Source: Caecitellus pseudoparvulus
Taxonomy: Eukaryota > Protista > Bigyra: Bicosoecida
Length of the DNA: 64,000 bases
Direction: 5' to 3'
NCBI GenBank assembly: GCA_965644315.1
Contig: CBFFRQ010000029.1
Span: 250,548 to 314,547 of the forward strand
Shown: positions 1-64,000 of the stretch, one piece after another
How the letters are laid out: every line of letters starts with the position of its first letter
Numbering within the stretch: the stretch's first letter is position 1
Program-made: the position numbers and the translations under genes
Notes under the pieces: generated by a model
What the model was told of the DNA's origin: nothing
Databases searched by the model: none
What the model saw: the letters and a program-made list of their open reading frames with translations, nothing else

Positions 1-1653
1 AGCGCCCTCCGCGGCGGCATCGGCAGTGGGCACTGCGCGCCGGCCAGGGCGCGCCTTGCGGCGGCCGCCGGTGCGCTTCCTGGAGGCACGGGACGCCTCC
101 ACCGTCAGCTCAGCGCCGTTGAAGGAGAAGGTGCCTGCCTCCTTGGCTGCCTCGGCGCCCTCCGCCGTGGCGAAGGTGATGAAGCAGAACTGGTCGTCGG
201 CCTTGCGGCGCTGGAAGCGGGCCACGTCGCCGAACTGGGTGAAGGCCTCCACCACCTCCTGCTGGTCCACGCCAGCGGGCAGGTTCCCCACCCACACGCG
301 CAGGGGGTCTGCGGGGCGTGGCTCGGACTTGGCCTTGGCGGCACCAGCGTCGGCGCCTGCCTCGCCGTCGGCGGCAGTGGCGGAGCCTCGGCGGGGGCGG
401 CGGTTGCGGCGGGGGCGGCGGGCGACTGCCACCTTGACCTCCACGTCAGCGCCGCCCAGGGCCTTGCCGTTCAGGGCGTCCACGGCAGCTGCAGCGGTCT
501 CGGCATCCGCGTACACGATGTAGGCGTGGAGGCCGGAGACGGCAGAGTCGACGACGGTGACCTTGACCACCTCGCCAGCACCCTCGCCGAATGCCTTGAC
601 ATCCTCGGAGGTGGTGCCCTCAGCCAGGCCGTTCACGCGCAGCTTCTTGGAAGGGCGGGGGGCACGTGCAACTGCTGCATCGCCTCCTGCCGCAGCGCCA
701 GCAGGGGCGGCGGACTTGCCCGACTTCTTCGGCCTCCTGGAGCGAGCCTTGGGCTTGTCCACGGCCTGCATGGACTTCTCCACGTACAGCGTGCGGCCCT
801 CAACCTCCGTGCCAGACTTGGTCAGCGCAGCTGCGACATCAGCCTCCTCGTCGAAGTACACATGGGCGCTGGGGGCGAGAGCGGGGGCGGGACGCGTGCG
901 TGACGTCAGGCAAGGCCGTGTGTGCATCGAAAGCGAAGGTGCAGCGTTTCGCGCCACGCCATTCCGCACTCACGAGCCACGGCGCCCGATGACGACCTTC
1001 TTGACGCTGGGCAGGTCACCAAGCAAGGCGACAACAGACGCCCGCTTGGAACCGTATGGCAGGTTGCGCACGTAGACGCAGTTGGGGACGGGCTCGCGCT
1101 CGACAGGGGCCCGTGCCTTGCTCACGCGCAGGCCGCGAACCTGGTCCTCGCGCAGCTTGGTGTCTGCCAGCTTCTCCACAGCAGCGTCGGCCTCCGCCTC
1201 GGAAGACAGCTGCACGATGAAGGCTCTGCAGCGGCGGGGGGGGGCGGGCGTGCGTGACGGCGAGCGTGGCGCGCAGTTTTCTGTGCCAGCTCAGGCGCGG
1301 AGCGGAAACGCGGTGGTCACCACGCCAACACGGCGGGGTGACACGCGTCCCACGCGCGCCGGCCGCCCGCCGGCGCGGGGGCAGGCGCAGTGCCTGACAC
1401 AGCAACACTGCCACTAAGAGCTGCACAGTGGCACGCACCGGCGAGTCACGGAGGCAGGGGTGACCGACACCACCGTGCCAACTCCTCCGAACGCATCCTT
1501 GATCTCGGCGTCAGTGACGTCCACGGGAAGGCTGCGCACGAGAACACTTGCCTGCCAGGTCTCGGAAGAGCTGCAGTGGAGGGGGGGCGCAGGGCACTCT
1601 GTGTGTGCAGGGAAGCTGGCGTGAGTGGCAGGCTGCGAAGCTTACGCGGCCAT
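1..1653 (-). CDS. Multi-RRM RNA-binding protein (at least 4 RRMs), 3'-truncated by window edge
   Basis: ATG 1653; GT-AG introns 1645-1571, 1438-1226 and ~973-869 restore one frame: ASVLVRSLP..RAFIVQ, CVYVRNLPY..SAHVYF, KLRVNGL..HAYIVY, RVWVGNLPAG..FCFITF (RNP2/RNP1-like), separated by Arg/Lys-rich linkers; no stop before base 1. Confidence 0.85.
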
Positions 1654-2078
1654 GGTTGCGTTTCGTTGCGTTTCGGGAGCCGAAGGCACGTGCGCGGGGG
1701 TGGCGCAGGGCAGCTGGGTGGCTGGAAGCAGGAATGCTTGATAGTGAGTGGGGTAGGTTGACAATGAGGATGTGGTGTGGTGGCGCTTGTGCTGCCCTGG
1801 AGGCCGGGGAGTTGGAGAGCCCCCCTCCCTCTGCAGTTGCACCCCCACCACGCCACTTGCGCCCTGGTGGCGCCGTGCGTCCGCACCGCGCCACATCCCC
1901 GAACCCACCACCCATCCAGCTAGGGTTTGCTTGCAGAGTGTGAAGCGCGTGGCTCCCTCCAGCGCCTGCGCGTGCGCCCCAGCACCAGTGCTTTGCCCAC
2001 TCACCCCACCGCACTGCCCTTTGTGGGAGTGAAACGGCAGCTGCAGTTGGCGTCGCCGTCCGCGCCCCAGCCTCCAGC

Positions 2079-3875
2079 ATGGCGTCAGTGCTGAACAGCC
2101 TGCGCAAGAAGCTGTCCAGAGCAAGCTTCGCGGGGGGGTCCTCCGCAGCGGCAGCGGCAGCGGCAGCGGCAGCAGCTGCCGCTGCTGAGGAAAGTGAGCC
2201 AGTGTCGGCAGCCGGCAGGGCTCGGTGAGTGAAGTGCCCGTGCTCTGTGCAGTCGCCAGGCGGGCGGCAGCACCCACCACCACCCGCCACAGGCAAGCTT
2301 CTGTCATCAGGGAGCGCGAAGCAGTGTCCTTCGCCGACCTGCCGCAGCTGCGGGACACGCCCTCTGCCAAGCGCGAGGTACGGCGACAGCCTGAACGACA
2401 CTGCCCCCTGCACCGCCTTGCAGCGCTCACGCCTCCCGCGCCCCCGCGTCGAGCAGGAGGTCTTCCGCAAGAAGCTGCAATTGTGCAGCATTCTCTTTGA
2501 CTTTTCAGACTCCTCGGCGGAGGCTCAGTGAGTGCTGCGCACCCGCCTGCATGCACCTGCGGCACTGCACGTCGAGGTACACCCACGCTGCACCTGCCCT
2601 GCCTTGCACTTGCCCCGCCCCCCCCCTCCCGCAGAGGCAAGGAGCTGAAGAGGAAGACACTGCTGGAGCTGGTAGACTACGTCAACTCTCAGGCTGGGCA
2701 GCGCGTGTTCACGGAGGCTGTCATGCCAGATGTCATGGACATGATCGTGCGTGCCGCAGGCTGGTGCTGAAGGCCCAGACGCCACACTCCCTCGTCCCCT
2801 CCCCTCCCCGCAGCGAGCCAACATCGTCCGTGCCCTGCCCAAGATGCGGGAGGACTTCGACCCCGAGGAGGACGAGCCTGCCCTGGAGCCCTCCTGGCCC
2901 CACATGCAGGTGGTGTACGAGTTCCTCCTGCGCTTCGTGGTGTCCCCCGAGGTGAAGGCGAAGGCCGCCAAGGCGCACCTGAACCAGAAGTTCTGCATGC
3001 ACCTGGTGGACCTGTTCGACAGCGAGGACCCCCGCGAGCGGGACTACCTGAAGACCATCCTGCACCGCGTGTACGGCAAGTTCATGTCGCACCGCGCTTT
3101 CATCCGCCGCTCCATCGCCAACACCTTCTACCGCTTCATCTTCGAGCACCCCCAGCACAACGGCATCGCGGAGCTGCTGGAGATCCTGGGCTCCATCATC
3201 AACGGCTTCGCCCTGCCCCTCAAGCCCGAGCACGTCACCTTCCTCACCCGTGCCCTCATCCCCCTGCACCGCCCCGCCAGCCTGGGCATGTACCACCAGC
3301 AGCTGTCGTACTGCATCACGCAGTACGTGGAGAAGGACCCCGGCACTGCCGCCCCCGTCATCAGCGGCCTGTGCAAGATCTGGCCCTGGCAGAGCTCCGG
3401 CAAGCAGGTGCTGCTCCTGAACGAGTTGGAGGAGCTGCTGGAGTTCCTGTCGGGGGATGTGCTGGCCGACTGCATGGAGGTGCTGTGCCGCACCCTGGGC
3501 CGCTGCGTCGGCAGCGAGCACTTCCAGGTGGCAGAGCGCGCGCTGTTCCTGTGGCAGAACGACCAGCTGCTGTCGCGGGGCCTGCTGGCGCCAGAGTACG
3601 CACCCCAGCTGCTGCCCCAGGTGCTGCCGGCCCTGCTGCGGCATGCAGAGGGGCACTGGAACCCCACCGTGGAGTCCCTGGCTGACCACGTCTTGAACAC
3701 GTACCAGACCTCGGACGCCGCACTGTACGAGGAGTGCCTGGCCCGTGTGGAGGAGGAGGCTGCCGCCGCCAGCGCCGCGCAGACGCACGCGGCAGCCAGC
3801 TGGGCTGCTGTGGCTGAGGCGACGGAGGGCGGCGCCGGTGACGCAGAAGAGTACGACGACGTGTACTACGGCTGA
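2079..3875 (+). CDS. PPP2R5: Protein phosphatase 2A B56 (B') regulatory subunit
   Basis: ATG 2079; introns 2194-2252, 2378-2456, 2528-2634, 2747-2813; motifs KKLQLCSILFDFSD, DPEEDEPALEPSWPHMQVVYEFLLRF, LFDSEDPRERDYLKTILHRVYGKF, ELLEILGSIINGFALPLK, HFQVAERALFLW. Confidence 0.96.
2145..2186 (+). repeat. (GCAGCG)n/GCN tract encoding poly-Ala
   Basis: gcagcggcagcggcagcggcagcggcagcagctgccgctgct inside the first exon of the B56 gene. Confidence 0.8.
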
Positions 3876-4190
3876 CCGCGCTGCCTGGCCTGTGTGCCTG
3901 CCCTGCGTGCCTTTGCTCCTCTTGCCCCCGTCCACTCCCCCTGCTAGGCTTTGCCGGGTGAGCGGTGGCCTCCTGCCCTGCCCGCTCCCTCCAAATTGGA
4001 GGGCTCGCGGAAATGTCCGTGTCGTGGGCTGCCTCTGCTCGCATCCGTCAATGCACGAATTCAAAAACAAAACCTTCCCTTGCCTTCCAGCCACCCTTGG
4101 AGCTGCACAAGCAGTGCAGCACGACGAGCCACCTCTGCGTTACGTTTGGCGTGTTGTTGTGGGCTGCCACGGCAGGCCCCCCTGCACAGG

Positions 4191-6186
4191 ATGCAAGTGG
4201 ACCATGAGGCGACGGCAGCCCTGCTCCTGCTCATGCAGGGGATGCATGGGCGGACAGGGCTGCGGGGAGGCGGCCAGCCTGAGCTGCAGGAGCCAGGTAT
4301 GACGTGGCGAGCCCTGCGGAATTCGCCCCGCACCCACACTTCTGCCCCCCGCCTCACACACAGGTGTGAACATGCATGACACCGAGTTCGAGCAAATGGA
4401 CAATGTTCTCTACTCTGACTACGGCAGGGCTGTTATGCGCAGCCTGAGCATCCCAAAGGCGGCCCAGGTTCTCCAGCCAAAGGGCACACTTCCTCCTCCT
4501 CCCCTGGATCGCGAGCGCGTGGTGCCTGCGGCCCTACCCAGCGCGCTGCGGCGTGGTCCCAGCCTTGTGCAGGCACTAGCCTCTCGACGCGTGGGGGGTA
4601 GCGCCTTCATGCGTCGCAGGGGCCGCAGCACCGCAGCGCTAGCAGCTGGGCACGTGCCCAACGCCCGACACGCCACAGCGGCGACGCTGGACGGCCGGGC
4701 GTACACGGGCCAGTTCAGCAAGAGCGGTGATCTGTTCGTGTCGGCGGGCCAGGCCGACGTCGTGACGCTGTATGACACGAGCGACCCCTTCGCCTGGACG
4801 CCGCACAAGCGCATCCAGTGCCCGAACATGTCGTGGACCATCACCAGCGTGGACGTGCACCCCCAGGAGCGCTTCATGGCGTACACGACCATGGACAGCA
4901 CGATGTACCTCGTGAACATTGGCGGCAGCACCGAGCTGCACAAAGAATTGCCCCTGAGTGCGCGTGCCGGGACAGCGGCACAGAGAGCAGGTTCTACAGG
5001 CCCTGACTCACCCGCCTTCGACCCAGCCGCTGGCGGGACCGGCAACCCAGACAGCACGTTTTCCCCATATGACCAGATGCTTGCGCGGTTCGGCGTGTTC
5101 CAAGCCAAGTTCAGTGGCACGGGGGCGGAGCTGCTGGCGGCATGTGGCGGCGGCGCCATCATGGTGTTCGATGTGGAGCGGGACACGACGACGCACTGCG
5201 TGCCGGCACACCACGGAGACATCAACGCCGTCGCGTGGGCAGACCCCTCCCCAGGCTGCAACATTGTCCTGTCCGGCGGCGACGACCGGCAGGTGAAAGT
5301 GTGGGACCGCCGCACCATGGGCAGGTATGAAGTGGACGTCGGCGGCACCCCCGTGTACCCCCGCCCAGCTGGGTACTTGCCGGGGCACTTGCAGGGTATT
5401 ACGTCCCTGGCAGGGCGTGGGGACGGCCGGTACGTCGTGTCCAACGGCAAGGACCACACCGCCAAGGTGTGGGACCTGCGGAACTTGGTCACCCCCGCGA
5501 CGTACGATGCGGGCGGCGGGCGCAGAGCTGGGGGGTGGTATGGTGACTATGACTACCGGTGGGGCGAGTGGCCTGGGTGGGGCGACTGCAAGCGGCACCC
5601 CATGGACGCCAGCGTGCTCACGCTGCGAGGGCACGACGTCACCGCCACGCTCATGCGAGCCTACTTCAGCCCCCTGCACAGCACAGGCGGCGCCTTCATC
5701 TACACGGGCAGCTTCAGCCACGGCGTCGTTGTGTATGATGCTCTCACAGGGGGCATTGTGGACACTCTGGCGGGGCACGATGGGGCGCCCGTGCGGGACG
5801 CCTCGTGGCACCCGTCCCACGCCGTGCTCGCTTCGTCAGGCTTCGACGGCACAGTGCAGCTGTGGCACCACACGCCGACAGCTCGCGACGATGTGGACTC
5901 CCGACGGACGCAGCGGCAAGAGGCTCTTGCCGCTGCGCTGGAGGCCCGGGCCGGTGCAGGCGACGCAGCTGCCGACGCGCAGCCGGACCACGAGGCCATG
6001 CTCATGGACTTCATTGCCAACCACAATGTGGGGTACTTCGTCGATGGGGCAGGGCGGCGGCGGTACATCGTGCTGGCAGACGCACCGGGGAGTGACGCAG
6101 ACGAGGCCAGTGAGCACGGCACGGAAGACAGCGACCATGACGGGGACACACCACAGGCTGAGTCGCCCGACAGTCAGGCAAAGTGA
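4191..6186 (+). CDS. DCAF11: WD40 protein, DCAF11/WDR23/LEC14B-like (DDB1-CUL4 substrate receptor)
   Basis: Probable ATG 4191, intron 4297-4363; WD repeats SGGDDRQVKVWDRR, GHLQGITSLAGRGDGRYVVSNGKDHTAKVWDLR, DYDYRW, HPMDASVLTLRGHDVTATLMRAYFSPLHSTG, VRDASWHP, typical of DCAF11. Confidence 0.88.
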
Positions 6187-6324
6187 GGCTGCGAGTAAAC
6201 CAGTACATACCATGACAATGCAACTGCCACCACGCTAAGTTCCTGTGTCATCAGCAGTGGGTGAACGTGGAATGGTGAGGTCGGAAATTGCTCCAGGCTG
6301 ACGGCGTTGACTCCACAGACAGCC

Positions 6325-7443
6325 ATGGCAGCTGGCAGCCCCCCCGCGCTGCAGCAGAGCCCACAAGAAGATGAGCTGTCCCACCTCAACGTGCGCTTTG
6401 CGAACTACGCCATGAGCAACCGCTCGTGGCGCCAGCGTTTCCAGGAGCAGGCTGCAGAGCTGGCCAAGTTGCAGAAAGAACTCGCAGAGCTGCAGGGCAG
6501 CCAAGGGAGAATGCAGCACCTCAGCGATCGAGCAGAGCGGGCTGAAGCAGAGGCAAAGCTTGCAAAGATAGCCCAGGCTGAAGCAGAGGCAGACGCAGCA
6601 GCACAGCGGCGCGCAGCTGAAGCTGGCCAGCAACGCCTGCAGGCGCTGGAAGCGCACGCCGCCGAAGTGGAGACTGCGCTGGCCACAACCCGCAAACAGG
6701 CGGCAACTGAGCTGCAGGAGCGCCTGCAGGCACAGAGTGACCAGCACCGCGAGGAGATGCGGGCCGCTGCAGAGCGCTTCCACGAAGCCCTGACAAGCCG
6801 CACTGCTGCGATGCAGGCGCACATCGCCAGCGCCACCCAGCAGCAGCTGGAGAGCATGGCGCACCAGCTGTCAAGGCTGCAGGAAGAGAAAGAGGAACTT
6901 GAGAAGCTCCTCGCTGAGAGCGTGCAGTCTGCCGAGGAGGCCTCTGCACTGTCCACCCAGCTCCTTGAAAACTTGGCTGAAACGCAGGCCGGAGCCAAGG
7001 CAGCCGCCGGCCAGGCAGCAACGGAGCGGGCTGCACTGCAAAGCAAGCTGGACGCCACGGTCCACGAGCGCGACACTCTTGCCAGCGAAGTGGCAAGGCT
7101 GCGGGCGCAAGTGGAGCGCTTCAACGTCGACATTGACCAGTTCCGTGCAATGATGGAGGAGGAGGAAGCCCACCACGCACTTCGGCCGCCGAACCTGCCC
7201 AAGACCCACCTCCTCCCCCCTCCCACACAGCCTCCACCGCTGCCCCAAGCCAGCGAAGGCCACCACAGCAGCCCGGCGCGAGCCACGAGGCTGGCAGTGC
7301 CAACTGAAGGCAGCAAGGACGGCACGCCCCATGGCACAGCCACCGTGTACGTGCTGCCCAGGGGGTACGGCTCGTTTGGGGCCAATGCAGGGAGGGGGGT
7401 ACCAGCTGTGTCCCCCGCCCAGGTGAGTCATACAGCATGGTGA
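6325..7443 (+). CDS. Intermediate-filament/lamin-like coiled-coil protein (paralog A)
   Basis: EDELSHLNVRFANY resembles the IF coil-1A motif and FNVDIDQFRAMMEEEE the coil-2 end motif, with continuous heptads between. Possible alternative start ATG 6272 plus a 44-nt intron 6275-6318. AATGCA at 7460 supports the 3' end. Confidence 0.7.
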   Translation: MAAGSPPALQQSPQEDELSHLNVRFANYAMSNRSWRQRFQEQAAELAKLQKELAELQGSQGRMQHLSDRAERAEAEAKLAKIAQAEAEADAAAQRRAAEAGQQRLQALEAHAAEVETALATTRKQAATELQERLQAQSDQHREEMRAAAERFHEALTSRTAAMQAHIASATQQQLESMAHQLSRLQEEKEELEKLLAESVQSAEEASALSTQLLENLAETQAGAKAAAGQAATERAALQSKLDATVHERDTLASEVARLRAQVERFNVDIDQFRAMMEEEEAHHALRPPNLPKTHLLPPPTQPPPLPQASEGHHSSPARATRLAVPTEGSKDGTPHGTATVYVLPRGYGSFGANAGRGVPAVSPAQVSHTAW

Positions 7444-7733
7444 AGGAGTCTTGGCGTGAAATGCACCGCGTTCGGCTCATGCCAGCGCCCACCCTCAGCT
7501 TGGAGAGCACCTGGCATAACCACTCAGGCCAGGCTCAAAGGTCCACTTGCCGCCCTCAGGCAAACTCCACCACCTGCACTGCACACACGCCACTTCTGCG
7601 CAAACACTGCTTGCTGTCCCAACGACAGACGTCCACCGGGAAGCCACCTCCCCCTCGTTGTGCTCCGAGGAGGAGCGCGGACTCCGTGCGGGAATTGCTT
7701 TCAACGCAGGCAACAAGCCCCCGCTGCTGCACG

Positions 7734-9152
7734 ATGGCAGAGATGACAGAGCGATTTCTGAAGGACCTGTGCAAGACGCATGATCTGTACAGAACTCCTC
7801 ACTTGAATGACATTCTGTACTTGCACTACAAGGTGCGCCACAGCCACGTGAAGGTGGGGCTGCCCATCCGACCAGTAAAAACGCCACCCCGCCGGCTTGC
7901 CTGCACAGGGCTTTCGAACCATCCAGAACCTGGACGCGTACACGGGGCTGAAGGTGGTGTATCTTGAGGGTAATGGCCTCACCTCCATGCTGGGGCTGCA
8001 CGCTCAGAAGCAGATGCGCACGCTGTACCTGCATGAAAACTGCATTGAGCAGATCGAGGGGCTGGAGCACATGGTGTGTGGGCCTGCTGTGGCCCGGCAA
8101 CGGAGCTGCAGGGCATCCCACTCACACTGCCTCCCCTCCCTTTTTTCGCCCAGAAGGACTTGAGCACGCTGAACATCAACCAGAACTGCATCAAGAAGCT
8201 GGAGGGGCTGGGCGCCCTGCCCAAGCTGGACACGCTGCACGTCGCCCACAACAACTTGAGCAGTCTGGACGACTTGGAGCACCTGAAGGAGCTGCCGGCG
8301 CTGTCCAGCCTGGACCTGCAGCACAACAAGATTGAGAGCCCGGAGGTCGTGGACCTCCTGGCGTCCCTGCCCGGCCTCAAAGTCCTGTACCTGCAGGGCA
8401 ACCCCTGCGTGAAGGAGATCAAGCACTACCGCAAGACCATGATCGCGCGCTGCGCTGGCCTGCGGTACCTGGACGACCGCCCAGTCTTCCCTGATGAGCG
8501 TCTGCGTGCGGAGGCGTGGTGGGGCGGCATGCAGGAGGGTGGGCGTGCGGCAGCTGCCGCCGCTGAGCGGGCCGAGCTGGAGCGGCAGCGGGCTGAGAAG
8601 GCTGCCAAAGACGAGGCCAACTTCCGCCACCTGGAGCAGCTCCTGTACAAAGGCAAGCGCTCCCCGCTGCTGCCGGTGAAGGATGCCGGTGTCGTGCTGC
8701 CGGGGGCAGACAGCGCCTCCTCCGGCGATGAGGGTGAGGACGCTGCTGCCATGCCGGCGCCGGAGGCGGCCGCGCCAGCCGCTGACGTGGGCAGCGGGCA
8801 GCCAACGCAGCCCACTGCGGCCACCGTGCCACCCACGGCAGCTGTGCCTGAGCCCAGCTCTGCCGCAGCCCCCGTCGCCAGCGTGGGCCCTCATGGCGGT
8901 GCACTGGAGTTCAAGCCCAGCGTGCACGCAGCAGCAGGGGCGGCAGCCGACGCACCTCCACTGCCTGCCGCCTCCACGGGGAACACAAAGTACGACTACA
9001 CCGACCCTGCGTCTCGCCCCAGCGGCGTGGCAGTGCCTGCAGTCGTCGGGGCGGACGGTGTGCCTGTGCCGGACTACAGCTCTAACCCGGCGGCGGGCAC
9101 GTACCCGGCACGCGCTGCCCAAGCAGAGACGGCAGTGGACGTAATGGATTGA
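7734..9152 (+). CDS. DNAAF1: Dynein axonemal assembly factor 1 (ODA7/LRRC50-like) LRR protein
   Basis: ATG 7734; introns 7833-7908 and 8074-8153; MTERFLKDLCKTHDLYRTPHLNDILYLHYKGFRTIQNLDAYTGLKVVYLEGNG, LRRs, LRR cap LYLQGNPCV..YRKTMI..LRYLDDRPVFPDER. Confidence 0.92.
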
Positions 9153-9176
9153 AGCAATGCAATGCCGCTGCCTGCC

Positions 9177-11076
9177 TCAGCGCCCATACCGGGAGCGGGG
9201 GGCGGACCGAGCACGGGTCCCCGTCATGGGGGACATGGGCACGGTGTGGGGGGGTGGCGCGCCGTACTGCCCGCCGTACATCTGCCCTGCCGTTGGCGCA
9301 GGGCGCCCAAACGTACCAGGTGTGCCGTGGTGGTGGCTGGGCGTGAACGTGGGGCGCGAGCTGCCCTGCCCATACTGCTGCCCTGCTGGGGCGGCGGCGC
9401 CAGGCTGCCCGTACTGCTGCCCTGCCGTGTAGGAGGAGGTGGAGGTGTAGGTGTGGGTGGAGGAGTAGCCACCACCCCGGAACTGGGGCGTGTAGCGAGG
9501 GTCGGCGCCGGGCGCAGCGTAGGAGTGCGTGGGGGCGGTGCCTGGGCGTTGGCTGGCCGGTGCACCCCCGTGGAAGGCGGCGCTGCCGGGCTGGCCACCC
9601 GAGGAAGTAGGGGGGCGCTGCTGCGCGTAGGAAGCGGGTGGTGCCGCACTTTGGGGCTGTCGCCCACCACTGTACATGTACGGGTTCTGGCCGGCCGCCG
9701 GCACCATGGCGGTGCTGCGCGGGCCAGCACCTGGAGGGGAGGAGTGCTGGGTGGGGCTCGCACGCGGCAGGGGGCCCTGGCGGCTGGCAGGTGGCTGTGG
9801 CAGCAGGCCTTCAGCTGGCTTCTTGGCCACGGGCAGGTTGTGGCGCTCCTCCTCCAGCTCCAGGATGCGGCGGTACTCTTCGATCTCCGCCGTGAGCCTG
9901 ATCTTGACGCCCATCAGCGCGTCGAACTCGGCGTCCTTGGCTGCGCGGCACGCCTTCTCCTCCGTCAGCTCCTCCATGAGGGTCTGCTTCTCACGGCCCC
10001 ACTCCGCCGCGGCAGCCTTGTGCACGCCCTCCGTATCGTTCAGCTGGTGCAGCAGGTGCGTGGCGAGCTCGGAGGCCTTGTCCGCCTCCTCCACAGCACG
10101 GGACACGTCTTGGCGCAGGCGGTCGTTCAGGCCCTGCAGCTCGTCCACCCGCCCTCGCAGGTGGTGGATCTCGCCGTCGTACTTGTCGTGCAGGTTGTGT
10201 TCCAGCTCCGCCAGCTTGGCGTGAGTGGCGGAGTCCCACTCGGCACGCGCCTGTGCCATCTCCCGGGCGTGGCCGTCCTTCAGGTCCGCCAGCACGCTGT
10301 CCTGCTCCGCCTGCAGCTGCTCCATGCCCTCTTGCAGGGAGCGGATGTGGGCCTCCTGCTCTGAGCCCGTCTTGAGGGCGTCGTTCAGGGCAGTCGTCTT
10401 GTCGTGCAGCTGCCCGCGCATGTCCCCCTGCTCAGCAGACAGGCGGTCAATGAGCTCCTGCTTACGTGCCGCGTCGGCCTGCACGTGGTCCAGGCGGTCC
10501 CGCAGCTGGTCCCGCTCCGCCTGGGCGCCCATGAGGGACTTCAGCGCCTCACGCAGCTGCACGTTCTCCGCCTCCAGGTGGTGCACCTTTGCGTCGGCCT
10601 TTTCCCCCGCCTCACGCTCCGTCGCCAGCTCGGTCTCCTTCTCCAGCAACTTCACGCGCAGTGTCTCGAAGTCCGTGCGCAGGCCTCGGTTGTACACCAC
10701 TGCAAGGTGGCGGGGAGGGCGGGCGCAGTGCAGCACGGCGCTGGCTTCGCGGCGTCCTTGCGGAACTCAGCCCTCGCAGCGACACCTGCACCAAACTGCC
10801 TGAACAGGCGATGGCAAAATGTACACAAGCACGACAGGTTCTGCTCCCTGTCCAACTTTGCCTTGCGCGACAGCACAGCCATGCAGGCACATGCCAGTTG
10901 CGTGGTCGCAGCGACACCGACGCACCATAGTTCGCGAGGCGCTGGTTCAAGTTGGACAGGTGGGCCTTCTCTTCCTCACGGGCAACATGCTCGTGCTGCA
11001 CATGAGGGCTTCCGTGGGGGTGGGGTGGGGACCCTGCTGCACGCGCAGGGGAGCCCATGCGGGAGGGGGACGCCAT
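9177..11076 (-). CDS. Intermediate-filament/lamin-like protein (paralog B), ~557 aa, low-complexity G/P/Q/Y tail
   Basis: ATG 11076, GT-AG intron 10925-10700 joins EEEKAHLSNLNQRLANY to VVYNRGLR; rod end LMGVKIRLTAEIEEYRRILELEEERH matches the IF consensus LxxKxxLdxEIxxYRkLLExEE; head has SPSR/SPAR motifs. Confidence 0.88.
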
Positions 11077-11278
11077 GTTGCAGCTTGTGGTGCCGTGTGT
11101 GCAATGCTGCTGGGAGCCAGGCTGCAAGGGGCGAGCGGGGCAGGGGCGCGCGGGGGACTGCGTGAGCACATGCGCGGCAGCGTGGGTGTGTTGGACATGA
11201 ATTGCAATGACCTGTGTAATTGCTGCAAGGGGGCAGCGGGCCACGCCCCTGCCTTGTGCGGGAAGCTTCACAGGCGAC

Positions 11279-14200
11279 TCAGGCGCCCGGCGGCCGCTGC
11301 AGCGCTGGAGGTGCCTTGATGGCGGGTGGTGCCTGTCCTGCCTCCTGGGGACTGCTGCGCTCCCCCATCGCCTCCGCCTTGGCCAAGAAGTCGCCCTCCT
11401 CCAGGGCGCCGGGCGGCAGCCAGGCGATGACGGGCACCAGGGCCACCAGCTGTGCCGCCCGCACCGTCTCGGAGATGAGGCGGGCGCTGAAGATGTTGCG
11501 CAGGGCCGTGTACACGACACTGATGACGATGAGGTTGGCCAGCAGGAGCCCGATGCCGAGGGAGCGCAGGTCATTCATGCGCTCGGCAAACTCCGCCTTG
11601 TCGGCGGCGATGGTGCGCCACAGGTCCGCACCCAGGCTCACGTGGTACAGGCGGTCCATCACGAACAACTGCTCCTGGCTGGCGATGGCCGAGGCATTGG
11701 TACCTGCCAGCTTCACTGTGCCGTCGTAGGTGGCGGAGTCAGTGGCGGAGCCGTAGGTGCACAGGGTGCTGTCGCGGGCGCCTGTAAACTGCGGCGCGTA
11801 GCACTGCAGCAGGGTGGCTGCCGAGAGGGAGAAGTAGTTCAGGAGGATGCTGATGCTCTGGTCCACTGACACGCCCAGTTGCTGTGGCGGCGCGAAGGCG
11901 ATGGCCTCCACGCGGACCTGCTCGTCAGGGGATGTCAGCGCTGGCTGCCCGGTCGTGGTGGTGTTGGCGGGTGTGGTGATGGCGGAGAGCAGGGAGAGAC
12001 TGGGCAGGTCCACCCCTGCGCGGGCCTCTGCCTGCTGGCTGGCGCGCACGAGGCTCACGCCCGAGTTCAGGCCGGCTGTGAGCTCCTGCAGCTCCCGTGT
12101 GGCGCGTGTGATGGCGTTGAGGGAGGTGGACAGTTCCACTGCGGCGGTGGCGGGGGACACCACCGCGCCGTCCCCGATGACCACCTCCCGGGCCAGCGTG
12201 GCGGCAGAGATGACGTGCGCAGCCCGCTCCCCTGCCAGAGACGTCAGGTCCACCACGACGTCCACATCCCCCACGGAAGCCACGGACACGGCGAAGGAAG
12301 ACACCACTGCCACTAGGAGGGCGATGACCGACACACACATCCACCAACGCACCGCCGTCAGCGTGTCACCCGACACCTTGTCCCACAGCTTGCGGGAGGC
12401 GGCCGAGTCACGCTTGCTCTCAGGCGCCTTGGGCTCTTTCGAGCGGTCTGCCTTGCGCTGCCAGGCGCTGACGCCAGTGGGCGCCGTCTTAATGACGTTG
12501 CCCCGCCCGCTGCTGCTTGCGTGGCGCAGCAGGAGCTTCTTGCTGCTGCCGCGCTTCTCTTCCGGTGGCGCGGTGGGTTTCAGGCGGCCTTCCTCGGCAG
12601 CTGCGGAGGAGCACGCCGCCTCCATCAGCACCATGCTCTGGCGGTGCTTGGCAGTGCTCTCGGCAACGCTCATGTCAGCGGCTGCCTTCAGCCCCTTGTC
12701 GTCGGAGTACTTGTGGATGGCAGACACGTAGCGCTTGGTGCTGGGCCCGATGCACATGTCCTGCTGCGTCCCCCCGCCGCCATCGACCGGCTGCACGGGG
12801 GTGCCATCCTCGTCCGAGCCCCACCCCCGCCCAACGCCGGACACGCCGTCCTCTGCCGACAAGTCGATGCTGGTGCCGAGCTTGGAGGGGTCCAGTCCCC
12901 ACAGGACATCCTCCAGCATGTCCCCTCGCTCCGTGTCAAAGGTCCCTGCCAGCTGCATGTAGTGCCGCCGAATCGTGCGGTACTTGACTGCCAGGTCCGC
13001 CACACTCTCAGAGGGCACTGCCTGCACCACGGCGATCATCTGCCGGCGCGTGTACCGCACCAGTGTCAGCACGGAGCGGAAGACGACGACGACGATGAGG
13101 GCGACGCAGAGCACGCCGAGGGCGACCAGGGCGCCGCCAGAGATGACCGCCACGCTGACCACGCTGGCATCGCGCGCCTTGAATGCGGCGGTGACCCCGC
13201 CGATCCTGGCCTCCCGCCCCATGAAGCCGTTGCGCGAAGCGAGGGCCCAGGACAGGCTGCGCGCTCCAAAGGACGTCGATGAAGGCGTGCCCCCCGTGTT
13301 GGCACCGTCGCAGGCCAGGGCGGGGGCCGCCTGGTCAGCGGTGGCGCCCTTCGCCAGCAACAGCGCGTGGCTGCCCAGCACGTTGCCGTAGTCCCACAGG
13401 GACACCTGCAGGAGGGCCAAGTCGTCCATGACGCCGCAGGCTGCTGTGCCCAGGGATGTGTTGCCTGACGCAGTGGGGGCCGGCGAGGAGTCGCCTGCCC
13501 GCAGCGCCAAGGAGGCCGCCACTGTGGTGGACAGGGCAGCTGGCACGTGCAGGGCCCTGAGGGGCTCCACCCACTGCTCCTCCACATCCGTCTGCACAGC
13601 ATCGGAGCCGCCGGCGCCGTCCTCTGACACCGCCCTGAACAGGGACGAGTGGAAGCGCAGGAACACCTCAGTGGACTCCAGCAAGCGACTGCGCGCCTCC
13701 ACCACCGCCAGCGCCGCCGAGTTGTTGGAGAAGGCGGGCGGGGGTGTGCTGCCGGCGAAGGACGGCACGCCAGCGCGACCCGCCTCCACCGCGGCAATGT
13801 TCACATCCCGGGCGTGCTGTGTCACCTGCACGCCCAGGTTGCGCCAGAGGGCCCAGTCCAGGGTCAGGTCCAGCGTGTCCTGCGTGCGGGTCAGCATGAC
13901 CTCGTTGGCGGTGAAGGTGCCCACTGCCAGCAGGGCCAAGGCCGTGATGAAGCCAGTCAGCCAGGCACGCGCAGAGGCGAGGGGGTGCCGGGCAGCGCGC
14001 CGCCCAGCCGCCCTCGTGTTGCCGGCGTGCCTGGCAGGGTCGCTGCTGTGCCCGAACCAGTCCCCCATCATGCCCCTGCCCTCGCCCTGCCCCTGCACCA
14101 CGGCGACAGGCCCCGAGGGGCCCACCGCCACCGCATCCAGGCCGTGCGTGATGCCACTGCGCCCTCGGCGGGCTGCCGCCAGCAGCAGCAGACTCGTCAC

Positions 14201-17200
14201 GCTGTGGGCGTCGTCATCTTCCCCGTGGCTGTCAAAGGCGCTGGTGTCAGTGGCCTCGTCGCCGCCCCCGGCGCCAAATGCAGTGGCGTGGGCCGGCACC
14301 TCCCCCCGCTCCACGGCGCCCTGCACCTCCATGTTGGCGTACGCCTTGTCCAGGACGCGGTGGGCCAGGTCTGTGTCACCCACCACGTGCAGCAGGAACA
14401 ACCCGTACGACTTCATGGCCACGGGGGAGCTGGGGAAGGTCTTGATCAGCGCCACGTACGCAGAGTCGGCCTTGGTCGTGCAGGTGTGGATGACGTGCAG
14501 CAGCTCAGCCAGCTGCGCGTTCACGGTGGCTGCCGCAGCCTCCCGCACCGCCTCCGACTGCGCTTCAGACGCGCCCAGCAGCGCCTCCACCGCCTCGTCC
14601 TCCTCCACGTCCTCAGCCGGCGTGTCCAGGCCTGTGCCTGGAGAGGGTGGTCGCTGCGGCGCAGTGGCGCCACCACTCTGCCGGGGATGCCTCAGCGCAG
14701 GCTCGGGGGCCTCCTCCGCAGGCGCCAGCCCAATGGCCTCATCCAGGCTGATGGGGCCCTTGTCACGTTGAGAGGGCCGCATGGCAGCGGCGGCCTGGGC
14801 GGCGGCGCCCTCCCCCCCGTCAGCCTGCCCCCGCTCCTGCCGCAGGCGAGCATGCCGGGCCGACCGCAGCGCCCTGACGGTGCGGAGGGAGCGCTGGGAT
14901 CGCCCTGACAGGGCACTCCGGCCACTGCGAGCGGAGGAGGGGCGCATTTCAAAGGCAAAGCTGCCAGGGCGGCGAGGGGAGGCGGCTCCCCCGCCCTGGC
15001 CCGTGCCGTCACCCCCCGCCAAGGCCAGGTGCATCTGCATCACCAACTGCTCTGCCACGTCGCGGGAGGTGAGTTGGCGCTGGTGCCCCGTGAGGGGGCT
15101 CTGCAGGATGAAGCTGGCCTTGCGCCCCAGCGTGCGCCCGCGGGTCATGGGGGGAGACCGGGCCGCCAGGGCGCCGTCCAAGGAGTGCCGGCGGCCGACG
15201 GTGGAGCGGGAGCGGGTGGACTTGCGGGGTGGAGAGGCCTCGTGCCGGACACGCTTTGAAGTCCCTTGTGAGGGGGCCTTCGACGACTTGGAGAGGAAGG
15301 GGGGTGGCGGGCGGCCCGATTCCCCGGCCTCTTCCTGCTCCTCCTCGTCTTCCTCGATGATGGCAGAGGGCAGGGGCGTGGCGCCCTCCTCCGGCTCGGG
15401 GACGCCCTCGGACACCATGTACGTCTCGTGGTACTGGTGCATGATGTGCCACATGGTGGCCAGGGCACCGACGGCCTGCAGGTGGTTGTCCCGGGCCTGT
15501 GTGAACAGCTGCTCGAACTGCATGATGGAGATGGAGTCCAGCGCCTCCCCCAGCTCCGCCGCCTGCTTCACCGACCTCCACGACTGCAGCTTGGTGAAGA
15601 GCTGGAACTGCAGGTCCATGGCGGCGGTGCGCGAGAGGCGCTTGGCCGCCATGAGCAAGGCCACCGCCTCCACGCCGCTGGCACGGTGCAGGAGGATGAA
15701 AGTGGACCTCGCCAGGCGCAAGAAGATGGAGGAGGGGAAGACGTTGAGGCCCGCCCGGAAGACGACGTCAGCCTGGGCGATGGAGGCGGCGGAGATGACG
15801 GCCGGCGACAGCAGCATGCGGGACATCAGCTCCACATCACTCGCGAACAGCCAGTACTGGTCCACGATGGACGCCAGCGTCACGTGCCCCGCGCCCTTCC
15901 ACTTGCCTCCGCAGCAGTCCCGCTCCACCTTGCCCTTGCCCGCCTGGCGTTGGTGGATGAGGGCCTGCGCCGTCACCGAGTGTCGCCCAGCACGCCCCTG
16001 CACCACCTTGGGTGTGCGGGCGGCCAGGGTGGCGGTGGACTGGGCACGCCCCGTGCCCCGCCGGCGCATGCCCTGCTTGCGCATGCTGCTGTCGTAGTCC
16101 ACCGTACTGGAGCAGCAAGTGCAGAAGAGCCAGTGCAGCGTGGTGCCTGCCGACCACAGCAGGCGCGAGATGGACCAGAAGCAGCAGTACTGCGCGCCAC
16201 ACCCGCAGCAGCAGCAGAAGCAGCCACAGCAGCAGCCTTCAGGCGGCACCAGCACTTCGTAGTCATCTGTCAACACCTTGGACCGCCCGGGGCCACCCTT
16301 TCGCTGCAGGGGGGAGGCGACGGGCGTGTGGCTGAGGCCGCCACCGCCCACGCCCCAGGCCACCTGCCGCAGGCTGGAGTCGGGCCGGGCAGGGTGCCCC
16401 TCCCCACTGCTCATGGTGGAGGAGCGCCTGGCAGGCAACTCTCGCGTGGGCTCGGGGGACCTCACGTCCACGCCGCCCTTGCTCCCTCGAGGGGCGCGGG
16501 GGGGGGGCTTCGGGGGCCCCTTCACCTTACGGACCTCCAGGGACCGTGAGCGGGGCACGGTGACGACGCGCCCGCCGGCGATGCCTGTCTCCCCCACACT
16601 GGGCCGACGGCGGGTCGCCTTGGCCTCCCCTGCGAACACCACCGCCGTGGCCGCCTCCGGCTCACTGTAGGGTGTCGTGCGCCCAGCACCTGGCAGGTGG
16701 GACTCGTGGCTGGCCGCGTGGGCAGGGAAGGAGGTGGAACGTGCCGATATGGGCACGCTGGGCGCCTGTTCGTCCCCGCTGGAGCCCCCCTCCTCATCCA
16801 GCAGCACCGCAACCCGTGCGGCAGCCATGCTCACCTCCCCGCTGGTGCGCCCGTCGCCGGTGGAGGACGGCGGGCGCTGCAGGAAGCCTGGCGCTGTGGG
16901 CAACACCTTGGCCCCGGCAGCCGCGTAGCGCGTGACGGCGGTGGTGCCTTCTGCTGCCGCGTGCGAGACGTCCTTGCCAAACACGATGCGGGCGGTGGCT
17001 GCGGCGATGGAGCTGTCTGAGAACAGCTTGGCCGCCTGTGCGTCTCGCCCCGAGTCCCCCGCTGCCGAGGTCACGTCCCGCCCGTGTACCAGGCGGCTCA
17101 CGGCACGGTCGTGGTTGCGGAACATGCCTGCCGAGTCCAGCGCGCCCCCACGGGCAGACTCCAGGAAGTCCTGCACGTCTGCACCGGCGCTGTCCTGGGC

Positions 17201-18840
17201 CACCTGCGCCTCCGCCCACTCCGTGTCACCCTCCGTGGAACCCTCAGTGGCCACGGACAGCCGGCGCAGGCGCGATGTGCCGCCGCCGCCGCCGCCGCCG
17301 CCAGAGGGACGCCGCCCGTGACTGGGTGGGAGGGCAGGCGTGGTGGTGCCACTGACGTCCTCCGGGCCAGTCGTGGGTGCAGTGGTCATGGGCATGCGGA
17401 CCTGGCGCGGGGCGGCCTGGGGAGACAGGCTGCCGCTGGGGGGCGCAGAGTCCGTGGCTGCGGACCTCTTGTGGCGGGCGGGGTCCTGCACCAGCCACGC
17501 CAGCTGCAGGAATTGCCAGTACCGGTAGCGCACCCACGCCACAGCGGCCAGGGCGACGAAGAGGGACAGGGCGTTCCAGCCGCCGTACACGGCGACGTGG
17601 TACACCCACCAGTCATCGCCAGGCGGGTCCACCGTGTCCAGCTTCGCGTCCAGGAGGGGGCTGTAGAAGCGTGCTGCCCGCACCAGCACGCCCCCCAGTG
17701 CCACCCACGTCAGGGCACCGTAGGAGCCCACCATGATCTCGTTGGTGATGGACCGGAAGTACGGCAGCGTGACGCCTGTGAAGGCAGTCTGCATGCTCAG
17801 CAGCAGGATGGCCACGAGGCCCAGTGAGAAGGGCTGCCCTGGGTCCAGCGTGGCCATGCCGGTGAGGATGGTGCGGACGAGGGTGTCCAGCATGTCCACG
17901 CGGCCCGACACCCGCGACAGGACGCTGGAGGAGAGGGGGTTGTCTTGGAAGTAGGTGAGGCGCACGAAGAGGGCGCCAGGCACCAGCACAGCCAGCGTCA
18001 TGGCTGAGAAGATGCGCAGGAAGAGCACAGCGGGGTGGCTGCAGGAGGCCACCTGCCCGCCCGTCAAGTCTCCCTCGTCCAGGGTGGAGGTGCTGACGTC
18101 GCCATTCACGGCGGCCTGCACCCCCACGACGTCGTCCGTGACCACGGCAGGGTTGTCCACCGACGCAGAGGGCGGGCCGATGAAGGAGAGCAGGGCGTCG
18201 CAGTTGAAGGGGATGAGCATGACTCGCAGGACGGGGATGTATGCCACTGTCACGATGAGCACGACCAGGACGCGCAGGAGGCGCAGGGCCCACAGGTGAG
18301 CGTACCGCCCCGACACGATGATGTTCCCCACGAACGTAGCGGTGATGACGGTGACCCACACCAGCGCCGCGGCGATGGCGAAGCCAGTGTAGTACAGCGC
18401 AGGCTGCCGCACCAGCACGAGCAGGTCAGTCGTGCTGGCCACACGGAGCCAGGAAAAGTACCGCGTGGGCCATCCAAAAGCCACGCTCAACAAGAGGGAG
18501 AGGATTTCAGCCACGCCCACCAGCACGATGAGCTGTGGGAGGGGGTGGTGGGCGGCGCACGTGATGGCTCAACACATCGCCAGCGTTACACCTCCTTGGC
18601 GTCGCCCTGCACGCACCACGTCCGCCAGCTTCGTGCTAGTGCTGGCCCTGTGCTGCTCCGTCATGACATTCAGAATCTGTGTGGCAGGAGGCGGTGCCAG
18701 CGTGCAGGTTGGCCGGGAAAAAGCCTGCAGCGTCGAGCGCTGCCGCAGCGACGAGGCTGTGCAGGCTTCCGTACCTTGAACGCTGTGGAGAGCCATGGCG
18801 ACAGGTTCATGCGCAGGGCGTTCAAGCTCGAGGTCTGCAT
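11279..18840 (-). CDS. Tiny-macrocysts TmcB/TmcC-like large multipass membrane protein (~2460 aa)
   Basis: ATG 18840; introns 18774-18677 and 18616-18533; N-terminal multi-TM block; LDSISIMQFEQLF..HLQAVGALATMW and ADSAYVALIKTFPSSPVAMKSYGLFLLHVVGD resemble the TmcB/C helical region; two C-terminal TM-extracellular-TM modules. Confidence 0.72.
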
Positions 18841-19324
18841 GGTGGTCGTCTGGCTGCTGCCCCGGGCCAGCGGCGGGCGCCGATCGATGCGTCACTGCAG
18901 GTCTCTTGGACTGCGTCAGAAACGCTTTCTGCGAAGCTGCCTCCAGCCACGAATGGCTCGCCGCTGCTGCTGTGGCGAGGGACGCAACACACAGGTGGTG
19001 TGGGAATGACCGCGCTCCGTAGCGCTGATCCTCCAGCCCACGAGATTGTTTTGACCACCGAATGCCGTGGCAGAGCAGGTGCGCATGCTGTGGTTTCGCA
19101 GTCTTTTTTTGAGTCCTGCGGAAGGCTGGCCAGTCTTCCTGGCCAGTCGGTCGGAAGGTGCAAGCAGTGCACCCCGCCGCTCAAACACCGCCCAGCATCA
19201 ATCCCAGCGCTTGCGAGCGAGCCACCTCCCTCCGCACATGCCGGTGGGCACTGCAGGGGCCAGAGTGAGCAGGCAGCTGGCCAGCGTGTTGCTGAGCTGC
19301 AGAGGTGCACCTGCCGACGGCAAG

Positions 19325-21276
19325 ATGAGCACAGGCTCTCCAGCTTATGCAGCAAGCTATGAAATCCCAGAGTCGGTCATGCAGCAGCGCGGTGACGCCA
19401 TTGCCTCTTCCCTGGCTGCCAGGCAACGTGCGTGGGAGCGGCGTTTCGCATGCCTTGCCCACCCGCTGCGGCGGGGCCAGAGCACTGCCCCCTTGCACGT
19501 ACGGCGCGATTCCTCCACGTCCAGGTGACATGATTCGCATGTCCATGTTGGACCAGCATCGCCAGCAGTGAGTCCTGCCCCCAGCGCATCACCAGGCGCT
19601 GCACATCGACGGCTGCAGCAGGTGCAAGTGAAACGCTGCCGAGCCGTCCTCACGGTGTGCTGCCGCTGCCGCTGCGCAGGTCCCTCAGCGCGCTGCCCGT
19701 CGGCAACGCAGGCCTCTCTGCATTGGCACCCCTGCCTTCCCGTGCTCATGGCCTGCCCTATGCAGGTGCCGCCTCCCGGGGGGTGCGCCGCGAGCCGCGG
19801 GATGCAGCTGGCTTGCTGCAGCGGGCCGACGCAGTGCTGGCGCAGCGGGGCAGGCCTTCGCCGCACAGACACGCCCCTGAAGCAGCACTGCTGGCGCCCG
19901 TCACGCCGGCAGTGCAGCATGCCCCGTTGCCGGCGCCACACCCAGTGCAGGCTGCACCCCAGCACAGCCTGCCCCCAGCGGCAACGGCAGCTGCGCCCCA
20001 TCCTCTGCAGCGGGCATTCGCAGACCCAGTGCAGCGGTCCCAGGAGGTGCTGGCCGTGGCAGATTCTCTCGCTTCGCGCCGCGCTGCAGAGGTGGCCCGG
20101 GCGCAAGCCGCTGCGCAGGCCCACACGGAGGCGGTGGCGGCGGCTCAAGCGGCGGCGGCGGCGGAGGCTGCACGGCAAGCGGCAGAGGCGGCAGCTGCCG
20201 CTGAAGCAGCTGCAGCACGGCAGCGCGCCGAGGCGTCGGCCCGTCGTGCAGCGCTCGTGGCGGAGCTGGAGGAGCTGGAGACAGCTGTGGCGGCGGCAGA
20301 GGCAGGTCTGGCCGAGGCGCAGGGTGACCACCTGGAGGCCTCCACAGAGCTGGCCAAGGTGGTCAAGTACACCAAGGAGCTGCTGCAGCAGGTGCAGAAG
20401 GCCAAGGGGGTGTGGAGCCCCACGCCGCGCTCCAGTGTGGCGGTGCAAACGGGTGAGGCTGGAGCTCGGGCAGGTGTGGTGGCCCCCCCTCTTGGCCTGC
20501 AGGCGGCGGCGGACCTGAGCAAGGCAGCGGAGGCGGCGACAGAGGTGTTGCAAGGTGTGCCGTCTCCTCTCCCCACACCTGGATCCGCTGCAGCGCAGGT
20601 CGGCAGCTGCGACCCCACCACCGCCGAAGCAGAGGCTGCCGTGGCGAGTGACGCCAGCGCACCGCCGACAGAGGCGGCAGCCCCTGCCCCTGTGCCAGCA
20701 GAAGCACCCACTCCACCCAGGGCTGACGCCTCCAGCGCGCCAGGTACCAGCGACAGCAGCCCCCTTGCGTCGGCATTTGGGCGGGGACACTGGCGCACGC
20801 TCTTCTCTTCAGACGCCTCAGCGCCCGTGTCCACGCCAGGCACAGCCCTGGCGTCCATTGTCAAGGGCACTCCTGCTCCTGGAGAGGGCGCTGCGCCAGC
20901 TTCTGTGGCTGACGTTGGGAGGGGGCCCCCTGCACCCCCCTCAGGCCGACAGGGGCCCCACACCCTGGACAGTGTGCGGGCAGACATGGAGGCAGCCCGA
21001 CCCCGCCGCTCAGCCAAGGTGGAGTTCTTGCAGCAGGGCGACGGGCGAGGTGCGGGCGAGGACAGCCCCCTGGCCCGGGCCAAAGGGCTGACCCCAGAGA
21101 GCAGCGCCTATGCGGAGCTGGCTGCCATCGACCAGCACCTGGCAGACATCGGCGCCAGGGTGCAGGCGGCCAAGGTCTCAGCAGCCGCCAAGGGCAGACA
21201 CCCACGTGCCACGGGCCGCCTGGTGTCGCGCCGTCAGGCTGCTGCTGCTGCCCGCCCTCTGGCGCCGCCGGCGTGA
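19325..21276 (+). CDS. Hypothetical Ala/Pro-rich protein with central coiled coil
   Basis: ATG 19325; GT-AG introns 19428-19524 and 19568-19679 link in frame to the 539-aa ORF; coiled coil LVAELEELETAVAAAE..ELAKVVKYTKELLQQVQK; no family recognised. Confidence 0.6.
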
Positions 21277-21334
21277 CCTCATGGGAGGGGGGCGGGTCAG
21301 GCTGTGCATTGTGGGTGGGCAGGTGGCGGGAGCG

Positions 21335-22135
21335 CTACCGACTGGCGGCAGTGGCTTCTCTGTGTGCCGCCAAGGCATCGGGGTGGATGTCAAACACGAC
21401 AGGCAGGTGCTTCAATGCAAAGGTGCCGTCCAACAGGCAGGCGTTCACGACGGCAGTGGACCCCAGTGCCCCGGCGCCGTACCCGTGGTGGTTGTGTCCG
21501 TGCACTGCAAGGAAGGGCTGCACGCGCCGCAGGGTGCTCTCCAACTCGGCGCAGGCGGCGGAACCTGACATCTTGCCGAGACCTGTCGGCGGGCCATGTG
21601 TCAGCAACACATCCACCTCGTCGGGGATGGCGCTGTACGCCGCCGCCAGCTCGGCAGAGTCCCGCTCGAAGGGCTGGAAGTTGGTGTTGGTGCTGTGGGG
21701 GCTGTTGGGCAGGTGCCACGGCGTGCCGTACACCCGGATGTCGGTGCCTGGCACGGCGGCCTCCGTGTCCTGCAGGTACAGCACGCTGGGCAGGACAGCC
21801 CGCACCTTGTCGGGGCCCAGCTCGGCGGCAGTCGTGTCGTGGTTGCCAGAGATGGCCATGGCGGTGTGGAAGCCCTTGGCGGCCTTCTGCTCGGCCACCC
21901 ACTGCCCGAAGTCGTACAGGGTGTCCATGCCCCGCTGCAGGGGGTCAGACAGCCCCGCGTCGCGCAGCAGCATGTCGCCAGCGTGCAGTAATACGTCGCC
22001 TTCCGGCAGGTCCACTGAGCGGTGCTGCCCATGAGTGTCGCTGATCAGGACAAAGCGGATGGCTCCTCGCGCCTTGGCCATCTGGTTGGACACCACCGCC
22101 GTGGCGCCGCGGGAGGCGTACAGGAACTTGGCCAT
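21335..22135 (-). CDS. Calcineurin-like metallophosphoesterase (MPPED1/2-like)
   Basis: Motifs FVLISDTHGQH, GDVLLHAGD, ISGNHD, YLQD, VYGTPW, IPDEVDVLLTHGPP, VHGHNHHGYG, VVNAC; start uncertain, upstream exons possible. Confidence 0.88.
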   Translation of the reverse strand: MAKFLYASRGATAVVSNQMAKARGAIRFVLISDTHGQHRSVDLPEGDVLLHAGDMLLRDAGLSDPLQRGMDTLYDFGQWVAEQKAAKGFHTAMAISGNHDTTAAELGPDKVRAVLPSVLYLQDTEAAVPGTDIRVYGTPWHLPNSPHSTNTNFQPFERDSAELAAAYSAIPDEVDVLLTHGPPTGLGKMSGSAACAELESTLRRVQPFLAVHGHNHHGYGAGALGSTAVVNACLLDGTFALKHLPVVFDIHPDALAAHREATAASR

Positions 22136-22462
22136 GGTGTGCCGCGGAAATTGCTGCCCACGCACGCGTGCACCGGCGGGGGCGCCCTGCGCAGGGGGGG
22201 CGAGTGGAAGGCGCGCAGAGGCGCCTGGGTGGGCAAACTGAACAATCACGAGCATGTGCTGGGGTTTGTGGTGTGAGCGCACTCACCGTCTGCCCCTGCA
22301 GCACCCCACGCTGGCGATCGGGGACTCTGGTGGCGCACGCGTTGCCGTGACCAGGCTCGGCACCGGCGACGCCCCCGCCCTGCAGCGCCCACGCCTGTGC
22401 GCAGGGAGCAGCCCGTAGCACGACTCCTCAACACACCTGGGAAGCTCGCGACAGTCAGTGGG

Positions 22463-25400
22463 ATGAACCTGCTCTCACGTCTGCATGGCCGGCGGTGCGG
22501 GTCGTCGAGCGTGCGGCGCCAGCGAGTGAGGGAGGTGGGCACGGACGTAGAGGAGGCCCTGGCATGGTACGGACGCCAGGCCGACATCGGGGAGGATGAC
22601 AAGGGTGTGCTGCGATCCCTGCAAGGGCTGCATGCGTGGAACACCACGCGAAGTTGCGAACCCACTGCGGCGTCCTGCGCCAGTACACATGTACGTGATG
22701 TTCACGAAACGTGGCTGAAACGTCCCCCCGCCACTGCGCCCCTCCTGCGCACCCCCTGCACAGGCGCTGGCGTCTGTGCTGCACCTGAACTCTGACCACG
22801 CGTCAGTGGACCGCGCAGTGGACGTCGTCGTGCGCAGCGACGGCCTGCAGGTCGTCCTGGCAGCGCTGCACCGCCTGTCGGCACACCTGCTGCGAGCGCC
22901 AGCCCTGGCGCCAACGACGACGCGGGCCCTGTGCAGCATGGCGTCGGACCTGCTGGCTGTCCTGCGCAACATCGCCTACGTCAGCAGCCAGGCGGACTAC
23001 CTCCTGCACCGCACCGCCACGCTCTCCCTCGTCCTCTCCTTCCTGCCCCTCCCAGACTGCTTCGACCTGGCCGTGCTGGCAGGGGAACAGCTCCTGTCCA
23101 CACGGGGGCCCTACGGTATCCCGCGCCTGCTGGACTTGCACGGCGTCATGCCTGCCCTGCTGGCACTGGACCCCACCCGCCTAGCCGCCGCCAGCCGCCT
23201 CCTGTCCCTGCTCGTGTACGAGCCGGAGCGCTCCAACGCGGAGGTGCCCCTGTCGGCAGCCAGCCTGGTGGCGCATTGGGAGGAGGAGCGTGTGCAGTAT
23301 GCCCGTGCACGAGCAGGGGCTGCGCCGCTGCAGCCCCTGCCCCTGGCGGCGGAGGACGTGGAGGTGCATACGCCACTGCATGTGCGCATGACGGTGACGG
23401 AGAACCAGCTGGTGGTGTCCCACGCCACCCTGCTCATCCCCCGCCTGGTGGCGCTGCTGTCCACGCTGCCGCCGCCACCCGTGCGCGAGGGGCTGCACCT
23501 GCTCACGCCCCGCCCTCTCACCCCTGCCGCCAACGATGCCCTGCGCCAACAAATGGCAGCCATGCCCAATGGCGCTGCCACGCTGCAGGGGCTGGGCGCA
23601 CACCCCCACGCGGCGCTGGACGTGTTGACTGACATGCAGCTGAGCACCCTGGCTGCCACCGCCCGTGTGCCTCCGGATGTCCTCATGACTGCCCTGCGCA
23701 GCACGCCAGGCGTGCACGTGGACCTGCCCCCCCTGGAGGAGGGGGAGGCGGAGGACGCCAGACTGGCCGCCCCCATGCAGGAGGGGGGGGAGGCTGCCAT
23801 GGCCATGACCTGGCCTGCTGCTGGCACTGGGGCGTTCGTCCCCCTGGACCCCGCCGCGCCGCTGCCGCTGAAGGAGGAGGAGGCGACAGACGTGCGCCTG
23901 GTGGGTGGGAGCCCCTCGTCGGCCCCGGTCCCCGCCGCCGACGCGCCCAGTGAGGCGCTGGGCGCTGGGGCGGAGGCCGCTGCGGGGCACTTGCTGCGGC
24001 ACGTGCACGCGTCGCCGTCACCGCCGCCGCCGCCGCCGTCCCTGCCCCCCCTGGCTCTGCGCGACGTCGCCCGTGCCCGCATGGGCGACATCGGCGCCTT
24101 CGTCTCTGCCCTGGCAGTGCTGCCGGAGTCCTCACGGTACACGGCAGGCGCCGACATGGTGCTGCTGGCCATGGCCCGGGGGCGGCCTGGCTTCGTCGTG
24201 AGTGGCGTCGTGAACGCGACAGTGGGGGAGGTGGGCCGGGGGCGGGGCGGCGCGGCGGAGGCGTGGTGGGCCTCTGCCGAGCAGCTGCGCAGGCTGTCCA
24301 AGCTGTCCCCCGCCGAGGCCAGCACTGGGGCAGCAGGGCCCACACCGGAGGACGGCGCCTGGCCTGGCGCGCGGTTCGGCCCGGCACTGGTGAGGCTGCG
24401 AGCGGCTGCGGCGCTGGGCGGCGTGGCGCGGCCCAGCGTGCAGGAAGCCCTCACGGCAGAGGCCTGGGAGAACGCGCGCGCCCTGTTCCGCGTGCCCTTT
24501 TCCGAGGAGGCCTTCGCCGGCCCCATGCTGCGCGTGGCGGCGCTGCTGGCGTCGGCCTGTGCCAGTGCCCCACAAGGCCATGAGGTGCGCGGTGAGGGGG
24601 GGGCTGAGGCCAAGGCCATCTTCTCAGAGGCAGACTTGCTGCCGGAACCCCGACGTGGCGGCGTGGTGAAGGTGGCCTTGTCCCAGCCGCCTGGCGGGGC
24701 CGCCTCGCCCGCCCTCCAGACCGACCCCGTCGCCCTGCACGACAGCGGCAGTGACACCAGCAGTGACACCGGCAGCGAAGAGGGGGGGGAGGAGGGGGAG
24801 GAGGCGTCTGACAGCCTGCTGGAGAGCATGCTAGCCATGCTGCCAGCCCACCTGCAGGCCCTGCTGCAGCACATGCCTGGCGTGCAGCGCACAGCCCTTC
24901 TGCGCTCCATGGGTGCGGGCCGGGCACCCGACATGGGCCCACGCCCCGCACCCCCATCCGCCCCCGTCCCGACACCGCTGGCCCCAGATGCCGCCGCCGC
25001 CATGGAGCGCGAGCTGGGGCGCATCGTGACCCTGGCGGGTGGGGACCGGGGGCACGCCCACGCCTCCCTGGCAGTGCGCCGGACAGACCTCCTGGCGTGG
25101 TGGAGGCAGCACCTGCGCTCGGCATTCGCCGACCTACCCCGGCCAGCGGAGGAGGATGACGTCCCCCGGGCCTGGGCGAGCCGGCGGCGAGACCGCCCCG
25201 TCCCGCCCCCCAGCCTGGTGCACGTGCAGGCCCGGGAGCGCCTGGTGGGGCTGCGGGTGCAGGAGGCCGCCATCCGGGGCCGGCACACTGACATCCTCTG
25301 CGTGTTGGCAGGCCTGGCAGGCGGCAAGTTGCGGCGGTTCGTGACGGAGGCCATGCTGGCGGCTGGGCTGCCGCGCGTGCTGTGGCGGCAGGTGGCGGAC

Positions 25401-28400
25401 ATCGACTGGGAATACAAGCCGCCTCCTGCGGGGTGGATCCCGCCCCGCCTGCACGGGCCCGGGTGCCGGTGCACTGTGGAGGCCACCCACCGCATCCAGC
25501 TGCTGCGCGTGGTGTCCCTGACCCTGGACCGGGCCGATTTCCGCAGCATGTGGGAGACGTGGCTGTCCAAGGCGCGGGGCTTCACGGTGTGGGAGCTGAC
25601 CATGCTGCAGGGCTTGGAGGCCGCCGGCGCCGCGTGGCAGGCCGACGAGCTGGACGCCGTCCCGACACACACGGAAGGCGGTGTCGCGTACATGGCCCCA
25701 GGGGCCGCTGGCCGTGTGGCTGCCGCCGCTGTGCGCCGGGCAACAGACGTCGGCGGATGGGAGGCGGCGGCCCTGGCGGCACTGCGCCTGCCCGGCTCTG
25801 CTGCCAGTGCCGTGGAGGCGGCGGAGGTGGCGGAGCTGTGTGCCAGTCGCCGGGCTGCCTTGGCCAACACTGTCTGCTCCCCCGCAGGCGCCGTGCTGGC
25901 CGAGACCAGCGCCCTGGCGTCGCAGTTGGAGACGGTGGTGCGGCGCAGTGAGCTGCTGGCGCGCGGCGCGGCTTGGGAGTGGGAGGCGTACCTGCCTATG
26001 CTGCGGCCGGGGCAGGAGCCGGAGGGCGCCAGCGGCATCATGGATGAGCAGGTGGCGCCGGTGTTCGGGGGGCATGGGCTGGGCGTGGGGGCCATGCAGT
26101 GCCTGTCCACGGACCCACGCCTGGGCAGTGTGGCGTGCCGGCCCGGCCTCGTGCAAGCGCTGCGGGGGGAAGGGCTGCTGGCGCCACACCAGCAGCACCA
26201 CGTGCCGCCCTTCCACCCCTGGCCCACACTGCCCCTGGCCCACGTGGCTGCGGCGCCCCCTGACGCCGCTGCGGGCAGTGCGCTGAGCACACCCCCCTAC
26301 CTGGCAGGCGCGGGCGCCACCCCCCAGCCGGGCCCCTTCCGTGTCTTCCCGGACGCCGCCCCCCGCGTCATGGGCTCGGCCCTGCACGAGACACCCCCCC
26401 TGGCCCTGACCCACACGGGCCGTGCGGAAGTGCGTCGGGTGCAGGGCCTGTTGGGCACGGCGGGCGCCCTGGCCACCGTGGGCGTCATGGACCCCGCCGA
26501 CGCAGGCAGCATGGGTGTGTCCGGGCGAGCCCTGCTCCTGGGCACGCTGTGCCTGCCGCATCCCTCCGACTGCGGCATTGACCTGGAGCCACACGTGCAG
26601 CCGTCACGCCAGTTAGCAGAGGAGGGGGAGGAGGCGGTGGGGCGGCGCCAACTGTACCCAGCCGGCCTGAGCGCCAAAAGAGCCATGGAGGGCGATGCGT
26701 GCCTGGGCACCATAGGGCGCATGCTGCTGGCGCTGCGAGGGCTGCCGTACCGCGCCCCCACCCGCTTCTGGGTGTCCTCCATCGTGCAGTCCGCCATCAG
26801 CCACGCGCCGACGGCCGTGCGGTGGTGGGCGGCGCGCTCTGGCGTCCTCACCCGCATGCTGGCAGACCTGGTGCTGGTGTTCGACCGCAGTGTGAAGCGG
26901 CAGCTGACAGCCCGGCAGGCGGCGGCGGGCCCGGGCCTGACAGCGCCCGGATCGGCAGACGACGGCAGCACGGCGCTGGGCGGGGACGGCTGCGGCGGCG
27001 TGACGGAGCGCCACCTCATGCAGAGCTGCCTGGACATCGTGGGCGTGGTGGTGAAGAACAACCCGCTGGGGCTGCGGCTGCTGGACCACCTCATGCCCCC
27101 CCCCGTCACGGCGGCGCTCCTGCGCCTGTCCCTGGAGCGCCCCGTGGACTCCAACGTCGCCATCCGCAACATCATGCTGACCATGTACTACGTCGGCGCA
27201 GGGCACAGTATGCGGCGGGTGGCGGAGGCTGGCCTGGCGCCGCCCCCGGACCTCACCCACCCCGCCCGCTTCATGGCCCTGCCCATCCTGCACGCGCAGT
27301 CGGCGCCCATCGCGCTGCCGGGGGGTCTGGACCCGTCCACCGTCTCCCCCACCACGCCCCTGCTGCCGGCGGACGCGGAGTCTGCTCTCATCTCTGCCCA
27401 GGGACCCTCCAACGGCCTGCCACGCTGGACCCTGGTCAGCCGGCGGCGGCCGGCGGCGGGGGGGCGGCTGGAGCTGCGGGGCACGGACCGCCTGGACTGG
27501 TTTGGCCAGCCACACGTGCCGCTGGAGGTGCCGCCCACTGTGGTGGACGCTCCCCCCGTCACGGCGGCGCTGCCTGGCGTGGAGGCTGAGCCCGTGGGGT
27601 GTGGCTTCTCGTGCACCCTGCACGCACACTGTGTGCCCCTCGTGTACCTGCTCATGGGCGGCATCGCCAGCGCCCAGGAAGTCACGCAGGAGAACCTGTG
27701 CACGCTGAACAGCGCCATTCTGCACTTTGTGCTGGCCCACGCGCAAGGCCGCCTGCCGGGCCTCGTGGCCGCTGTGCGGGCGTACGCCGCGGCGGTGGAG
27801 GCGGAAGACTTGAGCCCTGGCGCCCTGGACGCCGCTGCCGTTGAGCGGGAGAGCGGCGTGGCCCCCGACTCGCCGCCGATGTGGTTGCCCACGGTTCGCT
27901 CCCTGGCGGCCTACCTGCACCAGCAGGGGGCGGAGTACGGCGTGCCGGACGTGGACAGTGACGACGAGGAGGGCACAGCTCTGCTGGAGGCCTCTGGCGC
28001 CGCCGCTGCCACCTCTGCTGCCCCTGGCGACCATGAAGATGACGCGGAGGAGAAGGAGGAGGGGGGGGAGCCGTCCGCCTACCAGGCGGCCGTGTCCTCT
28101 TCCCGCCATGCCCGGGCCCACAGCCGGCCCACGCCGCAGCCTCAGCGCACGGGGCAACCCAGCAAGGGCACACTGGGGCAGTTCGAAGGCCTGCTGCGGT
28201 TCTGGCTGCAGCACTACAAGGCTCTGGATCGGGACCGGCCGTCGCTGCTGGTGTCCACGGGGTTCGCGTACGAGGCGTGGGTGGAGACGGTGCTGCTGCT
28301 GCTGGGACAGTGGACGCGTGAGGCAGCCCCGCCCGCGCCCCTGCACCACCTGTCCAGTGCCCCCCTCGACATGCCCACGCCGCCCCCCCTGTCGGCGCAC

Positions 28401-28487
28401 CGAGGACTGTCCTGGCTGCACCCTGCGGAATTCGGCGCCACCGCCCTGGCCGCCGAAGCGTACAGAGCCGCCAGCGCGCTGCTGTGA
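22463..28487 (+). CDS. TRPC4AP: TRPC4AP/TRUSS-like protein with long low-complexity insertions
   Basis: ATG 22463, intron 22691-22763; ordered TRPC4AP-like blocks LHGPGCRCT..RIQLLR, RFWVSSIVQS, LMQSCLDIVGVVVKNN, PVDSNVAIRNIML, VTQENLCTLNSAI, FEGLLRFWLQHY..RDR. Confidence 0.78.
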
Positions 28488-28488
28488 A

Positions 28489-28502
28489 AATGCACCTGCA
28501 TT
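28489..28502. terminator. Back-to-back AATGCA / TGCATT, candidate 3'-processing signals for two convergent genes
   Basis: The 17-nt spacer between the TRPC4AP stop (28487) and the Tim44-WW stop (28505) is essentially AATGCA-CC-TGCATT, one motif per strand; the same motif follows most stops in the window. Confidence 0.55.
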
Positions 28503-28504
28503 GG

Positions 28505-29542
28505 TTACGGCATCCACCCTGCGATCTGCCACACGCTGCCCTCCGCCGCGCCTCTCTCCCACGTCACGAAGCTCACGGCTCGCATGGTGGGAGTGCCGCC
28601 GGCCGCGGCGTCGTCGGGCAGTTCCTCCAGTTCCGCAGGCGCCGTGGCGGGGTTGAAGGGGGTGTCGGCGCCCACGCTGCCCAGCACAGACGGCGCCTCC
28701 CACTCCACGCTTCCCGAGCCTTCGTTCCAGTAGTACACGTGGCCTGAGGAGGGGTCGGCCACTGGGCGCCAGGGGGTGCCGGGAGGGGGTCCGCCACTGC
28801 CCTGCCCACTGCGGCCTGCGCGGCCCCGGCGAGACTTGGACCCCTTGCCATCGCCCTTGGGCAAGGGCAGGCTCACTGGCAGCTCCCGTGTCACCAGGCG
28901 CGCTGTCAGCTGGAAGTGTGTCGGGTGCGGCATTTGGCTGATGGAGCGGGTGAGCGAGTCGCCGTAAATGACTCGCGCCTGCACCACCTTCACGGGCTCC
29001 AGCAGGCTCAACACGTCGAAGCCCAGCACGGCGCCGTGTGCGCGCTGGCTGGCCGCCAAGCCGGCCTTTGCAGACTGCAGGGTGGGGGGGGGCGTGCGTG
29101 AGCACATCAGCCTGCGCAGTGCACGCCGGCGCAGGTCCGCACCATGAACATGGGCCCAGTGCACACCTCCTTCAGCGCCTCCTCGTCACCCCTCACGTAG
29201 TACATGTGGAACGCCTGGTATGTGTCCTGCGCGAGGGCACGGCGTGGCGGCTCAGCGTGTGGAGGTGCTCGTCTGAGCTGCGGAAATCGAAACACGCACG
29301 GGGGCGATTTCCTGCTCAAACAGCTTCGCACTAAAGTCTGGGAACTGCGTCTCCACGCGACTGCGGGCCCAGTATGTCGCCCAGTCCGCCGACTGCTTGC
29401 GCATGGTGGACCGCAGGGGGCCCAACAAGGACGCCCGACTGCTGGCTGCCGCCAAGGGTCCGCTGGGCAGCACATCGAAGAGGCGGCCGGTGGACTGCCG
29501 GGCCGCCTGCGCCGCTGCGCTGATGGCCTTCTGGTACGCCAT
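28505..29542 (-). CDS. Mitochondrial Tim44/MRPL45-like domain protein with inserted WW domain
   Basis: ATG 29542 with an Arg/Ala/Ser-rich N-terminus; introns 29299-29227 and 29142-29075; PDFSAKLFEQ..YQAFH..GDEEALKEVCT..VKVVQARV..FQLTARL..VTWER..WQIAG (Tim44-like); WW: WRPVADPSSGHVYYWNEGSGSVEWEAP. Confidence 0.72.
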
Positions 29543-30026
29543 GGTGGGTGGCGTGGCGTGCGTTGGTGTGCAGCGTGTCGCTGGCGCGTCGCGGGAGGGC
29601 GTGGGAAGTGTGTGCCGGCGAGAGGCGGACGCCGAGGGCCAACGGGCGGAACGGGGGGGGGCGGGCCCAGCGCCCTGCCCCGTGACATTTCGCAGTATCG
29701 CACACTCCTCTCCGTTAACACCGTGCCCCACGACCCTGGAGCTGCAGGCCTGCAGCCCACTCGAACCCGCCAGAGCCGTGCACCTGTGCAGGGTGCGCCT
29801 TGCTCGCTGCAATTTCCGCCGTTCCCGACCAGCTCAGCGCCCCGCGCTGCGGCACGCAGCCGCCTGTCGACACTGCCCACCCTGCGCAAATCAATGTAAG
29901 TGGCTGCAGCCTTGCCTGGTCACCACGGTAGCTTGCGCTGCCGAGGGCCACCTCGGCAGCCTGTGCGACGTGGCGCGTGTCGTGGCGCAGGCAGTGGCGA
30001 CACGCTTGCCCCTCCCCCCCCCACAG

Positions 30027-31148
30027 ATGGCGCTGACGGCGAAGCACCTCACCATCGCGGGTGTGGTGGCCTTTTACTTCTTCGTTTCCATCTCCCTCGT
30101 CTTCACGAACAAGGTACTGCTCAGCGACGACAGCCTCAGCGTGCCTGCGCCCATGTTCGTGACGTGGTTCCAGTGCGTCGTCACAGTCGCCGTGTGCTGG
30201 GCCCTGGGCAAGGCCGGCAAGGGCGCCGCCCAGGGCAGCTTCCTGTCCCAGTTCCCCGAGTTCGTGCTGGACTGGGGCGTCGCGTACAAAGTGCTGCCTC
30301 TCAGCTGCATCTTCGTGGGCATGGTCATGTTCAACAACCTCACGCTGAAGTTCGTGGAGGTGTCCTTCTACAACGTCGCGCGCTCCCTCACCATCGTCTT
30401 CAACGTCGTCTTCACGTACCTGCTGCTGGGCTCCACCACCTCCCTCGCCACCCTGGGCACTCTCGCCGTCGTCATCCTGGGCTTCCTGGTGGGCACCAAG
30501 GGGGAGGTGAACTTCTCACTGGTCGGCACACTGTTCGGCGTCGCCGCCTCCGCCTTTGTGTCCCTGAACTCCATCTACACGCGCAAGACGCTGCCGGCAG
30601 TGGGGGAGGACAAGTGGTTGCTCACCGCCTACAACAACGTCAACGCAGTGCTCATCTTCATCCCCCTCATCCTGCTGTCGGGGGAGGCCACACTGCTCAC
30701 GGAGTACACCACGACGCTGCAGAACCCCGTGTTCTGGGGCGCCATGCTGGTGTCGGGCGCCTTCGGCACGCTCATCGGCATCGCCACCGTGCTGCAGATC
30801 CAGACCACCTCCCCCCTCACCCACAACATCAGCGGCACGGCCAAGGCCGCCGTGCAGAGCATCCTGGCGGTGCAGATCTGGCAGAACGAGATGACGGCCG
30901 CCGCGTGGATCGGCCTGGCCATGGTGCTGGGCGGCTCCCTTGCCTACGCTTACGTGCGGAAATTGGAGATGGACGCCGCAGACGCCCAAGGACCCCCTGC
31001 CAAGGGCGCCCCCGCCGCCGCTGCCCCTGCCCCAGCAGCGGTGTCCTCTGCTGCACCCTCCTCCGATGTGGGGGACGAATTTGGCACGGGTGTGACGGAG
31101 GATGAGGAGGCGCCCCTGCTGAAGGCGCGTGGCGACGGCGCTGTGTGA
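30027..31148 (+). CDS. SLC35C1: GDP-fucose transporter (SLC35C1-like, TPT/DMT family)
   Basis: ATG 30027 after a probable 5'UTR intron 29896-30026; YFFVSISLVFTNK, APMFVTWFQC, NNLTLKFVEVSFYNVARSLT, IQTTSPLTHNISGTAKA; about 10 TM segments. Confidence 0.92.
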   Translation: MALTAKHLTIAGVVAFYFFVSISLVFTNKVLLSDDSLSVPAPMFVTWFQCVVTVAVCWALGKAGKGAAQGSFLSQFPEFVLDWGVAYKVLPLSCIFVGMVMFNNLTLKFVEVSFYNVARSLTIVFNVVFTYLLLGSTTSLATLGTLAVVILGFLVGTKGEVNFSLVGTLFGVAASAFVSLNSIYTRKTLPAVGEDKWLLTAYNNVNAVLIFIPLILLSGEATLLTEYTTTLQNPVFWGAMLVSGAFGTLIGIATVLQIQTTSPLTHNISGTAKAAVQSILAVQIWQNEMTAAAWIGLAMVLGGSLAYAYVRKLEMDAADAQGPPAKGAPAAAAPAPAAVSSAAPSSDVGDEFGTGVTEDEEAPLLKARGDGAV

Positions 31149-31181
31149 CGTGCGCTCGCCGCGCCTGCATTGGAGGCGCCC

Positions 31182-31984
31182 TCACGGCCCCAACGGCACC
31201 TGCGCCGCTGCCGCGTACGCTTCAATGCACTTGCGTGTCTCTTCACTGTCAGCCTCGGCAGCCTGCGCGGCCAGACACACGCCCCAGGCAGCACCCTGCT
31301 CTGGCGGCAGCATGCCCCCCCACACACGAGCCTTGTGCGCTGGCAGCGCAGCCATGACCACGGCCACCCACGCTGACCGCAGGGGGGGCGGCGCCTCTGC
31401 CAACACCACGCCCATCTCCCCCAGCACGCTGCCTTCCTCCGCCTTGCCCTCGAACCAGCCCTGCCACGCGGCCGGGTCAGTGCACTGCAGCAGCTGCAGG
31501 CGGTCGCCTGCGCCACGCCGCGCAGCCCACGCAGACAGAAACGACCGTGCAGAGGTGGCTGGGGCCGTGGATGGCGTGGAGGCGCCCTGGGCAGGGGCCC
31601 CTGCACGCCGCCGCCGCCGCCCCAGCCCTGACCGCCCCACGCTGGGCGCCGCCGTAGTGCTCTGCACACCCTGCAACGCGGCGTTTCGGATGGGCGGGAA
31701 CTTCTTGACGGCGTTGCCGGCCAGGACCTCCATGTCCTTTTGCGACACGGGCTTCTGGTTGGCACAGGCCACCAGGTTCCGGAACGCGTCGTACGACGGC
31801 GCAGTCAGGATGGCACGCTTCTTCATCTCGTCTGTCGCGTACCGCCTGCGCTCCGTCTCGACAGCTGCGAGCCACGCAGCGGCAGGGTCCTGTTGACCTG
31901 CATGAGTGCTGCACACCACTGCGTCTCACCTGTGGCAAGTTCCTTCTCGATTCCGCTGATGTCATACTGCCTCGCGTCGGCCAT
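31182..31984 (-). CDS. CCDC103: CCDC103 / dynein attachment factor (DNAAF19)
   Basis: ATG 31984, intron 31929-31865 gives YDISGIEKELATAVETERRRYATDEMKKRAILTAPSYDAFRNLVACANQKP (Dynein_attach_N-like), followed by an RPAP3_C-like helical region. Confidence 0.82.
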
Positions 31985-32178
31985 GGCAGCGCCGGAAAGT
32001 CTGGGAAAAACGCTGCCGTTTCGACTGAAACGCCAGCACGCCAGGCACCCCCTGAGCTCCAGTCAGGAGCCTACAGATGGTGGATTCGACGTGTACGTGG
32101 AAAGTGTTCCCACCTTGCAAGTGTGCGCCGAGTTCCTCGACCGCATCATTGTGCTGCACATGCATTAGTGCCGCCGCT

Positions 32179-33094
32179 TCACCAGCGCGACTCGATCCAC
32201 TGGTTCCCCACGGCAGTCGTCTGCGGCGTGAGCAGCGTGCCCGTCTCCACCCCGCCAGCGCTGTGCAGCTCCAGGGCCTTCTTGGCAATGTCTGCCGGGC
32301 TGGTCCACGTGGAGGTGTCTGCGCCCGGCATGCCAGCGCGGTTGCCCGGCGTGTCGATGGTGAGGGGCAGAATGCCCACGACGGTGGCTGACGGCAGCCC
32401 ACCCGCCGCCAGGCTGGCCACCAGCTGGTGCGTCGCAGCCTTGGCCATGCCGTACCCGATCATGCCGGGTGTGCCAGCCCTGGCGGCTTCGGACCCCGTC
32501 AGCACCAGCGTGCCTTGAGGCCGCAACAGCGTGCTGGCGAGGTGGGCTGCCAGGACACTGCTCTGGATGCAAGCGTGGTACATGGCCTCCACGCCGTCAA
32601 AGACACTGTCAGAGCTGATGTCCCCGCCAGCCCACCCTCCAGCCGTGCAAAACACCATGTCAAAGGTGCCTCTGAGGGGTGAGGGGGGGGGCAGGTGCTC
32701 GCGCCGCCGGTGCAGGGGCACCCAGGCCACTCACGGCTCATGTGCAGCCAGAATGTGCTTCTTGAGCTCCGCAGAAGCCTCCTTCATGGGCAGGTCGGGA
32801 GACACGGAGTAGCTTTCCTGCGCTCCTTGTGCCGTGCTGTGGTGAGGGCAGGGGGGGGGCTGCGGTGTGGCGTGTTGATCCAGTTTCCGCAGGAGTCCGC
32901 CCGCCTCACTTGACGTCGCAAGACACCGTGTGCCACTGCTCCGCGTTGAAGAGCTGCAGAGCTGCCTGTCCCAGAGCGCCCCCGCCCCCGTACACCAGCA
33001 CCTTTGGCTGCACGCCAGCGCTGGCAGACGTGGCGAGGTGCCGCAGTGCGCCGGCCTGGCGCCTTGCGCTGGCCGCCACTGCTGCCCGAAGCAT
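32179..33094 (-). CDS. QDPR: Dihydropteridine reductase (SDR) with N-terminal mitochondrial-type presequence
   Basis: ATG 33094; introns 32909-32837 and 32734-32672; KVLVYGGGGALG, FCTAGGWAGG, GTPGMIGYGMAKAATHQLV, ILPLTIDTPGNRAGMPGADTSTWT. Confidence 0.93.
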
Positions 33095-33206
33095 GATGAA
33101 GTGCTCTCTCCGCGACCACGCCGGCAGTGTGTGCTCGCTGTGACCAGTGCGAGGCTGGGTGTGGCTCAAGAACGTCTTGGATTGTGAGGGAGCCGCGGCT
33201 TCGTGA

Positions 33207-34492
33207 TCACTCGGCAGCTGCTTCTGCCGCCGACACAGCCATGGCAAGAGCCCCCGCCTTCGTCTCGTTGCCGCCAATGAACCCCGCAGCGTGCACGAAG
33301 ATGCAGCCGGGGATGCCAGTGACACCGCTCAGCTCCTCGTCCCGCGCCCCGCGCCACGCAGCCGGCAGCGGCTTGCGGTTTTTGAAGGAGCCACGCTCCG
33401 CAGGCACTGCTTGCAGCCGCCACTTGCCCCGGGTGTCGGGGTACACGACGTACTTCAGCTGCCCAGCAGGCGCAGCACCCTCAGCCTCCAGGTCGAAGAT
33501 GTGCCCCTGCCAGGGGCAGTACTGCTCCAGCACCATGACCTGGCCACTGGCGTGCACGCTGGGCGCCTGCGCCAACGCAGCAGCCACCAGAGTGCGTGCC
33601 GGCAGCCAGTCCTGCGCGTAGCCCGCGACGATCTGCACGAACTCGGTCACGGTGACCTTCACTGCTTCCTTGAACGCCGCCATTTCCGCTTCCTCGCTGT
33701 GGGGCTGGTGCCACTTGAGGTTCAGGCGTTTCACGCGGCTGGCTAGGTCGGTGCTGATGGTGTACTTGGCCGAGGCGCCGCCGCCAGGCCCCTGGCACAC
33801 CATGTCCACGCCGTTGTCGATGGCGTCCACCTCCTGGATGAGGCCTTCGTACATCTTGCCCACCAGGACGGTCAGGTCAGCCTCGCTGAGCGTGGGGCCG
33901 GCACCCCCCTGCGCCGCTGCCGCCTGCACCACCTCTGCGCCGAAGTGCTTGAAAATGAGCCCTGCAGAAGACAGGCGGATGTCGTGCTCGTCGTCGTAGC
34001 TGTCCTGGAACTCTGGCTGGTGGTGGTCGAAGCGCTTGGCCTCGGGGTCGTACGTGCCGCCGACGTCCAGCACGATGGCGGCGCCGTCGATGTCCTCAGT
34101 CTTGCGAGTGCGAACGAGCGGCATGCTGGCGTACTGCGGCAGCAACTTCAGCATGCCCACACCCAGTGCCTCGTCGCAGTGGAAGCTTCCGTGGTGTGTG
34201 CACATGTACTCCGCGTCCTGAGCGCAGCGGGTGAGGGCTGGAGGTGGACAAGGTGGGGCTGGCACGCCGTGGGCGTGGAGCAATTTCCGCGCCGAGCCAC
34301 TGCGCGCTGCCGCTGCCATGCACACACCGCAGGGGGGGTCCCCGTGACGGGGGTGCTGTCGATGGTGGTGTACAGCTCCTGCATGAAGCCCTGCCGGTCC
34401 GTGCGCGGCCGCTTGGCCTCGGAAGCAGCAGCCATGGTCAGCAGCCGAGCGTGTTTCTGCACAACCAAGCTCGCCGCACGCCGCGCCAGCAT
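33207..34492 (-). CDS. MYG1: MYG1 (UPF0160) metal-dependent exonuclease
   Basis: ATG 34492, intron 34327-34218; THHGSFHCDEAL, VRTR, VLDVGGTYDP..RFDHHQ, LSSAGLIFKHFG, EVDAIDNGV, GCIFVHAAGFIGGN. Confidence 0.95.
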
Positions 34493-34652
34493 CCTGTGCT
34501 TGCCCCGAGCCTGTGTGCGCGTGTCACACAAGCAAAACGAAACCTGGAAAACTTAGCGTGGTCGGTCAAGAGTGGGCGTCGGCTGCATGTGTGCCCCGGC
34601 CACCAGGCCAGAGCTGCTCGAGTTGCCGTCTGCATTTGAAGCGAGTGGAGCC

Positions 34653-36053
34653 ATGAGCTCGGGCGGCGCTGCAGCTGCGCTGCCGAGCGAGCCTCGTCCC
34701 CGCCCGCGCTTCGCCAAGAAACTCTCCTCTCTTCTACACCGCAAAGCCAAGCGCAGCACTTCCCCGGCTCCCTTTGGCACGTCAGGTGCGCATGGGGTGG
34801 CCGGGAGTTTCACGCCGTAACGCTGCCGCACTCTCCCTTGCCTGCTCCCACTGCGCAGCGCCCACTGGCCGCGAGAGCTCTAAGTGGAGTGTGCGCAAGA
34901 TGGGCAAATACGTTGTCGGGGAGCCGCGCTCCGCTCCTCTTCTGAGCGGCGCTCAGGCACCGCCACGAGACGGCCGAGCCAGGGTCGCCAAGCGCACAGC
35001 AGGCCCAGGCAAGCGGCGGCGCAGGAAGCCCACCCGCCGCAGGTCTGCCGCCACACACAGCAGCGACAGCTCCGGGTGGACTGTGCCCACCCAGCCCGCT
35101 GCTGCAGCTCCCCGAACCAGCCAGGACAGTGTGCAGGCGACATCCTACGCGCCGTCCCACCACATCCGTCTACACGTCCGATCCCCGCCACGCAGCGACA
35201 CGCCCTCCCGAGCCAGCAGCAGCGGCCGGGGCGGCGCAGTGCAGGCCCTTCCCTCCTCGGCACGACGAGTTGCTACGCCGCCAGATGGGGGTCACGGCGC
35301 CCACCACATGCCGGTGCCGCCTCCGGGGTACACCTGGAGACTGACGCCCGCAGGTGAGAGGGGGCGGCCTGAGGGGGGGCGGGGTGGCGCTGCGCAGGAC
35401 GCTGTGCCTGAGCCTGCCCCCGGCCCCGGCGCCCAGCACGTGTCTATTTGGAACAACCACACATTCACCGTGCCGCAGGGCGGGGGAGCGGGGCCCCCCC
35501 CCGTGCACCGCACACCCCCCCCTCGCAAGCACATGCCCCGACCCACACCCGTGCGCCTGCACCCCTGCCCTGCGCCGCGCACACCACGCCCCCCCCCGTC
35601 CACACGGCAGTGCAAACCTCCCCGGCAGGCACACCCACCCACCCCGCTGGACAGACGAGTCAACCGCCCTCCCCCCCCGACCAGCCAGCTGAGTCACGGG
35701 AGCCCCCGGTCGCGGCAGTCCACGTGGCTCGTCTGGGCGCCATACAGGCCCTGCTAGCACGTGCCCCAGAGCGGCGGTGTCTGACGCCTGACAGCTTGGA
35801 GGGGGGCGGAGGGGGTGTCGCTCTGGACACCACCGCCCCGCCCCCCCAACAACAGCAGCCCCTGGCTGTGGCGTCACCCCGCTCCCTACAAGCGTCAGAG
35901 TCCACCCTGCCTGCTGTAGGTGGGGGTGGGGTGGGCTCGGCGCACACGCCACCTCGCAGTGCTGTGCCGGAGGTGGGTGCCGACCTGCTGCAGCTGGCGG
36001 CAGGCGACAGCGACGTTGGTGCGATCACAGACCTGGACACGTCAGGTCAGGGG

Positions 36054-36086
<33 letters not shown>

Positions 36087-36551
36087 GCGTGGGGCGGGGG
36101 CCAGGTGGGGTGGGGGGGCGGTCTCCCCCCCACGGACACGACACACTCGACGGCCAGCGACTCCACGCCCCCTTCCGGTGCTGACGCATTCTCCCTGGGC
36201 TGGTCAGGCAGCGACACATCCAGTGTCGACGCCAGGGCGCCGCCGCCCCCCTCGCTTGACATGCACTTGCCCGCCACCCCGGCATCCCGGACCCCGCCGC
36301 CGCCGCACTGCCTTGCAGCTCCCAGCCTGGTGCTGTGGTGTGAACAGGCCACTCGCAGCCTGGTGGCCCTGGAGAGCAGCGTGGGCGGCGCCGTGGCGCT
36401 GCTGGGTGCCATGGCGCAGCAGCACAGTGGGCACAGGCGGCGCAGGCGGCGCCTGCAGCGTATGGCTCGGCATGTTCGGCGGGCTGAGGGGCTGGTGCGG
36501 GACATGGGGCAGACTGGCGCAGCCCTCAGTGCAATGGTGCGAGCAATGTAA
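34653..36551 (+). CDS. Hypothetical low-complexity Pro/Ser/Arg-rich protein
   Basis: ATG 34653; GT-AG introns 34786-34858 and 35354-35478 join ORFs 34774..35757 and 35448..36551 in frame; short C-terminal helical region; no family recognised. Confidence 0.5.
36057..36083 (+). repeat. (AGC)9 microsatellite (poly-Ser)
   Basis: Perfect trinucleotide run seen directly in the sequence. Confidence 0.85.
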
Positions 36552-36705
36552 ATCTGGACGCGACCTGGACGCACGCACCTGCAGCTGCCTTGCTGCGCCC
36601 CAAGCGCACACAGCCGGCGATCACCAGCGAGCCGCAGTGCCTCGTGCGACAAGCCGTGCTTGTGCCTGGGCAGGCGTGCCGCCTTCCGCAGCGCGCCCAG
36701 GAGCC

Positions 36706-39087
36706 ATGGCGCGTTCCCTGCATGGCGCCCTGATCGCCTCCGCCCTTGTGCTCCTCACCGCCTGTTCCAGGCAAGCGCAGGCGAGGTATGTCGTGCCTCC
36801 TGCGGAAATCGAAGGTGCGTCAAGTGCACTGCAGCACACCCCGGGTGCGACGCCCAGCGTCACCGCGAGCCGTTCGCAGCCGCAACACTGTACCCCAGCT
36901 GGGCACACCACCACTTTGTGTGGCTGAGCAGCCCCCAGAGCAACCAGGTGAATGTGACCCGATACGTGGCAGGTGCGTGGGCAACGCGGCAAGTTGCAGG
37001 GACGGCGCACGCCACGCCTGCCGGCCTGCTGCGCCACAGAGTACAAGGCCAAGAACATCACTGTCGGTGCCATCAACATTGACAGTCTCTGGTGCGTGCC
37101 GCCCCGCGTCACCCCGTCCCACCCCACCCCTGCACGCCGTGCGCCGCCTGCGCCACGCCTGCGCAGGGCCACCGGCACCAACAACTTCATTGTGGACACG
37201 GCCAAGTTCCCCGACATGAAGACGGTCATCGCAGGCATGCACGCCCAGGGCATCCGGGTCATCTTCTGGACCACCTCCATGATCGACACCGACAGCAGCA
37301 ACTTCAACGCCTCCATCGCCACGCAGGCGTACGTGCGCAACGCAGTGGATGACACGCCCAGCCCCCTGAAGTGGTGGCACGGGGAGGGCCTGCTGCTGGA
37401 CTACGCGCACACGCCGTCCAGGGAGTGGTGGGAACGCCAGCTGGACCAGGTGCTGTCCTTGGGGTTGGATGGGTGGAAGGTGGACGGTACGGACCCGTAT
37501 GTGCTGGAGTATCTGGCACCACGCAGCTGGAACACCAGCGCCTGCCACGACGGCGTGTACTCGTACAGGGACTACGCAGACGCGTATTACGGCCACTTCT
37601 TCAACTACACCTACGCCTACACGGGGGGTGACTCCATCATCTGGTCCCGACCCGTGGACTCATACCCCCTCCTCTCCTGGCCAGGGCCCGGCAACGCATC
37701 CGACTCCAGCACCGAAGGCATCTCCGCCTACCTGCACTTCAGCCCGCACTACGTCATGTTCAGCGGGTGGGTGGGGGACCAAGATCCCGACTTCAACGGC
37801 CTGCGTGACGCTCTGCGCAACATCATCCACTCGGCCTGGGCCGGCTACACCAACTTCGGCAGCGACACCGGCGGCTACCGCACAGGCCCCGGGCCTCTGG
37901 GCCGCACAGGGGAGCTGCTCCTGCGCTGGGCCGCCGTGAACGCCTTCCTGCCCCTGTTCGAGAACGGCGGGGACAAGGAGCACCGCCCGTGGAAGTTCGA
38001 CGCGCCCGGAAGCACCCTGCACGTGGACGCGTACCGTGTGCTGGTGGCGGCACACTACGAGCTGGAGCCGTACCTGTACAGCCTGGGGCACACGGCGTAC
38101 GCGGCGGGCGTGAGCGCCATCGCCCCCAACCAGGCCCCCCTCGCACCCTACCCCTTCATCCTGCAGGGCAACACCATCCACGACTATGCCTTCATGCTGG
38201 GGCCCGACTACTTCGTCGTGCCGGTCGTGCACGCTGGCGCACGCACAGTCACGGCGTCCTTCCCCGGCCCTGCCCAAGTGGCGGCCCTGGCCACCCTGCC
38301 CGACGGCGAGGACGTGTCTGGCGTGGCCTGGGTGTCTCTGTGGGACCCCACGCTCGTGGTGGCAGGCGGCACCAACGCCACCCTGAACACCTCCTACATC
38401 GGCAACGTGCCAGTGTTCCGCAGGGCCAACGCGCTGACCCCCTTGCATGTGTCCACGCCCCTGCTGGGACATGGGGACGCCGCCTCCGCCTCTGCCCTCA
38501 CCCTCACCGCCCACCTGCTGCCCACACCGGCCCTGCAGGCGGGCTTCACCACTCGGACGGTCGTGAAGACATGGAAGGCGCGGGGGACGCAGGCAGAGCT
38601 GAAGGTGTCGCCACCCGACGCTGCCGGGCGCGTGAATGCCACGCTGCTGCTGTCTGCCTGGTCCCGAGCGGACCTGGACACGGTGCTGCTCCTGAGGGGT
38701 GTGGCGCCGACGGCCGACACACGCGTGGTGGGGACTCATGCCAACGCCCAGCGGGGGCAGCGCGCTGCATCCACCACTGCCATCCCGCGCCAGCCTGCGA
38801 CACTGCTGGCCTCCGCCACCACGCGGTTGGCGACGGGTGTGGGCCAACGGGCGCGGCAGTCGTCGCTGCCGCTCACGAGCGCTCAGGCCGACGTCGCCTC
38901 GCCCTACATCGGCTATGGCTTCGACCCGCAGGCTCCGAGCATGACTGTGCACGGTGCCGCCCCGCAGCCGTACTGGGCCGCAGCTGGCGCGCAGGACAGC
39001 GCCGCCGGGGTGCCTGAGGTGTTGGTGCGAGCAGGGGACGCGTCGCTCGGGCTGCAGGTCACCCTCACACACCTGCGCATTGGGTGA
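36706..39087 (+). CDS. Secreted/lysosomal glycoside hydrolase family 31
   Basis: Signal peptide MARSLHGALIASALVLLTAC; three GT-AG introns in 36815-37166; INIDSLW, KFPD, GLDGWKVDGTD (nucleophile), GWVGDQ (acid/base), FGSDTGGY, ELLLRWA, LEPYLYS, FMLGPDYFVVPV. Confidence 0.9.
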
Positions 39088-39278
39088 GGGGGGGGCAAAA
39101 CACACACCCCAATGCACGTCACACTGTCTTTTCTGCCACCGGCTTTCCTCAGGGGCGACCCAGGGGACGTTTCAGACGCGTGCAGGTGGCGCACGAGACA
39201 CCAGAAGGAGCGTGCTAGGCGCGCAGGCCAGCACTGCCCAACACACACAGCAGCACCCGCGGACAGGGCGACGGCGAC

Positions 39279-39640
39279 ATGATCGAGGTGGTGGTGAACG
39301 ACCGGCTGGGGAAGAAGGTGCGCGTGAAGTGCAACGAGGACGACAGCGTGGGGGACCTGAAGAAACTCGTCGCGGCGCAAATCGGCAAGTGCCGCCAACG
39401 CTGCTCCGCACCTGTCCCTGCCCCCTGAAGCTGGCATGCCCGCCCCGCCACAGGCACAAAGCCCGAGAAGATTCGGCTGCAGAAGTGGCACACCATTTAC
39501 AAGGACCACATCACCCTGGACGACTGTGAGGGGCGCGCGGCAAGTGCCTGCGGAAATTGCGCGGGCGCACCCACTCCACCCTCGCCCCCTTCGCAGACGA
39601 GATCCACGACGGCATGAGTTTGGAAATGTACTACACGTGA
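39279..39640 (+). CDS. UBL5: Ubiquitin-like protein 5 / Hub1 (73 aa), missed by the ORF track
   Basis: Exons 39279-39384, 39454-39525, 39597-39640 give [73 protein letters not shown]; intron 1 is GC-AG. Confidence 0.97.
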
Positions 39641-39667
39641 ATTGCGGCCCATGCAACGCCCCGGGCT

Positions 39668-41361
39668 TCAGTCCTTGCTGTCCAGCTTCTCCTTGGCCTC
39701 CCGCTGCTTGACGGCAGCAGTGGCCTTCTGCAGGATTTCCCCCAGCACTTCAGGGTGAAAGGCGCTGCGCGAGGGGCGAGGGGGGGGGGCAGGCTGCAGC
39801 GGCGGCCCTCACCAATGCATGGCCTGCGCGGCAACACTCACCCAATGTCCTCCAGCATGTGCATCTGCAGCGTGTCGGCCTTCATGTCCGCCACCTCGTA
39901 GCTGAAGTCGAACTTGGACTCGCAGTCGGGCTCGTCCTCCGGCTCGTGCAGGCTGGCCATGTACGGGTGCAGCAGCGCCTCCGCCACCGTGATGCGCTTG
40001 TTGGGGTCGAAGGACAGCATGCGGTCCAGCAGGTCCAGCGCCTGTGCGTCCGCCGTGGGGAACAGGCTGCTCCACGCCTGCTTGGGCTTGCCCGCCAGCT
40101 TCTTCATGAAGGCGCGGGCGCGACTGCCCTTGACGAACTCCAGGTCCTCGTCCGCCGGCGTGCCCAGCACATCCACGATGATGCGCAGCTGGTGGATGTA
40201 GTCGTCGCCGGGGAACAGCGGCTTGGTGCCCAGCAGCTCGGCGAAGATGCAGCCCACAGCCCACACGTCGATGGCCTTGGTGTACTGCTGTGTGGACAGC
40301 ATGACCTCTGGCGCACGGTACCACCGCGTGACGACGTACTCTGTCAGCTCCGGGCTATCCTCACTCATGCCCCGGGCCAGGCCGAAGTCACACAGCTTCA
40401 GGGAGCAGTCCGCGTTGAGGAGGATGTTGGAGGGCTTCAGGTCGCGGTGGATGACCTCTGCGGAGTGCTGTGGCGAGGGGGGCGGCGGGGCGTGCAGGGG
40501 CGGACGGGCGGCGCCTGCGCCTCCGGCCCACGCACCATGTACTTGAGTGCACACAGCATCTGGTACACGAAGTACTGGATGTGCTCCTCGGACAGCTGCT
40601 GCTTGGAGTAGATGATGCGGTGCAGGTCCGTCTCCATCAACTCGCTGACGATGTACACGTCCTTGAACTTCTCGTAGCTCTCTGGTGGCTGCAGGTCGTC
40701 GATGCCCAGCACCTGCACCACAGCGCGTGAGCGGGTGTGCCGCCGGCGCAGCACTGCGCGGCAACTCCACGCCCCACGCACGTTCTCGTGGTCAAAGTGC
40801 CGCATGAGCCGGATTTCACGCAGGATGCGCTTGGCGTCCGTGATGTCCCCGAAGCAGTTCCTGCGCGGGCGCCGGCCACAAGACGTGCAGGGCAGGTGGG
40901 CAGTGGAGCGGCGTGGGCGGCCGACTCCGCCTGCACGCCCAGCCCAGGGCACGGCAGCACGGCAGCACGCACGGGATCTTCTTGATGGCCACCTTCTTGC
41001 CAGTCTGGGTGTCCAGCGCAGACCTGTGGGGGGCAGGCGCGGCGGGGTGGCGGGCCAACTTCGACACTGCTGCCAGGTCAGCATCGCTGTGCGACAGCAG
41101 CACCTCCGCCACTCTGCACGCACACGACGACTCCTGCGTTCGGGGAAGCACAGGGGCACGTGCAGCACAGCACACGTGCGCAGCAAGCGCAGGTGGCCCG
41201 CGAGGCACGGCCCACGCACCGTATGCGCCGTGCCCGATGGGCTTGCGAATCTGGTACCGAGTGGACACCTCGAAAACGGACTCGGCGATGGTCACCCGCT
41301 GCACGCCCTCGCGGACAATCACAGACTTAGGCGACGAGCTTGTCGGCCCATCTGCTGCCAT
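39668..41361 (-). CDS. Mitogen-activated protein kinase (TEY activation loop)
   Basis: Seven exons including a 10-nt microexon 41133-41124; IGHGAYGVVVSA, VAIKKI, AKRILREIRLM, HRDLKPSN, CDFGLAR, LTEYVVTRWYRAPE; last intron 39841-39765, stop 39670-39668. Confidence 0.95.
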
Positions 41362-41698
41362 GGCTTCGTGTGGCGGATGCTAGCGCGTCCTGACCTCGAC
41401 GCCGCGCCTGTCACGGCCAGGCGGGCGTGCAGGGCAAGCAGCGGGAATTGAAGGCGGCGGCGTTGGCGTGGCGGCGGCGCACAGGAGGGACCCCTGCCAC
41501 GATCACTGCTCAACTGGGCGAGGCGGAACTCGAAAGTGGGTGTTGTTGCTGGCTTTTTGGCCGCACCTGTCGGCTGCTTGAAGCAACCCGCCCGCCCCCA
41601 AGCGTTGCGAAGCAACCAACGCAAGCAGCATGCTGCGGTGCTGCATTCTTGCGACGCGCCACCGCGACACCGCGCCCTCAAGTCGGACATGGCACGCC

Positions 41699-42625
41699 TC
41701 ACTCCAGCACCTGCTGCTGCATGTTCAGCAGCCACGTCTGGTACTCTGCCTCCTCCTTCAAGTCCGCCGCCGCCAGCACCCGGGAAGCCAGCCCGTCGTC
41801 AATGCCCAGGGACTCCAAGTGCTCGTAGAACGCCTGCTGCAGCTTCATGTCCAAGTCAGCAAAGGTGGGGCCCTCGTACAGGGGGGAGTTGCCCAGCTGC
41901 TCCAGAGTCATGCCTGCCGGCACCAGCTGCACGCCGACAATCTCAAAGGACGCCTGCTCGTCCACAGGCAGGCCCAGGGAGAACAGCGTGTCCTGCTCGG
42001 CGCCCTCCTTCGACACCCGCACGGTGAGGGAGATGATCTCCACCTCACCTGGCTCCACGGAGTCCTCCTCCTCCGTCGCCTGCAGGTCCACGTGCTCAGT
42101 GCCGTCCACAGGCATGCTCTCAGGGTTGCACGCGTTCACCGTGATGGACACGTTGGAGCTGCCCACTTGCTTCTGCAGGGAGAACAGCGCCTGCCCTGGC
42201 TGGCAGTCCACTTCGAAATCCGCGAACTCCTCGCCCAGCGCTTCTGGCAGCGACGCCTGCGTCACGTAGCCCTCGTTCGCCTGCGAACCAAATTCCGCGT
42301 GGAATGCAGAAGCAGTCACACACAAGCGACTCCCCACCACTGCACCGTCCGGTGGGAGCGGCAGAGTAGCTGAGTCAGGCATTTACATGTGCTGCTCTTG
42401 TCAGCGCCCTGAGCTGCCCCTGCGCTCCCTGCTCCTCGCAAGCCAGCAAGACCATGCGCTGCCTCCACAACTCACCTTTTCGTACTCAATCTCCTCTGCC
42501 AGCTTGCTGGCCAAGGAAGACATGCACACACGCTGCGCACGCCCCAGTGCCAGTGCAGGCATCGGAGCAGTCAGCGTTCGGCGCAGTGCACGGGCGGCTG
42601 CCCCTGCAAGCATGCTGGCTGCCAT
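41699..42625 (-). CDS. Mitochondrial acidic matrix protein MAM33/p32 (C1QBP) family
   Basis: Presequence MAASMLAGAAARALRR, LASKLAEEIEYEK, intron 42475-42281, YEGPTFADLDMKLQQAFYEHLESLGIDD..KEEAEYQTWL. Confidence 0.88.
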
Positions 42626-43596
42626 GGTTCTGCGTTGGCTGGCGTCGTAATACTTATGGAGCCTGGGACGGACTGAGCAGCGGGTGTGGGAAGTATGGGA
42701 CGAGGAATGTGTGTTGGTGCTGAGTTTTTTGTCAGGATGGGCTGATTGCGTTCTCATTTGGCAGGCGGCGGGCGCGTGTACCCGCTGCTGGTGTGCTGGA
42801 GCCAGGCGCAGCATGATAACACGAGCTTTGCGCCACTGCCAAGCGCGCATGCCAGCCCACACCTCGCCTGCCCAGCGCTTTTCACGCCCAGCACCCCCTG
42901 TCTCACGCTGCACTCACGCGGCAGCCTCCACCGTCAAGATTGGGACTGTCACGGATTCCTGGATCAAGATTTGATCCCAAAACCAAGGCCCTTCAGCATG
43001 TGTCGAGAAAAAAAGAGTGAACAGGAACCTGTGTTGGACTTGGATTGGCCAAGGCAGCATGAGAGGGGCTGAGGATCGTGCCATGGAAAGGGCACATAAA
43101 GACTGGCTGATGTCAAAGAGTTATAAAGGGTCGTATGGATTTGGAGCTTGCCAGCACCCTCGCGGATCATGAACCTTCGTTTCACTGCTTGTGGGCCACT
43201 CTCGTACTGGATGACAAAAAGTACCCCACCAGCCATGGCACCGAGCCAAAATTTACACGCGAGCCCCCAAAGACCGGATAGACAATACGTACAGCGTGCT
43301 TGGTGTGTCCAAACGTGCCAGCGTTTGGCGTTTCACCTTGACACGCAACTCACGCTCAGGCAAGCTGTGCCTACTGCGCCACGCTTGCATTGAGCGCAGG
43401 AGCGAATGTGTCGTCTCACTCCTAACTTGGAAGCGGGGCCTGTGCAAGAGTTCTTGTGCATTGCAAGGGACTCCTTGCTCGAACGTGGTGCCGACACAGG
43501 GGGAAATGGTGCTGTGTTGTCCACACACCTCGCACCGCAACGTCACGTGGCACCACGGACCAGCCCCGCTCTCAAACCAAGGCAGTTCAGGCCACA

Positions 43597-46500
43597 TCAA
43601 GCCCATGCTACAGCAGAGTCAGATCCATCACGTTCAGGGGCTGTGGCGCTGGGCTCGGCCCTGCCTTCCGTGTCCATGTTTGTGTACCCCCTCTTGCAGC
43701 CGCTGCAGTGCCCAGCACGGTAAGCCAAGAAGATAATGACAACCACCACCAGGGCTGCAACGAGGGCCACACCGATGCCAGTGGCGATGAGATTGCCGTC
43801 TTTCTTTGCCTTGCTGGTCGCTGCAGCGGCAGGGGCTGCCGGGGACGGTGCGGCTTCCTCGACGTTAGCCACGTTCACCACCATGCTTGCCGACACGGGC
43901 TGGGCAGGGGAGCCAGCGTCTTGCCCAGACAGGGTGAGGGTGTACTGTGTAGTGCCGCTCTCCCAGTCCAACACGCCGGCTGTCGTCAAGTCGTACCCTG
44001 TGCCCGTGGCCACCAGAGCGAAGGGTGCCGAGGCAGGCGACAGGGTTGCCGTCACAGCGTGCCCCTCGGGGTCTGTGAAGGTCAGCGCACCCACCACGGT
44101 GCCGACGGCAGAGTTCTCCTCCACAGTAAAGGTGCTTGGGCCGGTGTATGTGGGTGCCTCGTTCACATCCTCGATGGTGACGGTGACGAGGACGCCCTGC
44201 GAAGCTGGTGTCTCCTCAGCGGGGGAGTCCGTCAGCAGCACTAGCAACTCCCACGTGTTGCTCCTCTCAGATCCATCTGGGCGGGCAGGTGGGTTCTCAA
44301 AGTCAAAGCGTGTCTTGGCATGGACGCGCCAGATGGTTCCGGTGTGCACGAACTCGAAGTGCTCCGAGCCTACGCCCAGCACCTGGATGGAGTTCAGCTC
44401 GTCGCCGTCCTCATCTGCCACACGGATGACGCCGAAGGGCACGCCCACGTCTGAGTTCTCCGCCAGCATAAAGTGGTCGGTGTACGTCGGCTCTCCGTCC
44501 GGGTCAGGGTTGGTGTTGGCCAGCTTGGGCGGGTCGTTGGCGTCCAAGATGTACAGGTACGCCGGCACGAGGGTAGTCTTGGCGCCGCCCGCTGCATCCA
44601 GGTTGTCTCCATCGTCCGTCAGCTCCACGCAGAAGGGCACCACACGGGAGCCCTCGGGTGGGGTGGGCGCTGCAGCATGGCTGATGTTGGGCGGCACTTG
44701 ATTGGCGCCCATGTACGTGTCATTGTTGGAGAAGTCTGCCGTCGCTGCACCTGGCACAGACACAGCACCACATGGGTCGTTCACGTTGAAGGCTACAGGC
44801 AGGCGTCGCTCCTGGTGGCCAGCTGCGCCTCCCTGCCAGGGGCTGGTCGCTTCATAGTCGAACCCCTTGACCGCGAGCAGGGCCCACACGCCGGCGCTCG
44901 TCAGTTCTGCAGCAAGGGAATCACCGGGTGAGTGCACGACGACGCTGGACAGGCTGTCCCCCGCATCCACGTGGAAGGCGGTCAGCTGCCCCAGCGGCGC
45001 GCCTGGATCGCCGTTCTCCACAACGGTGAAGGCGCGAGAGCGCAGTGCGCCCGATGGGATGGGTTCCTCGTTCACATCTCCAAACTGACCGCCTGTGACT
45101 GTGGTCACGATGGGCTGAATGGCGCCTCCTCCGATGTAGTCGTACAGGGGCACAGTGAGGTCATGGCTGAGGGTGGGCAGGTGCAAGAGTCCAGCGCTGG
45201 GGCTCTGAGAGCTTGCTGCCACCAGTGCCTCGAAGTCCAGGTGGGCGCCACAGAGGATGACGACATTGAAGCGAGTGCCCTTGTTGGAGATGTCGTGGGG
45301 GCCGGTCACTGCAGCAGTGGTGGTCAGCGTGGGCAGAGATGTGGAGCCGAAAGACGTCGTGATGGTGACGTCTTCAGGCCGCACGGAGAAGGTGCCGAAG
45401 CCGTCGACGGTCTCCAGGGAGAAGTCGGGGTCATACCCTGGCACCACCATCATGATTTGGGCTGTGTCCACGCCCTCCAGGCACGTGAACAGCTCAGCCT
45501 CATCCAGCGCCAGTTCGAGCGGGTCTTCATCCATGTCAGCCACCAGCACGTCGTAGGCTGGGCCCTGGGCGTTGTCCTGCTCAGGGATGCTAGAGGACAC
45601 GACCACACGCAGGGGCGCCTCTCCCAAGGCACCCTCCACGCTGTAGTGCTGTCCAGTGAGAGGGGATGGAGAGGTCACAGTGCCCTCCACAGCAAGCCGC
45701 AGCGCCTCCAAGTCCCAGCTGGCGTCGGCCGTGTCGATGCTGCAGGTGGCCTCCACGTACGCATTGGCGCTCGTGTGGCTGAAGGTGCCACAGGAAGCCG
45801 TGAGGCCCTGCAGCGGCTCAGGCACGGTGCCACCAGACGGCCCGGCCAGGGTCAGTGTGAAGTCCAGCAAGTTGCCGGGGCGGTTCAAGTCGTGCAGGCG
45901 GATGTAGAAGTCCTGCACGACTGGTGTCACGGGGCCGAGGGTGGCTTCGTCGACGGTGTAGGTGAGGGACTGTGGGAAGGACTGGATCTCCAGCTCCGGC
46001 TCCACAACGTCCGTCACGATGAGATCATGCTGTTGGCTTTCCACACATGAGCTGGGCCCGCATGCGACAAACTTGATGGGGAAGAAGAATGTCTCGGGGT
46101 GATCTGGAGCCATGAGGTTTACACCTGCGTGAGCTTGCAGAGCTTCGGTGTCAATGGCGCCCGCACTAATGCTTGCAGAGGAGGTGGTCACGTCAGAGGC
46201 GGTCATTGCAACGAGAGATACGTCCAACGCCCTTCGCCCATCAGCCATGGTGCTGCCTGTGTTGTTCGAGTCGATTGTGCTGATGACGTGGAAAGTTAGC
46301 CCAATCGAATCCCATACGCTGACCATGGGGTACGAGACGGCACCCGGGAATTCTTGCTCAACGTTCTCGGTGACAGCAATGTCTGAGCCAGTGATCGAGG
46401 CAGGTGGCTCTACCGCGTTGCTCAGGGTGAGCGTGGCGGGCTCACTGGCAGCACCCCACACGCCTGGCAAGACCTCGAACTGCACCACGAAGTCCAACAC

Positions 46501-49500
46501 AATGTCAGGAGCGCTGGACGTGGTGAAGTCAGCCAAAGCACCTGCAAGGGCTTCGTAGTCCAGGTTCGTGGTGGCCACTGTGACGGTATAGGTGGCGGAG
46601 CCAGCAACTACGGCTGGGGTGCCGATGGTGATGCCCAGGGCGGAGGAGCCGGGCTGCAGGACATCATCAGAGTCCTTCAGGGGTGCCCACATAGGATCAG
46701 TGGAGGTGACAACGATACGAGCCTTCAGTGCGTCGGCTTGGTGCTGAATGCTGCCATCTCTCAGCACGACGTCAAATGTGGCGTTAACGGTGGGCTCGCC
46801 TTCCAGCACTGTAATGTAATGGTCCCGGGAGCCCTCTGCGAAGGCATCCACAGTGATGGGCCCAGCTGCTTCACGCACAGCAAGGGGGACGGGCACTGTG
46901 CGGGGGACAGCCTGGTCGCACAGGCGCGCAGCTAGCTGCAAATCCAGATCTGGCCTTGAGCCAGCTCGCAGCGTGGCAAGCAAGGTTGCGTTCACGGGCT
47001 CCGCATCGCTGCCTGCCATGGCACTGGCCAGCAACTTGTACGAAACGCCGGATGGGAGAGACAGCGTGAATGTAGCCGTGCCAGCTTCCGGGACCTCCAC
47101 TGCTGTCTGCACGGTTGGGATGGCCAGGGCGCCTTCATCGTTGAGGGCTTCAATGGTGGAGATCAAGTTCAGCTGAGGCACGTCCGATGCACTGGCAAAG
47201 TCGTCGTCCAGGGCAGTGAGTCTTGCCACCACTTGCCCCGGTGGGCTGTCCTCCAATGGACTTGGGGCTTCGTCCGCAAGTGGCTCATTCACACTGAGCG
47301 AGGAGAGCCAGGAGTGTGAGAGGGTGAAGTCAAGCACGTTGACACCGTGGTCGCTGGTGATGGCGACTTGCTTGCCTTCGGTGCGAACGTCTCTTCCCAG
47401 GTTCTCACTCTCCGTACTCGCCACAAGCAAGTATGAGCCATCGGGCATGCTGTCCATCCCGAGTGCATGCGCGGGTGCTGACTCGCTTGAGTGAAGGAGG
47501 GGGTCAAGGAAAACGGCAACAGCACCCGCACCTTCAATCTCTTCACCCAGGAGCTCGGGTGTGAAGTCCATCATTGGAAGCAGCAGATCGAGCTCGGCAG
47601 AGCCCCCTACATCGCCAACAACGGGCGCTTGATCGCCCACACGCAGGTAGTCCTGACCCCCAAAGATACCAACAACGCCAGCGGGCAGGCTGCCAGCTTC
47701 CAGGAACACTGTGCTCGCCGAGGCCGGGCCAAAGTTCAGCCCACCTGCGCCTGCGTCGACGATGTACACCGCACCTCTGTCATCACCCCCATCCTGGCTG
47801 GCCATGCAGTTGCTCCCAGGCGCGGATGCAATGAAGCGTGGCACGGCAGATGCCGCGAAGCTGGAGACGTCAATTTGCCCGCTGCCCATCTCGGACTCTT
47901 CGCAGCTGCCAACAAGCACCATCACGCCGTTCGGCAAATCGTCCAGATCGATGGGTACATGAACCGTGTCTTCCTCCGGACCGAGCAACGAGTCGTGAAC
48001 AAGGACAATGGACCCAGCAGGACTCTCGTCCTCTAAAGCGCCCCGCCTTCGCGCAAAGTCTGGGGAAAGGAGCACAAGGTCGTTGGCCCCGTTTCCATCA
48101 ACATCAGCCACCTGGAAGCTGCGGCCGGCCAGATAAGCGTCTTCAGCGACACCCACAATCCTCACAAGCCCTGACTGACTGTCAGTGCCATCGACAGTCA
48201 CGACAGCGCCCATGCTGCCTTCGATGAGCGCCGGGTGCAAGATGTAGACACCCCCTGCCTTGTTGCGTGCCTCATCGTCAAGTTCACTGGGCCCAAGCAC
48301 GAGTGCTGTCTGACCGGGAGACCCCAAGAAGGCGACATCCAAGGTGTACTCGATTTCGGACGCATCATCTGCCACGGGGAGCACAAACGTCGCAATGCCG
48401 GCTGTGCCGCTTTCGTGGTCCAGCTGGACAGGTGAATCTCCTTGTTCCCCGCCCGCAATACTTGGCACTTCTGCAATGTAAACTGCGCCAGGAGTCGCAC
48501 TTGTACCTGCTGCTTCGAATGGCGTGCTCATAATGAGACGAGGTCCATCGCCAAAGTCGTGCACTCGCTCAAGCCGAAGAACTGCGCCCTGTGACTCAGC
48601 ACCAAGGAAGCCGGTAACCCCAGCAGGAAGGGAGGCACTCTGGAAGACGATATTGCTGCCTGACTCCAGATCGTTCAGCACAGCCGGGTGAATGACGAAC
48701 ACCCCCCCCACAGCCGCGTCAGCTGTGCCTAACAGCAGGTTCGGGTACGATAGGACTAATGCGCGTGCCCCACCTTCGCCGAGGGCTGCAATGAGGTGCT
48801 CCTCTTGTCCAAGAGAACCCTGGTCGCCGCTTCCAAGGAGAAGCAGAACACCTGGTAGGGCTTCCGAAGCAGAGATGATTGAAATCGTGGACCCTGACTC
48901 TGTTGGAGGATCAGGCAAACCGCGAGAGCACAAAGCAGCGACAGCGCCCACGTTTGAAGCGGAGTCAGAGTTGAAACTGGGCGTTCGAACAACGACATCA
49001 AGCAGATCGTCGTCATCCAGCAGCTCGAGAGTGACGCCCCCTTCACCAAGTTTGTCGTCTTGGGCGCCAGCCCCAAAGGCAAGCGTCTGTTTCGGCAGGG
49101 CAGCGGGGTCGATTTCCACCACATCCTCCTCTGTGGCCAGTTGTGCAATAAGATCCCACTTGACCAGGAACACAGCGCCAGCTTGGCTTTTCAAGACCCC
49201 TCCAGGCAGCGAAAGGGTGGTCTTGGAGCTCTGCAGCACGAGGTCTAGCCCGGTGCTGCCATGAAAGATGGACCCCCAAAGCGTCGGGCCGTGAGCCAAT
49301 TTGACATCGGTGGATATGCCCACAAATCCAAACACCCCTGGGGCGTGAACGGAGCGGTCCAGCACAATGGCAGGGTGGGTGCTACCTGATTCATGTGGGA
49401 CGACCGTTGGGATCTTCACAAAGAACACGCCTCCACGCCCACTGGCGAGGCTGTCCGATTCAACGAGAAGCGCATCAAGCGTCGCATTGAGTGACACACG

Positions 49501-50179
49501 GGACACTCTCTTGCCTCCTCTTTTCGCACCGGCGCCCACAGCACCGAAAATGTACGGCGGCAGGTTTGCCGGGTCCAGCTCCACGGCGCGGGATCGTGAG
49601 CTGTCAGAGAGAAGGGCTGCCACATCCAGAACGACGAAGACGCCCTCATCTTCATCGCGGATGAGGAGGTCTACCGACGGGCCGTCACTGAAGTTGCCAG
49701 CCTGGACCTCGGCAAACCCAAGGCTCTGCGCTCCATAAATGGCCAACACGCCGTCCGGAAGGTGTTGGGTTGGGTCCATATCCTTGAGCACGCTCCCTCC
49801 AGGCGTTTGAGCGTGAGAGAACCTTGACATGACGACATAGATCACACCGCGGTTGCTGCTCCCTCCAACATTGCCGGAGGCTGAGCGCATGGTGTGGTCG
49901 GGCTTCCCGTCCCCATCCACGTCGCCGAGGGGTTCGTGGATGAGCTCTGGATCAGTGCCAGCATCGGGAACCTGGAAGCGGCGATTGTTCGAAAGCGTGG
50001 CATTCGTATCCACTGAAGTGATCTTGGGTGGACAGTCTGGGGCGGATGCCACGGCGGCACCTGAGGCGGCGTGAGTGAGGAGAGCAATGCCGTGCCGCCG
50101 CATTGCAGCTGCAGCGGAGGGCACGCTACGCACCAAGCAGAGCCGCAGCCAAGAGCAGCACGGGTGCAACGGATTTCAT
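43597..50179 (-). CDS. Type I membrane protein with FG-GAP (integrin-alpha-like) repeats and cadherin repeats, ~2170 aa
   Basis: ATG 50179 plus intron 50133-50061 gives signal peptide MKSVAPVLLLAAALLGAAVASA; FG-GAP/Ca loops GDVDGDGKPD, VADVDGNGANDLVL, repeated GAVY/GAVF strands; cadherin motifs DANDPP, AENSDVG..ADEDGD, FDFE, IEDVNEAP..VEENS..TDPEG, LDWE; one TM then a short tail. Confidence 0.85.
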
Positions 50180-51372
50180 GATCATTCAAAGCGGTGCCAG
50201 GTGGATTCGTGTACCTCGCAGCGGGCAGGGTCGGAGCGCAGGCAGCAGCATGTGTTTGTCGCTGCCGCCGGTGGGGAACGAGGTTCTCCGAGGCCGGCAC
50301 AGGCGCGGGCTCTGCACAGCGCCAACGAAGGAAGCCTGCAAAGGGACCCTTAGGCAGGAGAAGGGGAGTTTGGATTATGCGAGCCCGCGTGCTCGGCGGG
50401 AGCTGTGCTGCGTCCCCCCCAGCCGGGCTCTGTGTGGCACCTGCCGAGCGAAGGATCTCAACAACCTCGCACGGCGAGCGTGCAGCCGGGTGGCGTTCGT
50501 CGCATGACAGGCCCAATCTCATGCTCAACCCAACGTCATCACATCAATGGCCTGGTTCATGACCGTGAGCGGGGCTGTCTAAGGCTTGCGGCGTGTGCAG
50601 GCAGTGGTGGTTGCGGGAGTTGGAGGTGAAACGGCCAGGTGCATGTGCAGTGCAGCACCACTTCCTCCACGACGACCTGTTTGATGCTCACGACAGCAAT
50701 TGCAGCCATGACAACGAGGGGCTGCTTGAAGTAATGTTAAAGGCTGCCAGGGACCAGCGGTTCACTTGGACCCGCCCCAACTGCACAGTAGCACGAGGGT
50801 CTACGATGGACATGTGCCCAGGGATTGGCTGACGGGGAGAGCCATCTTCTCTGACAGACGTGGGTGTGGATACAGGCTGGGATGCCAATCAGTGACGGAT
50901 CGTGGGGTGCGCTTCTGCGAAGGGCACTGGCCAGGTAGCTCTCGCAGAGCTGGCGCGGAGGGTGTGCAGCCCAGCTCCTGCCTCGCCTACTTGCCGCAGC
51001 GCCGTATTCTCAGGAGGCGCAGCCTGCACGGCGAGTCAGCTGTCTCATGGCGGACTTCCACCCCCCCCAGAGTCTCCCGCTTGAGAATGCAGCAGTGCTC
51101 CGCTCGTGGGCGCGTTTCCATGGCACATCCCTTGCGAGCAATGCTTTCACGAGTCCGCTCCACAGCCGTCTCCTTCACAAATCCCCCCCCACCACCTACG
51201 TGCGTGCAGGTGCACACGGCCCCCTTTGTCTAGGCAGGGCGCCAGCGGGATCTTGTGGCCAGGCATTCCTTGCCTGCTGTGCACGGCGGCAGTGGTCGTG
51301 CGCCCTTCTCGCTGGGTGGAGGGCCAGAGCGGAGGAAGTCCTCGTACGCGATGGCGGGTGAGGCTGACGACC

Positions 51373-52204
51373 ATGTGGGTGTGCTTGGGGCGTCCAGCTG
51401 TGAGGGGGCGTGTCAAACACCCGCCGACTCCCGCTCTGCGCAGGTGAAGGGGCTGATAGAGCAAGCTCGGCTGCAGTACAAGTGCGTTGGCGTGCAGGTG
51501 CAGTGCAGGAGGCTTGCGCAATTACCGCAAGTGTGCGGCGCTTGCGCAGGTCCCAGGCGCTGGAGGCGATTGCGAAGGCCAAAGCAGACACCAAGCGAGC
51601 CATGCAGGCGGAGCTGGACGCAGCGAGGGCCTCTGCGACGGCACAGATTGCTGCCCTTCGGCACCAGCTGGCGAACGAGCGGCAGCGTGGGGATGTGATG
51701 CTGAAGCGGTCCCTGGAGGCGTTGGTTGAGCAGCTGAAGGAGGCGGCGAGTGCGGGCAAGCACAGCTCTGGCTCACGCCCTGCTCAGTGGAACGGCGCTG
51801 CGCTGTTGAAGGTGGTGCGGTCGTGCGCCAATGCGGTGTACAGCCAGCTGAACTCTGCGGGGGGCGGGCAGGTACAGGACAGCACCCTGGACGCCGAGGA
51901 CGCCAAGCGGCTGGGGCTGCGGGGCAAGGGCGTGACGATGCTGGGGGGAGGGATGGCGTCTGTCCCTGCCTCGGCGGCTGCGGAGCTGCTGGGGGAGGGG
52001 GCGGGGTCGTCGCCGTGGCCGCCTTGCCCCGGCAGTCTGAAAGATGCAAATGTGCTGGGTAGGTTTGCTAGCCGAGCTCACAGCCTGCAAGGAGTGCGGG
52101 GGAGACACCAGGAAAGTGTGATCGAGCTTGGTTTGTGTATTGAAAGCTGCTCACGAGTTTCGCTGGTTTGTTTCCGCTGTCACTTGGGCACGTCATACAG
52201 ATAG
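51373..52204 (+). CDS. Intron-containing coiled-coil gene or gene remnant in repeat unit (copy 1)
   Basis: GT-AG introns 51379-51443 and 51482-51549 join MW-VKGLIEQARLQYK-SQALEAIAKAKADTKRAMQAELDAAR..LVEQLKEAA in frame; true 5' end unclear. Confidence 0.4.
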
Positions 52205-52214
52205 CCGGCGCGTG

Positions 52215-54323
52215 CTACTCGAAGTAGAAGAAGGGGCCCATCGACGGGAATCCGCCCATTCCGCCCATCATGGGATGCCCCATCGGGACAACCACGGCAT
52301 GTCCGCCCATGCCCGCCCCGTGCAGAACAAGAGGGTGTCCGCCCATCCCCACCGCCATTGGGAGGCCCAAGTGAACCACGCCACCGCGCTCCCGCCTTCG
52401 GTTACGCAGTTGACGTACTTCTTCTTGGTGCCTGCGTTCTTGGGCTGCTTTCAGCCGCTCTTGCTCTTCTTGTTCACGCTTGTTTCGCTCGCGGATTTCA
52501 GCAAGCTCTTTCCTTCGCCGGGCATCTGCTTCAGCCTGCTTGATTGCCTTCGCCGCCTCGGCTGCTCGTGTCTCTGCGCTTTCCAGAGCTTCCATGCACC
52601 GGGTATGGTCTCGCGAGACTGCTGAAGCTGCTTGGCTAAGGGCAGTTCTGACAGCAGCCTCTGACGCCTGCCAAACTGCTCGCAGGAAGGGCTGCTCGAG
52701 GGAGGCGTGCTGAGCCCAGGTGGGCACCTCCACACTTGGGATGCTTTGGCCATCAACACTGACAGTGTGCACGCCAAGGGAGGACAAGCGCCGACCCAAG
52801 GACTGCTTGACCCACGCGGGAGCGACGCATTTGCTGCGGATTGGCAGCTCATGTCCGCCTCCAGTGCACCATGGGTTCGGATCGCCTGCCGCTCCGGGGT
52901 GAGTGGCAAATCGAAGCTGCTGAATGTCCCGTGTCAAGCGTTTCAGGCGCTGTTGCGCCTTTGAGACAGCTGCAGATGCTTTGTGTTGAACTTCGGCTTT
53001 CGCAACTTCCGAATAGTGAGCAGTTTGCTCTCGGACGGCTTGCGAGATGAGTGCCCAGGCGTACTCTGATGCGGCTGATCTCATGCGCTGGCACCCCGCT
53101 GGGGAACCAGTCACCATTTTGTGCAAATGTGTGACTCGGTCGCAGACACCTTGGGTCGGTGTTGCCATCACCAACAAGGCATGGATGCCTTCGAAGGTAT
53201 CCATGAATGGGCAAGTTGTGCTGCCCTGCAAGGCCTTTGTGATGCTCTGTCTGCCCGGTTCTGCAACAGCAGCACGGCGAAGCAGGACATGCGCAGGGTA
53301 TTCTTGTGCAAGACAGGTAAGTTCGACGAGTTTTTGTTCTAGCTCAATACAGGCGTGCTCAAGTCGGGCTTGGGCAGCAGCTTCCTTCAGAACCTCCCCA
53401 AGGCTTTTTGAGCAGTGCTGTCCACTCCTTCGCCATGTTCGAACTGCCTGGGCGAATGCTTGCATGAGACCACCAACTTGGCTGGCTGATATACTGTCCC
53501 AGAGACCATCTCCATCTGAGTCGGCCTGGGCACACGCACCAATGGTGGTGCGAAACGAAACCCAAGGCCCCTTGTCAAGGCTGGCTTCCCTCAGGTCTGG
53601 GAGTGTCCACAACCTCACGCTGCTGAAGACTTGAGAAGCGTGCAGCCTGATTTGGTTTCGCTGTTTCGCTGATGGGGATTGTGCAGCCTCCAAGTTCAAC
53701 ACGCGGTCAGAGAGGCTCCGGTCTGAGCCTGTTGCACCAGCTCCTGAAAAACGGTAGTCTCTTAGCACAATGTGCAGGTGTCCCAGCTGTCCTCCGAAGC
53801 CTGTCAAGTGTGCAACTTCGGCTGTCGACTCGAGCAAGTAGCTCACCTGCTTCAGGATGTGATCCCGTCCGACACTGGTGCAGTTTAGGATGATATTGGA
53901 GCACAGCGGCAGGAGAGGCACAACTAACGTCCAGTCATGGTCGTCACCATTGTTTCCCCAGCCCTCGAGGTCGAGGAGCGCTGTTGCCCGGCTTCCCTCA
54001 GTTTTAGGTTTGCACACACGGCAGCCTTTGGTGCAGCTTTCCGCCGAGTGCCCAACAGTGAAGGGGCCAGACATGGAGCCTGTGTGGAGGAAGTTGAGGA
54101 GGGAGGACTTGCCGCTGCGCATGTCTCCGATTGCGCACGTCAGCCCAAGCCGCGTTTCAGGATCTGAGCTGCCCTGCAGGAGTTGGACACCCGCCTCATG
54201 CATCTCGGGGTCTCCAGCTTCGTTGACAGACATGAGGAGTACGTCAGCTTCTGGAGCCTCGCAGCGTCTCCATGTGCCATCCACACTCGCCCATTTCATG
54301 CTTCGTGGGGACTCCGCGGCCAT
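52215..54323 (-). CDS. GBP/atlastin-class (GB1/RHD3) dynamin-superfamily GTPase A, copy 1
   Basis: G1 GDMRSGKS, G2 FTVGHSAESCTKG, G3 LLDLEG, G4 IVLRD; helical middle region, charged coiled coil, G/M/H/P-rich tail; likely ATG 54323; single uninterrupted ORF. Confidence 0.88.
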   Translation of the reverse strand: MAAESPRSMKWASVDGTWRRCEAPEADVLLMSVNEAGDPEMHEAGVQLLQGSSDPETRLGLTCAIGDMRSGKSSLLNFLHTGSMSGPFTVGHSAESCTKGCRVCKPKTEGSRATALLDLEGWGNNGDDHDWTLVVPLLPLCSNIILNCTSVGRDHILKQVSYLLESTAEVAHLTGFGGQLGHLHIVLRDYRFSGAGATGSDRSLSDRVLNLEAAQSPSAKQRNQIRLHASQVFSSVRLWTLPDLREASLDKGPWVSFRTTIGACAQADSDGDGLWDSISASQVGGLMQAFAQAVRTWRRSGQHCSKSLGEVLKEAAAQARLEHACIELEQKLVELTCLAQEYPAHVLLRRAAVAEPGRQSITKALQGSTTCPFMDTFEGIHALLVMATPTQGVCDRVTHLHKMVTGSPAGCQRMRSAASEYAWALISQAVREQTAHYSEVAKAEVQHKASAAVSKAQQRLKRLTRDIQQLRFATHPGAAGDPNPWCTGGGHELPIRSKCVAPAWVKQSLGRRLSSLGVHTVSVDGQSIPSVEVPTWAQHASLEQPFLRAVWQASEAAVRTALSQAASAVSRDHTRCMEALESAETRAAEAAKAIKQAEADARRRKELAEIRERNKREQEEQERLKAAQERRHQEEVRQLRNRRRERGGVVHLGLPMAVGMGGHPLVLHGAGMGGHAVVVPMGHPMMGGMGGFPSMGPFFYFE

Positions 54324-54722
54324 TCTGCAGTTCTCCTCGCTTCCGGCAACTGGTCGTGCTATCAAGTCTCTTGAACTTCTTTCGAAACGCACGCCAGCCC
54401 AAAGCTGCCTATGCGTTGGAAACACAAGTAACAGGCAGCGCATTGTTGGCAGTTAGATTTGGACGGTGGAGGTTGTTGTGTGCTTGCATCCTGTCAGCCT
54501 GAATGACATCTTTCCAGCTGGCATTGCCGGCAACTTGCAGTTGGACCCCCCCTGCTCTGAGGGGGCAGGGGGTGCGTTGGGCACACCATCCCACAGCAGC
54601 TTCTGTGTATCACACAACCCATTCATCTGGACATCTCGGATTCGAAGAATACCGGCCATCTACGCTGCATCCCCAGTCCTACAATCGCGCGTGATCCAGC
54701 TCATTTTTTCTCCCCGGTCCAC
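54324..54722. promoter_or_regulatory. Probable shared bidirectional promoter of the GTPase A/B pair
   Basis: ~400-bp gap between divergent ATGs; position only, no specific element identified. Confidence 0.45.
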
Positions 54723-57029
54723 ATGGCTTCAGCTACGGAAACCACTCGCGCTAGTGCAGGTGGTGCAAGTGCCGATGAAGTTTCACCCATGGCTGTGAAA
54801 GTCATGCACGTGGATGAAGCAAGAGCAGTACCCGTTGTCAACATTGACGCATTGAAGCGCTGCGACTTCTCACTCCGGGAGTGCGTCAACATTGTGTCGA
54901 TCTTTGGCCCTCTCCGCTCTGGGAAGAGCACAATGCTCACACGCCTCGTTGGAATGGAGACGATTTTGGACTTCAAGGACACAGAGGAGGGCATGCACGC
55001 CTCTCCGCTGTTTGTTGTGAAGCATGACTCCAAGCCCTGCACCGTGGGAGTTGACATGGCAACTGAGCGTTTCTCGGTCGCGGAGGTGATGAGCACCAAG
55101 TCAAAGCTGAGTCCTGATGCTGCAGCTGCCGCTCCACAAGTCGCCCTCATGGACGTTGAGGGTGCGGGTGACAAGGGGGATGGCTATGACCTTACGTTGA
55201 TCACCCCGATTCTCCCCGTGTCAAAGGTGGTTCTTTGGCGGGTCACATGGGCGGGTCGTGATAAATTGTTGCAGGAGCTGGAGGTGTTTCGTCAGGCTGC
55301 TGAGAGCCTCAAGCCTGTCGAAGAGGACGAAGTACCTTTGCCAGACAAACCGCCCTTTGGCCATCTTGTCATTGTTGTCAGAGATGCCAAGCATCTGGAT
55401 GCTGCCACAACGTCTGCTGGAGCAACCATATCCGAACAGATCCTGGACAGGGAGCGTGTTCGGCCTACGGCATCAAACAGGAAAAGCATTGGGCAGCGCA
55501 ACGAGATCAGAGCTGCACTGTATGACTGTTTTGCCTCTGTCACTGTGCATGCTATGGCCGATCCGTTCTCTGACTTGGAAGGGTACGAGCGGGGCATGTG
55601 TGAGTTGCGGGATATGGTGGGTGAAATGCTGCTGGAGCCCCACAAGCTGTTTGGTGAGGCCGACATTCTCGCGGGCGACCTCCCTGATCTGCTTACAAGC
55701 CTGGCGGAGGCAGCTGCTGAGTCTGAGATAGTGTTGAACATGCGATCAGCGGTGGACACTCTGCTCGAGAATCGAGCGCGTGTTGCTTTGTCAGAGTACG
55801 GCAGAGCTTTGGACGCGAACTCTGCCAAGCTGACGTCCACTTTGGACCCTATTGTTCAAGTGTCTGTCGTGACGCAGCAGGGGAAAGAGCCATTGGGTCT
55901 TGACTCTGCAGGGGTGAGCCTTGAATGTGTGCAGAGAGCATTGGAACTTGCGGAAGCCAGCGGGGCACAGGGTCAGGCAACGGCAGCTGGGGCAGGATTC
56001 GGGGGGGATGGAGCAACTGACTCTTGGCTTGATCTCCTGCTGGGCATATCTACCGACTACAGTGAGGCTTTGCAGTTGTTCAGCGCCACGATGGAGAAAC
56101 TACACTTGTCAGCGGTGCGAGAATCCTTGACGAAGTTTAAGGGTCAACTTGAAGCAGCAGCTCGCCACAATGCTTTGCATAAGGCATCGGAAGCTCTGTA
56201 TGCACTGCAAAGCAACATGCAGACGTGGGCCCGCAGGGATGCCACGTCATCGACTCTGGGCATTCGAGCCCAGTTATTTCAGCAAGTGCCTGCTGCTGCG
56301 GCCGAGTGCGGCGGCCACGCTCTGGACGCGCAGACCATGTGGCATGAAGCTCCTGGGACAGCAACAATATTGGAGGATGTGCTTGGAGGCAGGGGCTCGT
56401 CTTCGCACCTTGCTCTTCCGTCTTGCCTGCAACTGCTGCCACCTGCAAGCAGGGCAAAGTTGACCGACACGCTGCAAGACATTGTTGCCCAGTTGGAGGC
56501 GGAAGCAGTGGCAGCTTTGGAGCAGCGGTGCGCCGCAGAAGCAGCTTCTCTGTCTGCTCAAGAGCGCCAGCGTCGTGTGGAGGAGTTGGAGGAGAAGGCG
56601 GCTGCTGCTGATGCTGCTCACCGCGAGGAGATGCGCCGCATGCTGGAGGAGCAGAAGCAGGCAAGCGAAAAGATGCGAGCAGAGCAGCAAGAGAGAGATG
56701 CTCAGCATGAGAAGAAGATGAAAGAATTGCAAGCAGAGTTGTTGCAGCAGCAACGACAGGCACAGGCACAGATGCAGCAGCTTGCCCAGTCCATCGCTTT
56801 CTCTGGTGGGGGCGGGGGGGGCGGGGGATTCGGTCCGATGCCGCCCGGTCCGATGCCGCCCGGTCCGATGCCACCCGGTCCATCATCAGGTGGGCCGATG
56901 GAGCGTGTTATTTATTCGCCCCCGCGAAGGGTGAACCCGTGGAATGCGTTCCAGAAGGCCAACGCAGGCCGAGGATGGTCTCCGTCTCAAATGTCCCGTG
57001 CCTATAAACGATTCAAGGGAGGGCGATGA
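54723..57029 (+). CDS. GBP/atlastin-class GTPase B, copy 1
   Basis: G1 SIFGPLRSGKS, G2 KPCTVGVD, G3 LMDVEGAGD, G4 IVVRD; RNEIR motif; C-terminal coiled coil, (GPMPP)3 and a basic terminal mini-domain; single ORF. Confidence 0.9.
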   Translation: MASATETTRASAGGASADEVSPMAVKVMHVDEARAVPVVNIDALKRCDFSLRECVNIVSIFGPLRSGKSTMLTRLVGMETILDFKDTEEGMHASPLFVVKHDSKPCTVGVDMATERFSVAEVMSTKSKLSPDAAAAAPQVALMDVEGAGDKGDGYDLTLITPILPVSKVVLWRVTWAGRDKLLQELEVFRQAAESLKPVEEDEVPLPDKPPFGHLVIVVRDAKHLDAATTSAGATISEQILDRERVRPTASNRKSIGQRNEIRAALYDCFASVTVHAMADPFSDLEGYERGMCELRDMVGEMLLEPHKLFGEADILAGDLPDLLTSLAEAAAESEIVLNMRSAVDTLLENRARVALSEYGRALDANSAKLTSTLDPIVQVSVVTQQGKEPLGLDSAGVSLECVQRALELAEASGAQGQATAAGAGFGGDGATDSWLDLLLGISTDYSEALQLFSATMEKLHLSAVRESLTKFKGQLEAAARHNALHKASEALYALQSNMQTWARRDATSSTLGIRAQLFQQVPAAAAECGGHALDAQTMWHEAPGTATILEDVLGGRGSSSHLALPSCLQLLPPASRAKLTDTLQDIVAQLEAEAVAALEQRCAAEAASLSAQERQRRVEELEEKAAAADAAHREEMRRMLEEQKQASEKMRAEQQERDAQHEKKMKELQAELLQQQRQAQAQMQQLAQSIAFSGGGGGGGGFGPMPPGPMPPGPMPPGPSSGGPMERVIYSPPRRVNPWNAFQKANAGRGWSPSQMSRAYKRFKGGR
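56832..56882 (+). repeat. 15-bp tandem repeat x3 encoding GPMPP
   Basis: ggtccgatgccgccc x3 (third copy has cca); also present at 62823-62873. Confidence 0.85.
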
Positions 57030-57362
57030 CTCAAGGCGGACTCCCGACCCTCCCAGAGCCCCCCACTCCAGAATGTAGCACTGCTCCGCTTGTGGGCGCG
57101 TTTCCAAGGCACATCCCTTGGGACCAGAGCCTTCCCAAGCACACCTTGACAGAGCCGTCCCCCTTCACAAATCCCCCCCCACCACCTACGTGCGTGCAGG
57201 TGCACACGGCCCACTGTGTCTGGACAGGGCGCCAGCGGGATCTTATCGCCAGGCGTCACTTGCCTGCTGTGCGCGGCGGCAGCGGTCGTGCGTCCTTCTC
57301 GCTGGGTGGAGGGCCAGAGCGGTGGAAGACCTCGTGCGCGATGGCGGGTGAGGCTGACGACC

Positions 57363-58194
57363 ATGTGGGTGTGCTTGGGGCGTCCAGCTGCGGGGGAGCG
57401 TGTCAAACACCCGCCGACTCCCGCTCTGCGCAGGTGAAGGGGCTGATAGAGCAAGCTCGGCTGCAGTACAAGTGCGTTGGCGTGCAGGTGCAGTGCAGGA
57501 GGCTTGCGCAATTACCGCAAGTGTGCGGCGCTTGCGCAGGTCCCAGGCGCTGGAGGCGATTGCGAAGGCCAAGGCAGACACCAAGCGAGCCATGCAGGCG
57601 GAGCTGGATGCAGCGAGGGCCTCTGCGACGGCGCAGATCGCTGCCCTTCGGCACCAGCTGGCGAACGAGCGGCAGCGTGGGGATGTGATGCTGAAGCGGT
57701 CCCTGGAGGCGTTGGTTGAGCAGCTGAAGGAGGCGGCGAGTGCGGGCAAGCACAGCTCTGGCTCACGCCCTGCTCAGTGGAACGGCGCTGCGCTGTTGAA
57801 GGTGGTGCGGTCCTGCGCCAATGCGGTGTACAGCCAGCTGAACTCTGCGGGGGGCGGGCAAGTGCAGGACAGCACCCTGGGCGCCGAGGACGCCAAGCGG
57901 CTGGGGCTGCGGGGCAAGGGCGTGACGATGCTGGGGGGAGGGATGGCGTCTGTCCCTGCCTCGGCGGCTGCGGAGCTGCTGGGGGAGGGGGCGGGGTCGT
58001 CGCCGTGGCCGCCTTGCCCCGGCAGTCTGAAAGATGCAAATGTGCTGGGTAGGTTTGCTAGCCGAGCTCACAGCCTGCAAGGAGTGCGGGGGAGACACCA
58101 GGAAAGTGTGATCGAGCTTGGTTTGTGTATTGAAAGCTGCTCACGAGTTTCGCTGGTTTGTTTCCGCTGTCACTTGGGCACGTCATACAGATAG
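57363..58194 (+). pseudogene. Coiled-coil gene remnant, copy 2 (likely 5'-truncated at the array junction)
   Basis: Near-identical to 51373-52204; shared upstream sequence stops at 57030, directly after the GTPase B stop. Confidence 0.35.
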
Positions 58195-58204
58195 CCGGCG
58201 CGTG

Positions 58205-60313
58205 CTACTCGAAGTAGAAGAAGGGGCCCATCGACGGGAATCCGCCCATTCCGCCCATCATGGGATGCCCCATCGGGACAACCACGGCATGTCCGCCCAT
58301 GCCCGCCCCGTGCAGAACAAGAGGGTGTCCGCCCATCCCCACCGCCATTGGGAGGCCCAAGTGAACCACGCCACCGCGCTCCCGCCTTCGGTTACGCAGT
58401 TGACGTACTTCTTCTTGGTGCCTGCGTTCTTGGGCTGCTTTCAGCCGCTCTTGCTCTTCTTGTTCACGCTTGTTTCGCTCGCGGATTTCAGCAAGCTCTT
58501 TCCTTCGCCGGGCATCTGCTTCAGCCTGCTTGATTGCCTTCGCCGCCTCGGCTGCTCGTGTCTCTGCGCTTTCCAGAGCTTCCATGCACCGGGTATGGTC
58601 TCGCGAGACTGCTGAAGCTGCTTGGCTAAGGGCAGTTCTGACAGCAGCCTCTGACGCCTGCCAAACTGCTCGCAGGAAGGGCTGCTCGAGGGAGGCGTGC
58701 TGAGCCCAGGTGGGCACCTCCACACTTGGGATGCTTTGGCCATCAACACTGACAGTGTGCACGCCAAGGGAGGACAAGCGCCGACCCAAGGACTGCTTGA
58801 CCCACGCGGGAGCGACGCATTTGCTGCGGATTGGCAGCTCATGTCCGCCTCCAGTGCACCATGGGTTCGGATCGCCTGCCGCTCCGGGGTGAGTGGCAAA
58901 TCGAAGCTGCTGAATGTCCCGTGTCAAGCGTTTCAGGCGCTGTTGCGCCTTTGAGACAGCTGCAGATGCTTTGTGTTGAACTTCGGCTTTCGCAACTTCC
59001 GAATAGTGAGCAGTTTGCTCTCGGACGGCTTGCGAGATGAGTGCCCAGGCGTACTCTGATGCGGCTGATCTCATGCGCTGGCACCCCGCTGGGGAACCAG
59101 TCACCATTTTGTGCAAATGTGTGACTCGGTCGCAGACACCTTGGGTCGGTGTTGCCATCACCAACAAGGCATGGATGCCTTCGAAGGTATCCATGAATGG
59201 GCAAGTTGTGCTGCCCTGCAAGGCCTTTGTGATGCTCTGTCTGCCCGGTTCTGCAACAGCAGCACGGCGAAGCAGGACATGCGCAGGGTATTCTTGTGCA
59301 AGACAGGTAAGTTCGACGAGTTTTTGTTCTAGCTCAATACAGGCGTGCTCAAGTCGGGCTTGGGCAGCAGCTTCCTTCAGAACCTCCCCAAGGCTTTTTG
59401 AGCAGTGCTGTCCACTCCTTCGCCATGTTCGAACTGCCTGGGCGAATGCTTGCATGAGACCACCAACTTGGCTGGCTGATATACTGTCCCAGAGACCATC
59501 TCCATCTGAGTCGGCCTGGGCACACGCACCAATGGTGGTGCGAAACGAAACCCAAGGCCCCTTGTCAAGGCTGGCTTCCCTCAGGTCTGGGAGTGTCCAC
59601 AACCTCACGCTGCTGAAGACTTGAGAAGCGTGCAGCCTGATTTGGTTTCGCTGTTTCGCTGATGGGGATTGTGCAGCCTCCAAGTTCAACACGCGGTCAG
59701 AGAGGCTCCGGTCTGAGCCTGTTGCACCAGCTCCTGAAAAACGGTAGTCTCTTAGCACAATGTGCAGGTGTCCCAGCTGTCCTCCGAAGCCTGTCAAGTG
59801 TGCAACTTCGGCTGTTGACTCGAGCAAGTAGCTCACCTGCTTCAGGATGTGATCCCGTCCGACACTGGTGCAGTTTAGGATGATATTGGAGCACAGCGGC
59901 AGGAGAGGCACAACTAACGTCCAGTCATGGTCGTCACCATTGTTTCCCCAGCCCTCGAGGTCGAGGAGCGCTGTTGCCCGGCTTCCCTCAGTTTTAGGTT
60001 TGCACACACGGCAGCCTTTGGTGCAGCTTTCCGCCGAGTGCCCAACAGTGAAGGGGCCAGACATGGAGCCTGTGTGGAGGAAGTTGAGGAGGGAGGACTT
60101 GCCGCTGCGCATGTCTCCGATTGCGCACGTCAGCCCAAGCCGCGTTTCAGGATCTGAGCTGCCCTGCAGGAGTTGGACACCCGCCTCATGCGTCTCGGGG
60201 TCTCCAGCTTCGTTGACAGACATGAGGAGTACGTCAGCTTCTGGAGCCTCGCAGCGTCTCCATGTGCCATCCACACTCGCCCATTTCATGCTTCGTGGGG
60301 ACTCCGCGGCCAT
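58205..60313 (-). CDS. GBP/atlastin-class GTPase A, copy 2
   Basis: Same as copy 1 except M->T (PEMHE/PETHE) and a silent change. Confidence 0.88.
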   Translation of the reverse strand: MAAESPRSMKWASVDGTWRRCEAPEADVLLMSVNEAGDPETHEAGVQLLQGSSDPETRLGLTCAIGDMRSGKSSLLNFLHTGSMSGPFTVGHSAESCTKGCRVCKPKTEGSRATALLDLEGWGNNGDDHDWTLVVPLLPLCSNIILNCTSVGRDHILKQVSYLLESTAEVAHLTGFGGQLGHLHIVLRDYRFSGAGATGSDRSLSDRVLNLEAAQSPSAKQRNQIRLHASQVFSSVRLWTLPDLREASLDKGPWVSFRTTIGACAQADSDGDGLWDSISASQVGGLMQAFAQAVRTWRRSGQHCSKSLGEVLKEAAAQARLEHACIELEQKLVELTCLAQEYPAHVLLRRAAVAEPGRQSITKALQGSTTCPFMDTFEGIHALLVMATPTQGVCDRVTHLHKMVTGSPAGCQRMRSAASEYAWALISQAVREQTAHYSEVAKAEVQHKASAAVSKAQQRLKRLTRDIQQLRFATHPGAAGDPNPWCTGGGHELPIRSKCVAPAWVKQSLGRRLSSLGVHTVSVDGQSIPSVEVPTWAQHASLEQPFLRAVWQASEAAVRTALSQAASAVSRDHTRCMEALESAETRAAEAAKAIKQAEADARRRKELAEIRERNKREQEEQERLKAAQERRHQEEVRQLRNRRRERGGVVHLGLPMAVGMGGHPLVLHGAGMGGHAVVVPMGHPMMGGMGGFPSMGPFFYFE

Positions 60314-60713
60314 TCTGCAGTTCTCCTCGCTTCCGGCAACTGGTCGTGCTATCAAGTCTCTTGAACTTCTTTCGAAACGCACGCCAGCCCAAAGCTGCCT
60401 ATGCGTTGGAAACACAAGTAACAGGCAGCGCATTGTTGGCAGTTAGATTTGGACGGTGGAGGTTGTTGTGTGCTTGCATCCTGTCAGCCTGAATGACATC
60501 TTTCCAGCTGGCATTGCCGGCAACTTGCAGTTGGACCCCCCCTGCTCTGAGGGGGCAGGGGGGTGCGTTGGGCACACCATCCCACAGCAGCTTCTGTGTA
60601 TCACACAACCCATTCATCTGGACATCTCGGATTCGAAGAATACCGGCCATCTACGCTGCATCCCCAGTCCTACAATCGCGCGTGATCCAGCTCATTTTTT
60701 CTCCCCGGTCCAC

Positions 60714-63020
60714 ATGGCTTCAGCTACGGAAACCACTCGCGCTAGTGCAGGTGGTGCAAGTGCCGATGAAGTTTCACCCATGGCTGTGAAAGTCATGCAC
60801 GTGGATGAAGCAAGAGCAGTACCCGTTGTCAACATTGACGCATTGAAGCGCTGCGACTTCTCACTCCGGGAGTGCGTCAACATTGTGTCGATCTTTGGCC
60901 CTCTCCGCTCTGGGAAGAGCACAATGCTCACACGCCTCGTTGGAATGGAGACGATTTTGGACTTCAAGGATACAGAGGAGGGCATGCACGCCTCTCCGCT
61001 GTTTGTTGTGAAGCATGACTCCAAGCCCTGCACCGTGGGAGTTGACATGGCAACTGAGCGTTTCTCGGTCGCGGAGGTGATGAGCACCAAGTCAAAGCTG
61101 AGTCCTGATGCTGCAGCTGCCGCTCCACAAGTCGCCCTCATGGACGTTGAGGGTGCGGGTGACAAGGGGGATGACTATGACCTTACGTTGATCACCCCGA
61201 TTCTCCCCGTGTCAAAGGTGGTTCTTTGGCGGGTCACATGGGCGGGTCGTGATAAATTGTTGCAGGAGCTGGAGGTGTTTCGTCAGGCTGCTGAGAGCCT
61301 CAAGCCTGTCGAAGAGGACGAAGTACCTTTGCCAGACAAACCGCCCTTTGGCCATCTTGTCATTGTTGTCAGAGATGCCAAGCATCTGGATGCTGCCACA
61401 ACGTCTGCTGGAGCAACCATATCCGAACAGATCCTGGACAGGGAGCGTGTTCGGCCTACGGCATCAAACAGGAAAAGCATTGGGCAGCGCAACGAGATCA
61501 GAGCTGCACTGTATGACTGTTTTGCCTCTGTCACTGTGCATGCTATGGCCGATCCGTTCTCTGACTTGGAAGGGTTCGAGCAGGGCATGTGTGAGTTGCG
61601 GGATATGGTGGGTGAAAAGTTGCTGGAGCCTCACAAGCTGTTTGGTGAGGCCGACATTCTCGCGGGCGACCTCCCTGATCTGCTTACAAGCCTGGCGGAG
61701 GCAGCTGCTGAGTCTGAGATAGTGTTGAACATGCGATCAGCGGTGGACACTCTGCTCGAGAATCGAGCGCGTGTTGCTTTGTCAGAGTACGGCAGAGCTT
61801 TGGACGCGAACTCTGCCAAGCTGACGTCCACTTTGGACCCTATTGTTCAAGTGTCTGTCGTGACGCAGCAGGGGAAAGAGCCATTGGGTCTTGACTCTGC
61901 AGGGGTGAGCCTTGAATGTGTGCAGAGAGCATTGGAACTTGCGGAAGCCAGCGGGGCACAGGGTCAGGCAACGGCAGCTGGGGCAGGATTCGGGGGGGAT
62001 GGAGCAACTGACTCTTGGCTTGATCTCCTGCTGGGCATATCTACCGACTACTGTGAGGCTTTGCAGTTGTTCAGCGCCACGATGGAGAAACTACACTTGT
62101 CAGCGGTGCGAGAATCCTTGACGAAGTTTAAGGGTCAACTTGAAGCAGCAGCTCGCCACAATGCTTTGCATAAGGCATCGGAAGCTCTGTATGCACTGCA
62201 AAGCAACATGCAGACGTGGGCCCGCAGGGATGCCACGTCATCGACTCTGGGCATTCGAGCCCAGTTATTTCAGCAAGTGCCTGCTGCTGCGGCCGAGTGC
62301 GGCGGCCACGCTCTGGACGCGCAGACCATGTGGCATGAAGCTCCTGGGACAGCAACAATATTGGAGGATGTGCTTGGAGGCAGGGGCTCGTCTTCGCACC
62401 TTGCTCTTCCGTCTTGCCTGCAACTGCTGCCACCTGCAAGCAGGGCAAAGTTGACCGACACGCTGCAAGACATTGTTGCCCAGTTGGAGGCGGAAGCAGT
62501 GGCAGCTTTGGAGCAGCGGTGCGCCGCAGAAGCAGCTTCTCTGTCTGCTCAAGAGCGCCAGCGTCGTGTGGAGGAGTTGGAGGAGAAGGCGGCTGCTGCT
62601 GATGCTGCTCACCGCGAGGAGATGCGCCGCATGCTGGAGGAGCAGAAGCAGGCAAGCGAAAAGATGCGAGCAGAGCAGCAAGAGAGAGATGCTCAGCATG
62701 AGAAGAAGATGAAAGAATTGCAAGCAGAGTTGTTGCAGCAGCAACGACAGGCACAGGCACAGATGCAGCAGCTTGCCCAGTCCATCGCTTTCTCTGGTGG
62801 GGGCGGGGGGGGCGGGGGATTCGGTCCGATGCCGCCCGGTCCGATGCCGCCCGGTCCGATGCCACCCGGTCCATCATCAGGTGGGCCGATGGAGCGTGTT
62901 ATTTATTCGCCCCCGCGAAGGGTGAACCCGTGGAATGAGTTCCAGAAGGCCAACGTAGGCCGAAAATGGTCTCCGTCTCAAATGTCCCGTGCCTATAAAC
63001 GATTCAAGGGAGGGCGATGA
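60714..63020 (+). CDS. GBP/atlastin-class GTPase B, copy 2
   Basis: Same motifs as copy 1 with 8 amino-acid differences; ATG 60714 corresponds to 54723. Confidence 0.9.
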   Translation: MASATETTRASAGGASADEVSPMAVKVMHVDEARAVPVVNIDALKRCDFSLRECVNIVSIFGPLRSGKSTMLTRLVGMETILDFKDTEEGMHASPLFVVKHDSKPCTVGVDMATERFSVAEVMSTKSKLSPDAAAAAPQVALMDVEGAGDKGDDYDLTLITPILPVSKVVLWRVTWAGRDKLLQELEVFRQAAESLKPVEEDEVPLPDKPPFGHLVIVVRDAKHLDAATTSAGATISEQILDRERVRPTASNRKSIGQRNEIRAALYDCFASVTVHAMADPFSDLEGFEQGMCELRDMVGEKLLEPHKLFGEADILAGDLPDLLTSLAEAAAESEIVLNMRSAVDTLLENRARVALSEYGRALDANSAKLTSTLDPIVQVSVVTQQGKEPLGLDSAGVSLECVQRALELAEASGAQGQATAAGAGFGGDGATDSWLDLLLGISTDYCEALQLFSATMEKLHLSAVRESLTKFKGQLEAAARHNALHKASEALYALQSNMQTWARRDATSSTLGIRAQLFQQVPAAAAECGGHALDAQTMWHEAPGTATILEDVLGGRGSSSHLALPSCLQLLPPASRAKLTDTLQDIVAQLEAEAVAALEQRCAAEAASLSAQERQRRVEELEEKAAAADAAHREEMRRMLEEQKQASEKMRAEQQERDAQHEKKMKELQAELLQQQRQAQAQMQQLAQSIAFSGGGGGGGGFGPMPPGPMPPGPMPPGPSSGGPMERVIYSPPRRVNPWNEFQKANVGRKWSPSQMSRAYKRFKGGR

Positions 63021-63353
63021 CTCAAGGCGGACTCCCGACCCTCCCAGAGCCCCCCACTCCAGAATGTAGCACTGCTCCGCTTGTGGGCGCGTTTCCAAGG
63101 CACATCCCTTGGGACCAGAGCCTTCCCAAGCACACCTTGACAGAGCCGTCCCCCTTCACAAATCCCCCCCCACCACCTACGTGCGTGCAGGTGCACACGG
63201 CCCACTGTGTCTGGACAGGGCGCCAGCGGGATCTTATCGCCAGGCGTCACTTGCCTGCTGTGCGCGGCGGCAGCGGTCGTGCGTCCTTCTCGCTGGGTGG
63301 AGGGCCAGAGCGGTGGAAGACCTCGTGCGCGATGGCGGGTGAGGCTGACGACC

Positions 63354-64000
63354 ATGTGGGTGTGCTTGGGGCGTCCAGCTGCGGGGGAGCGTGTCAAACA
63401 CCCGCCGACTCCCGCTCTGCGCAGGTGAAGGGGCTGATAGAGCAAGCTCGGCTGCAGTACAAGTGCGTTGGCGTGCAGGTGCAGTGCAGGAGGCGTGCGC
63501 AATTACCGCAAGTGTGCGGCGCTTGCGCAGGTCCCAGGCGCTGGAGGCGATTGCGAAGGCCAAGGCAGACACCAAGCGAGCCATGCAGGCGGAGCTGGAT
63601 GCAGCGAGGGCCTCTGCGACGGCGCAGATCGCTGCCCTTCGGCACCAGCTGGCGAACGAGCGGCAGCGTGGGGATGTGATGCTGAAGCGGTCCCTGGAGG
63701 CGTTGGTAGAGCAGCTGAAGGAGGCGGCGAGTGCGGGCAAGCACAGCTCTGGCTCACGCCCTGCTCAGTGGAACGGCGCTGCGCTGTTGAAGGTGGTGCG
63801 GTCCTGCGCCAATGCGGTGTACAGCCAGCTGAACTCTGCGGGGGGCGGGCAGGTGCAGGACAGCACCCTGGGCGCCGAGGACGCCAAGCGGCTGGGGCTG
63901 CGGGGCAAGGGCGTGACGATGTTGGGGGGAGGAGTGGCGTCTGTCCCTGCCTCGGCGGCTGCGGAGCTGCTGGGGGAGGGGGCGGGGTCGTCGCCGTGGC
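63354..64000 (+). pseudogene. Coiled-coil gene remnant, copy 3 (runs off window)
   Basis: Third occurrence of the same sequence. Confidence 0.35.

Follow-up and report, generated by a model that had tools for sequence, protein, structure and literature searches.

Two probable lamin-derived, tail-less intermediate filament paralogues in the marine protist Caecitellus pseudoparvulus

The cytoplasmic intermediate filaments (cIFs) of animals are proposed to have arisen by duplication of a lamin gene, followed by loss of nuclear targeting and by neofunctionalisation (bioRxiv 10.1101/2025.08.21.671432). The same route has been proposed for the cIFs of bilaterians, for tardigrade cytotardin (PMC4829535) and for ctenophore Cilin, and it is also the route proposed below for two protist genes. 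In the Cilin preprint, cIFs are regarded as a metazoan-specific innovation (bioRxiv 10.1101/2025.08.21.671432).

An example of a stripped lamin can be found in the copepod Lepeophtheirus. Its lamin duplicate LhsLamin-C has lost the nuclear localisation signal (NLS), its Ig domain and its CaaX box and has kept the rod (PMC4448529). In ichthyosporeans (e.g. Creolimax), a second lamin paralogue has lost CDK1 sites, NLS and CaaX box; Koreny & Field 2016 suggest that this protein may act outside the nucleus (PMC5630835). Several distinct lamin subtypes were found in metazoans only (Kollmar 2015, PMC4448529). Canonical protist lamins, such as those of oomycetes, dinoflagellates, haptophytes and bicosoecids and NE81 of Dictyostelium, have an NLS, a lamin tail domain (LTD) and a CaaX box. 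Surveys of protist lamins searched mainly by this tail domain, and according to their authors, homologues without it would be missed.

The two genes described here, A and B, lie in one window, a stretch of 64,000 nucleotides from Caecitellus pseudoparvulus. An earlier reading, made from the letters of the window and referred to below as the sequence-only reading, had assumed a non-animal host, which is borne out by the genome of this marine protist (30.6 Mb, about 67% GC). The proteins have rods and rod motifs in common with canonical protist lamins, but none of the three features NLS, LTD and CaaX. They are tail-less paralogues outside animals that probably derive from duplication of the lineage's own lamin, and they likely form cytoplasmic polymers. 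Like LhsLamin-C, each would be a stripped lamin duplicate with a rod; LhsLamin-C, however, is an animal protein with a gained N-terminal PDZ extension. The ichthyosporean paralogue belongs to Holozoa, and the LTD is not among the losses listed in the passage on it, whereas here the LTD is lost too, the stripped gene is present twice, and CDK sites persist in B. The cytoplasmic location of animal cIFs has been shown, while that of A and B is deduced from missing signals.

Table 1. Positions within the window of genes A and B, the gene between them and associated features.
Feature	Position	Strand	Details
Gene A CDS	6325..7443	+	Single ORF, intronless, 372 aa; ATG 6325, stop 7441-7443
AATGCA hexamer	7460..7465	+	17 nt past gene A stop; candidate poly(A) signal
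LRR gene between A and B	7734..9152	+	Exons 7734-7830, 7907-8072, 8153-9152
Gene B exon 2	9177..10699	-	Remaining rod (until near exon residue 286), 219-aa tail, stop
Gene B intron	10700..10925	-	226 nt, GT..AG, phase 1; directly after Tyr codon of LNQRLANY
Gene B exon 1, coding part	10926..11076	-	50-aa head and rod start, MASPSRMGSPARAAGSPP...HLSNLNQRLANY; ATG 11076

The protein of gene A consists of a head of about 17 aa, a rod at about residues 14-282 and an 88-aa tail rich in Pro, Ala and Gly that ends ...VSPAQVSHTAW. Its rod-start motif, ELSHLNVRFANY (LNVRFANY), lies close to the N-terminus. In its rod-end motif, DIDQFRAMMEEEE, Phe replaces Tyr; A orthologues carry IDHYASLLEAEEE. The AF2 model has a helix over residues 14-282 with pLDDT mostly >90 and a tail below 50, predicted to be disordered. 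If the hexamer behind the stop codon is a poly(A) signal, there is no space for an additional 3' exon.

Gene B has the rod-start motif HLSNLNQRLANY (LNQRLANY), the rod-end motif EIEEYRRILELEEE and a tail rich in Pro, Gly, Ala, Ser, Gln and Tyr that terminates in ...APRSRYGR. The AF2 model of exon 2 is a helix from residue 4 to 286 (pLDDT mostly >90), again followed by a tail below 50 that is predicted to be disordered. The intron joint (10699>10926) is seen in spliced metatranscriptome contigs of two runs, and at the 5' end an RNA contig extends to 11126, which is 50 nt upstream of the start codon. Further RNA contigs (9137-9644 and 9700-10699) read unspliced past the stop codon. The RNA check for extra 3' exons that the sequence-only reading had proposed turned up no added LTD or CaaX exon in B.

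Evidence that A and B are intermediate filament (IF) proteins is provided by several kinds of comparison. The two align with 29% identity over 292 aa (E 2e-18), a likeness far beyond chance. In hhalign, the B profile matches the lamin profile at 99.9% (E 3e-31), and A matches both the B and the lamin profile at 98.3% (E 1e-14). A profile of A run against 1.84 billion protein representatives retrieved, besides A orthologues and B, three LTD-bearing lamins and nothing else. This profile search replaced a word-index search, which came back blank even for A itself, since low-complexity coiled-coil words swamp the candidates. Coil 2 of A, B and the lamins can be aligned without indels. Lamin, B and both the B and the A of the relative L015 have an intron position in common: each gene is interrupted, in phase 1, behind its Tyr codon.

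The curated Pfam cut-off for Filament (PF00038) is 40 bits, and B and lamin were searched exon by exon rather than as joined spliced proteins. Exon 2 of B alone, a query that leaves the rod-start of exon 1 outside, scores 39.5 bits (E 7e-10, positions 35-313); a B orthologue (P0005) scores 40.1 bits, and the six-frame genome scan at B 41.5 bits with neighbours. Filament does not match A or its orthologues, and A weakly matches generic coiled-coil Pfam families. The PDB matches of B are keratin 10 and lamin A coil 2B, with no others. Feature searches of the ESM Atlas offer leads only: the ten best family-bearing matches of B are all Filament clusters (scores up to 0.87), and A scores 0.89 at best, with unnamed clusters. 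Foldseek of the B model against the PDB, a kind of search to which a single long helix is unsuited, placed a vimentin tetramer chain on top with E 1.6. A crude scan for heptad register and stutter gave flat and inconsistent break points in A and B, and linkers and stutter were not resolved by it. In a tree built without metazoan or wider protist sequences, A and B fall together with support of 83/83, which is moderate and involves two long branches.

Both proteins have the tripartite IF build of a non-helical head, a long helical rod and a non-helical tail in the AF2 models. Both also carry rod-start (LNDRxAxYI-type) and rod-end (EIxxYRxLLEGEE-type) motifs. The sequence-only reading had taken A and B for paralogous IF proteins on these motifs, and alignment, hhalign and profile searches confirm it. 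The shorter likenesses it had listed were found in both proteins as well: AAGSPP in the heads, N-R-x-(L/W)-R after the coil-1A Tyr, and a stretch LLP..PLP.AS..HSSP following the rod. In the orthologues, AAGSPP is not conserved. Recent gene conversion was considered for the shared tail motif and rejected, the alignment being gapped and moderately similar; an ancestral origin is more likely because the motif is also present in the A of a relative.

A separate canonical lamin, for which the sequence-only reading had advised a search, is present in the same genome on contig C54, with CDK sites, a Filament rod, a KRPR NLS, an LTD and a CAMM end. The genome holds only three IF-family genes, namely A, B and this lamin. 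When searched with the A profile, it yields A, B (E 1e-20) and lamin (E 7e-16). Other six-frame PF00038 matches, on C69, C74 and C64, were rejected as tandem-repeat coiled coils. A genome scan for the LTD identified C54 and, weakly, four other contigs; it found none on the contig of A and B. The lamin is clearly unlike the Cafeteria lamin printed in the Koreny & Field supplement, and none of its motifs occurs there. All three genes are present in at least two related species.

The absence of lamin tail features from A and B, which had been claimed for LTD and CaaX, was upheld by a Pfam search, in which neither protein matches the LTD (PF00932), and by the C-termini. A ends in HTAW and B in RYGR, and neither has a CaaX box; the lamins compared end in CAMM, CRVM, CCVM or CVVM. 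Neither protein contains a classical NLS, searched for as K[KR]x[KR] or as a 6-residue window with 4 basic residues. The CDK1 sites beside the rod are retained in part. By motif scan, the B head has two full consensus sites (SPSR and SPAR), that of lamin bears SPAR and TPAR, and the A head has minimal SP sites only.

The cytoplasm is the most likely location of A and B, judging from the absent NLS and CaaX box. Alternatively, both could be nuclear, as accessory, nucleoplasmic or lamina-associated lamins like the CaaX-less lamin C, and could enter by a non-classical signal or by co-assembly with lamin. This alternative is unlikely. A and B are the closest paralogues of lamin, and the B head retains lamin-like CDK sites. 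At the C-terminus of B orthologues, basic residues are followed by R-x2-PY, which could act as an import signal of the transportin type, but B itself lacks the PY motif and has RSRY there. Moreover, Kollmar 2015 (PMC4448529) keeps tail-less or CaaX-less animal proteins among the lamins. Against a nuclear role stands the missing K[KR]x[KR], because every aligned LTD-bearing lamin has KRxR at the homologous place (KRPR in the species' own lamin; KRSR and KRTK in P0016, a canonical protist lamin). Compared with the own lamin, the rod of B also differs in length by 22 residues and that of A by 53, so that heterodimers with lamin are unlikely to be in register.

The spacings from Tyr to the rod-end aromatic given in the sequence-only reading, 276 for B and 245 for A, were reproduced exactly. 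Its use of a short rod as a sign of the cytoplasmic type fails, since the canonical lamins of this species (298) and of P0016 (260) bracket B. Of its proposal of independently derived cytoplasmic-type IFs, what survives is membership in the IF family and descent from the lineage's own lamin, independently of animal cIFs.

The preferred reading, lamin-derived cytoplasmic polymers, can be put as a series of steps. The lineage's own nuclear lamin gene would have duplicated, and one copy would have shed the classical NLS, the Ig-fold LTD and the CaaX farnesylation box. This stripped copy would then have duplicated again, probably nearby, giving B (slow, transcribed) and A (fast, unseen in RNA). 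Each protein would form parallel coiled-coil dimers through its helical rod of about 270 residues, and the LNxRxAxY and EIxxYRxILExEE motifs would make them elongate head to tail, as lamins and vimentin do. With NLS and farnesyl anchor missing, the polymers would lie outside the membrane-bound lamina. The two CDK-type sites in the B head may permit disassembly under cell-cycle control, as in lamins. B probably self-assembles; instead of an obligate partner, A may be a variant that is minor or confined to certain stages.

Among the library sequences, A and B are closest to the lamins of their own lineage. This argues for an origin independent of metazoan cIFs, and any similarity in role to animal cIFs would then be convergent. 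The fullest form of the proposal is offered tentatively: this heterotrophic protist may have evolved its own cytoplasmic IF cytoskeleton from lamin, independently of animals, with B constitutive and A fast-evolving and conditionally expressed. If true, this would contradict the view of cIFs as metazoan-specific. The genome holds a canonical lamin beside two stripped copies that are retained across related species. If A or B forms filaments outside the nucleus, the transition from lamin to cytoplasmic IF has occurred at least once outside animals, and a simple, independent three-gene system would be available for asking which changes suffice for it. If A and B are instead nuclear, they would still be an undescribed class of lamin partners without NLS or anchor.

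Both A and B are under purifying selection. For B orthologues, dN/dS is 0.08-0.10; A orthologues have pN 0.31 vs pS 0.79, and strain SNPs in A are synonymous in six cases and non-synonymous in three. Over the same species pair, dN is 0.40 for A and 0.09 for B, so that A evolves about four times faster. Identity of A to its orthologues is only 23-27%, and its branch in the tree is very long.

These rates bear on the idea that A and B depend on each other for assembly, as type I and type II keratins do in their obligate heteropolymers; the sequence-only reading had suggested possible co-assembly in the way of keratin pairs, with the unequal rod lengths as an argument against a strict in-register heterodimer. 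The genes are paralogous, linked and co-retained in three species, and the proteins share the tail motif within this species. However, the linkage is broken in the contigs of one relative, the rates are unequal, and coil 1 differs in length by 31 residues between A and B. In addition, spliced RNA contigs from three metatranscriptome runs cover B and both neighbouring genes, but none covers A (zero coverage over 6238-7574), although contigs cannot prove absence. Keratin-like pairing is therefore improbable, and the claim is not sustained.

The absence of A from the RNA contigs, its lack of a Pfam Filament match and its low identity and long branch could also mean that it is a decaying duplicate without function. 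Such decay is less probable still. In three species the frame of A stays intact over more than 320 codons, with syntenic orthologues in L015 and L018 that likewise follow the WD40 gene. The rod-end motif is kept, the C-terminal motif GYG..AN.G..GV..VSP is conserved in the orthologues, and the substitution and SNP counts given above show constraint.

Finally, a chance likeness of the A and B motifs in generic, non-IF coiled coils is close to refuted: the Pfam matches of A are weak and generic, and unrelated coiled coils can score E 1e-4 to 1e-7 according to Koreny & Field (PMC5630835), but the profile E values lie well past that range, the library-wide A profile retrieved lamins and B but no myosin or any other coiled coil, the genes have an intron position in common, and coil 2 is free of indels.

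Between A and B lies a gene for an LRR protein of the SDS22 type (Pfam LRR_4, LRR_9 and LRR_8), and both of its introns are supported by RNA contigs. It had been named DNAAF1. An LRR gene does lie there, but that identity was not confirmed; its closest solved relatives are PPP1R7/SDS22, DRC3, LRRC23 and dynein LC1. Its adjacency to B is kept in L013-L017. It is not a component of the IF system. On the other side of A, the hexamer AATGCA is also found at 6217, just before the RNA contigs of the WD40 gene end (6230-6238).

The analysis confirmed that A and B are lamin-derived intermediate-filament (IF) proteins which have been stripped of three lamin tail features, and that they coexist with a canonical lamin in the same genome. 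The genome is non-animal. It is assembled into 215 contigs totalling 30.6 Mb with 67% GC. The window (C29:250548-314547) has a GC content of about 56-75%, compact genes, and few, short introns.

Features of the A/B locus, with coordinates in the window
Feature	Position	Strand	Detail
Gene A	ATG 6325, stop 7441-7443	+	single ORF, 372 aa
LRR gene	7734-9152	+	three exons, RNA-contig confirmed; between A and B
Gene B, exon 2	10699 to stop 9177	-	sequence
Gene B, intron	10925-10700	-	226 nt, GT..AG
Gene B, exon 1	ATG 11076 to 10926	-	sequence
2,415-codon ORF	11279-18526	-	just upstream of gene B

The sequence-only reading had asked whether the genome has a separate canonical lamin, and one was found. 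In a Pfam scan of the whole assembly, one open frame on contig C54 matched Filament (47 bits) and then the lamin tail domain (LTD, 57 bits). The head of this lamin carries the CDK-type sites SPAR and TPAR and ends in LNNRLESY. The rod ends in EIEHYRRILEDEE and is followed by KRPR, the LTD, and the C-terminus CAMM.

A and B lack these tail features. Pfam LTD has no match in either protein, nor anywhere on contig C29, and their C-termini (HTAW in A, RYGR in B) are not CaaX motifs, so that the earlier claim of a missing LTD and CaaX stands. A motif scan of both proteins found neither K[KR]x[KR] nor a four-in-six basic cluster; KRxR occupies a homologous position in every aligned LTD-bearing lamin. 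AlphaFold2 predicts a single long helix (residues 14-282 in A, residues 4-286 of exon 2 in B) with structureless, low-confidence tails. The B tail comprises 219 residues rich in Pro, Gly, Ala, Ser, Gln, and Tyr, and it contains short motifs, including NPYMY and an RS-rich C-terminal end, that are kept among orthologues. The B head retains two full CDK consensus sites.

A missing tail could also reflect an overlooked 3' exon. Evidence on this point is provided by Logan contigs from three metatranscriptome runs (seawater or marine), plus those of one DNA-like run, aligned to 6000-11500. Contig coverage of B extends from 9137 to 11126, and contigs of the RNA runs X1 and X2 contain the joint 10699>10926, which shows that the B intron is real and the gene transcribed. 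One contig (9137-9421) crosses the B stop (9177-9179) unspliced, so there is no added exon with an LTD or CaaX. A contig from X2 also joins 9405 to 9965 within gene B; its ends are TG..CG, the match on one side is just 21 letters long, and it is probably chimeric or foreign rather than an isoform.

In gene A, a consensus-like candidate splice donor (CAG/GTGAGT, 7423-7431, with GTGAGT at 7426) lies six codons ahead of the stop. It directly follows a conserved ...VSP motif, and A orthologues terminate two residues past VSP. The transcript of the LRR gene begins by 7574, which leaves no space for a tail-domain exon downstream of A. Both introns of the LRR gene (7831-7906 and 8073-8152) are RNA-confirmed, and these spliced joints indicate that runs flagged "probably DNA" include RNA-derived contigs.

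The interval 6238-7574, which contains the whole of gene A, has no contigs in any of the three RNA runs, which cover both neighbouring genes, although absence is unprovable from contigs. At the least, A is far less abundant than B in the sampled metatranscriptomes. The hexamer AATGCA (AAUGCA in RNA) fits as a candidate poly(A) signal of this organism. It occurs at 6217-6222, 7460-7465, and 9156-9161, that is, 4-31 nt past the stops of the WD40 gene, gene A (17 nt), and the LRR gene, and RNA contigs of the WD40 gene end 8-16 nt beyond the copy at 6217, in agreement with such a function. No exact AATGCA was found 3' of the B stop.

As to membership of the IF family, the second exon of B alone scores 39.5 bits against Pfam Filament (cut-off 40; model positions 35-313), the orthologue P0005 scores 40.1, and the six-frame genome scan gives 41.5. 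The only PDB sequence matches of B are to coil 2B of keratins 10 and 14 and of lamin A. In the proposed search with Filament and LTD models, the B scores thus lie close to the cut-off on either side, neither gene has an LTD, and neither A nor any A orthologue matches Filament. The assignment of A is therefore based on profile comparison, in which A matches B and the lamin equally (each 98.3%, E 1e-14); B matches the lamin at 99.9% (E 3e-31). Aligned directly, A and B are 29% identical over 292 residues (E 2e-18), and all the motifs that the sequence-only reading listed for them are present.

A profile made from A plus its orthologue was compared with all 1.84 billion representative proteins and returned five in total: a further A orthologue (6.6e-83), the representative of B (2e-9), the lamin of this genome (7e-8), a related lamin, and the more distant canonical lamin P0016. 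Myosins, kinesins, and other coiled coils did not appear among them, which answers Koreny and Field's caution about spurious coiled-coil similarity. Within the genome, the A and B profiles match A, B, and the lamin and no others; the family has three members here. Other six-frame Filament matches (C69:1139640-1140896, C74:34305-34946, and C64:196282-196644; L003-L007) are long coiled-coil ORFs built of tandem repeats, such as a repeated AEAGRAESEAEVERLRGVVSE unit, and are not IF genes.

The lamin, B, and a relative's A also share an intron. In the lamin it is in phase 1, immediately 3' of the rod-start Tyr codon (TAC G/GTGCGT...CAG/TG). The B intron, which splits a codon in ...LNQRLANY-V-VYNRGLRTDFETL..., has the identical place and phase, both in this genome and in a relative. 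The relative's gene A has an intron there as well (TAT G/GTAAGT...CAG/CA). As a comparison of 6325-6420 with 6204-6400 of L015, a relative's metagenome contig, shows, the A gene of this genome has lost it.

Orthologues of B with 53-64% identity, all tail-less, are found in five metagenome clusters and one NCBI assembly, and the same sources contain lamin orthologues with LTD and CaaX. Gene order on L015 is that of the window: WD40, A, LRR gene, B, and a giant TPR-like gene. In the NCBI assembly GCA_024449685.1 they are on two contigs: the WD40 gene is followed by A (P0015) on one, and the LRR gene adjoins B (P0002) on the other. The presence of A, B, and the lamin in relatives indicates that the three-gene set is older than the split of these species. 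Between the same two species, B has a dN of 0.09 and a dS of 1.2 (dN/dS 0.08), and A a pN of 0.31 versus a saturated pS of 0.79. A is under constraint, yet evolves about four times faster than B. The listed SNPs between two strains of this species are synonymous and non-synonymous in the ratio 6:3 for A and 11:3 for B.

In a rod-domain tree built by maximum likelihood (15 sequences, including two more distant lamins), the A clade (100/98) and the B clade (99/97) are grouped together (83/83), separate from all LTD-bearing lamins; according to a warning of the program, this is a meeting point of two long branches. A of both species groups and the B of this species carry the post-rod motif LLP...PLP...HSSP, a distribution which fits a single tail-less ancestor of A and B.

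The spacing between the coil-1A Tyr and the rod-end aromatic was reproduced exactly, at 276 residues in B and 245 in A. It is 283 in vimentin and 331 in human lamin A. The short rod had been read as a sign of a cytoplasmic type. This does not hold, because the canonical lamin of this genome spans 298 residues and the canonical lamin P0016 spans 260. Length differences are confined to coil 1; coil 2 is free of gaps among A, B, and the lamins of this lineage.

The likeliest role of A and B would be to form filaments outside the lamina. The main rival is a nuclear role for both, and an obligate A/B pair is unlikely. Kollmar 2015 (PMC4448529) and Koreny & Field 2016 (PMC5630835) describe lamins across many protist groups, mostly as a single canonical gene per genome, with duplicates in ichthyosporeans, where one copy lacks CDK1, NLS, and CaaX, as well as in some rhizarians and in Salpingoeca. 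They also note that LTD-less homologues are difficult to detect, and Kollmar 2015 mentions tail-less lamin derivatives in animals such as copepods. A 2025 preprint (bioRxiv 10.1101/2025.08.21.671432) holds that cytoplasmic IFs are metazoan-specific. In the literature searched, we found no account of lamin paralogues without LTD, NLS, and CaaX in any stramenopile.

The best solved relatives of the LRR gene, which the sequence-only reading labelled DNAAF1, are PPP1R7/SDS22, DRC3, LRRC23, and dynein light chain 1, and its 3' end converges with that of gene B a few tens of bases away. An orthologue of the 2,415-codon ORF has 2,559 aa and a weak TPR_TmcB match, and adjoins B on contigs of two relatives.

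Two protein entries in NCBI, CAE7363985.1 and 'LMNA, partial', carry the label "Symbiodinium sp. KB8" and share 90%-identity clusters with B (9177-11076) and with the lamin (C54; L001 1241-3015). Their matches to B and the lamin are 90-100% identical overall, and the lamin protein is 100% identical to the lamin of this protist. Since a 30.6-Mb genome with 67% GC is not a Symbiodinium genome, they probably derive from contaminant contigs of this protist in that assembly.
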